A stretch of DNA of 39,565 nt from a virus (IMGVR_UViG_3300009181_000155:1-39565), one strand, 5' to 3'; counted from the stretch's first letter, positions 1 to 39,565 are shown. Notes: generated by a model not told the origin, from the letters alone. Numbers and translations are program-made.

Positions 1-4
1 AATC

Positions 5-916
5 ATGGCTATTTCACGCGCACAACTACTTAAAGAACTCCTGCCTGGACTGAACGCACTGTTTGGTCTGGAGTATGCTCGTTACGGCGAAGAGCATAAG
101 GAAATCTACGACACCGAGACTTCAGAGCGCAGCTTTGAAGAGGAAACCAAACTGTCTGGCTTCTCTGCCGCTCCGGTAAAGAACGAAGGCTCTGCCATTG
201 CTTATGACAATGGTCAGGAAGCTTGGACTGCTCGATACAACCACGAAACCATTGCCCTGGGTTTCTCCATCACCGAAGAAGCGATGGAAGATAACTTGTA
301 TGACAGCCTGTCGGCTCGTTATACAAAGGCTTTGGCTCGCGGTATGGCATACACCAAGCAGGTTAAAGCTGCTGCGGTCATCAACAACGGTTTCAGCGCC
401 GGTGTTACTTATGGTGACGGTGTGTCTTTGTTCTCGACGGCTCACCCGCTTGTCTCCGGTGGCACTAACAGCAATCGTCCTGCAATTGCTGCTGACCTGA
501 ACGAAACTTCATTGGAAAGCGCAGTAATTCAAATTGCAGCGTGGACAGATGAGCGTTCGTTGCTGATCGCCGCTAAGCCCAAGAAGCTGATCATTCCTCC
601 GGCTCTGATGTTCGTTGCTACTCGTCTGTTGGAAACGTCGTTGCGTGTTGGCACGACTGACAACGATATCAACGCCATCAAGAACAATGGTTCGATTCCG
701 GAGGGCTACACGGTCAATCACTTCTTGACCGACACCAACGGCTGGTATCTGACCACCGACGTTCCTAACGGCCTGAAGCACTTTGTGCGGACTCCGTTGA
801 GCACGTCGATGGACGGTGACTTTGACACGGGCAATACCCGCTACAAGGCCCGTGAGCGTTATAGCTTCGGTGTTAGCGATCCGCTGGGTATCTTTGGTTC
901 GCCCGGTTCGTCCTGA
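5..916 (+). CDS. Major capsid protein (Mu gpT-like, HK97 fold)
   Basis: 303-aa ORF; N-terminus MAISRAQLLKELLPGLNALFGLEY and C-terminal DFDTGNxRYKARERYSFGxSDP are typical of Mu gpT-like capsid proteins of environmental phages; followed by a strong terminator. Confidence 0.9.
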   Translation: MAISRAQLLKELLPGLNALFGLEYARYGEEHKEIYDTETSERSFEEETKLSGFSAAPVKNEGSAIAYDNGQEAWTARYNHETIALGFSITEEAMEDNLYDSLSARYTKALARGMAYTKQVKAAAVINNGFSAGVTYGDGVSLFSTAHPLVSGGTNSNRPAIAADLNETSLESAVIQIAAWTDERSLLIAAKPKKLIIPPALMFVATRLLETSLRVGTTDNDINAIKNNGSIPEGYTVNHFLTDTNGWYLTTDVPNGLKHFVRTPLSTSMDGDFDTGNTRYKARERYSFGVSDPLGIFGSPGSS

Positions 917-930
917 TCGAACTGCAAGAC

Positions 931-955
931 AAAGCCCACTTCGGTGGGTTTTTTT
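931..955 (+). terminator. Rho-independent terminator after the capsid gene
   Basis: AAAGCCCAC-TTCG-GTGGGTTTT hairpin with a C(UUCG)G tetraloop running into a T7 tract, 14 nt after the stop. Confidence 0.9.
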
Positions 956-968
956 ACGTCTATACTTG

Positions 969-997
969 TTGCGTTTAAAAAGTATATATGCTATAAA
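969..997 (+). promoter_or_regulatory. Putative sigma70-type promoter
   Basis: TTGCGT (969-974), 17-nt spacer, TATAAA (992-997), extended -10 TG at 989-990; start would fall near 1003-1005, the 5' end of the structured element. Confidence 0.55.
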
Positions 998-1002
998 CAG
1001 TT

Positions 1003-1075
1003 ACCGGATCACCGGTACATCAAACCGCTCCGGTCGGGCGACATGCAGATTGATGTACTTAACTCGCATGTGAGG
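1003..1075 (+). ncRNA. Structured double-pseudoknot RNA, candidate Mu-gpT-DE motif
   Basis: Pairings: 1014-1023/1050-1059 (10 bp), 1025-1027/1035-1037, 1003-1008/1029-1034 (ACCGGA/TCCGGT), 1041-1046/1066-1071 (ACATGC/GCATGT); directly downstream of a Mu gpT-like gene. Confidence 0.65.
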
Positions 1076-1083
1076 AAAATTAA

Positions 1084-1566
1084 ATGGCTGTAGCTACCCA
1101 CCTTGGCCCCTGGCTGCTCGGTACTGTCAAAGACACGACCGGCACGACCGCAGGCACTCTCCGCAACGTCGGCACCACCGTTAGCACGCAGTCCAAAGCT
1201 GTTCTGTACACGGACATCACCGCCGGAACCTACGCATTTACGATTCCTGCCGGGTCAATGATCATGCAGGCGTTGTTTAATACCACCGTCGCCTACGCGA
1301 CAACTACCCCGACGTATGCGTTGTTCGTTAATGGCACGGCTATTAACACCGCAGCTAACGGCAGTGTGTTCACAAACACCGGCACGGTTTCTCTTCTGTT
1401 GGGCAACAACAGTGCTGCTGCGGCTGTTCTGTGCAACAACGTCGGAACCACGGATGCGGTCATTACTTTCACGCAAGCTAACGTCACCGCCACTTCAGGT
1501 GCTGGTACGCTGATTCTTGTTTACACGGTGCGTAACGCTGACGGTACTTACGGCGCTGCTAGCTAA
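1084..1566 (+). CDS. Putative capsid decoration / minor head protein
   Basis: 160 aa, Thr/Ala/Gly-rich beta-type composition, SD GAGG at 1072-1075, first gene after the capsid gene. Confidence 0.6.
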   Translation: MAVATHLGPWLLGTVKDTTGTTAGTLRNVGTTVSTQSKAVLYTDITAGTYAFTIPAGSMIMQALFNTTVAYATTTPTYALFVNGTAINTAANGSVFTNTGTVSLLLGNNSAAAAVLCNNVGTTDAVITFTQANVTATSGAGTLILVYTVRNADGTYGAAS

Positions 1567-1578
1567 TTGGAGTAGATC

Positions 1579-1836
1579 ATGGGTAAACAGACTAACTACA
1601 GTCCTACGTTCCCCATGTTCCCTGCGGGAGCGGCACTGGTTACCACTAGCGACACGGTAAACCTACCCAACCCCTCAGTGATCTATGTTGGTGGTGCGGG
1701 TGCTGTTCAAGTGACCACCACAAATGGAGATACCGTACTTTTCAGTGGTTTGACTGCTGGAAGCGTTATCCCTGTGCAGGTTATTCGTGTGTGGACAACA
1801 GGTCTTACAGCATCACTGCTGATTAGGATTTACTAA
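1579..1836 (+). CDS. Head spike base protein (RcGTA Rcc01079-like)
   Basis: 85 aa with SDTVNL..IYVGGAGAVQV..GDTVLF..AGSVIPVQVIRVWTTG pattern as recalled for this family; SD GGAG. Confidence 0.7.
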   Translation: MGKQTNYSPTFPMFPAGAALVTTSDTVNLPNPSVIYVGGAGAVQVTTTNGDTVLFSGLTAGSVIPVQVIRVWTTGLTASLLIRIY

Positions 1837-2742
1837 GTGGCATTCGGGTATAACTTTGGTCTTCCCTCTTATGGCTGGAGAGCCGGGGGTGCCCCTACTG
1901 GTTCAATACAAGCTATATTTGGGTATGGTTCTCCCAATACTGCAATAACCAATCTTGTGTCCAATACAGGTGTAGTGTCTACGGACACTACTGGCGTAGG
2001 AACTGCTAGAAATAGTTTAGCTGCCGCTGGGTATGGGACTGATAAAGCTATATTTGGATATGGTGACACTGGCTCTAATGTTTCTATAACTAATAAAGTG
2101 TCCAATACGGGCGTGGTAGCTACGGACACTACTGGAGTTGGAACTCCTCGGTATTCTTTAGCTGCTGCTGGTTATGGAACTGATAAAGCTATATTTGGGT
2201 ATGGTTTTGACGACAGTAGTTATACTTCAGTAACTAATAAAGTGTCCAATACAGGTGTAGTGGCTACGGATACCGCAGGTGTTGGAACTGCTAGGTCTTA
2301 TTTAGCTGCCGCTGGTTATGGAACCGATAAGGCTATATTTGGGTATGGTTCTGGTGCGATAACCAATCTTGTGTCCAATACAGGTGTAGTGTCTACGGAC
2401 ACTACTGGCGTAGGAACTGCTAGAAATAGTTTAGCTGCCGCTGGTTATGGAACCGATAAGGCTGTATTTGGGTATGGTGTTACCAGCGTTAATGTTTCTA
2501 TAACTAATAAAGTATCCAATACGGGCGTAGTAGCTACAGATACTACTGGAGTTGGAACTGCTAGGAGCGTTTTAGCTGCCGCTGGTTATGGTGCTGGGCA
2601 AGCAATATTCGGTTATGGGTATGGTGGTGCCACTTTTGTTTCTATGACTAATAAAGTATCCAATACGGGCGTAGTAGCTACAGATACTACTGGAGTTGGA
2701 ACTGCTAGGTCTAGTTTAGCTGCCTCTAGTTTTGGATCGTAA
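1837..2742 (+). CDS. Putative head fibre / receptor-binding protein with six kelch-like beta-propeller repeats
   Basis: GTG start abutting the spike-base stop; N-terminal MAFGYNFGL peptide then six 43-48-aa repeats AIFGYG..TNKVSNTGVVATDTTGVGTAR..LAAAGYG. Confidence 0.65.
   Translation: MAFGYNFGLPSYGWRAGGAPTGSIQAIFGYGSPNTAITNLVSNTGVVSTDTTGVGTARNSLAAAGYGTDKAIFGYGDTGSNVSITNKVSNTGVVATDTTGVGTPRYSLAAAGYGTDKAIFGYGFDDSSYTSVTNKVSNTGVVATDTAGVGTARSYLAAAGYGTDKAIFGYGSGAITNLVSNTGVVSTDTTGVGTARNSLAAAGYGTDKAVFGYGVTSVNVSITNKVSNTGVVATDTTGVGTARSVLAAAGYGAGQAIFGYGYGGATFVSMTNKVSNTGVVATDTTGVGTARSSLAASSFGS
1909..2733 (+). repeat. Six tandem 129-144-nt coding repeats
   Basis: AIFGYG-type codons at 1912, 2047, 2188, 2332, 2461, 2602; 86-nt exact identity 1945-2030 = 2359-2444; 63-nt identity 2503-2565 = 2647-2709. 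Confidence 0.95.
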
Positions 2743-2745
2743 ATC

Positions 2746-3333
2746 ATGGCCGTTAAACTAAACTCAGAATTTAACTACCGATATCAAGTTATCGGAGAGA
2801 CTCCTTGGGAGAAGATCAAGACTCTCAAGGGTTTCTTGGAAGGACGGATACGTGCCGCTGCGTTGGAGAAGGTAGCTGATCTCAAGCATCAAGCCCTGGT
2901 TCTGGAGGTTGAACACCTCATCCGTATTGATGCTTTGCCTCATATAATCTTAACCAAGCAAGCTGAACTGCTAGAGCTTGAGTCCCATCTCCCTATCCAA
3001 GCAGAAGCGTTTGAGTTAAATCGGGAAGAAATTGAGATGCTCAAGCGGCTCTTGGCTGAGTTGTACGAGATTGCAGAACGCATCCCCGGTTACACCGATG
3101 AGCAGATGTTTGAAGCTAACGCAGCAAATGAGTTTACTGTCACTATTGGCAGAGACATCCAAGCTGAGATCATTGCAAACGGTCGGCCATCTCCCGCCAA
3201 GCTGCGTAATGCCATGAGTAACCCACACACTTTTGCTGCTTTGCAACAATGCGGGTTTATTCCGGCAGAGGCGGTGTTGCTTGTAGGTAGCAATAACCCC
3301 CTTCAAATCGAGTTGAAGCCAAATGTCTCTTGA
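2746..3333 (+). CDS. Hypothetical alpha-helical protein, partner of the propeller gene
   Basis: 195-aa ORF, Glu/Leu-rich coiled-coil-like middle, starts 3 nt after the upstream stop. Confidence 0.8.
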   Translation: MAVKLNSEFNYRYQVIGETPWEKIKTLKGFLEGRIRAAALEKVADLKHQALVLEVEHLIRIDALPHIILTKQAELLELESHLPIQAEAFELNREEIEMLKRLLAELYEIAERIPGYTDEQMFEANAANEFTVTIGRDIQAEIIANGRPSPAKLRNAMSNPHTFAALQQCGFIPAEAVLLVGSNNPLQIELKPNVS

Positions 3334-3571
3334 GTCCATCGTAGCTTTCGTCGGCGCGGCCCTCCTTCCTGTACTGGGGTACTTCTTGAAAACTGTCATC
3401 GAAGATGTCAAAGAGCTACGGCATGATCTAGCAGAATTCAAGGCCGATGTCCCAAAGGTGTATACTCCCAAAACAGAGTTTGACCGGGACTTTAATCGGA
3501 TCATGGAGCGCTTTGATCGCTTAGACCAGAAGCTTGACAGTGTTATCAATACTCGACGCAAGGAAGACTGA
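3323..3571 (+). CDS. Small membrane protein (N-terminal TM plus coiled coil), possibly holin-like
   Basis: Hydrophobic IVAFVGAALLPVLGYFL followed by a charged heptad region. Confidence 0.65.
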   Translation: MSLESIVAFVGAALLPVLGYFLKTVIEDVKELRHDLAEFKADVPKVYTPKTEFDRDFNRIMERFDRLDQKLDSVINTRRKED

Positions 3572-3572
3572 C

Positions 3573-4067
3573 ATGCCTTCAACCAGCAAAAAACAGCATA
3601 ACTTCATGGAAGCTATTGCTCATTCTCCCGCCTTTGCTAGGAAGGTTGGTGTTCCTCAATCTGTAGGCCGGGAGTTTAGCATTGCTGACAAAGGCCGTAA
3701 ATTTGCTAAAGGTGGTGATATGGCTACTAAAGGTATGAATATGGGCGGCATGGCTAAAGGCGGCATGTCCATGAAAATGGGTAGTACCCGGAAAATGGCC
3801 GAGGGCGGCATGATGGATAAAGCCCAAGACAAAGCCATGATTAAAAAAGCATTTAAACAGCACGATATGCAAGAGCATATGGGCGGTAAGGGCACTACCT
3901 TAAAGCTAGCCAAAGGCGGTATGCACACCATGCCTAATGGAAAAATGATGAAGAATTCAGCCATGAAAATGGCGTCGGGTGGTTTCACCAAAGAAGCCGA
4001 TGGGATTGCTCGTCAAGGTAAGACACAAGCAACGCAGATTAAAATGAAGCGCGGCGGCGGCTGCTAA
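3573..4067 (+). CDS. Basic Met/Lys/Gly-rich putative internal head protein with xAxGG repeats
   Basis: Start corrected to ATG 3573 (SD AAGGA); FAKGG, MAKGG, MAEGG, LAKGG, MASGG, MKRGG; possible internal start at 3720. Confidence 0.75.
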   Translation: MPSTSKKQHNFMEAIAHSPAFARKVGVPQSVGREFSIADKGRKFAKGGDMATKGMNMGGMAKGGMSMKMGSTRKMAEGGMMDKAQDKAMIKKAFKQHDMQEHMGGKGTTLKLAKGGMHTMPNGKMMKNSAMKMASGGFTKEADGIARQGKTQATQIKMKRGGGC

Positions 4068-4075
4068 GGACTATC

Positions 4076-5437
4076 ATGGCAAAACCTGTAAATGCAATGA
4101 CGGGGGATGCCCCGGACGGTCAAAATCCGGATAAGAAGTATGTCCCCAAAGCTGCGGAAATGAGGTTTAAATACGCGCCTCCACCGCCTCCTAAGCCAAA
4201 TCCAAAGGATGAGGGCATCTTTACAGAAGAGATGTTACGTCGGTCTGGTGGCAAGATGAAAGAACCGCCATATGACCCGGAAGGGAAGAAGCGTGGTGGC
4301 TCTATCAAGAAACGTCGCTTTGATGAAGGCGGTGAAGTAGAAGATAAAGCCGCTGGCCTTAAAGCCTCAAAGGGTGAAGATGTAGGCTTCTTTAAACGCT
4401 TGATGATGGGCAACATTGATCAGCCCGGATCTGAGGCGTATGAAAAGTTTGGCGCTGGTCGAGGCAAAGCCGCTAGGGAAGCCGAGGTTGAAACGGCTCG
4501 AGAAAGCGGGCGAACTGCTGAGCGATATAAACCTGCTGCCGTTGAGTCTGAAAAGCCTGTAGCGCCTGTAGCAAGCAAACCAGACAAGTATTCGGATTTT
4601 GGAGACAACGGTGACGTAGGTACTATTGAGTACAGTCCTGTCAATAAACCCACTGTTAAGCCAACTGTTCGACCGACTATCTCCTCGTCGGATAGGCCAA
4701 TGCCTCCCGTTAGCGCGGGAAACCCTCGTGATGCCGAAAAAGGCATGAGCCGTGGAAGGCGAGACACCGATACGCGGAACGCAGAACAAGGCATGAGTCG
4801 CGGCATGAGGGGTGAAGGCCCGCCATCTGCTTCTCGGGATTACAAAGCTGAAGAAAAGCAACGACAAGACGCAGAAGCGGATTACAAACGGATCACTAAG
4901 CCTGGAAGAGATGCTATTGAGGGCGTCTATCCTGAAGAGTTGTTGATTCCCGGTGGCAAAGCAGCCAAGTATGGTTTAAATGCATTAAAAGGTGCAGCCA
5001 AACCTGTTGGTTCCACCAGTCGCGCTCTTGCTGAATATGAGACGCCAATTACCTTTCTAGGGAAGGGCGCACAAAAGAACGTCACTCCAATGGAGCGACT
5101 GGCTACTGATCGAGCCAAGCGTTTGACCTATGACGAAGCGCAAGGCATAGCATCTAATGCTACACCTCGCGTTGGCGGGCCTAAAGCTCAAGCCGAGAGA
5201 GAAGTTGCAGAGACTATTGCAAGGCTGAAGCAGTCTAAGTCTGGCGGGTCTTCCGGTGCCCCTGTGCGGCAGCGGTCTCCAAAAGACATGACAAGCTTTA
5301 AATCAGCAGATGAGTTAGGGATTGATTTTAAACGTGGAGGCAACATTAAGCGTTATGCCTCTGGTGGTTCAGTATCAGCGTCTAGCCGTGGTGACGGATG
5401 CGCTCAACGTGGCAAAACTCGTGGAACAATGAGGTAA
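4076..5437 (+). CDS. Low-complexity putative internal virion protein
   Basis: 453 aa, disordered composition; KKRGG/FDEGG and FKRGG/YASGG pairs; C-terminal SSRGDGCAQRGKTRGTMR. Confidence 0.8.
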   Translation: MAKPVNAMTGDAPDGQNPDKKYVPKAAEMRFKYAPPPPPKPNPKDEGIFTEEMLRRSGGKMKEPPYDPEGKKRGGSIKKRRFDEGGEVEDKAAGLKASKGEDVGFFKRLMMGNIDQPGSEAYEKFGAGRGKAAREAEVETARESGRTAERYKPAAVESEKPVAPVASKPDKYSDFGDNGDVGTIEYSPVNKPTVKPTVRPTISSSDRPMPPVSAGNPRDAEKGMSRGRRDTDTRNAEQGMSRGMRGEGPPSASRDYKAEEKQRQDAEADYKRITKPGRDAIEGVYPEELLIPGGKAAKYGLNALKGAAKPVGSTSRALAEYETPITFLGKGAQKNVTPMERLATDRAKRLTYDEAQGIASNATPRVGGPKAQAEREVAETIARLKQSKSGGSSGAPVRQRSPKDMTSFKSADELGIDFKRGGNIKRYASGGSVSASSRGDGCAQRGKTRGTMR

Positions 5438-6530
5438 TCATGGCTAAGATGAGACGTTTTGACAATGGTGGTGGAGTCGGGCTTGATTTTGGCCCATCTC
5501 CGTCATATCAAACCCCGGCAGATCATTTCACCAATCTTCCGTCTGGAAGCCCGCAGCAGTTCAATGCTATGCGTAGTGCAATTGGCTTGTCGCCTATGGA
5601 GGATTCCAACGACAATGATGCCAATATACAAAAAGCAAAAGCTATGATGGGTTCTATTGTTGGTTTAACACCCAACGATAACAACTACTCATTGCAAGAT
5701 GCTATTTCTCAACTAAGGGGTCAGTACTCTGCTCCGGCTCAGCCAATTGTACAAGCCCCCCCGCCTCCTATAGCCTCCAGTCCGGAGCCGGACTTTATGG
5801 CCGGTTTTTCTCCGTCAATGAGGGCTCGTTTTGCGGCAAATCAAGCCCGCAGCAAACCAGAGGGGCCGGATCAAGAAAGAGCTTTGATGGCTCGTTTTGA
5901 GGCAAATCAAGCGAGAGCCAATGCCAAGCGGGATTTGGGCATGAAGAGCGGTGGTGGCGTTAAGGCCAAAGGCAGTAAGGTCAAGAAGTTTGCTGAAGGT
6001 GGTGAAATTGATAACGATTTTGGAGCCATGAACGAAGGCCCAGCTGGTGATGACTCTTACACTCCAGCCCCCAAAGCAGAACCCAAGACACGCGGAGAAG
6101 CCTTCCGCGCTGCTCGTGCTGCCGGTGACAAGACGTTTGAGTTTGAGGGCAAGAAATACACCACTGAACTAGCCAAGCCAAAATCTGCCGCTAAGGAAGA
6201 AGCTCCCAAATTTGCTTCTGCTAAAAGCCCTGGCATCATGCAACGGATGCGTGACGCAGATGCGGCGATGGTGAAGTCTGCACAAGCAAAAACTAGGCAA
6301 GGTAACGCTGATCTTGGCAGTGCCAATGCAGGGCCGTCAGGAACTGGCGGCAGGCTTACCGGCGACCGCATGTCCCCGGCGTATGGTCAAGGGCGGGTAA
6401 ATCCTGACACCTTGCTTCCCATGAAAAAAGGCGGCTCTGTCAAAAAATTTGCTTCCGGTGGTTCAGTTTCTAGTCGGGCTGATGGTTGCGCTCAGCGGGG
6501 CAAGACCCGTGGAACAATGAGGTAATCATG
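5381..6530 (+). repeat. Direct repeat of a gene-end/gene-start junction (5381-5442 and 6469-6530)
   Basis: Exact 23-nt CGTGGAACAATGAGGTAATCATG at 5420-5442 and 6508-6530 within about 60 nt of mostly synonymously diverged similarity. Confidence 0.9.
5440..6525 (+). CDS. Low-complexity putative internal virion protein with the same C-terminal tag
   Basis: Start corrected to ATG 5440 (SD GAGGT); FDNGG, MKSGG, FAEGG, MKKGG, FASGG; C-terminal SSRADGCAQRGKTRGTMR. Confidence 0.8.
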   Translation: MAKMRRFDNGGGVGLDFGPSPSYQTPADHFTNLPSGSPQQFNAMRSAIGLSPMEDSNDNDANIQKAKAMMGSIVGLTPNDNNYSLQDAISQLRGQYSAPAQPIVQAPPPPIASSPEPDFMAGFSPSMRARFAANQARSKPEGPDQERALMARFEANQARANAKRDLGMKSGGGVKAKGSKVKKFAEGGEIDNDFGAMNEGPAGDDSYTPAPKAEPKTRGEAFRAARAAGDKTFEFEGKKYTTELAKPKSAAKEEAPKFASAKSPGIMQRMRDADAAMVKSAQAKTRQGNADLGSANAGPSGTGGRLTGDRMSPAYGQGRVNPDTLLPMKKGGSVKKFASGGSVSSRADGCAQRGKTRGTMR

Positions 6531-6887
6531 CGAGCTAGCCGAGGTATGGGGGATATCAATCCCGCTAAAATGCCGGGGGCCAAACAGACTCAGCGTCGGG
6601 ATAACACCGATTTTGAGATGTTTGCTGAAGGCGGCTCGGTTACTCCAGCATGGCAACGTAAAGAAGGCAAGTCTGAAAGCGGTGGTTTAAACGCTGCTGG
6701 CAGAGCTTCTTACAATAGGGCTAATCCTGGTAAGCCTGGATTGAAAGCCCCGCAGCCAGAAGGTGGCTCCCGCAAAAAGTCATTCTGTGCCCGAATGTCA
6801 GGCATGAAGAAGAAGCTGACTAGTTCAAAGACAGCTAATGACCCGGATAGCAGGATCAACAAAAGTCTTAGGAAATGGAAATGCTAA
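6528..6887 (+). CDS. DUF6321-like basic phage protein
   Basis: Start corrected to 6528; AWQRKEGK..GGLNAAGRASYN..RKKSFCARM..DPDSRINKSLRKWKC motif. Confidence 0.75.
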   Translation: MRASRGMGDINPAKMPGAKQTQRRDNTDFEMFAEGGSVTPAWQRKEGKSESGGLNAAGRASYNRANPGKPGLKAPQPEGGSRKKSFCARMSGMKKKLTSSKTANDPDSRINKSLRKWKC

Positions 6888-7073
6888 ATGGCAAAAGCTA
6901 AATCCACTGTTAATGAAGCGGGCAACTACACCAAACCTGAGTTGCGTAAAAAGATTGTGGCGAATGTGAAAGCAGCAGCTACTCAAGGTACAGGGGCTGG
7001 AGAATGGAGCGCCCGAAAGAGTCAATTAGTAGCAAAAAAGTACAAGGCCGCTGGCGGTGGCTATCGTGACTGA
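6888..7073 (+). CDS. Small basic protein resembling the N-terminal half of DUF5872-type proteins
   Basis: NYTKPELRKKI..GEWSARKSQL..YKAAGGGY motif. Confidence 0.7.
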   Translation: MAKAKSTVNEAGNYTKPELRKKIVANVKAAATQGTGAGEWSARKSQLVAKKYKAAGGGYRD

Positions 7074-7524
7074 AGCCACAAAAACTTGTACGGATTGCGG
7101 CGAGACGAAACAATTGTCCGCATTTCGTAGTCGCGGTGGGCAAATGACGCATTTGTACAAGAGCCATTGCAACACTTGTCTTTACAAAAGGCATAAAGAT
7201 TGGGCAGAGAACAATCAACATAGGGTAGCAGAGTACCGCGAAAGAGACCCATGGACTTTGGCTAAGCGATGTTCGCGTCGGGGGATTACTCCAGAACAGC
7301 TTGTGGAAAGATATGAACGGCAAGAGGGTTGTTGTGCAATCTGCAAAACTGAAGTTACGTTAATAGAAAGCGCAATTGACCATAACCATGAAACCGGAGA
7401 GTTTCGAGGGGTACTTTGCAAACAATGTAACCGGGCATTAGGGATGTTTAAAGACAGTACTACGATATTGCGTAATGCCGTAGAATACCTTAGTGCTTTT
7501 GGTAGTTACAGCAATGACTCTTAA
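7066..7524 (+). mobile_element. Free-standing homing endonuclease gene, endonuclease VII family
   Basis: N-terminal CxxC..CxxC, then QEGCCAIC..IDHNHETGEFRGVLCKQCNRALGMFKD, the Endo VII His-Me signature; GTG start at 7066 (or 7057); overlaps both neighbours. Confidence 0.85.
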
Positions 7525-7753
7525 AACACCGCAGAAATCTTTGAAGGATTGGGGAGACCAGAAATGGCAAACCAAGTCCGGTAAGCCCTCATCCGAAACG
7601 GGTGAGCGGTACTTACCAGCAAAGGCAATACAATCGCTTAGCCCTGCTGAGTATGCGGCTACGACCAAAGCAAAGCGTATGGGTAAAGCCGCAGGTAAAC
7701 AGTTTGTAGCGCAGCCCAAACGCATAGCGAAGAAAACAGCAGGGTTTAGATAA
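7514..7753 (+). CDS. Small basic protein resembling the C-terminal half of DUF5872-type proteins
   Basis: Start corrected to ATG 7514; PQKSLKDW..QKWQTKSG..GERYLP..LSPAEYAATTKAKR. Confidence 0.7.
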   Translation: MTLKTPQKSLKDWGDQKWQTKSGKPSSETGERYLPAKAIQSLSPAEYAATTKAKRMGKAAGKQFVAQPKRIAKKTAGFR

Positions 7754-8445
7754 TGGCAACATCAGGCACCCAATCATTCAACCTAGACCTTAGCGAGATT
7801 GTCGAGGAAGCGTTTGAGCGTTGCGGTGCAGAGCTTAGGACTGGCTATGACTTACGTACTGCTCGTAGAAGCCTTAATCTACTGTTTGCTGACTGGGCTA
7901 ATCGTGGCATCAATCTGTGGACTGTTGATCAAGGGTCTATCACGCTGGTTCCTGGTACGGCGACGTATGACCTACCAATCTACACAGTTGATTTGCTTGA
8001 GCATGTTATCCGCACCGGAGCAGGTAACGCTTCCACGCAGGCAGATTTAAACATCACGCGCATCAGTGTTTCTACCTATGCGACGATCCCCAATAAGCTG
8101 ACCCAAGCTAGGCCGATTCAGGTCTATATTGACCGCTTGTCCCCCACACCGACGATCACTGTCTGGCCCACCCCTGACAATGTGCAGACCTACACCTTCG
8201 TGTACTGGCGGCTGCGCCGGATCGAGGATGCAGGTAACGGTGTAAACACAATGGATGTGCCTTTTAGGTTCCTTCCGTGTATGATTGCAGGGTTGGCTTC
8301 TTACCTTGCTTTGAAGGTTCCTGGGGGTCTAGAACGTGCTCAAATGCTTCAAGCGCAGTATGATGCGGCATGGGAGTTGGCAGCGGGCGAAGATCGAGAG
8401 AAAGCTGCGGTTCGTTTTGTCCCACGGCAGCAGTTCATTAGCTAA
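7753..8445 (+). CDS. Putative head-tail adaptor / neck protein
   Basis: 230 aa; EIVEEAFERCG..ARRSLNLLFADWANRG..VPFRFLPCMIAGLA pattern of podophage adaptor-like proteins; position between head and tail genes. Confidence 0.6.
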   Translation: MATSGTQSFNLDLSEIVEEAFERCGAELRTGYDLRTARRSLNLLFADWANRGINLWTVDQGSITLVPGTATYDLPIYTVDLLEHVIRTGAGNASTQADLNITRISVSTYATIPNKLTQARPIQVYIDRLSPTPTITVWPTPDNVQTYTFVYWRLRRIEDAGNGVNTMDVPFRFLPCMIAGLASYLALKVPGGLERAQMLQAQYDAAWELAAGEDREKAAVRFVPRQQFIS

Positions 8446-8447
8446 TC

Positions 8448-8837
8448 ATGGGCAATAGGTTTGCAGCAGGTAAACGGGCAATATCGGAGTGTGACCGATG
8501 TGGGTTTCGTTTTAAGCTCAAAGACCTCAAAGGGTTGGTGATCAAGACCAAGAACGTAAACATCTTGGTTTGTCCTCAGTGTTGGGAGGAAGATCACCCG
8601 CAGCTTCTTCTAGGGATGTATCCAGTCGATGACCCTCAAGCTTTGCGTAACCCTCGCCCTGATCGTAGCTACGTTACTTCTGGGCTTTTGTCTAGCGGAT
8701 ACTTGGGAGAAGGCAGCAGAAGTATTTTTTGGGGCTGGAACCCTGTTGGTGGGTCTAGGCTTTTCGATGCGGATTTAACCCCCAACCCTCTCGTTGCCGT
8801 TGGATCAATCGGCACTACCACTGTAAGCATAACGTAA
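8448..8837 (+). CDS. Zinc-ribbon phage protein
   Basis: CDRC..CPQC pair followed by DHPQ..DPQALRNPRPD. Confidence 0.75.
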   Translation: MGNRFAAGKRAISECDRCGFRFKLKDLKGLVIKTKNVNILVCPQCWEEDHPQLLLGMYPVDDPQALRNPRPDRSYVTSGLLSSGYLGEGSRSIFWGWNPVGGSRLFDADLTPNPLVAVGSIGTTTVSIT

Positions 8838-8846
8838 GGAATCATA

Positions 8847-9068
8847 ATGGCTACCAAATCAGCTAACTTTCCCGCCAGTATGGCAGTTGCCGGGTACAAG
8901 CCCGTGGAACATGATGAACTGAAGATTGGCAATGACTTTGCTACCACATCTGGTGACCGTGTGGCTAACAACCACCAGCATGTCCGTGGTAAAAGTCTCG
9001 GTGTAGAAACAGATGCCATGATGAAGTATGGCCGCAACATCGCCCGTGCGATGAATCAAGGAGACTAA
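8847..9068 (+). CDS. Small hypothetical protein
   Basis: SD TAAGGA; 73 aa ending MKYGRNIARAMNQGD; fills operon gap. Confidence 0.7.
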   Translation: MATKSANFPASMAVAGYKPVEHDELKIGNDFATTSGDRVANNHQHVRGKSLGVETDAMMKYGRNIARAMNQGD

Positions 9069-9070
9069 TC

Positions 9071-9343
9071 ATGGCTACGTTCAGCAAGAAAATGGGCGGT
9101 AAAGAAGTTGGTGATGCGGCTGTTTATGCCAAGCCTCACACTATGTCTGGTGCCCCTGGTGTAAAGCCATCCAAGTCTTTGCAAGACAAGGCTGCGGTAA
9201 ATGTCTTTAATGAAAAAGATATTGTCAAGCACAGTACTCCCGTGACTATTGGCCCGCTGAAAGAAGTTACGACTGAAGGCATCAAAATGCGCGGGTCTGG
9301 TGCTGCAACTAAGGGATTTATGTCCCGTGGGCCAATGGCGTAA
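9071..9343 (+). CDS. Small basic hypothetical virion protein
   Basis: SD AGGAG; C-terminal GIKMRGSGAATKGFMSRGPMA. Confidence 0.75.
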   Translation: MATFSKKMGGKEVGDAAVYAKPHTMSGAPGVKPSKSLQDKAAVNVFNEKDIVKHSTPVTIGPLKEVTTEGIKMRGSGAATKGFMSRGPMA

Positions 9344-9346
9344 AAC

Positions 9347-9997
9347 ATGAACTACACCCAGTTGAAAACCGCAGTACAGGACTATTGCGAGAATACTTTT
9401 ACTGCTACTGACTTCGCCACTATGACGAATTTGGCAGAGCAGAAGATTTACAACTCGGTGCAGCTACCCTCCTTGCGTAAAAACGTACAGGGGGTTTTAA
9501 CGTCTGGCTTTCAGTATCTTGCTGCCCCGACAGACTTCTTGTCCGTCTTCAGCCTTGCAGTTGTTGACGCTGTAGGGGCATACACATACCTCCTTAACAA
9601 AGATGTCAACTTCATCCGGGAAGCGTACCCCACCCCGTCATCCACAGGCACACCTAAGTACTACGCTGTGTTCGGGCCGGATAGCGCATCTCTTCAAGAG
9701 CTTACATTTATTCTCGGGCCAACGCCTAGTGCTGGCTTGACGGCAGAGCTTCATTACTTCTACTACCCTGTCTCCATCGTTACAGCGGGCACTTCCTGGC
9801 TGGGTGATAACTTTGACTCTGCGTTGTTTAACGCGGTAATGGTTGAAGCTATCCGGTTTATGAAAGGTGAGCCTGATATGGTTGCACTGTATGCTGATGC
9901 ATATAAACAGTCGCTTACTCTTCTCAAGAACCTGGGTGACGGTAAGTTGCGTCAGGATGCGTATCGTAGCGGGCAAGTCCGCACCCAAGTTATCTAA
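9347..9997 (+). CDS. Putative phage adaptor / tail tubular protein
   Basis: MNYTQLKTAVQDY..AEQKI..GTPKYYA..LGPTP..ELHYFYYP..SWL pattern of podophage adaptor proteins. Confidence 0.65.
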   Translation: MNYTQLKTAVQDYCENTFTATDFATMTNLAEQKIYNSVQLPSLRKNVQGVLTSGFQYLAAPTDFLSVFSLAVVDAVGAYTYLLNKDVNFIREAYPTPSSTGTPKYYAVFGPDSASLQELTFILGPTPSAGLTAELHYFYYPVSIVTAGTSWLGDNFDSALFNAVMVEAIRFMKGEPDMVALYADAYKQSLTLLKNLGDGKLRQDAYRSGQVRTQVI

Positions 9998-10006
9998 GGA
10001 AATATC

Positions 10007-10429
10007 ATGGCTTTTACTGGCAATGCTTTTTGCACTTCAGCCAAGGTTGGCTTTCTGACGGGGACATACACTCCGTTGACCCATACTATGAAGATTGCTC
10101 TGTACACCAACTCAGCTACGCTGGACGCAACGACAACGGTTTATTCAGCAACTAATGAGGTTGTTGGTACAGGCTACACGGCTGGCGGGAACACGCTAAC
10201 GGGCAATGCTATTAGTTATGGTGGCACTACCGCATGGCTAACTTTCAATGACTCTAGTTGGACTACCGCTACGATTACAGCCCGTGGCGCACTGATCTAT
10301 GACAGCAGCGCATCAAACGCAGCAATTGCAGTCCTAGACTTCGGTGCAGACAAGACTTCTACCGCAGGTACATTTACCGTACAAATGCCGGTTGCTGCTG
10401 CCTCCACTGCACTGATCCGCATCGCTTAA
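10007..10429 (+). CDS. Tail-associated structural protein
   Basis: KIALYT..NEVVGTGYTAGG..ITARGALIY..VLDFGADK motif common in phage tail modules. Confidence 0.7.
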   Translation: MAFTGNAFCTSAKVGFLTGTYTPLTHTMKIALYTNSATLDATTTVYSATNEVVGTGYTAGGNTLTGNAISYGGTTAWLTFNDSSWTTATITARGALIYDSSASNAAIAVLDFGADKTSTAGTFTVQMPVAAASTALIRIA

Positions 10430-10438
10430 AGGCACAAA

Positions 10439-11026
10439 ATGGCTATTACCGTAACCCACCCGTTTGTTAGTGCAATCTCTGATGGCGCGGATGCTACGGT
10501 AGTTCGCCCTTCTAATTGGAACGCTACCCACAGCATTTCAGGAACTGTTGACGTAGCTAACGGAGGCACAGGGCTTTCTGCTGGTACTTCTGGGGGTGTC
10601 TTAGCGTTTACAGCTACCGGAACCATAGCTTCTTCAACAGCCCTAGCGGCTAGTGCGCTTGTCATTGGTGGTGGGGCGGGGGTTGCTCCTTCTACGACAA
10701 CTACCGGCACCGGAATCTTGACGTTTCTTGGAACTCCCTCAAGTGCAAACCTTGCGGCAGTGCTTACCGATGAAACAGGTTCTGGTGCAAATGTTTTTGC
10801 AACGTCGCCGACGTTCACGACGAGCATAGACTCCGGGGCAACATTTACAGCTTTTGCCGGGGCAACGACTTCTCTTACCATAGGTGGCACGGGGGCAACT
10901 TCAGTGTTTGCCGTGCCGGGTACGTTGGAACAATCAAGCACAACTGGGGCTATGACGATAGCCGGTGGCGTTTACATAGCTAAGAAATTGACTGCAATCG
11001 GCGGCATTTCAGGCGGCACATTTTAA
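10439..11026 (+). CDS. Tail fibre-like protein
   Basis: Thr/Gly/Ala-rich, VANGGTG and TDETGSG..VFATSPT fibre motifs; ends ISGGTF. Confidence 0.65.
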   Translation: MAITVTHPFVSAISDGADATVVRPSNWNATHSISGTVDVANGGTGLSAGTSGGVLAFTATGTIASSTALAASALVIGGGAGVAPSTTTTGTGILTFLGTPSSANLAAVLTDETGSGANVFATSPTFTTSIDSGATFTAFAGATTSLTIGGTGATSVFAVPGTLEQSSTTGAMTIAGGVYIAKKLTAIGGISGGTF

Positions 11027-11035
11027 GGAACTACG

Positions 11036-11779
11036 ATGGCAGCAACAGGCTTTACCCCCATTTCGTTGTACTACAGCACCACGGCAGCAGCAGCCCCTTC
11101 AGCGGGAAACCTTGTTGCGGGTGAGTTGGCACTCAACACCCTTGATGAGAAGCTGTACTTTAAGAACAGCGCGGGCACGGTCAAGCTGCTGGCGAGCAAC
11201 GGTGCAACGACCAACGTGTCTACCTTCTCGGCGGGCACCACAGGGTTTACACCGTCATCCGCTACGTCTGGTGCGGTTACCCTGGCAGGAACCCTGGCGG
11301 TCGCCAACGGGGGCACCAACGCCACCACGGCCAGCATCACATCGTTCAACAACATCACGGGCTACACAGCCTCTGGTGCCACGGGAACGACCAGCACGAA
11401 CTTGGTCTTCTCAACCTCACCAACGATCACCACCCCGGTACTGACAAACCCCACAGTCACGGCGTACCTTGAGACCGCCCCGGCAATTGCCAACAGCGGC
11501 ACCTCAGTAACCCTAGCCCTAGCCTCTGGAACAGTCCTGAGCTACACGCTGACAGGCAACTGCACCTTTACGATGCCCACCGCCACAAGCGGTACGAGTT
11601 TCATCATCCGGTTGATTCAGGATGCAACGGGCAGCAGGACTGCCACATTTACAGGCGTCAAGTGGCCTGGGGGCACTGTACCGACGATCACCACCACGGC
11701 ATCAACGGGTGTAGACATCATCAGCTTTGTCTGTATCGCGTCGGTCTGGTACGGTAACGCAGCCCAGGCGTTCGCATAA
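11036..11779 (+). CDS. Tail fibre-like protein
   Basis: N-terminal GELALNTLDEKLYFKN (Mtd-N/hyaluronidase-N-like), VANGGT repeat, C-terminal QDATGSRT..VKWPGGT..VDIISF domain. Confidence 0.7.
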   Translation: MAATGFTPISLYYSTTAAAAPSAGNLVAGELALNTLDEKLYFKNSAGTVKLLASNGATTNVSTFSAGTTGFTPSSATSGAVTLAGTLAVANGGTNATTASITSFNNITGYTASGATGTTSTNLVFSTSPTITTPVLTNPTVTAYLETAPAIANSGTSVTLALASGTVLSYTLTGNCTFTMPTATSGTSFIIRLIQDATGSRTATFTGVKWPGGTVPTITTTASTGVDIISFVCIASVWYGNAAQAFA

Positions 11780-12735
11780 TGTTTGCAGCACTCAACTCGT
11801 TTTTGACTGTTAAAAAACCTAATATTAGTATTGACTATTTAGTAGTCGGCGGCGGCGGCGGCGCTGGCGGCGGCGGGCAGAATGCAGATTGGTCTGGTGG
11901 AGCAGGAGCGGGTGGAGGTTATTTAACAGGAACTACAAGCACGCTTCTGGTTGTAAATACCCTTTACACAGTAACCGTTGGTTCGGGCGGCGGCAACGGT
12001 CAAAGTGGTGGTTCTCCTAGTTTTTATGCACCAACTAGCGGGTCATCTGGTTCCGACTCTAGCATTGGTAGTATTGTTGCTACTGGCGGTGGTTATGGCG
12101 GTCGCCCTGGCTATGCCGGATTTCAAGCTGGCGCTGCGGGCGGTGCTGGGGGTTCGGGCGGTGGTGGCGGTGCGTCTAGCAGTTCTGGTGGCGTTGGTGG
12201 CGCGGGCACTTCTGGTCAAGGGTCTAACGGAGGCGATGGCAATGTCTGCCGTGCAAGTGGTAGCGGTGGTGGCGCATCAGGTGCGGGGACAAGTGCCACT
12301 AACACTGCCTTAGCGTTAAACCAACCCGGCTTTGCTGGGGGCGCTGGGTCTTCCAGCAACAGCATTTCTGGTACGGCCACGCAATACGCCGGAGGCGGCG
12401 GTTCTGGCGGGGCGGCGCCTAATCCATCAGGAACCATGTCTGGCGGTGCTGGTGGCGTTGGTGGTGGCGGCGCTGGTGGAGACGCTTCTTTCGGTTCTGC
12501 ATCCCCTGGAACAAACGGAACTGTTAACCAAGGGGGCGGTGGGGGTAGCGGCGGCGTGGATACCGTTTCGTCTCAAACTTGCGGCGCAAGCGCAAGCGGT
12601 GGCTCAGGTATTGTAATAGTTAGATACCCGGATACTACTCCGGCTGCTCAATCTACCACAGGCTCTCCAACTGTTACTGTAGCTGGTGGTTACCGAATAT
12701 ACAAATTTACAGGTTCTGGAAGCATTAAAATATGA
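11779..12735 (+). CDS. Glycine-rich tail fibre / receptor-binding protein
   Basis: DYLVVGGGGG..GGAGAGGG..YAGGGGSG..GGSGIVIVRY..YKFTGSG glycine-rich domain; TAATG overlap with upstream gene. Confidence 0.8.
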   Translation: MFAALNSFLTVKKPNISIDYLVVGGGGGAGGGGQNADWSGGAGAGGGYLTGTTSTLLVVNTLYTVTVGSGGGNGQSGGSPSFYAPTSGSSGSDSSIGSIVATGGGYGGRPGYAGFQAGAAGGAGGSGGGGGASSSSGGVGGAGTSGQGSNGGDGNVCRASGSGGGASGAGTSATNTALALNQPGFAGGAGSSSNSISGTATQYAGGGGSGGAAPNPSGTMSGGAGGVGGGGAGGDASFGSASPGTNGTVNQGGGGGSGGVDTVSSQTCGASASGGSGIVIVRYPDTTPAAQSTTGSPTVTVAGGYRIYKFTGSGSIKI

Positions 12736-13088
12736 GTAATTTTGCTGAACTTGATAAAAACAATGTTGTACTACGGGTAATCGTGGTGCATAACAATGAA
12801 CTACTCGATGCTGATGGTGTTGAGCAAGAAGCTTTAGGCCAAGCTTTCTGCACCAATTTGCTGGGTGGTAACTGGAAACAAACTAGCTACAACAGCAATA
12901 TTCGTAAAAAATACGCGGGGGCCGGAGATACCTATAATGTTGACTTGGACGCTTTTATTTCACCGCAGCCTTTTCCTAGTTGGGTATTAAACTCTAATAC
13001 TTGCCAATGGGAACCGCCAGTCCCCTACCCCAACGACAGTAAGCCCTATGCGTGGGATGAAAGCATATTGAGTTGGGTATTGATATGA
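12732..13088 (+). CDS. Partner protein of glycine-rich fibres (possible assembly factor)
   Basis: FAELDKNNVVLRVIVV..WKQTSYN..RKKYAG..DAFISPQPFPSW..WEPPVPYP..WDE; ATGA overlap. Confidence 0.75.
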   Translation: MSNFAELDKNNVVLRVIVVHNNELLDADGVEQEALGQAFCTNLLGGNWKQTSYNSNIRKKYAGAGDTYNVDLDAFISPQPFPSWVLNSNTCQWEPPVPYPNDSKPYAWDESILSWVLI

Positions 13089-13360
13089 ACCTGCCGCAAT
13101 TCCCCACAGACAAGGCGAACCATGCAATTTATGGTGCCGTGATCTTTGACGCTTGCTTCTTGCTTACGCGGAGCTTGCTTGTCTCTCTTTGTGTGGTGGC
13201 TGTAATTGCCGTGTTTAAAGAGTTGAGTGATGCGTTTATCAACTGGCGGGCAACAGGCGATGCCATGCACGGCCCTCACGGCGTGGAGTTCCTAGACGCT
13301 GCCGCAACGTGCTTTGGTGGTATCCTTGTAGCCTTGCCCCTAGTGCTTATGCGAGCCTAA
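13085..13360 (+). CDS. Small multi-pass membrane protein
   Basis: Start corrected to ATG 13085 (ATGA overlap); DKANHAIYG..KELSD..DAAAT with 2-3 hydrophobic segments. Confidence 0.65.
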   Translation: MNLPQFPTDKANHAIYGAVIFDACFLLTRSLLVSLCVVAVIAVFKELSDAFINWRATGDAMHGPHGVEFLDAAATCFGGILVALPLVLMRA

Positions 13361-13363
13361 AAC

Positions 13364-13693
13364 ATGGCTAATGCCTTCCAAGCGGGTGCGTTCCAGGCAG
13401 ACAGCTTTCAGGTAGGCGTTGTAGTAGTTGTTACGGGCGTATCGGCAACCGGAAGTATTGGAACTGTATTCGTTGCTTCAGGCGCAATTGCCGTAGTCAC
13501 CGGGGTGCAGGCAACTGGGTCTATTGGAACTGTCGTAATAGCTGCTGGCGCTACTGCCTTCCCCACAAGTGTTACAGCGTTTGGTCGGATTGGACAAGTC
13601 TTGGTCTGGGGGCTGATACCAAACAGCCAAACCCCGAACTGGGCTACCATAGGTAACGCCCAAACACCAAACTGGCAACTCATTGCCGCTTAG
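13364..13693 (+). CDS. Tail structural protein with VTGVxATGSIGTV repeats
   Basis: Three ~20-aa beta repeats and a twice-repeated QTPNW C-terminus. Confidence 0.7.
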   Translation: MANAFQAGAFQADSFQVGVVVVVTGVSATGSIGTVFVASGAIAVVTGVQATGSIGTVVIAAGATAFPTSVTAFGRIGQVLVWGLIPNSQTPNWATIGNAQTPNWQLIAA

Positions 13694-13701
13694 GAGCAGA
13701 A

Positions 13702-14124
13702 ATGCCAGCAAGCTATACTACAAGTCTTAAACTTACTCTGCCTGCGGATGGCGACACCAACTGGGGTACGGTAGTTAACAATGGCATTACGTCTTTAATA
13801 GACTCTTCTGTTGCTGGTACAGCGTCTGTTGCCCACGACAATACAGCCAACTACACCCTTACGTCTTCAAATGGGGCGGCAGACGAAGCCCGGAAGATGT
13901 TTCTTAATATTACGGGAACCTTAACCGCTGATAGAAACGTAGTTTGCCCAACAGTTTCTAAGCTGTACTTCATCACAAACTCTACCACGGGCGGGTTTTC
14001 TGTAACCCTAAAGACTTCTGCGGGTACGGGCATCTTAGTGCCTAACGGGCGCAGCGTTGTTTTGTATTGTGATGCAACAAATGTGGTCAACGCTTTGTCG
14101 GCCCCCGCTGGTGGTACGTTCTAA
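13702..14124 (+). CDS. Tail structural protein
   Basis: SD AGGAG; YTTSLKLTLP..WGTVVN..ITGTLTA..KLYFITN; ends AGGTF. Confidence 0.7.
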   Translation: MPASYTTSLKLTLPADGDTNWGTVVNNGITSLIDSSVAGTASVAHDNTANYTLTSSNGAADEARKMFLNITGTLTADRNVVCPTVSKLYFITNSTTGGFSVTLKTSAGTGILVPNGRSVVLYCDATNVVNALSAPAGGTF

Positions 14125-14133
14125 GGACACGCC

Positions 14134-16041
14134 ATGCCGTTGAAGAAGATCACCCTCAAGCCCGGTGTAAACAGAGAAAACACGCGCTATACCAATGAAG
14201 GCGGCTGGTACGATTGCGACAAGATTCGGTTTCGTCAAGGCACTCCAGAGAAGATCGGTGGCTGGTCACCTGTAACGCCTAGCGCTACGTACCTGGGTAC
14301 TGCCCGGTCTTTGTGGCCCTGGACGACCAACAGTTCGTTTCCTTACCTTGGTGTCGGTACTAACCTCAAGTACTACATTGAATCGGGTTCTGTTTACAAC
14401 GACATCACTCCTATCCGAGCAACAACCGCTGCCGGTGCTGTTACGTTTGCAGCAACAAATGGGTCGGCAACTATTACGGTCACTAACGCAGCATTTGGTT
14501 CTAGTGCTGGCGACTTTGTGACTTTCTCTGGTGCTGTCAGTCTTGGTGGCAACATCACTGCCGCTGTTCTGAATCAAAACTACCAGATAGCCACAGTCAT
14601 AAGCGTAAACTCTTACACCATTACAGCCACAGCAACAGCAAGTGCTTCTGATAGCGGGAATGGCGGTGGCTCGACTGTTGGCGCGTATGAAGTTCCAGTA
14701 GGGTATGCGATCAACGTATCTCTTTACGGTTGGGGTGCGGGAACTTGGGGTGGTGGGGGATGGGGCACAGGTACTACATCCGCAAGCCAAATTCGCATTT
14801 GGAACGCGCAAAACTTTGGTCAAGACTTGATCTTTGGGCCTAAAGGTGGACTGCTGTACTACTGGAGCACTTCTGGTTCTCCGCTGACCTCCCGTGGGGT
14901 TGCTCTGTCTTCGTTAGCTGGGGCGTCTGATACCCCGCTATTCCAAAATTTACTGCTTGTGTCTGACACATCTAGGTTTGTGTTTGCCTTTGGTACTAAT
15001 GATTACGGTAGCGTTGAACTAGACCCGATGCTCATCCGTTGGTCTGACCAAGAAGACGCAGTCAATTGGACACCCGCAGCAACCAACCAAGCGGGTAGCC
15101 TTCGTCTTTCTCATGGCTCATCTATTGTTGCGGTTGCTCAGACCCGGCAGGAAATTCTTGTTTGGACTGATACAGCGCTGTACTCATTGCAGTACGTTGG
15201 GACGCCCATTGTTTGGAGTTCTACCCTTCTTTCTGACAACGTCTCAATCCTGAGTGACCGGGCATGGTCAACTGCTTCTGGCAAGACGTATTGGATGGGG
15301 ATAGACAAGTTCTATGTTTACGAGGGTGCGACAAGTACGCTAGTTTGTGACCTTCGGCAGTACATCTTTGATGACATTCCGGGCATCAACAACGATCAAA
15401 ACGCGCAGATATTTTCTTCCACGGTAGAAAAGTTTAACGAAGTGTGGTGGTTCTACTGTTCAGCCGGTAGTACCACAATTGACAGGTATGTAATCTTTAA
15501 CTATACCGAAAGACTCTGGTACTACGGCACTATGGTTCGTACTGCCTGGATAGACGCAAGTGTTCTTAACCATTTGCCAATTGCCGCCGATGATACAAAC
15601 AAGAAACTGATGTATCAAGAAACCGGGACTGATGACCTCTCAACTAACACGGCAGTGGCAATCACCTCATACATCACTTCTGCTGAATTTGATTTAGACG
15701 ACGGCAACAACTTTTCATTTATCTGGCGTATGTTGCCCGACATTACGTTTCGGGGTTCTTCTGCTGCAAGCCCTGCGGCGACCATGTACCTGCTGCCGTT
15801 GTCCAATTCAGGTTCTGGATACAACAACAATACCTCTACAAACAGCAATCAGTCTGTGGCTGACCAAAGCTCAGCGGGAGTTACTAGGACTGGCACTTAC
15901 CCTGTTGAACAGTTTACCGGTCAGGTTTACACGCGAGTCCGTGGACGGCAGTTGTCAATCAAAGTAGAATCGACTGCACTAGGGGTGCAATGGCAGCTTG
16001 GCGCACCTAGACTTGACATCAGACCTGATGGACGAAGATGA
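14134..16041 (+). CDS. Putative tail nozzle / hub protein (P22 gp10 or T7 gp12 equivalent)
   Basis: 635 aa, beta-propeller-like, IRWSDQED..AGSLRL..EVWWFY..RGRQ..LG motifs; lies just before ejection-type genes. Confidence 0.65.
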   Translation: MPLKKITLKPGVNRENTRYTNEGGWYDCDKIRFRQGTPEKIGGWSPVTPSATYLGTARSLWPWTTNSSFPYLGVGTNLKYYIESGSVYNDITPIRATTAAGAVTFAATNGSATITVTNAAFGSSAGDFVTFSGAVSLGGNITAAVLNQNYQIATVISVNSYTITATATASASDSGNGGGSTVGAYEVPVGYAINVSLYGWGAGTWGGGGWGTGTTSASQIRIWNAQNFGQDLIFGPKGGLLYYWSTSGSPLTSRGVALSSLAGASDTPLFQNLLLVSDTSRFVFAFGTNDYGSVELDPMLIRWSDQEDAVNWTPAATNQAGSLRLSHGSSIVAVAQTRQEILVWTDTALYSLQYVGTPIVWSSTLLSDNVSILSDRAWSTASGKTYWMGIDKFYVYEGATSTLVCDLRQYIFDDIPGINNDQNAQIFSSTVEKFNEVWWFYCSAGSTTIDRYVIFNYTERLWYYGTMVRTAWIDASVLNHLPIAADDTNKKLMYQETGTDDLSTNTAVAITSYITSAEFDLDDGNNFSFIWRMLPDITFRGSSAASPAATMYLLPLSNSGSGYNNNTSTNSNQSVADQSSAGVTRTGTYPVEQFTGQVYTRVRGRQLSIKVESTALGVQWQLGAPRLDIRPDGRR

Positions 16042-16226
16042 GCATTCCAACCGCTTTCGTTGCACCTAACTTGCCTCTGGCTACGGCAGAGTACGACCGC
16101 AGCTTAGAAGAGCGGTTTAGGAATGCTGAACGGGTCTACTTTGCTCTCCTTGACAACCAAAACCGGGTCATCAACGAGCAAGTCTCATCTAACCAAACGC
16201 TGATCTGGTTAAACGCTTGGGCCTAG
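16038..16226 (+). CDS. Small hypothetical tail protein
   Basis: ATGA overlap; APNLPLATAEYD..RVYFALLDN. Confidence 0.7.
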   Translation: MSIPTAFVAPNLPLATAEYDRSLEERFRNAERVYFALLDNQNRVINEQVSSNQTLIWLNAWA

Positions 16227-16227
16227 C

Positions 16228-16566
16228 ATGGCAAATTATCAGACCATCACCGCTGTAAAGCTAGGCCAAGCGGCTATCACGGCCACCATTGCTACGATTT
16301 ACACAACCCCTGCGCTATCCAAAACCTATGTCAAACAGCTTGACATCTGCAACACCACGGCTGGGGCGCTGACTGTAAATGTTCATCTTGTGCCCGTAAG
16401 CGGTACAGCGGGCACTGCCAATGCTATTTACTACACGTTTTCAGTAGCTGCCAATAGTGTTCTTCAGTGGAAAGGCATTCAAGTTATGAATGCTGGAGAA
16501 ACAATACAGGTCAAAGCTTCTTCAACCGGGTTGACTATTACCGCCAGTGGTGGGGAGGCTGTTTAA
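16228..16566 (+). CDS. Small beta-rich structural protein
   Basis: TIYTTP..VKQLDICN..MNAGETIQVKAS..SGGE. Confidence 0.7.
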   Translation: MANYQTITAVKLGQAAITATIATIYTTPALSKTYVKQLDICNTTAGALTVNVHLVPVSGTAGTANAIYYTFSVAANSVLQWKGIQVMNAGETIQVKASSTGLTITASGGEAV

Positions 16567-19311
16567 ATGGCAACAAAACCACCTGAAGGCTGGTCTACTG
16601 GCCCTGCTGGAATACAACTTGGTCAAGGTGAAGTTGGTACGGTTGATGTTCCTTGGTATCTTCAAGGGACTGGCCCCGCTACCTATACTGCTGGGGAAGG
16701 GCAAGATCAAACTACTGGAATCTTAGGCCCAGAAACCATACCGCAGGATGTTGCTTGGAGGCAGGTTGCCCCTAATAAATATCAGACCCAACGCTTTGAC
16801 GATACCGGGTTAATTGACAAGCCGTTAGATGTAGACTTGACAGATCCTAATGAATGGATTGCTCAGTTAATTATTGGCGCCGGTATGGCGGGGGTGCTTG
16901 GGCCGTTAGCTGGTAATTTGGGTGCTGCGGTTGCTCCTGGGTTGAGCACTACCGCACAGATGGCAATAGGCCAAGGTCTTGTCAATGCTGGTAAGACGTT
17001 TGGTCTAGGCGGGAATTTAGGGGATATAGCCAAAGCGGGTGTTTTAGGTGGAGCCACGTCGTATGCTACTTCGGCTATTGGTGATATTTTACCTAAAAAT
17101 GTTGCTAATACAGGCATAACGTCTTTAGATACAGCTTTAAACAAAGGCATTCAATCTGCTGCTGGTAGTGGCGTAACGTCCCTTTTAACTGGCAATAAGA
17201 ACGCCCTTCAAGATGCTTTGATGGCTGGTGCCAGTGCTGCTGCCGGGTCTGGTGCAAACAGCGCAATGGAATCAACCTTTGGAAACACAGGGTTGCCCGC
17301 CCCGGCTGCAAACATTTTAAGCTCAGCCGCATTGGCAGCAGTTATGGGCAAAGACCCTGGCAAATATGCTTTGAAATCTGCATTGGGTGAGATTACAGGG
17401 GCTATTAAAGGATCTGCTCCTTCAGGAAATTCTGGAGCAACAGGGTCAACAGGTGCGCGTGGCTTAGCAAATTTAAATGAAGAGTATGACGATAATAGTT
17501 CTTTGTTTTCAAATAGCAAAGGAGAGCTAGCTTCACTTGATACAAGCGGACAACGCTATGTCCCCGGCTCAAATCCATTGCTTCCTCAAAATGTAGCCGC
17601 AGCACAAAATGCAGCAGCAGAGCAAGAACAATTACTTGCTTTTGCCAATCAAGCAAATGGGCAATTTGGTTTAACTCCCCAGCAAGAAGAAGCTTTAAAT
17701 GCTTATACCAAAGATTTAATAAACCTAGGACTTACAAAAGATTCTGCTGCCGGAATAACATCTGTTCCTGATGAAATCCAAGCGTTAATACAGGCTGGGC
17801 TTACCCCTGATTCTGCTGCTGCTGTGGCTGGGCCAGAGGGTATTGAAGCATTAGCAAAAGATTTCCCCCCTGAGTCTTTTAATCAAACTCCATCCGGGGC
17901 CGCACCATCTACTTCTTTAGCGGAAGATAACCTTTTTGACTTAGGGGAAAATTTTGGCACATTTGCCGAACGTCCCGAAACATCCGCTGATACAGATGCT
18001 GCACCGCAACAAGTTGATATTACAGGCCACAACTTTGATTTAGAACTAATGCGTTTTCTTGAGGCCAATGGCCTTACGGCTGATGAAGCGCAGAAGGTTC
18101 TTATTACCGGCAAAGACAAAACTGCCGGAACAGATTACAACTCGTTTTACGAAACCCCTGGAAGTTCATTAACCCCCAAAGTTGTTGTTCAAGGACAAAC
18201 GCCACCTAAAGACACTGCGGTTGATGATTTAATGGCAATGTTAAATCAATATGATCCGCAGCTTGATAACGCTCAAAGAGTTGAAATAACCGGTAAAGCG
18301 TCTCCTATTGATGAACTAGCCGCCTTGTTAAGTCCTAATGACACAACGCAAAGAGTTGATATAACTGGAACTGCCCCTAAAACATTGCCAATAGATTCTG
18401 ATTTAAATTTAGACAGGTACTACCCAGGCGATACGCAAACAGAAGCGCCCTCGACCTCGGATAAGCTAACAGATGATTTGCTCCAAAAAGTTGAAATAAC
18501 TGGCAAAATTCCTCCTATTGATGAGTTATTGGCGTTGTTAAATCCTAGTGATACAACGCAAAGGGTAGATATAACAGGTACAACCCCCCTTGATTACTCT
18601 TCTTTAGAATACCCTCTAGGGCCAGAAGATGAAACGCCAAAAGTTGTAATAGAAGGCAAAACACCACCAATCCCATTTGTTGACTATTCTGACTTAAACA
18701 ACATTCCTACAGAAATAGAAGATGAAACGCCGCAAGTTGTAATAGAAGGCAAAACACCACCGATTCCATTTTTTGACTATTCTGTTTTAGACAACATTCC
18801 TACAGAAACAGAAGATGGGACGCCGCAAGTTGTAATAAAAGGGCAAACACCACCGACTCCGTTTATTGATTATTCTGATTTAGACAATATCCCCAAAGAA
18901 GAACTTATTCCAGACGCCCAACAAGTTGTAATTAGGGATAAGCTTGTAGACGAGCCTCCATTTGATGGTCATGTAATGCCTCCTGTTGAGCAACCTGTTC
19001 AGGTGCCTGTTGCTCCAGACAAGCCAATTGTTGATCCCATTAGACCGCCAATTAAGCCTATAGTTGACCCAATACGGCCAATAATTAAGCCTATAGTTGA
19101 CCCTAAAGTCACCACGACATCGGGGGGGAACATTACAATTCCCGGAATGACTCAGCAGTTGCATCAAGAGCTTATGCAGCTTCCAGATTTTGATTTGGAA
19201 AAACTGTTAAGCCCATCGCTTTATGCTTACCACCAAGCGCAGAAGCGTAAACAAACATCTCAAGAAGACCAAATGGCGGCGCTTCTTAACCAGCTTGGAT
19301 ACAGGAGTTAA
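16567..19311 (+). CDS. Putative ejection protein with Gly/Ala-rich hydrophobic N-terminal part and an acidic repeat region with TonB-box-like motifs
   Basis: 914-aa ORF after the nozzle gene; hydrophobic segment from about aa 97; 11 (Q/P)-(Q/K/R)-V-x-(I/V)-x-G-type motifs. Confidence 0.75.
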   Translation: MATKPPEGWSTGPAGIQLGQGEVGTVDVPWYLQGTGPATYTAGEGQDQTTGILGPETIPQDVAWRQVAPNKYQTQRFDDTGLIDKPLDVDLTDPNEWIAQLIIGAGMAGVLGPLAGNLGAAVAPGLSTTAQMAIGQGLVNAGKTFGLGGNLGDIAKAGVLGGATSYATSAIGDILPKNVANTGITSLDTALNKGIQSAAGSGVTSLLTGNKNALQDALMAGASAAAGSGANSAMESTFGNTGLPAPAANILSSAALAAVMGKDPGKYALKSALGEITGAIKGSAPSGNSGATGSTGARGLANLNEEYDDNSSLFSNSKGELASLDTSGQRYVPGSNPLLPQNVAAAQNAAAEQEQLLAFANQANGQFGLTPQQEEALNAYTKDLINLGLTKDSAAGITSVPDEIQALIQAGLTPDSAAAVAGPEGIEALAKDFPPESFNQTPSGAAPSTSLAEDNLFDLGENFGTFAERPETSADTDAAPQQVDITGHNFDLELMRFLEANGLTADEAQKVLITGKDKTAGTDYNSFYETPGSSLTPKVVVQGQTPPKDTAVDDLMAMLNQYDPQLDNAQRVEITGKASPIDELAALLSPNDTTQRVDITGTAPKTLPIDSDLNLDRYYPGDTQTEAPSTSDKLTDDLLQKVEITGKIPPIDELLALLNPSDTTQRVDITGTTPLDYSSLEYPLGPEDETPKVVIEGKTPPIPFVDYSDLNNIPTEIEDETPQVVIEGKTPPIPFFDYSVLDNIPTETEDGTPQVVIKGQTPPTPFIDYSDLDNIPKEELIPDAQQVVIRDKLVDEPPFDGHVMPPVEQPVQVPVAPDKPIVDPIRPPIKPIVDPIRPIIKPIVDPKVTTTSGGNITIPGMTQQLHQELMQLPDFDLEKLLSPSLYAYHQAQKRKQTSQEDQMAALLNQLGYRS
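18007..19107 (+). repeat. Nested coding repeats (210-nt, 93-nt and 33-nt periods)
   Basis: 18274/18484 and 18349/18559 (210 nt); 18637/18730/18823 (93 nt); KPIVDP x3 at 19021, 19054, 19087. Confidence 0.9.
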
Positions 19312-19313
19312 TC

Positions 19314-21875
19314 ATGACGCTACAAGTCGATTCCAACGGTGAAGTGTATGACGATGGCGTCACGCCAGAGGTAACTAAAGTAGATGCCAATGCGCGCTAT
19401 GAACTAGAAAACCCATTAGTTGGTGGGGCAAATGGTACTAGTGCATATACGAATAAGAGCGGCACATATGTAACAAATCCAGATGGAACTGTAGATTTTA
19501 TTCCAAATGATTCTGGAGTTATTACATACACAGATCCAGTAACTGGAGAGGTTACAAAAAGCGGGGGCAATGCAATAGGTGGATCATCCAGTGGTGGATC
19601 TGCTGGAGGCGGTTCAAATGTATTAAAGGGACTCCTAGACAAAGCAACCACCCCTGCTGGCCTTGCTGCTTTAGCAACTTTGCTTGGCGCTGCTATGGGC
19701 ATGAATAAGCCCAATGCCTCTCCCGGATGGAAAGGCACGATTGATCCTAATGCGTATGTAGCCAATATGCAGCAGATAGAACAACCAGAGTACCAGCCTT
19801 ACAGCGGCAAGCCTGTAATGGGCGGTAGGCAATTTACAGACATTTCTTACAGTAAAAAGGGCGAGGCTGCTCCTGCTCCGACAGTAAATGGTGTCCCGTT
19901 GGCTGATTACTTGGGCAGGAAAGGACTTGGTTCTTTACCTAAAGACTTTGGCCCCAAAGAAAACGATCAAGCTGGGCCATTGCAACCGGGTGAATCGTTT
20001 ACACCAAAAACCGGTGTACCTTCGTTTGTAATGCCAGATGGTAGCGCCGTGCCAGAAGGCAAGTTTTATATGGATGGGAGGCTTTTTGATAACCAAGAAA
20101 ACCGTTTAGCTGTTGAGCCACCGCCAACCGGATGGCAGTCTAATTTAGGCCCGGATGATCGCCCCATGACAATGGACATAAAGCCAGGGGACATTATTGG
20201 TTTTAATGGAACCAATCCTATACTAGCACAAGCTAATACCGGTAATATTCTACAAGAAACTATGAATGCCAACTTAGGGGGGTTTGCAATGGGTGGTATT
20301 GCCAACCTAGCTCATGGCGGCAGGTATTTACACGGCGCTACTGATGGTATGGCGGATAAGCTTGATACCACTATTGATGGGACACAAGCAGCTAAGCTAA
20401 GTCATGGTGAGTTTGTTATTCCTGCGGATGTTGTTTCTCATTTGGGGAATGGCAACTCCACTGCGGGTGCTGATGTCTTGTATAAGATGATGGATCGGGT
20501 TCGTAAGGCTAGGACTGGCAACCCCAAACAAGGCAAACAGATCAACCCTGAAAAGTTTATGCCCGGTGGCTTGGCTGCTTTACCTGCCTATGCCAATGGT
20601 GGGGCAATTGCTTTTGAAACAGGAGACTTGGTTAAAGCCCCTGGAACAACGGCTACAGGAATGCCAGCAACCAATGAATCCAACCTATCTTCTTGGGCTG
20701 GGCCGGGTATTTCTGACTATATCCAGAGGGGGACGGCAATTGCCAAACAGCCCTATCAGGCTTATAAAGGCCCATTGACTGCTGGAACTTCTCCTTTACA
20801 GCAGCAGGCGTTTACAGCAGCAGGCAATCTTTCTACCCCAGGAAGCATTGCACAAGCGGCGGCTGGGGCTGGAGATGTGGCAGCAAAGATGGGGCAGTTG
20901 AGCTACACCCCCGCCACAATGACAAATCAGTTTACTGCGCCGGGTGCTTACCAAGCATCAAACAATGCCAATCAATACACTGCCACGAGTCCTTATAACG
21001 CATCAAATATAACGTCTAATACGTTCGGTGCGGAGCAAGCTCAACAGTACATGAACCCGTACTTACAAGCTTCTCTTGATCCTCAGTTGGCAGAGGCTCG
21101 TCGGCAATCTCAAATGACGCAGATGGCTAATGCCGCCAGGGCCACTCAGGCGGGGGCATTTGGCGGTAGTAGGGGCGCCTTGATGGATACAGAGACCCAA
21201 AGGAATCTTGGCACCAATCTGGCTAACATTACGGGTCAGGGCTACAATACGGCCTACAACAATGCTATGACTCAGTTTAATTCTGATCAAGGCAGAAACT
21301 TACAGGCGCAGCAGGCAAATGAAGCTTCAAGGCAATTTGGCGCAAATCAAGCTCTGTCTAACGCTCAAAACACTGCTCAGTACGGGCTGGCTGGTTTAAA
21401 TGCTAACGAAGCATCTAGACAGTTTGGGGCGAATCAGGCTATGACCGCAGCACAACAGCAAGCGCAGTATGGTAATTTGGCTCAAAGCCAGACCGAGCAG
21501 TCACGACAGTACGGTAATACATTTGGGTTAAATGCGCTTCAAGATCAATTGGGAGCGTACAACTCTCAAGGCAACTTGGGCGCTATCCAAAACACTGCTG
21601 GTCTTGCTAACCTTAACGCAATGACTGCTGCCGGTAATGCTCAGCGGGATATTGAGGCTCAAGGGATTGCAGCCAAGAAAGCAGCGTTTGAAGAAGAGCG
21701 TAACGCCCCGATGGCTAACATCCTTGCTACGCAAGCTTTGTACAGAGGTCTGCCGGTGTCTACTGTTACTTCTAGCACAGCCACTACTCCGGCAATGGAT
21801 ATTGGTAAGGCTATCGGGCAAGGACAGGATGTGTACAAATCTGTAGACGAATTGCTTAACGGCAAAAAGCCATAA
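19314..21875 (+). CDS. Putative DNA transfer / ejection protein, apparently composite
   Basis: TM-like GLAALATLLGAAMG; DGMAD..LSHGEFVIPADVV domain flanked by xxxGG motifs; Gln/Asn/Ala-rich C-terminal half with YMNPY and GAFGGSR. Confidence 0.7.
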   Translation: MTLQVDSNGEVYDDGVTPEVTKVDANARYELENPLVGGANGTSAYTNKSGTYVTNPDGTVDFIPNDSGVITYTDPVTGEVTKSGGNAIGGSSSGGSAGGGSNVLKGLLDKATTPAGLAALATLLGAAMGMNKPNASPGWKGTIDPNAYVANMQQIEQPEYQPYSGKPVMGGRQFTDISYSKKGEAAPAPTVNGVPLADYLGRKGLGSLPKDFGPKENDQAGPLQPGESFTPKTGVPSFVMPDGSAVPEGKFYMDGRLFDNQENRLAVEPPPTGWQSNLGPDDRPMTMDIKPGDIIGFNGTNPILAQANTGNILQETMNANLGGFAMGGIANLAHGGRYLHGATDGMADKLDTTIDGTQAAKLSHGEFVIPADVVSHLGNGNSTAGADVLYKMMDRVRKARTGNPKQGKQINPEKFMPGGLAALPAYANGGAIAFETGDLVKAPGTTATGMPATNESNLSSWAGPGISDYIQRGTAIAKQPYQAYKGPLTAGTSPLQQQAFTAAGNLSTPGSIAQAAAGAGDVAAKMGQLSYTPATMTNQFTAPGAYQASNNANQYTATSPYNASNITSNTFGAEQAQQYMNPYLQASLDPQLAEARRQSQMTQMANAARATQAGAFGGSRGALMDTETQRNLGTNLANITGQGYNTAYNNAMTQFNSDQGRNLQAQQANEASRQFGANQALSNAQNTAQYGLAGLNANEASRQFGANQAMTAAQQQAQYGNLAQSQTEQSRQYGNTFGLNALQDQLGAYNSQGNLGAIQNTAGLANLNAMTAAGNAQRDIEAQGIAAKKAAFEEERNAPMANILATQALYRGLPVSTVTSSTATTPAMDIGKAIGQGQDVYKSVDELLNGKKP

Positions 21876-21885
21876 GGAATAACAA

Positions 21886-23694
21886 ATGCCTAACCCAGCC
21901 GTTATTTCTGGTGGTTTAAACGCACTGATGCTTTTGCAAAGGGGCATGGAGGCGTTGCAGAAAAACCCTCCCTCTACACAAGGGCCAGCAGGGCCGACAA
22001 TTGCTATTCAGGCCCAACAGGCTGCACAGCAGGCTATGTCAGGACAGCCCCCTCAAGAACCTTCTGCGCCCCCACCTCCGGGTCAACCGCAACCACAAGA
22101 AAACGGCATTGCAAGCATTGCTCAGAATGTAGGGACAGGAGCGCAGATCCAAGCCCAACAGCAACAACAGGCCCAGCAGGCAATGATGGCCCAGGCCCAA
22201 CAGGCTCAACAGCAGCCCCAGCAAATGGCTAAAGGTGGTATTGCTAGTTTAAATGCACACAATATGCGTGGGTTTAAATCTGGTGGTGTTCTAGGCTTTG
22301 CTGGGCCTGATGGGTCTGATGTGCCTTCGGCAGAAGAGCTTGAGGCAGCATCTCGGCCTGCCGGGTTATTGCGCCAGTCTTTCGAGCGTCCTTCTGAAAA
22401 TACCCAATTGGAACGAGCAAAGGCAGAAGCGGCGGTAGCCAATGCTTTGTTGCAACGGTACGGATCTACGCAAAGACAAAATGATCCGCAAGGGTTTGCA
22501 GAAGCCAAACAAAAAGCTGAAGCTGCACAAAAAGATTTGTTGGCGGCTTTGTCAACTAGGCTTACGGCTCGGCCAGAAGAAGGAACCCATACAGTAGAAG
22601 CCCAAAAGGATACCCGTCTTTTGCCGACCGCCCCTCCCGTTGAAATGATGGATACGAGGGAAATGCCGCAGCAAACAGGTGAACAAGCCCGTCTAGTAAG
22701 GCAGGCATCTCAAGCTGGCCCATCAGCGCCCAGGGTTCCTACAAGTCAATCGGATTTAGAGGGTCTTCTGGCGGCGATGTCAAAAGGGCAAGCTGCTGTT
22801 CCGGGCACAGATGTGTCTCAACAAAGGGCGCTACTTGCACAATTAAAAGCAGCTAGGGAAGCTCAACCCATGCCGGGTATTGAACAACTTGCTGCGTATC
22901 GTCGGGCTCAAGATGAGTACGACACTGCCGCCAAGGGGCGCAAGGAAAGTTTTGGCTCAAGGCAGTTTAGAGAATTGATGCGTGATTTTGCCGCAAACCG
23001 TAACGGTGAAGGCATGGCACGGGTTGGGGATGAAGAACGTAAATTGACGGAAGCGGATACTACCCGCAGACTGACCAATGCTCAACTCAGTGGGCATATC
23101 GTTGATGTTCAAAATGCCAGGAAGGTTGGAGATCTAGAGAAAGAACTTTCTGGTGTAAACGCTATAACCGACATCCTTCGTAAGGATGCAGAGCTTAAAG
23201 CCAAGTCTGGTGAATCTATTGCTTCTGCGTTTGGTCATATTGCTCAACAACGTATTAGTGCTGATTCGTCTGCCGCTAATAATGCAACACAACTGTTGAT
23301 AGCAAAGATGAAGATTGATCAAGACAATGCAAGTAATGCAATATTGAGACAAGACCAAGGGTTTAACGGGTTCCAAAAAGCTCTTGACAACAACGAACAC
23401 ACTAGGGTTCTTCATCTTACCCAAGCTGAAAAAGCTTTCCAAAGCAAAGCTCAAACAACAGTTGAACAAATGGCTTTGACTGGCAATGCTGAAGACAAAG
23501 CCAGAGCGGCAGAAATTAAAGCGGCTCATGCCAGAGATTTGCAGAGTATAAATAACGTGTACGATCAAGAGCGGCAAAAACTTTTGATGTCGCAATATCA
23601 AAGATTTGGTCAGGCTTATGGAATACCCAAACCTTTGGAAATGACTAATACGCCATCTGGCAATAAAAGAATTTCACTTGATCAATTGGGGTAA
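21886..23694 (+). CDS. Putative ejection protein (Gln-rich, coiled coil)
   Basis: 602 aa, SD TAAGGA, MAKGG and FKSGG motifs, helical composition. Confidence 0.7.
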   Translation: MPNPAVISGGLNALMLLQRGMEALQKNPPSTQGPAGPTIAIQAQQAAQQAMSGQPPQEPSAPPPPGQPQPQENGIASIAQNVGTGAQIQAQQQQQAQQAMMAQAQQAQQQPQQMAKGGIASLNAHNMRGFKSGGVLGFAGPDGSDVPSAEELEAASRPAGLLRQSFERPSENTQLERAKAEAAVANALLQRYGSTQRQNDPQGFAEAKQKAEAAQKDLLAALSTRLTARPEEGTHTVEAQKDTRLLPTAPPVEMMDTREMPQQTGEQARLVRQASQAGPSAPRVPTSQSDLEGLLAAMSKGQAAVPGTDVSQQRALLAQLKAAREAQPMPGIEQLAAYRRAQDEYDTAAKGRKESFGSRQFRELMRDFAANRNGEGMARVGDEERKLTEADTTRRLTNAQLSGHIVDVQNARKVGDLEKELSGVNAITDILRKDAELKAKSGESIASAFGHIAQQRISADSSAANNATQLLIAKMKIDQDNASNAILRQDQGFNGFQKALDNNEHTRVLHLTQAEKAFQSKAQTTVEQMALTGNAEDKARAAEIKAAHARDLQSINNVYDQERQKLLMSQYQRFGQAYGIPKPLEMTNTPSGNKRISLDQLG

Positions 23695-23700
23695 ATAAAT

Positions 23701-26700
23701 ATGCCTTATGATGTTGAATTGCCCAATGGGGATATCATTGAGGTGCCTGATAACGTAAGTCAGGCAGAAGCAAAACAACGGATCTATAAGGCGTATCCTC
23801 AATTTGCTCCCAAACAAAGCACAGAGCGCACCTTTGGAGAGGCCATTACCGATCCTTTGCTAGGGATAGCAAAAGGTGTAGGGGCTATGGCTCAGCTTCC
23901 CGGTCAGTTGTACGGGTTAGCCACTGGAGACTTTGACACCGCCGCCATGAGAGGGCCGGAAAGGTTTCAGGAGTACGCGAAATCCCTTCAGTCTGAAGGT
24001 TTACACGTTAGAGAAGCCTTGCGGGATAAGGCTATTTCGGAAGCAGAAAAACAGGGCATTGCGTCTGCGTTTTACACAGCAATCGTCCAGACCATCAAAG
24101 ACCCGGCTTTAGTCTCTACGTTCATTACGGAAACAGTTCCGGAAATGATCCCCATGTTTTTGACTGGTGGGGCAAGTAAATTACTTACCACCGGGGCCAG
24201 TCAAGTAGCCAAGTACGGCGCTAAAGAGGCAGCAGAAAACGCAGCCAGAGTTGCCGCTAGGACTGCCATAGGCACAGGAGCCGTACAGCAAGGCGCAGAC
24301 ATTGGTACTGATACCTACAAGGAAGCACTAGACCTTGCTCGGGCTCAGAACCCTAAAATGTCTCCACAAGAGATTGAAGATCTTGCTTTAAGCAAAGCCA
24401 GGGCATCAGCAGTAGAGTCCGGACTTGTTTCTTTATTGGCTCAGAAGTTACCCGGCTCGAAGGCCATTGAACGACGCATGGCGGGCCTGCCAGGAGAAGG
24501 AAGAATCCGTTCTGGCTTGGGTGAGGCTGCTAGTGAAATGCTTGAAGAGGGTGGCGGCAAGTTTGCCTCCAATGTAAACCTTCAACAGATTGACCCTGAA
24601 AGGTCTTTGACAACCGGCGTAGGATCTGCGGCTGGTTTGGGTGCAATTGGCGGTGGAATCTTGGGTGCAGCCATAGGGCGTGGCGCTCCAGTTCCTGAAT
24701 TGATGCCGGGGCAGAACCGAGGGGAAACCCTTGCTCAATCTGCTGAAAGGCTACAAAGGGAGATTAGGGATAACGAAAAGCTACTTCAGCCAACGGCTGC
24801 TGAAAAAGCCATTTCTGCTATTACCCAAGCTCCAATCGATCCGGTTATCGATCCGTTCCTAAAAGATTTAAACGCCAACCTTGCTCTAGAAGGAAATTTA
24901 AATGCTGGAACAACTAACGCTGCCCCAGGTGGAGAAGGCGCTCTCTTGGCTGGCCTCCCCGGTGCAGGAGGCGCCGCCGCAGGAGTTGCAGCCACTCAAC
25001 CAGATGGAGTGGTTCTTATTGGGCAGGATGTTGCAGGCACTGCTGGAGGAGAAGGAGCACCACCTGATTCAGTAGAACCTGTAATTCTGCAAAATAGAAA
25101 TAGGGCCACCCCTGCTTCTATTGCACAGATGCAAGATATCTCTGCCCGTCCGGATTACACAAGGCTGGGCTTTAGCCGGGACATCACCACTGGAGCCCCG
25201 GTTGTGTTTGGTGGGAATATCAACCCCCAGCAATTAGGCAAAGTGGATGTGGTTGCTGCTGGCAACAAAAAGATTCCCGTTCAATATGCGGTAATGGATG
25301 TAAACAATGTAATTGCATCCAATAACGCAGACGGATCTATTGTTCCTGAATACAGCACAGCAGTTGATAAGACCAGGGTTGTAGGCGGTAACGCCCGTAT
25401 TGCCGGATTACAGAACGCATACAGGAACAACACTGCCGCCGCCTATTCAACTGAATTGCTTGGTGACAATCTCCACGGCATTAGTCCGGATGTAATTAAA
25501 GGCATTAAAAATCCTGTTCTTGTCAGGGTTATGCCCGCATCAGAAGTCACTAAGAACATTGGTGACATAACCAACACCACTGGAACATTAGATCTATCTA
25601 CCGTTGACCAAGCAAAGAACGATGCCAAACGGGTAGATGTAAACGACATTAGTTACAACGAAGATGGGGATGTAACGGACTATTCCGTTATGCAGTTCAT
25701 CAGGTCTATGCCCGCAAACGAGCATGGAAAACTGATTGATGACGATGGACAACCAACCACTATAGCCAGAGCTAGGCTTCATGCTGCCATCTTTGCCCAG
25801 GCATACCAGAACGACAAGTTACTACGCTTGTACTCTCAAGCGGTAGACCCTGATGCAAAGAATGTTTTAAACGCTCTATCTCAAGCCGCTCCGCAGATGG
25901 CGCGGCTAGAGGGTGCCGGGGCGCTGGACTTCCGTAATGATGTTGTAGCCGCCGCTGAACAAGTGGTCACCGCCAAAAAGGCGGGGATCAGTACGCCTGA
26001 CATGGTTGCCCAGGTCACCATTGGCGAAGATCCTAATGTTCATAACATCCTTACCGGATTTGCTAACAACATTAGATCTGCCAAAAGAATGGCGAGGATC
26101 TTAAAGGAAGCAGCAAACTATGCTTACCACCATGCCAACACCGAAGAACAGGATATGTTCGGTGAGAGCATTCCTAAGCCCAGCAAAGAAGACATAACCC
26201 AAGGTATTAAAGAAGGTAAGGAGTACCCAAAACTTTCTCGGGCACAAAAAGGACAGGCAGAACTATTTAAATCTGATGCTGAAAAGCAGCAAACGGAAGC
26301 CAAAGAAAAGTTTAAACAACAAGCTGTAGCACAAGCGCCGGAAGTTATTGCTGAAAAGAAAGAGCAGTTTAAGAACATCCTGACAAAGATCCTGAGCAAC
26401 ATGGGTCTTAAAGATGTTGCCGTTAAGCTGATGAATGAGGTTGAATCTGTAGAAGCCGAGGGTTCCTATGCAGAAAATCTCATCAAGATTGCTTTAGACG
26501 CAGCCTCTCCTGTAAGGACGTTGAGGCATGAAGCTATCCATGCTTTGAAAGAACTTGGTTTCTTTAGTGATAACCAATGGAATGTTCTTCTTAAACAAGC
26601 AAAAGATGTTTGGGTAGACAAGTACCTGAAGAATAGGGATGTTGGTGGCGGGCCTTTGCAAGAAGGAAAGCCATCTAGGTACGATGCCTACATGAAAAAT

Positions 26701-29700
26701 CCTGCGTTTAAAGCAGATCCTAATGCCATCCTTGAAGAAGCCATTGCTGATGCGTTTGGTGATTTTGATGCCACCAAGTCTCCCCCAGGAATGATCCAGG
26801 CCATCCTTAAACGGATGAGGGATTTCTTTGCTGGACTCAAGAGGGCTTTAAATGGTGCAGGGTTCTACACTTCAGACCAAGCTATTGAGCAACTGTTTGG
26901 CAAGATTGAGCGGGGTGAGCTAAAGGCTGGTGAGGCTAAGGCTGGCGGGAAAAAACTAAGCCTTCGTACAGAGCAGGGGAAACCGGCTGCCATTGGGCCG
27001 AAGATGGACGGTAAGTTTCTTGAAAGAATTGAAAACATTCGACGCCAAATTGGTGATGCGTATGTTTCAGGTGAAATTTCATTTGATGAATATCAGCAAA
27101 GGTTTGCCAAAACAAATGATGATTACGTTTCCGCTTTAAGTTTACAAAAGAAGTTTGATGAATCAGTTGGCGCGACAAGCCTTGAAGAGGTATTTCCTGG
27201 GTTTACTTACATCCCAATTGGAACAAAAGTCTTAGCAGTTGGCAGGAGTGGTACAGAGCCTGCCAGAGGAACTGTTATAGATAGCGTTGACCTCCGAATT
27301 GGGCCACGCGCATACAAGGTTCCTGTTGTTGATTTCGGAGACGGGAAACGTCGCAAGATTGGTTTAGGCGATATAAAGGAAGTTTTCCTTCCTAGACCGG
27401 CCAAGTTAAGCCGTCGCGCCCCCAACACTAAAGAGTTTAAACAGTGGTTTGGTGATAGCAAAGTAGTAGATGAGAACGGTGAGCCGTTAGTTGTTTATCA
27501 TGGGACAGCGCAATCTTTGATTGGGGGGGCATTTAGCAGCAAACACGCTAAGTCTGAAGGGTTGGCGTTCTACTTCTCTCATTCTCCGTTGATGAAAAAC
27601 CCAGCGGAAAACGCCAACGACTATGCCAAAAATCGTTTGGGAGAAGAACAACAAGTAATGCCTGTTTACTTAAGTATTGAAAATCCACTTGTTGTAGGTT
27701 TTACAGAGCCCATGCCAACTGGCGATGCGGCTATCGAAAAGTGGCTGGATCGGATGGGGAAGTTCAACCGCTCAATTGATATGAGCAAAGAACAATACTT
27801 TCAGAAAGCAATTAGAGAAGCAAAGAAATCCGGGCATGATGGGGTGATTGTTCGCAACATAGAAGATGTAGCCAATGATGTTGGCAAAATGTTTACAGAA
27901 GAAACAGATGTTTACATTGCATTTAAACCAAACCAAATCAAATCTGCCATTGGAAACATAGGCACATACTCCAAAGAAAACCCTGACATCAGGTATAGCT
28001 TACGCATTACAAAAGACAATCAAATACCTGACCTTGGTAAAGATGTAACTGTTGCCAAAGTTGGTAAATACTTTGATGATGAAGTTAAGAAAGCCTTTGG
28101 GTCTGCCCTTGATTACAACGACAAGGTTGCTTTTGACCGGGCTGTAGATACTGCTACCCAAGAAGTATTGCAGCAAATAACGCAAGTAAGGTCTGGTCTT
28201 GATTGGTATGAAGAAGACATAAAGACGGCGTTTAAAGATACCACCAAAATCATTCCTAGATTAAAGAAACCCGAAAGTCGGATACTTTTTACTGTAATGG
28301 CTGGCATCATGTCGCCAAATACCAATGCTAGGGAAAATTGGTATATTGCAGCTAAAGCATTTGAGCACTATGTTAATACAAAAGAAATACCAGGCATAAA
28401 CCCCGAAAACGGGATGTTATGGATGGGTGGGCAACAATCTGCCAACAAAAAGTTGCAGCTTGATTTCTTAAACAATATGGTTAAGTCCCTCAAAGAAGGC
28501 CCTGCCATTAAATGGCTAATGAGTGACCATACCGTAAAAGAGATAAATGAATATAGGCAAAAGTATGGCAACATTAAAAGCGGCATTGAGGGGAAAGCCA
28601 CTGATGTAAAGCCGGGGCTATATGCCTTTGGGCCAAAGGTCGGCCCATTTGTATCTAATTTAAATGGTATCCATGATGTAACAGTGGACAAATGGATGAC
28701 CCGCACCTTTAACCGGTACTTTGGTACTATGGTTAATGGAGAGGGAAAAATCATTGACGCCCCAACAGAACCTCAACGTAGGGCCATCAAAGAACTTGCA
28801 ATAAAGGTAGCGCAAAATGTCGGAATCAAACCGTACCAAGTCCAATCAGTCCTCTGGTTCTACGAGCAGCAACTCTTCACCAAGCTCGGAGCAGAGTCTC
28901 CCTCTTACGGGTTTAGCGATGGAGGAAGAAGATTCCTCAATGAACGAAGAGGAGAAGGCGGTACACCGGGTGTGCCAAATGCTGCTGCTCCAAATCCGAG
29001 AGCAAAGCTAAGCCTTCGTGACAAGCTGGGCCTGTATAGCGAGCTTGAGAACAAGATAGGAACTGTCGGGCCTAATCAAGCTCCTGCTGCCCAATGGAAA
29101 ACCATGATCAAAGGCATGGTACAGAAGGGCGTAAAGCCTGAAGAGATTGAATGGTCTGGTGTAAACGACTACCTTGATCTGCAAGAGGGCAAGGTGTCTA
29201 AGGCTGCGTTGCTGGAGTATTTAAAGGAGGGTGGCGTTAAGGTTGAAGAGACCACTTTAAACGCAGAAGAGGTTGAGCCATTAGATTTTGAAAAAGTTAG
29301 AGATTTTCCTGATGGTTTTGAAGAATACTATCAAGCAAATTATGAACGAGACTATGGACAATCGGACACGATTGGCATTGCTTTAGCTGATGGCGGCTGG
29401 TGGGTATATGCAGATGGCAATGAAATAAAAGCAAATTTAGAAACAAGGGAGCAGGCAGAGAGAGTAGCTACAGCATATGTCTCGTTTTACAGAAATAAAC
29501 AAGAAGGAGAAGCAAAATACAATTATGGTGAGTTAATATTGCCCGGTGGGACTAACTACCGTGAAGTGTTGTTGACGTTGCCGCTCAAGCCAATGACTGA
29601 GGCAGAGGCGCGCAAAATTTTAAAGGTTAAACCAGACGCTGTTTTGAGCCAAGCAGACATTGCTTACGCGGCTAGGAAGAATGTCAATGAGTACAAATCT

Positions 29701-32700
29701 CGCCATTGGGATCAATCTAACGTCCTAGCCCATATTCGTATCAATGACCGCGCGGATACCGATGGCAAGAAGGTGCTGTTTGTTGAAGAGGTTCAATCTG
29801 ATTGGGGGCAGCAGGGGAAGAAGGAAGGGTTTGATTCAAACATAAAGCCGGTGTCACGCAAGGATTTTGACGACTACGTCGACAAGCTGTCGGATGACTA
29901 CAAAGCTTATCTAGTGCAGTCTGGCAAAGATCGCCAGGGGGTGGAGCGGCTCGTCGACCACATGTCGTGGCCGCAGATGGCGCAAGAGTTGGGCCGGGCT
30001 GACGAGTACGCCCGTATGCGTGCCGGTCGTGACATGGACATGGCTGGCAAAACCGTCATCCCTGTTGCGCCGTTTGTGACCAAGACCGAGGGCTGGCTAA
30101 ATCTGGCGCTCAAGCGCATCATGGTTATAGCCGCTGAAGGCGGTTATGACAAGGTGGCCTTTATAAATGGCAAACAGTCTGCCAAAAGGTATAACCTTGC
30201 TACTTACATTGATACCATTGATTACGAAAAAGATGATCAAGGTACATATGAGTTTGTTGCTACAGATAAAGAAGGCAAAACAGTTTATGAAAAAGAAGAA
30301 GTTTTCTTGTCTGAAATTGAAGGACTTGTTGGAAAAGACATAGCAAAAAAGATAGAAGCTGGAGAAGGTGTAACCGGTAAACACGGGAAATACAGAGATT
30401 GGCATACTCTATATAACCTTGATTTAGAAGTTGGCGAAGGTAAAGGCATGAAGGTCTTTTATGACCAAATTGTCCCAATTGCTTTGAAGAAACTTTTAAC
30501 AAAAGTTGGTGGCAAAACATTAAAAACAGTTAAAATAGCAGAAGAAGGCGCGCTGTGGCAGTATGAATTTGGAGGAGAAGTGGAGGAATTTTTTGATACA
30601 AAAAAAGAAGCTCAAGATGCACTCCGCGCCACCGCAATAGACAATATTAGAGAATATCAAAACATTGAAAATCCATCTCAATCTGAAATAGACGAAGTAA
30701 TAGAAAATGCTGACGGTTTGGTTTACCAGCTTGGTGGTTTTAATCAACCTGGGTTTGATGTAACCCCTGAAATGAAACAGAAAATTGAAACGACTGGCTT
30801 GCCTAAATTCAGCCTTCGTAACACCTTCTCCGCGCAAATCAATGCAGCGGTTGATAGGACTACGACAGTCCGGGAAGATGAGACTTGGGGTGACCGGTAT
30901 AGTAAATGGATTGCTTCGGAGACAAGGGAAGAACTTCGTGCTGCCCTGATTAACCGATACAACAGACTTGGCGCTTATGACCGTCGCCGCGCTGACAAGA
31001 TGGGCGGGTTTGGGTTACTTGCAGATGCAAGCGCAGAAGCTGCTGCCCATATGTCTGACCTTGGATCATCGTTGACCGCAGCCATCTTTAGGCCGGGTGG
31101 TGGAGCCCCCGTTTACAAAAACGGCGTCACCATTGTTGACAACTTTGGTGGGACGATTAAAGGCCCGTTGGAAATCTTTGCCCCGCTAGAAGCCTTGAGC
31201 CAGGGCGATAAAGAGATTTACAGGTACTATCAGTTCTGGGCTGCTGTAAACATGGCTACCCGGATCATGCCATCTACCGCCAATCCAAAGGGCACAGACA
31301 TTACATTTAAACAGTCAGACATTGGGCTGGCTAATCAAATACTTGCTAGATACCCGGAGTTTGAAAACATCCAAAAGGAATGGATCAAGTACAACGACAA
31401 ACTAGCAGAATTCTTGGTAGACACTGGAGTTATCAGCAAGGACGCCAAGGATGAGTGGGTTAGGTATGGTGACTACATTCCCTTCTATCGTCAGGTAGAT
31501 GACACGGAAACCATTGGGCCTAAGCTTCTCCAGGCCATTGCCGGGGTCAAGCCCCCTAAGAAGCGCAAGGGAGGCACCGAAGCCCCACTGGCTGACTTCT
31601 TAGAAACTATCATCCGAAACACTCAGTCTTCAGTTCAGATGGGTTTAAAGAACGTAGCAGCGCAAAGGGCGGTGCTGGTTGCTATGGATTTAAACAACGC
31701 AGGACAAACGGACGTAATCGAGCCGTTAAATTTTGTGTCTGACAAGCCCGACTGTATAACCATTCTGGTTAACGGCCAACAGAAATCCTTTAGGTCTGCC
31801 GATAAGTTGTGGATCTCATCCATTACAAGTTTAAATCTGCCTGATGTACCGTTTATAGGCATTTTTACCGCCCCGGCAAACCTGCTTAGGACTTTGGTCA
31901 CCAAAGATCCTGGTTTCATGTTAGCCAACATGATGCGGGATTCAATGCAGGCGATGATTGCCTCTGAGCTAAAGACTGTAAACCCAGCCACCACCCTAGC
32001 AAACTTTGCGTCTGCCTTGGCTGGCCGGTCACCAGAGTTTGAAGCTCTGATGAATGCTGGCGTTCTTGGTGGGCATGAATACTCTAAAGATATTGTCCAC
32101 AGCGGGAAGGCTTTTGCTAAAGATCTTCGTAAAGCGGCAGGCCAAAAGACTACGGCAGAAACTCTTCTTAGCCCGGTGACTGGCTTGTGGCAGGCCCTGG
32201 AGAAGGGGGCCACCGCCTCTGATTCTGCAACTCGTCAACAGATCTATAAGGAAGTTCTGGAGAACACAAAGTCTCGTGCTTACCCTAATGGAAATCTGGC
32301 CGAAGCGATTTACAGGTCAATGGAGGTAATGAACTTCAACCGCAAGGGTAACTCTGCAATCATCCGTATTCTGACCGCCGCCATCCCATTTTTAAACGCA
32401 CGGATACAAGGCTTAGATGTTCTGTACCGTACAGGGTTTGGAATCGGCATGGACAAGAAATCTGCTGCGGCTATTCAAAAGCAGTTCTTTATCCGGGGCG
32501 CTACGATGTTTGCCCTGTCATGCATGTATTGGGCACTGACGCATGATGATGATGACTACAAAAAACAGGAACAGGAAACAAAAGACAACTACTGGCTTCT
32601 GCCTTCTTTGGGGATAAAGATACCCATCCCATTTGAAATTGGTATCTTGTTTAAAGTCATACCGGAACGGATCATGGCTGCGTCCTTTGGTACGGACACC

Positions 32701-33405
32701 GCAGGAGACTTTGCCAAATCCATGAAGCGGCAGTTGATTAACACCCTAGATATAAATTGGGGTATCCCGCAAACATTTAAACCAGCCCTAGAGGCGGTAA
32801 CAAACCACAGCTTCTTTACTGACCGTCCTATTGTTGGGCAGGGCATGGAGGGGGTTGAGCCGGGGTATCAGGCCGGGCCTAACACATCGAAGATTGCAGC
32901 AGAAATTGGCAAAGCTGCCAATCTTTCTCCGATGAAAATTGATCATCTTATCAGTGGGTACACGGGGACTATGGGCATGTACGCCTTTAATCTTTTTGAT
33001 TCCATCTTCAAGATGAACGATGACAAGACCTACGCCTCTAACCGCTTTGAGCAGACCCCTGTATTTAAACGCTTCCTGATTGATCCTAATGCGCGTGGCA
33101 CAGTCACCGCCTACTACGAGACTAAGAACGCTGCGGATTCAGTTGTCCGTACAGCCGCTCTCATGGAACGTACTATGAATTATCAGGAGTGGGGGCCGTA
33201 CTACAAGGAAAACATGAGGGCCATTGCAACCCATGAATATCTCTTGGACTTGGAAAAGACCATGAAGAGTTTTAGGGAAATGCGAGGGATGATCCAGGCC
33301 AATAAGTCTACCCCCGATGAAAAGAGGGACGCCTTAGAAAATCTTACCAAGGCTGAAAACAAGCTTACCGCTAATATTCAGACCATCAAGAAGAATATAC
33401 AGTAA
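23701..33405 (+). CDS. Giant polyvalent virion protein: DdrB-like ParB, zincin metallopeptidase, ADP-ribosyltransferase-like, HhH-glycosylase-like, unknown modules, C-terminal LPD38-like
   Basis: LQNRNR..GAPVV..GNAR..PVLVR; LRHEAIH..EEAIAD; FKQWFGDSKVVDENGEPLVVYHGT..GHDGVI..NQIKSA; WY..MSPNT..GPKV..VTVDKW; KDNYWLLP..IPIPFEIG. Confidence 0.85.
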   Translation: MPYDVELPNGDIIEVPDNVSQAEAKQRIYKAYPQFAPKQSTERTFGEAITDPLLGIAKGVGAMAQLPGQLYGLATGDFDTAAMRGPERFQEYAKSLQSEGLHVREALRDKAISEAEKQGIASAFYTAIVQTIKDPALVSTFITETVPEMIPMFLTGGASKLLTTGASQVAKYGAKEAAENAARVAARTAIGTGAVQQGADIGTDTYKEALDLARAQNPKMSPQEIEDLALSKARASAVESGLVSLLAQKLPGSKAIERRMAGLPGEGRIRSGLGEAASEMLEEGGGKFASNVNLQQIDPERSLTTGVGSAAGLGAIGGGILGAAIGRGAPVPELMPGQNRGETLAQSAERLQREIRDNEKLLQPTAAEKAISAITQAPIDPVIDPFLKDLNANLALEGNLNAGTTNAAPGGEGALLAGLPGAGGAAAGVAATQPDGVVLIGQDVAGTAGGEGAPPDSVEPVILQNRNRATPASIAQMQDISARPDYTRLGFSRDITTGAPVVFGGNINPQQLGKVDVVAAGNKKIPVQYAVMDVNNVIASNNADGSIVPEYSTAVDKTRVVGGNARIAGLQNAYRNNTAAAYSTELLGDNLHGISPDVIKGIKNPVLVRVMPASEVTKNIGDITNTTGTLDLSTVDQAKNDAKRVDVNDISYNEDGDVTDYSVMQFIRSMPANEHGKLIDDDGQPTTIARARLHAAIFAQAYQNDKLLRLYSQAVDPDAKNVLNALSQAAPQMARLEGAGALDFRNDVVAAAEQVVTAKKAGISTPDMVAQVTIGEDPNVHNILTGFANNIRSAKRMARILKEAANYAYHHANTEEQDMFGESIPKPSKEDITQGIKEGKEYPKLSRAQKGQAELFKSDAEKQQTEAKEKFKQQAVAQAPEVIAEKKEQFKNILTKILSNMGLKDVAVKLMNEVESVEAEGSYAENLIKIALDAASPVRTLRHEAIHALKELGFFSDNQWNVLLKQAKDVWVDKYLKNRDVGGGPLQEGKPSRYDAYMKNPAFKADPNAILEEAIADAFGDFDATKSPPGMIQAILKRMRDFFAGLKRALNGAGFYTSDQAIEQLFGKIERGELKAGEAKAGGKKLSLRTEQGKPAAIGPKMDGKFLERIENIRRQIGDAYVSGEISFDEYQQRFAKTNDDYVSALSLQKKFDESVGATSLEEVFPGFTYIPIGTKVLAVGRSGTEPARGTVIDSVDLRIGPRAYKVPVVDFGDGKRRKIGLGDIKEVFLPRPAKLSRRAPNTKEFKQWFGDSKVVDENGEPLVVYHGTAQSLIGGAFSSKHAKSEGLAFYFSHSPLMKNPAENANDYAKNRLGEEQQVMPVYLSIENPLVVGFTEPMPTGDAAIEKWLDRMGKFNRSIDMSKEQYFQKAIREAKKSGHDGVIVRNIEDVANDVGKMFTEETDVYIAFKPNQIKSAIGNIGTYSKENPDIRYSLRITKDNQIPDLGKDVTVAKVGKYFDDEVKKAFGSALDYNDKVAFDRAVDTATQEVLQQITQVRSGLDWYEEDIKTAFKDTTKIIPRLKKPESRILFTVMAGIMSPNTNARENWYIAAKAFEHYVNTKEIPGINPENGMLWMGGQQSANKKLQLDFLNNMVKSLKEGPAIKWLMSDHTVKEINEYRQKYGNIKSGIEGKATDVKPGLYAFGPKVGPFVSNLNGIHDVTVDKWMTRTFNRYFGTMVNGEGKIIDAPTEPQRRAIKELAIKVAQNVGIKPYQVQSVLWFYEQQLFTKLGAESPSYGFSDGGRRFLNERRGEGGTPGVPNAAAPNPRAKLSLRDKLGLYSELENKIGTVGPNQAPAAQWKTMIKGMVQKGVKPEEIEWSGVNDYLDLQEGKVSKAALLEYLKEGGVKVEETTLNAEEVEPLDFEKVRDFPDGFEEYYQANYERDYGQSDTIGIALADGGWWVYADGNEIKANLETREQAERVATAYVSFYRNKQEGEAKYNYGELILPGGTNYREVLLTLPLKPMTEAEARKILKVKPDAVLSQADIAYAARKNVNEYKSRHWDQSNVLAHIRINDRADTDGKKVLFVEEVQSDWGQQGKKEGFDSNIKPVSRKDFDDYVDKLSDDYKAYLVQSGKDRQGVERLVDHMSWPQMAQELGRADEYARMRAGRDMDMAGKTVIPVAPFVTKTEGWLNLALKRIMVIAAEGGYDKVAFINGKQSAKRYNLATYIDTIDYEKDDQGTYEFVATDKEGKTVYEKEEVFLSEIEGLVGKDIAKKIEAGEGVTGKHGKYRDWHTLYNLDLEVGEGKGMKVFYDQIVPIALKKLLTKVGGKTLKTVKIAEEGALWQYEFGGEVEEFFDTKKEAQDALRATAIDNIREYQNIENPSQSEIDEVIENADGLVYQLGGFNQPGFDVTPEMKQKIETTGLPKFSLRNTFSAQINAAVDRTTTVREDETWGDRYSKWIASETREELRAALINRYNRLGAYDRRRADKMGGFGLLADASAEAAAHMSDLGSSLTAAIFRPGGGAPVYKNGVTIVDNFGGTIKGPLEIFAPLEALSQGDKEIYRYYQFWAAVNMATRIMPSTANPKGTDITFKQSDIGLANQILARYPEFENIQKEWIKYNDKLAEFLVDTGVISKDAKDEWVRYGDYIPFYRQVDDTETIGPKLLQAIAGVKPPKKRKGGTEAPLADFLETIIRNTQSSVQMGLKNVAAQRAVLVAMDLNNAGQTDVIEPLNFVSDKPDCITILVNGQQKSFRSADKLWISSITSLNLPDVPFIGIFTAPANLLRTLVTKDPGFMLANMMRDSMQAMIASELKTVNPATTLANFASALAGRSPEFEALMNAGVLGGHEYSKDIVHSGKAFAKDLRKAAGQKTTAETLLSPVTGLWQALEKGATASDSATRQQIYKEVLENTKSRAYPNGNLAEAIYRSMEVMNFNRKGNSAIIRILTAAIPFLNARIQGLDVLYRTGFGIGMDKKSAAAIQKQFFIRGATMFALSCMYWALTHDDDDYKKQEQETKDNYWLLPSLGIKIPIPFEIGILFKVIPERIMAASFGTDTAGDFAKSMKRQLINTLDINWGIPQTFKPALEAVTNHSFFTDRPIVGQGMEGVEPGYQAGPNTSKIAAEIGKAANLSPMKIDHLISGYTGTMGMYAFNLFDSIFKMNDDKTYASNRFEQTPVFKRFLIDPNARGTVTAYYETKNAADSVVRTAALMERTMNYQEWGPYYKENMRAIATHEYLLDLEKTMKSFREMRGMIQANKSTPDEKRDALENLTKAENKLTANIQTIKKNIQ
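24902..25075 (+). CDS. Candidate overprinted 57-aa gene in the +1 frame of the giant gene
   Basis: GAAGGA SD 7 nt before ATG; MLEQLTLPQVEKALSWLASPVQEAPPQELQPLNQMEWFLLGRMLQALLEEKEHHLIQ; coincides with a Gly/Ala linker in the main frame. Confidence 0.6.
   Translation: MLEQLTLPQVEKALSWLASPVQEAPPQELQPLNQMEWFLLGRMLQALLEEKEHHLIQ
28817..29011 (+). CDS. Second candidate overprinted ORF in the +1 frame (start 28817, 28919 or 28940)
   Basis: Open +1 frame over the end of a module and its linker; AAGG and GGAGG SD-like sites; stop TAA lies in the LSLR junction codons. Confidence 0.35.
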   Translation: MSESNRTKSNQSSGSTSSNSSPSSEQSLPLTGLAMEEEDSSMNEEEKAVHRVCQMLLLQIREQS

Positions 33406-33679
33406 GAAGATCATTGTCGAACAGCCATCCAACGGTCTTACGGTGAGCATTTTCCCAAATCTCTAACCGTTCGGCCTTGGACAGCTTGGCTCCTTGATCT
33501 ATTTCGGCGTGGCATGTAAAGCAAAGGGCGGCTATCCTGTAGTCCTGCGCCTTTAAACCTCTGCCTTTGCCATCTCGTAGCTGATTGGAATGGGCAGCTA
33601 CTACCGTCCCGTCACTTATTCCACAGTTCTGACATGGGGATAACCTGACTATCTTTAGAAGATGCGTGTTCCTGTACAA
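33386..33679 (-). CDS. DUF1364/DUF968-like zinc-binding HNH-type nuclease
   Basis: PCQNCG..VVAAHSN..GKGRGLKAQD..AALCFTCHAEID. Confidence 0.75.
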   Translation of the reverse strand: MYRNTHLLKIVRLSPCQNCGISDGTVVAAHSNQLRDGKGRGLKAQDYRIAALCFTCHAEIDQGAKLSKAERLEIWENAHRKTVGWLFDNDLLTVYSS

Positions 33680-33803
33680 GGATCTGCTCCAGGGTGTTGA
33701 ACCTGTGCCCGTTATAACACGTTCTTCTTCTTATGATTCCTAACCCTGTAGTTTTTGTCCGTAAGACTTCGCTCTGAGGTATGTTACATATCGGACAATT
33801 CAC
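33612..33803 (-). CDS. NrdR N-terminal-like zinc-ribbon protein
   Basis: CPIC..SEVLRT..RRRTCYNGHRFNTLE. Confidence 0.7.
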   Translation of the reverse strand: MNCPICNIPQSEVLRTKTTGLGIIRRRTCYNGHRFNTLEQILVQEHASSKDSQVIPMSELWNK

Positions 33804-33972
33804 TTGGAGCCCAGGTCTTTTCTGCTAGTGCCTTAGCACATTCTGGTTGTTGGCAGAAGTAAGAACAGTTCTCCGCTTCTATGGTTCCATTGTACCTGCG
33901 CTTTAAATCTTTGATCTCCATTTGAAGCTTCAGATTGTCTAGCTTTAAATTCAAGATTTCTAAGTCGGTCAT
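33784..33972 (-). CDS. Hypothetical protein
   Basis: Start probably ATG 33972 (SD AAGGA); short coiled coil and CSYFCQQPEC. Confidence 0.6.
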   Translation of the reverse strand: MTDLEILNLKLDNLKLQMEIKDLKRRYNGTIEAENCSYFCQQPECAKALAEKTWAPSELSDM

Positions 33973-34018
33973 GTTTGTCCTTTGGTGCCCGAGGCCGGGC
34001 GGAGGGTTGTTTACGTTA

Positions 34019-34207
34019 TCATCCATAATTTCTCGCTTCCAGCATTTTGTCTGCTACTGCGTATGCTTGTTCGGCAGTATTACCAAGAACATCTTCTTGA
34101 AGCTCCGATGGAGACTGCCCGTATTCAAACTCCGACAGAAGTGTTTGCATAGCTTTAGCCGCAAAGTAGTCCCGAAGGGTCATGTTTTTGATAGCTTGTT
34201 CAATCAT
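34019..34207 (-). CDS. Conserved small phage protein (MTLRDYFAAKAMQ family)
   Basis: MTLRDYFAAKAMQ..AYAVADKMLEAR. Confidence 0.8.
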   Translation of the reverse strand: MIEQAIKNMTLRDYFAAKAMQTLLSEFEYGQSPSELQEDVLGNTAEQAYAVADKMLEARNYG

Positions 34208-34428
34208 TCCTGTAATCCTTCAATTTTCTTAATAGCGCCCGTTGCCAATTCAGTTATGTGTCTGATGGCGCAGTCGTAGTGCCGGGGGCCATAGCTCCAA
34301 CAATCCGGGCCATGCGTGCCAATCCAAGTTTCCCGGTCGTCTTGATATTTCAAAGCGCGCTTGAGGCGCTCGTTCTCTGACAACGCATCGCCCAGAAGCA
34401 AATCTAGTTGCCGTTCTATTTCAGTCAT
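34204..34428 (-). CDS. Hypothetical protein
   Basis: Coupled ORF with GTHGPDCWSYGPRHYDCA motif; SD GAGGTGG. Confidence 0.7.
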   Translation of the reverse strand: MTEIERQLDLLLGDALSENERLKRALKYQDDRETWIGTHGPDCWSYGPRHYDCAIRHITELATGAIKKIEGLQE

Positions 34429-34702
34429 CTACCACCTCATCGTTTTCCCATGTGTTTTTGGCTTGAGCATAAAAATCAGGCGCGTGCCTTTTTAAATACC
34501 TTGTTGCGGTTCGTTTCCAATGTGCGCGGTTTGCGACTGCTTTAAATATTACTTCATTAGCTATTAACAACTGTTTCCACGCTTCAACCTGTTGAGTTTG
34601 CTGTGCCATAAGAATATCTCTTTGGGACGATGCTTGTTGATACAGCGCGTACAAAGTTTCGATTTGTTGGTTGTTGTCTAATTGCCGTTCGGTTTCAGTC
34701 AT
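34421..34702 (-). CDS. Hypothetical protein
   Basis: SD AAGGAG, ATGA overlap; same first codons as the downstream gene. Confidence 0.65.
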   Translation of the reverse strand: MTETERQLDNNQQIETLYALYQQASSQRDILMAQQTQQVEAWKQLLIANEVIFKAVANRAHWKRTATRYLKRHAPDFYAQAKNTWENDEVVDD

Positions 34703-35373
34703 GCGCTCTCCTTAATTTGATAGTCTTTAAACACTGCGCCTTTACTAGCGTCACCACGAAAACATTCCTTGACCCAGCCACGCTTACCAGATTGATAGGT
34801 GCGCCAATGTCCTCTCGCCTGATGTCTTCGTGGGCTTGCATGTGTACCACCTTGAGGCTTTTGCTTTACTTGTGATGGCTCAATTACTATGGTGCGCCAG
34901 TCATACAACGGCTTTAAACCACGCTTGGCTCGGCTTACATTTGCCTTGTGTGGCGTTGGTACATACGCCTGCACCCGCGTATCTAAAGATGCGTAGAACA
35001 TAGCCAAAATAGCACACATCGTTGATTGGTTTTGCGAGTTAATTGGGCCGTCAACTTCTCCCGTTTTTGGTTCTCCATTGTGTTCAGCAATAAGAAAAGA
35101 CCCAAGTTGATCATACCCTGTCGGTCTTAGTATCCAACCGGTCACGATAGCTGTCTTTTGCTCTGTTAATACTGACAACATGAAAGTGCCTTGTTGTTTT
35201 AAACGACCGCAAAGCATCATATTTTTATATGGTGCTGGATGTAGTAAGTATTTGCGTTGGGAAAATTCAACCCACTCTTTAAGTGATTCACTCATATCAA
35301 ACCATTGCATTTGAGTTGGGTCAAGGTCAGCATCCAAAACCACCTTAACCATTTCTTTTATAAGTGGTGTCAT
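34699..35373 (-). CDS. Conserved phage protein with C-terminal HASPRRHxxRGHWR motif
   Basis: 224 aa; GGTHASPRRHQARGHWRTY..WVKEC..GDASKG. Confidence 0.8.
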   Translation of the reverse strand: MTPLIKEMVKVVLDADLDPTQMQWFDMSESLKEWVEFSQRKYLLHPAPYKNMMLCGRLKQQGTFMLSVLTEQKTAIVTGWILRPTGYDQLGSFLIAEHNGEPKTGEVDGPINSQNQSTMCAILAMFYASLDTRVQAYVPTPHKANVSRAKRGLKPLYDWRTIVIEPSQVKQKPQGGTHASPRRHQARGHWRTYQSGKRGWVKECFRGDASKGAVFKDYQIKESA

Positions 35374-35462
35374 CTGCCCCCCACTAAAATAACGCCAATA
35401 AGTACTCCGACTAGCCCACCAATCAGCCCACTACCAAATGCAAGTAGAATTTCAATTGTCAT
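35370..35462 (-). CDS. 30-aa single-TM microprotein (not in ORF track)
   Basis: MTIEILLAFGSGLIGGLVGVLIGVILVGGR; SD AGGTGG; stop overlaps next start (ATGA). Confidence 0.65.
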   Translation of the reverse strand: MTIEILLAFGSGLIGGLVGVLIGVILVGGR

Positions 35463-35463
35463 A

Positions 35464-35565
35464 TCACCACCTATGCCAGAGAACAATAATGACACCAGCA
35501 GCTATGCCAATAACGCCACCAGCAATTGATGCCAACAATTGATTTGTTAATAGAAATTCAGTCAT
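35464..35565 (-). CDS. 33-aa single-TM microprotein (not in ORF track)
   Basis: MTEFLLTNQLLASIAGGVIGIAAGVIIVLWHRW; SD AGGAG; ATGA overlap with upstream gene. Confidence 0.65.
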   Translation of the reverse strand: MTEFLLTNQLLASIAGGVIGIAAGVIIVLWHRW

Positions 35566-35975
35566 GTGTTCTTCTCCTGTAGCTTTGCTTCTATTTCAAG
35601 ACACAGATCATGCGTCCCTAGTTTCATATTCTCAAACTCCTCAATTTCTGCATCCGTCAGCCCCTGCCACTCAAATTTTGTGTAAAGCAGTTTTTCCTCA
35701 ATGGCATTAGCAATCAACGTGTTCTTCTCCTTGAGCTTTGTTTCAGCCCACCGTGCGCCAGCAAGCCAGTCGTTGCTGACCTCAAGATCGTCTATGTCAG
35801 CAAACGTCAGCCCCTGCCATTGGGGCTTCGTATAAAGCAGTTTTTCCTCAATGGCATTAGCAATCAGTCGGCGCTCTTGCGTCTTATCTTTGCTGCGCTG
35901 CTGAAAGCAGTCGTGAATTTCGTCGTCTGTCATGTGTTTTTCTTCTTGAGCGTTGACTCGGTCGTCTAAGCTCAT
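35562..35975 (-). CDS. Hypothetical protein with duplicated WQGLT..KLxEKNT module
   Basis: LIANAIEEKLLYTK..WQGLT twice; exact 34-nt repeat 35683-35716 = 35833-35866; alternative start 35933. Confidence 0.75.
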   Translation of the reverse strand: MSLDDRVNAQEEKHMTDDEIHDCFQQRSKDKTQERRLIANAIEEKLLYTKPQWQGLTFADIDDLEVSNDWLAGARWAETKLKEKNTLIANAIEEKLLYTKFEWQGLTDAEIEEFENMKLGTHDLCLEIEAKLQEKNT

Positions 35976-36006
35976 AGCCCCCTCGGCAATTCGGGTTGTC
36001 TTACAT

Positions 36007-36480
36007 TTAAACAGGAATCAACGCAGAACTAGGAATCCAAAACATAGGGGTTTTTCTTTCCCCTTTGCTGCTGTACCATTCTTTTCGTTTGCCATCTTTG
36101 CCTTTGATCCATCCGTGGACTAAAAATGTTGGGCCGGTTCCAGACACAAGCACAAATTTGTGGTTATCGTTATCATCATCTTTAATAATTAGATCGCTAT
36201 TACTGTCTGTTCTAGTTCTAATTTGCCAGTCAGGAAATATATCTGGATCTGACTTGGGGGCATTAACAGAGGCGTGCCAATATAACCCAAGGGCTTTTGC
36301 TCCTGCCATTTCTCCTTGTGCCCCCATAACATTTATATACCATCGTTTTTCAATACTATTTGTTTCTGACCCGTAGGTCTGTCTATGATTAAATATCTTA
36401 GAAGACAATTGGCGGCGCAGACCAACAATTGAAGCCAAGTACATTTCGTTTGGACTTAGGTGGACTTCTTTTACGGTCAT
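36007..36480 (-). CDS. Hypothetical protein, possibly PD-(D/E)XK-like fold
   Basis: GAQGEMA..PDI..WQIRT..FVLV..HGWI pattern; SD GGAGG. Confidence 0.6.
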   Translation of the reverse strand: MTVKEVHLSPNEMYLASIVGLRRQLSSKIFNHRQTYGSETNSIEKRWYINVMGAQGEMAGAKALGLYWHASVNAPKSDPDIFPDWQIRTRTDSNSDLIIKDDDNDNHKFVLVSGTGPTFLVHGWIKGKDGKRKEWYSSKGERKTPMFWIPSSALIPV

Positions 36481-36851
36481 TTCTTTAATACCTCCGCTAT
36501 AGACGGCACAACTTTTTCAATCGACCGTCCAATAACATAGCCGCCCAGGCCAAGCTGCACGATGTCCCACAGCTTCAAGACCTCTGCTTCTGTAATGTTG
36601 GGCGCGGAAAAACCCAGCCAACGAGCGACGATCAGACCGCCAAATGTAAGCATCAAGATAGGACGCCAGCACGCAGCCAACCAATGATCTGACTGTGCCT
36701 CTGCTTTGACAATCTCTGCCTGCCCAGCGTAAATAGCTAATGCCATCTGCACTTTGCTGCGTTCCATCTCTCCAGCATCGGGCCAGATTTTGTCGAGGAT
36801 AGTTTTCCCCGCGTCTAGCGCAGCGGTGAGGGGGTCAAGGCTCATTGCCAT
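36477..36851 (-). CDS. 3TM holin (GTA-type holin family)
   Basis: ILDKIWPD..AEAQSDHWLAACWRP..LGGYVIGRSIEK; near endolysin; two Met starts (36851, 36845). Confidence 0.8.
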   Translation of the reverse strand: MAMSLDPLTAALDAGKTILDKIWPDAGEMERSKVQMALAIYAGQAEIVKAEAQSDHWLAACWRPILMLTFGGLIVARWLGFSAPNITEAEVLKLWDIVQLGLGGYVIGRSIEKVVPSIAEVLKK

Positions 36852-37002
36852 TCTCCACAGGCAGCATAAACAACTTTACCAACATCTCTCTGCAATCCAT
36901 CAGCAGTTTGACTTCTTCATCCCAATTGCCTTCTTCGCAACCAGAATATTCATGGGTCATGCAGTAAATCATCTTATCAATGCGTGGTATCAAGTTATTC
37001 AT
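36835..37002 (-). CDS. 55-aa hypothetical protein (not in ORF track)
   Basis: MNNLIPRIDKMIYCMTHEYSGCEEGNWDEEVKLLMDCREMLVKLFMLPVENGNEP; fills the gap, overlapping both neighbours. Confidence 0.55.
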   Translation of the reverse strand: MNNLIPRIDKMIYCMTHEYSGCEEGNWDEEVKLLMDCREMLVKLFMLPVENGNEP

Positions 37003-37210
37003 TTTTCAGCCCCAATGCAATTCTTGCGCCTTCGATACCATGCTTCCATGCTTCAGTCAAATCGTCGTAATACTTATCTTCCATAGCTTCAAACTCTGCG
37101 CGAAGTTCCTCAGACCACATAAGTCCGTGCTGCCCTATAAAATCGCTAATTGCAACACCCAACCTGTCGATAGGGTTCATATTGCAGAAAACCTCTTTAA
37201 TCCCGTTCAT
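36995..37210 (-). CDS. Hypothetical acidic protein
   Basis: ATG 37210 overlaps the endolysin stop (ATGA). Confidence 0.6.
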   Translation of the reverse strand: MNGIKEVFCNMNPIDRLGVAISDFIGQHGLMWSEELRAEFEAMEDKYYDDLTEAWKHGIEGARIALGLKNE

Positions 37211-37626
37211 ACCCATTCTCCTGATTCCATCTGATTTGCAAGCCTATGAGCGCGGTCAGGGGTCTGCTTTTCCCATTTGCTATCCAGCATATGTTCGGCT
37301 GCGGCTTTGTAATCACCGTCCTTTACAGCCGCTAGCATTCCGGAGAAGCCCAGCAACCCCCGGATACCCATCTGAAAAGCCATGTTTACAAGTACAGCAA
37401 ACCTTGGTTCATTTAAATCTGTTGCCCAAGGCAGGGCTTCTAAAACTTGAGCAGTCTTTTCACCAATATCATTGGTAAGGAGAAAATCAATTTCAGCAGG
37501 ACTAAGACCCCCACCACGCCGAACATCAATAAGACGCCCAACCCCGATAGTAGTGAACCCAAGACTATCTTCATACGCATGGCGCACCACTCCCTCGTCT
37601 CTAATAAGTTGATCTTTAAGGTTCAT
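37207..37626 (-). CDS. Endolysin, GH24 T4-type lysozyme
   Basis: LIRDEG..YEDSLGFTTIGVG with E11/D20/T26 catalytic spacing; NMAFQMG..SKWEKQTPDRA. Confidence 0.92.
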   Translation of the reverse strand: MNLKDQLIRDEGVVRHAYEDSLGFTTIGVGRLIDVRRGGGLSPAEIDFLLTNDIGEKTAQVLEALPWATDLNEPRFAVLVNMAFQMGIRGLLGFSGMLAAVKDGDYKAAAEHMLDSKWEKQTPDRAHRLANQMESGEWV

Positions 37627-37799
37627 TTAAATCCCCAAATAAGCAGAGCAATAACCGCAGCAGCTAACGCAGCACCGAAAGACCAACGAAAGATTCCATC
37701 AATCGGGTTACGGTAATGAACAATAGCGCAGCCATAGTCAGCACCATCAGGAAACGCCTCATCAAGCGTCCTCGGAAACGTCCGAACTGTTGAGTTCAA
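37623..37799 (-). CDS. Small protein with RTFPRTLxEAF motif and C-terminal TM
   Basis: Probable TTG start at 37799 behind SD AGGAG; C-terminal FGAALAAAVIALLIW. Confidence 0.65.
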   Translation of the reverse strand: MNSTVRTFPRTLDEAFPDGADYGCAIVHYRNPIDGIFRWSFGAALAAAVIALLIWGFK

Positions 37800-37935
37800 T
37801 TTCTTCTCCTTTAAACAGAGGAAACAACTTACCGCCTTCTGCCGCCCATTGCCGAGCAGCAATCTCTCGTTGGGTTAACAGAATGCAAATGTCATCTTGC
37901 ATCACCATCCACGCTACCGGTTTTAAAGTATCCAT
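37762..37935 (-). CDS. Small hypothetical protein (PVAW motif)
   Basis: Probable start ATG 37935, MDTLKPVAWM. Confidence 0.55.
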   Translation of the reverse strand: MDTLKPVAWMVMQDDICILLTQREIAARQWAAEGGKLFPLFKGEEIELNSSDVSEDA

Positions 37936-38033
37936 GCTAAAAATCCAAAGAAAAACACTAACCCCACAGACCACCAACAACTATTCCTAAACATTTTTTT
38001 ATAGTATTCGTAATCCTCTTCTTCATCCGTCAT
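37923..38033 (-). CDS. 36-aa membrane microprotein (not in ORF track)
   Basis: MTDEEEDYEYYKKMFRNSCWWSVGLVFFFGFLAWIL; SD AAGGAG; ATGA overlap. Confidence 0.65.
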   Translation of the reverse strand: MTDEEEDYEYYKKMFRNSCWWSVGLVFFFGFLAWIL

Positions 38034-38257
38034 GTTTTGCTCCTTTGCGGCCAGCTATCGGGCCGTTTAAACCATTCAATTTCTTTAGGGCTGTTGTCTA
38101 TCCTGTTGCCGTAGACTTGAACTTCTCTCATCCTGTCGGTGTCCATACAGGGCCAACTCCACCGCTCTCCATCCCACCAACGTAGAGTATGTTGCCCTGT
38201 CGGCCACCATCCCACACTAGGTGGTTGCCCTAGGTTCTTGCTTTTTGTTGAATGCAT
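38030..38257 (-). CDS. Trp-rich small phage protein
   Basis: PPSVGWWPT..RWWDGERWS..IEWFKRPDSWP. Confidence 0.7.
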   Translation of the reverse strand: MHSTKSKNLGQPPSVGWWPTGQHTLRWWDGERWSWPCMDTDRMREVQVYGNRIDNSPKEIEWFKRPDSWPQRSKT

Positions 38258-38450
38258 TCCAGTTTTCTAACCAATCTCTCCGAAGTCTAGGTGGGCAGGG
38301 GCGAACAAAAGATTTATAAGGGCAGAACTCCACCGGGGTAGCCGGTTGGTCAACGAACTTACGTTCTTTTAGCGTATCTTTGGTGTGGAACCGTGTAAAT
38401 GGATCAACCGGTTTACCTTTTCTTCGTTCAGAGTTTTGCTGGCTCATCAT
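38217..38450 (-). CDS. Hypothetical basic protein
   Basis: 77-aa ORF tiling the minus-strand operon. Confidence 0.5.
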   Translation of the reverse strand: MMSQQNSERRKGKPVDPFTRFHTKDTLKERKFVDQPATPVEFCPYKSFVRPCPPRLRRDWLENWNAFNKKQEPRATT

Positions 38451-38742
38451 GTTCTACCAAAATTAATTTTTCAATGTCATCGCAAACAAGCTCACCAAAG
38501 GACTTGCCGCTCGGGAACCTCATCTGAGCCCCCTTGTTCTCTAAGGTGGCCTGCATTGCCGCTTTTAACCCGGCGTTGAAGGCTACGGTGTACACATCAC
38601 CTGAAGCGATTCGCGCATGGATAGCCTCTCGCATCAATTGGCTCATCGGGGTTCGCTTCCTTTTAGAGAAAGCCTTCATGTCCTTGTATACCGCTGGATC
38701 TAGGTATGCCATGAACGGTTTAAATTTAGGCGAAGGGGTCAT
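38428..38742 (-). CDS. Ribbon-helix-helix-like DNA-binding protein
   Basis: FMAYLDPAVYKDMKAFS..PMSQLMREAI strand-helix-helix pattern. Confidence 0.65.
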   Translation of the reverse strand: MTPSPKFKPFMAYLDPAVYKDMKAFSKRKRTPMSQLMREAIHARIASGDVYTVAFNAGLKAAMQATLENKGAQMRFPSGKSFGELVCDDIEKLILVEHDEPAKL

Positions 38743-39112
38743 TGGAATCTTCGTAGTCCTTTAGTAGTTTATCGAACTTGGTCTGCGCTTGTTTGTTACC
38801 GTGGAGTTCTGTTCGTGATTGAATGCCTAAAGATACGCACATTGTTTCTGCTGCTTCATCTTCAGTCTTGCATCCCATGAACCTTTGGAATAACTCTTCC
38901 TTGCAAAGTATTGCTGCCTTCTGCACACGGTTCTCATAGGTAACGGGTGACTCATCATCATTGATCCGTACCAAAGCGCAGCCATACCGAGCCCCGACAA
39001 AATCCCTTAGAAGCTCGTCAGGAATTTCATCAGGGTGTACGGACAATGTAAGAACATAGCCCGTCCGGTCTTGCTTTAAAGCAACCTTGCGGGCTTCAAA
39101 CTGGAGAGCCAC
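38726..39112 (-). CDS. Conserved hypothetical phage protein
   Basis: Probable GTG start 39112 (MALQFEARKVALKQ..HPDEIP..LC..FQRF..GIQSRTEL). Confidence 0.7.
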   Translation of the reverse strand: MALQFEARKVALKQDRTGYVLTLSVHPDEIPDELLRDFVGARYGCALVRINDDESPVTYENRVQKAAILCKEELFQRFMGCKTEDEAAETMCVSLGIQSRTELHGNKQAQTKFDKLLKDYEDSNDPFA

Positions 39113-39485
39113 GATGCCCCGCTTGAGAATCCCTAAGCCCAATCTGCCACTCAAAGTAACTAATCAGCACTTGGTAGCCCTTCACCTCATCCCTAGCCTT
39201 GAGGACGCTTTTAGCCATGTCCTCAAGCTCTTCTTTAAGGGAATGAATACACTTAACAAGCTCTTCTTCAGTCTTGGTTTGTTCTTTAATTACATTCCGA
39301 ACCACCTCAACCCCAGGCTTTATAGCCCTTTTCTTCTTAATTGTTTTCCTAACCAAGCCAAGAGCTTGCGCCCTAAGTTTGTAAATGTTTGAAGAGTGTG
39401 AGTTGGGAAACTCTTTTACCGCATCCTTTACCGTGGATTGTGGATTGGCCTTAAAGAACTCTCTAATTTTTTCTGATTCAGTCAT
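39096..39485 (-). CDS. Hypothetical protein, possible N-terminal HTH plus coiled coil
   Basis: SD TAAGGAG; KIREFFKANPQSTVKD..SNIYKLR. Confidence 0.7.
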   Translation of the reverse strand: MTESEKIREFFKANPQSTVKDAVKEFPNSHSSNIYKLRAQALGLVRKTIKKKRAIKPGVEVVRNVIKEQTKTEEELVKCIHSLKEELEDMAKSVLKARDEVKGYQVLISYFEWQIGLRDSQAGHRGSPV

Positions 39486-39496
39486 TTAAATTCTCC

Positions 39497-39565
39497 TTAA
39501 AACGGAAAGTCTTCTTCGTTGTAATTCGACTTCTTGGGGGGTGGGCTTGTACCATCAGGAACAAA
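39497..39565 (-). CDS. 3' end of an SSB-like gene, truncated by the window edge
   Basis: Reads FVPDGTSPPPKKSNYNEEDFPF-stop; acidic DFPF tail typical of SSB C-termini. Confidence 0.6.
   Translation of the reverse strand, partial: FVPDGTSPPPKKSNYNEEDFPF

Follow-up and report, generated by a model that had tools for sequence, protein, structure and literature searches.

The window, that is the whole stretch of viral DNA analyzed (39,565 nucleotides, IMGVR_UViG_3300009181_000155), is a complete IMG/VR entry, linear and estimated to be 63% complete as a genome. Its genes run from the major capsid gene (5-916) through adaptors, tail fibres and the tail nozzle to two small ORFs and the genes P0001 to P0004, and lysis genes follow P0004 on the opposite strand (Table 1). 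The nozzle shares 31 to 38% of its residues with the nozzles of cultured podophages (DSL-LC04, CRP-901 and HTVC023P/027P), pointing to distant phages of the HTVC023P/DSL-LC04/CRP-901 type, and an 'HTVC010P-like' label was unsupported. Positions 1837-2742 hold about 5.6 tandem 48-residue (144-bp) repeats, propeller-like by eye and with no family match, and an intrinsic-terminator-like hairpin lies 3' of the major capsid gene (931-960), 94% like the one found after a tRNA-like gene in G586.

Table 1 Features of the P0001 region, in window coordinates
Feature	Position	Strand	Remarks
Tail nozzle/stabilisation protein	14134..16041	+	phrog_3287; labelled 'stabilization protein' in cultured relatives
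P0001, 914 aa	16567..19311	+	first large gene of the ejection module; its place after the nozzle and two small ORFs is the slot
Gly/Ala-rich helical region	16846..17421	+	residues 94-285; 38% G+A; hydrophobic peaks at residues 98 and 242
Motif 1 QQVDITG	18007..18027	+	16.7 bits
Motif 2 QKVLITG	18091..18111	+	12.2 bits; within a low-confidence helix of the AlphaFold2 model
Motif 3 PKVVVQG	18175..18195	+	5.2 bits, weak
Motif 4 QRVEITG	18274..18294	+	19.6 bits; identical to Burkholderiales receptor boxes
Motif 5 QRVDITG	18349..18369	+	18.4 bits
Motif 6 QKVEITG	18484..18504	+	16.7 bits
Motif 7 QRVDITG	18559..18579	+	18.4 bits
Motif 8 PKVVIEG	18637..18657	+	4.9 bits, weak; in 93-bp tandem repeat
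Motif 9 PQVVIEG	18730..18750	+	6.2 bits; 93-bp tandem repeat
Motif 10 PQVVIKG	18823..18843	+	8.7 bits; 93-bp tandem repeat
Motif 11 QQVVIRD	18919..18939	+	6.9 bits
Pro-rich rod	18967..19146	+	residues 801-860; 25% Pro; 33-bp repeat
C-terminal helices	19147..19308	+	better conserved than most of the clan protein
P0002	19314..21875	+	C-terminal family matches phrog_4287; without TonB-box-like site
P0003	21886..23694	+	third module gene; no family; no TonB-box-like site of at least 8 bits
P0004, 3234-aa polyvalent protein	23701..33405	+	last in the module; ddrB-ParB, ART-PolyVal (ADP-ribosyltransferase) and LPD38 domains

P0001 heads what appears to be a podophage ejection module, with the nozzle upstream, a gene of the phrog_4287 family adjoining and the polyvalent protein last, in agreement with the sequence-only reading, which had regarded it as a putative ejection protein. 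Of the 64 aligned members of the P0002 C-terminal family, 30 matched phrog_4287, a 'DNA ejection protein'. Long helices were seen in the model of a P0002 relative, for which a fold search gave no match at E<=0.001, and two P0002 alignments had no match among PDB sequences. P0001 itself had no Pfam, PHROG or PDB match (the PDB was searched with the P0001 alignment), so the ejection reading rests on gene order; fast divergence is usual for podophage ejection proteins. From its gene position and its Gly/Ala-rich helical region, of the outer-membrane-inserting kind seen in T7 gp14-like proteins, we infer that P0001 is probably carried in the virion and ejected into the envelope of the host. The Gly/Ala helices are its candidate membrane-inserting part; their ESM Atlas match to DUF637 at 0.87 is a lead only. 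The first-ejected podophage protein carries hydrophobic helices for the outer membrane, and the T7 gp14/15/16 and P22 gp7/20/16 genes are, like the P0001 module, large fast-diverging genes located after the nozzle (PMC8954989). The present module differs in having four genes, and P0001 is far longer than gp14 (~200 aa), with no sequence match to it.

Two minor features of the module may be mentioned here. A highly conserved domain of about 95 residues inside P0002 (20280-20573), without a PDB match, sits at the end of the slot protein in Caulobacter phage RW, indicating that this domain module is shuffled between genes. The motif [MF]xxGGx[VIA] recurs in ORFs 3534-4067, 4076-5437 and 5398-6525, the last two of which have near-identical tail ends, as well as in P0002 and P0003 (19314-23694) and close to the C-terminal end in many slot proteins; it is possibly a packaging or processing signal. 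P0001 has no clear copy of its [MF]xxGGx[VI] form, though P0002, P0003 and many slot proteins do.

The sequence-only reading had listed eleven TonB-box-like heptapeptides in the acidic, proline-rich half of P0001. All eleven were found where it had placed them, between residues 481 and 791 and 25 to 45 residues apart, and their setting is as it had described (19% D/E and 11% P over residues 471-800). Its further statement that the motif persists while many spacers are unrelated also held. Spacers 1, 2 and 5 resemble no other, but spacers 3, 4 and 6 are interrelated and spacers 8 to 10 form a recent 93-bp tandem repeat; thus, the eleven motifs are not eleven independent events. The third codon positions of the motif Thr and Gly vary while the residue is kept, and the T or G position deviates in 5 of the 11 motifs. 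Among the 19 window genes scored with the box matrix described below, P0001 alone carries an array; P0004 has two scattered sites of at least 8 bits.

We then compared the motifs with the TonB boxes of outer-membrane receptors. A matrix was built from 27 non-redundant boxes at 30 receptor loci of five Burkholderiales genomes, which were picked in a scan of GTDB for holding QRVEITG. It found six sites of at least 10 bits in P0001, compared with a mean of 0.14 in 2000 shuffles (maximum 2), and 9 of the 11 motifs reached at least 6 bits, PKVVVQG and PKVVIEG falling below. When the nine xRVEITG-type boxes were removed from the matrix, P0001 still had eight sites of at least 7 bits where 1.07 would be expected (p=0.001), and all eleven motifs lay within the top 12 of 908 windows. 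In contrast, a matrix of 29 alpha/gamma receptor boxes from 30 loci gave no P0001 site of at least 7 bits, indicating that the array is written in one dialect. The motifs fit, as sequences, the receptor-box pattern (polar-polar-hydrophobic-x-hydrophobic-T/S-G/A) in its Burkholderiales form. Box variants in these receptors include QQVEITA, ARLVITG, APVVVKE and DRVDIIA. After the motif Gly the phage protein reads K/Q/T-T-P, whereas receptors read S-R/S-S-I.

DNA coding for QRVEITG was also scanned for in 2 of the 64 parts of the GTDB genomes, yielding 122 loci, 121 of them long enough for a domain scan. At 49 of the 122, among the 75 where some Pfam family was recognized, the heptapeptide lies just before a Plug domain, after a signal-peptide-like stretch, and 45 of those 49 are titled betaproteobacteria, the remaining 4 being unclassified. 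The other loci comprise 16 encoding a ribosome hibernation factor, 10 from other families and 46 with no family; in the hibernation factor and in two SLBB proteins, QRVEITG is an ordinary strand. The proposed comparison with receptor boxes supports the earlier reading, since the array reads as betaproteobacterial receptor TonB-box sequence, QRVEITG letter for letter.

P0001 and 15 homologues form a clan of 16 proteins, all of which keep 5 to 11 motifs while their spacers turn over; the array is thus conserved in homologues, one of the checks proposed for it. In the 121 motif instances of the clan the first core position is always V or I and the second always I or V, an invariance partly set by the pattern used, and G ends the motif in 91. 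The spacing is below 50 residues in 101 of 105 cases, with a median of 32. A profile of the repeat region run against 1.84 billion representatives retrieved five matches, namely four clan members and one unrelated low-complexity protein, and no match was found among 50,697 GenBank phages. At the level of sequence, the motif array is real, selected and host-like.

A self-contained fold of the repeats would have argued against TonB boxes, and no confident one was obtained. AlphaFold2, run on a shallow alignment of 16 sequences, gave a mean pLDDT of 33.6 and drew the array mostly as coil, with values below 50 over residues 141-809, such low confidence being weak evidence of disorder. Two motifs (640-645 and 665-670) were drawn as strands in this low-confidence model. 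The ESM Atlas pLDDT for P0001 was 0.40, and a comparison of the repeat region with the ESM Atlas gave no usable match. The array is predicted to sit in a flexible, exposed segment.

To see how the array is distributed, 211 loci were collected via P0002, the nozzle and the conserved P0002 domain, an array being defined as at least three sites of at least 8 bits with a shuffle p<0.02, and counts being dereplicated. Arrays were found in 6 of 90 slot proteins, two of the six belonging to the P0001 clan, compared with 0 of 127 P0002-like proteins and 0 of 195 further downstream (0/322 ejection-module neighbours; Fisher p=1e-4, with rows that are not fully independent). Elsewhere in these loci, arrays occurred in 1 of 66 nozzles, 1 of 322 other proteins and 0 of 20 proteins of uncertain slot assignment. 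When the array label was mapped on a quickly built P0002-family tree of 96 rows, five changes were required, each imposed by branches with good support; these changes may be gains, losses or gene swapping, and locus L497, the same contig as L013, was left unlabelled. The remaining 84 slot proteins have other low-complexity tails instead, and the module genes of cultured HTVC023P, DSL-LC04, CRP-901 and MinM2 showed no array. Of the syntenic proteins, which the sequence-only reading had proposed to check, a few thus carry comparable arrays written in further receptor dialects, but not the 84 of 90 or those of the four cultured phages.

The arrays outside the clan are of unequal strength. That of L013/L017, whose motif EQVTVTA lies in a tail rich in Thr, Pro and Val, exceeds its own shuffles only moderately (p 0.001-0.08, depending on the matrix), and that of L537 is marginal (p 0.017). 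A second clan, the P0025 family (97 matches), has a best BLAST E of 0.005 to P0001 outside the motifs, which is not significant. Its box forms include ELVVTGDR, EVVVTGNR, DTVTVTGDR and EELIVTGK, and at least two loose motifs occur in 55 of 98 proteins, compared with about 0.1 expected from shuffles. In this clan, 10 of 20 unique strict-core motifs have Arg at the second position past the Gly, as do 21 of 29 alpha/gamma boxes. The cultured Caulobacter phage RW has in the same slot gp66 (MK929790; L484:21082-22824), with Gly/Ala helices followed by a Pro/Thr tail bearing the weaker box-like DEIVVTP, DPVVVNP and SPVTVSP, with Pro in place of the final G/A. Scored on columns 1 to 6 of the alpha/gamma matrix, gp66 has five sites of at least 7 bits, two of them outside the tail array, against 0.8 expected (p=0.001). 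A 1446-residue slot protein (L545:1829-6166) contains the box-like motifs DTVTVTGNK, IDEVIIKD and IPVVVIKD interspersed among many Cys-rich, apparently disulfide-bonded modules.

We propose that the phage would probably grab the host TonB motor during entry. More precisely, we give a probability of about 0.45 to the reading in which the P0001 tail serves for TonB-assisted pulling or tethering, as an accessory TonB-engaging part of an ejected protein. P0001 would be packaged and then ejected into the host envelope, where the Gly/Ala helices would insert in the outer membrane and leave the acidic tail in the periplasm. Each box could then pair as a beta-strand with the C-terminal domain of host TonB, as receptor boxes do in parallel with its strand beta3 (PMC11658791). 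Serial boxes about 32 residues apart would let TonB re-grip and pull P0001 through the tail, box after box; alternatively, they may anchor the forming conduit at the inner membrane. The median spacing is below the ~20 nm, or 50 residues, over which TonB was extended before release in single-molecule AFM pulling (PMC5413942), a length that reflects plug mechanics and is not a measured motor stroke, and it thus fits repeated re-gripping. The distribution speaks against the strong form of the earlier claim, TonB-powered entry as the mechanism of these phages: no array occurs in 84 of the 90 slot proteins or in the corresponding genes of the four cultured relatives. TonB engagement would be an auxiliary acquired by some lineages rather than the core motor of the family. 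Bolder, and only tentative, is the idea that several lineages within a large family of aquatic podophages separately copied host TonB boxes into the tail of an ejection protein, as a rack of handles no further apart than one TonB stroke, by which the proton-driven Ton motor would ratchet the conduit into the periplasm, making a host-powered entry step that the phage itself encodes.

Known systems offer partial parallels. TonB-dependent transporters of Burkholderiales have, like P0001, the same heptapeptide in a flexible linker, but they carry a single box after a signal peptide, followed by a plug (PF07715) and a barrel, whereas P0001 has eleven internal boxes and no visible signal peptide; as it has no Plug or beta-barrel Pfam match, it was rejected as a transporter. 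A box of their own serves to pull pyocin S2 and colicins into the cell, and bacteriocins such as colicin M, colicins 5/10, klebicin C and pyocin S2 are foreign proteins with a box in a disordered part that TonB pulls across the outer membrane (PMC10994204, PMC9022066, PMC11658791). They have one N-terminal box and enter via a host channel, unlike the phage-encoded P0001 with its many internal boxes, in which a toxin or receptor-binding domain was not found, and P0001 was likewise rejected as a bacteriocin. Infection by phages T1 and phi80 needs TonB via the host receptor FhuA, with no phage-encoded box mentioned in the excerpt of PMC11658791, and TonB is nowhere named in the podophage-ejection review PMC8954989. 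In keeping with the claim of novelty, a search of the open-access literature at abstract level showed no phage protein described as bearing a TonB box or an array of such boxes. If binding holds, the array would represent a bacteriocin-style variant of TonB-box hijacking in phages. For the force that drives podophage ejection proteins from the head across the envelope, a TonB handle encoded by the phage would give a first immediate tie to a motor of the host. A naturally occurring series of boxes would, moreover, help in finding out whether TonB acts by repeated strokes, and the cultured phage RW makes the idea of a TonB handle testable now.

It may be that the motif is a generic beta-strand followed by Gly, which finds its pairing partner in the phage, or in copies of itself within an oligomer (fibre-like, or as stacked rings), its likeness to TonB boxes being incidental. 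Scanning viral contigs for paired V[EDV][VI]TG yielded 121 stretches (110 frames examined), mostly beta-fibre repeats and off-frame low-complexity sequence, with one clan locus. Such in-frame pairs are common in unrelated viral beta-repeat proteins, and the core alone is thus not diagnostic; a 7-mer also carries little information, the residues after the Gly differ from those of receptors, and two motifs are strands in the low-confidence model. Nevertheless, the free positions follow the Burkholderiales box: of the unique clan motifs 23 of 33 have Q/E then R/K/Q ahead of the core, and so do 13 of 27 boxes from Burkholderiales, compared with 1 of 67 other-viral motifs and 0 of 29 alpha/gamma boxes. 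The receptor dialect drawn on differs between separate lineages, the spacers are irregular in length and often unrelated, and the clan flanks contain 21% D/E, 10% P and 11% beta-formers (VIFYW), as opposed to 9%, 2% and 22% in other viral VxVTG proteins. We therefore regard a generic strand as somewhat unlikely. A viral fibre repeat of the triple beta-helix or spiral type was rejected given the irregular 25-45-residue spacing and the beta-poor flanks in P0001. Viral ORFs at L382/L383:4257-7054 have about 20 copies of [DN]EVDI[TS]GQ[ST] every 15 to 17 residues, a fibre repeat or another box array.

The tail might also bind TonB without any role in entry, as a multivalent sponge that ties up TonB and so blocks TonB-dependent competitor phages, bacteriocins or receptor signalling. 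This decoy would draw on the same sequence evidence as TonB-assisted pulling; a patchy distribution with variable copy number fits an arms-race accessory, and a free pentapeptide of the TonB box keeps TonB from acting on BtuB in vivo (PMC5413942). Yet, as no signal peptide is seen in P0001, only the few virion-packed copies could act, and a regular spacing of 25 to 45 residues is needless for a sponge, which makes this role unlikely. Still less probable is a partner other than transport TonB, such as a TonB paralogue, TolA or a POTRA domain, engaged by beta-augmentation in the periplasm. Beta-augmentation is not very sequence-specific, and candidate hosts have divergent TonB_C proteins besides the standard one, both of which count for such a partner, but it is receptor boxes, the partners of TonB, that the motif matches letter for letter. 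That the array is a neutral repeat expansion of a functionless motif in a disordered linker is highly improbable: part of it is a recent tandem duplication and other slot proteins have arbitrary low-complexity tails, but the motif is kept while spacers lose all likeness, codons vary synonymously under fixed residues, and across the clan motif columns are 70% identical, against 59% for spacer columns, with the core V at 94%.

The host is likely a member of the Burkholderiales, to which only the motif dialect points, and such dialects may predict the hosts of uncultured phages. Searching 401 Burkholderiales genomes with the nozzle gave two matches, both distant. A DNA search of 401 family-level genomes returned low-complexity and terminator matches, with no spacer-like match and no host link. 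A bacterial bin, G710, includes at least four different phage contigs of the P0001 phage family (among C47, C55, C74, C81 and C84), none with an array, which is possibly a hint to the host or the result of co-binning.
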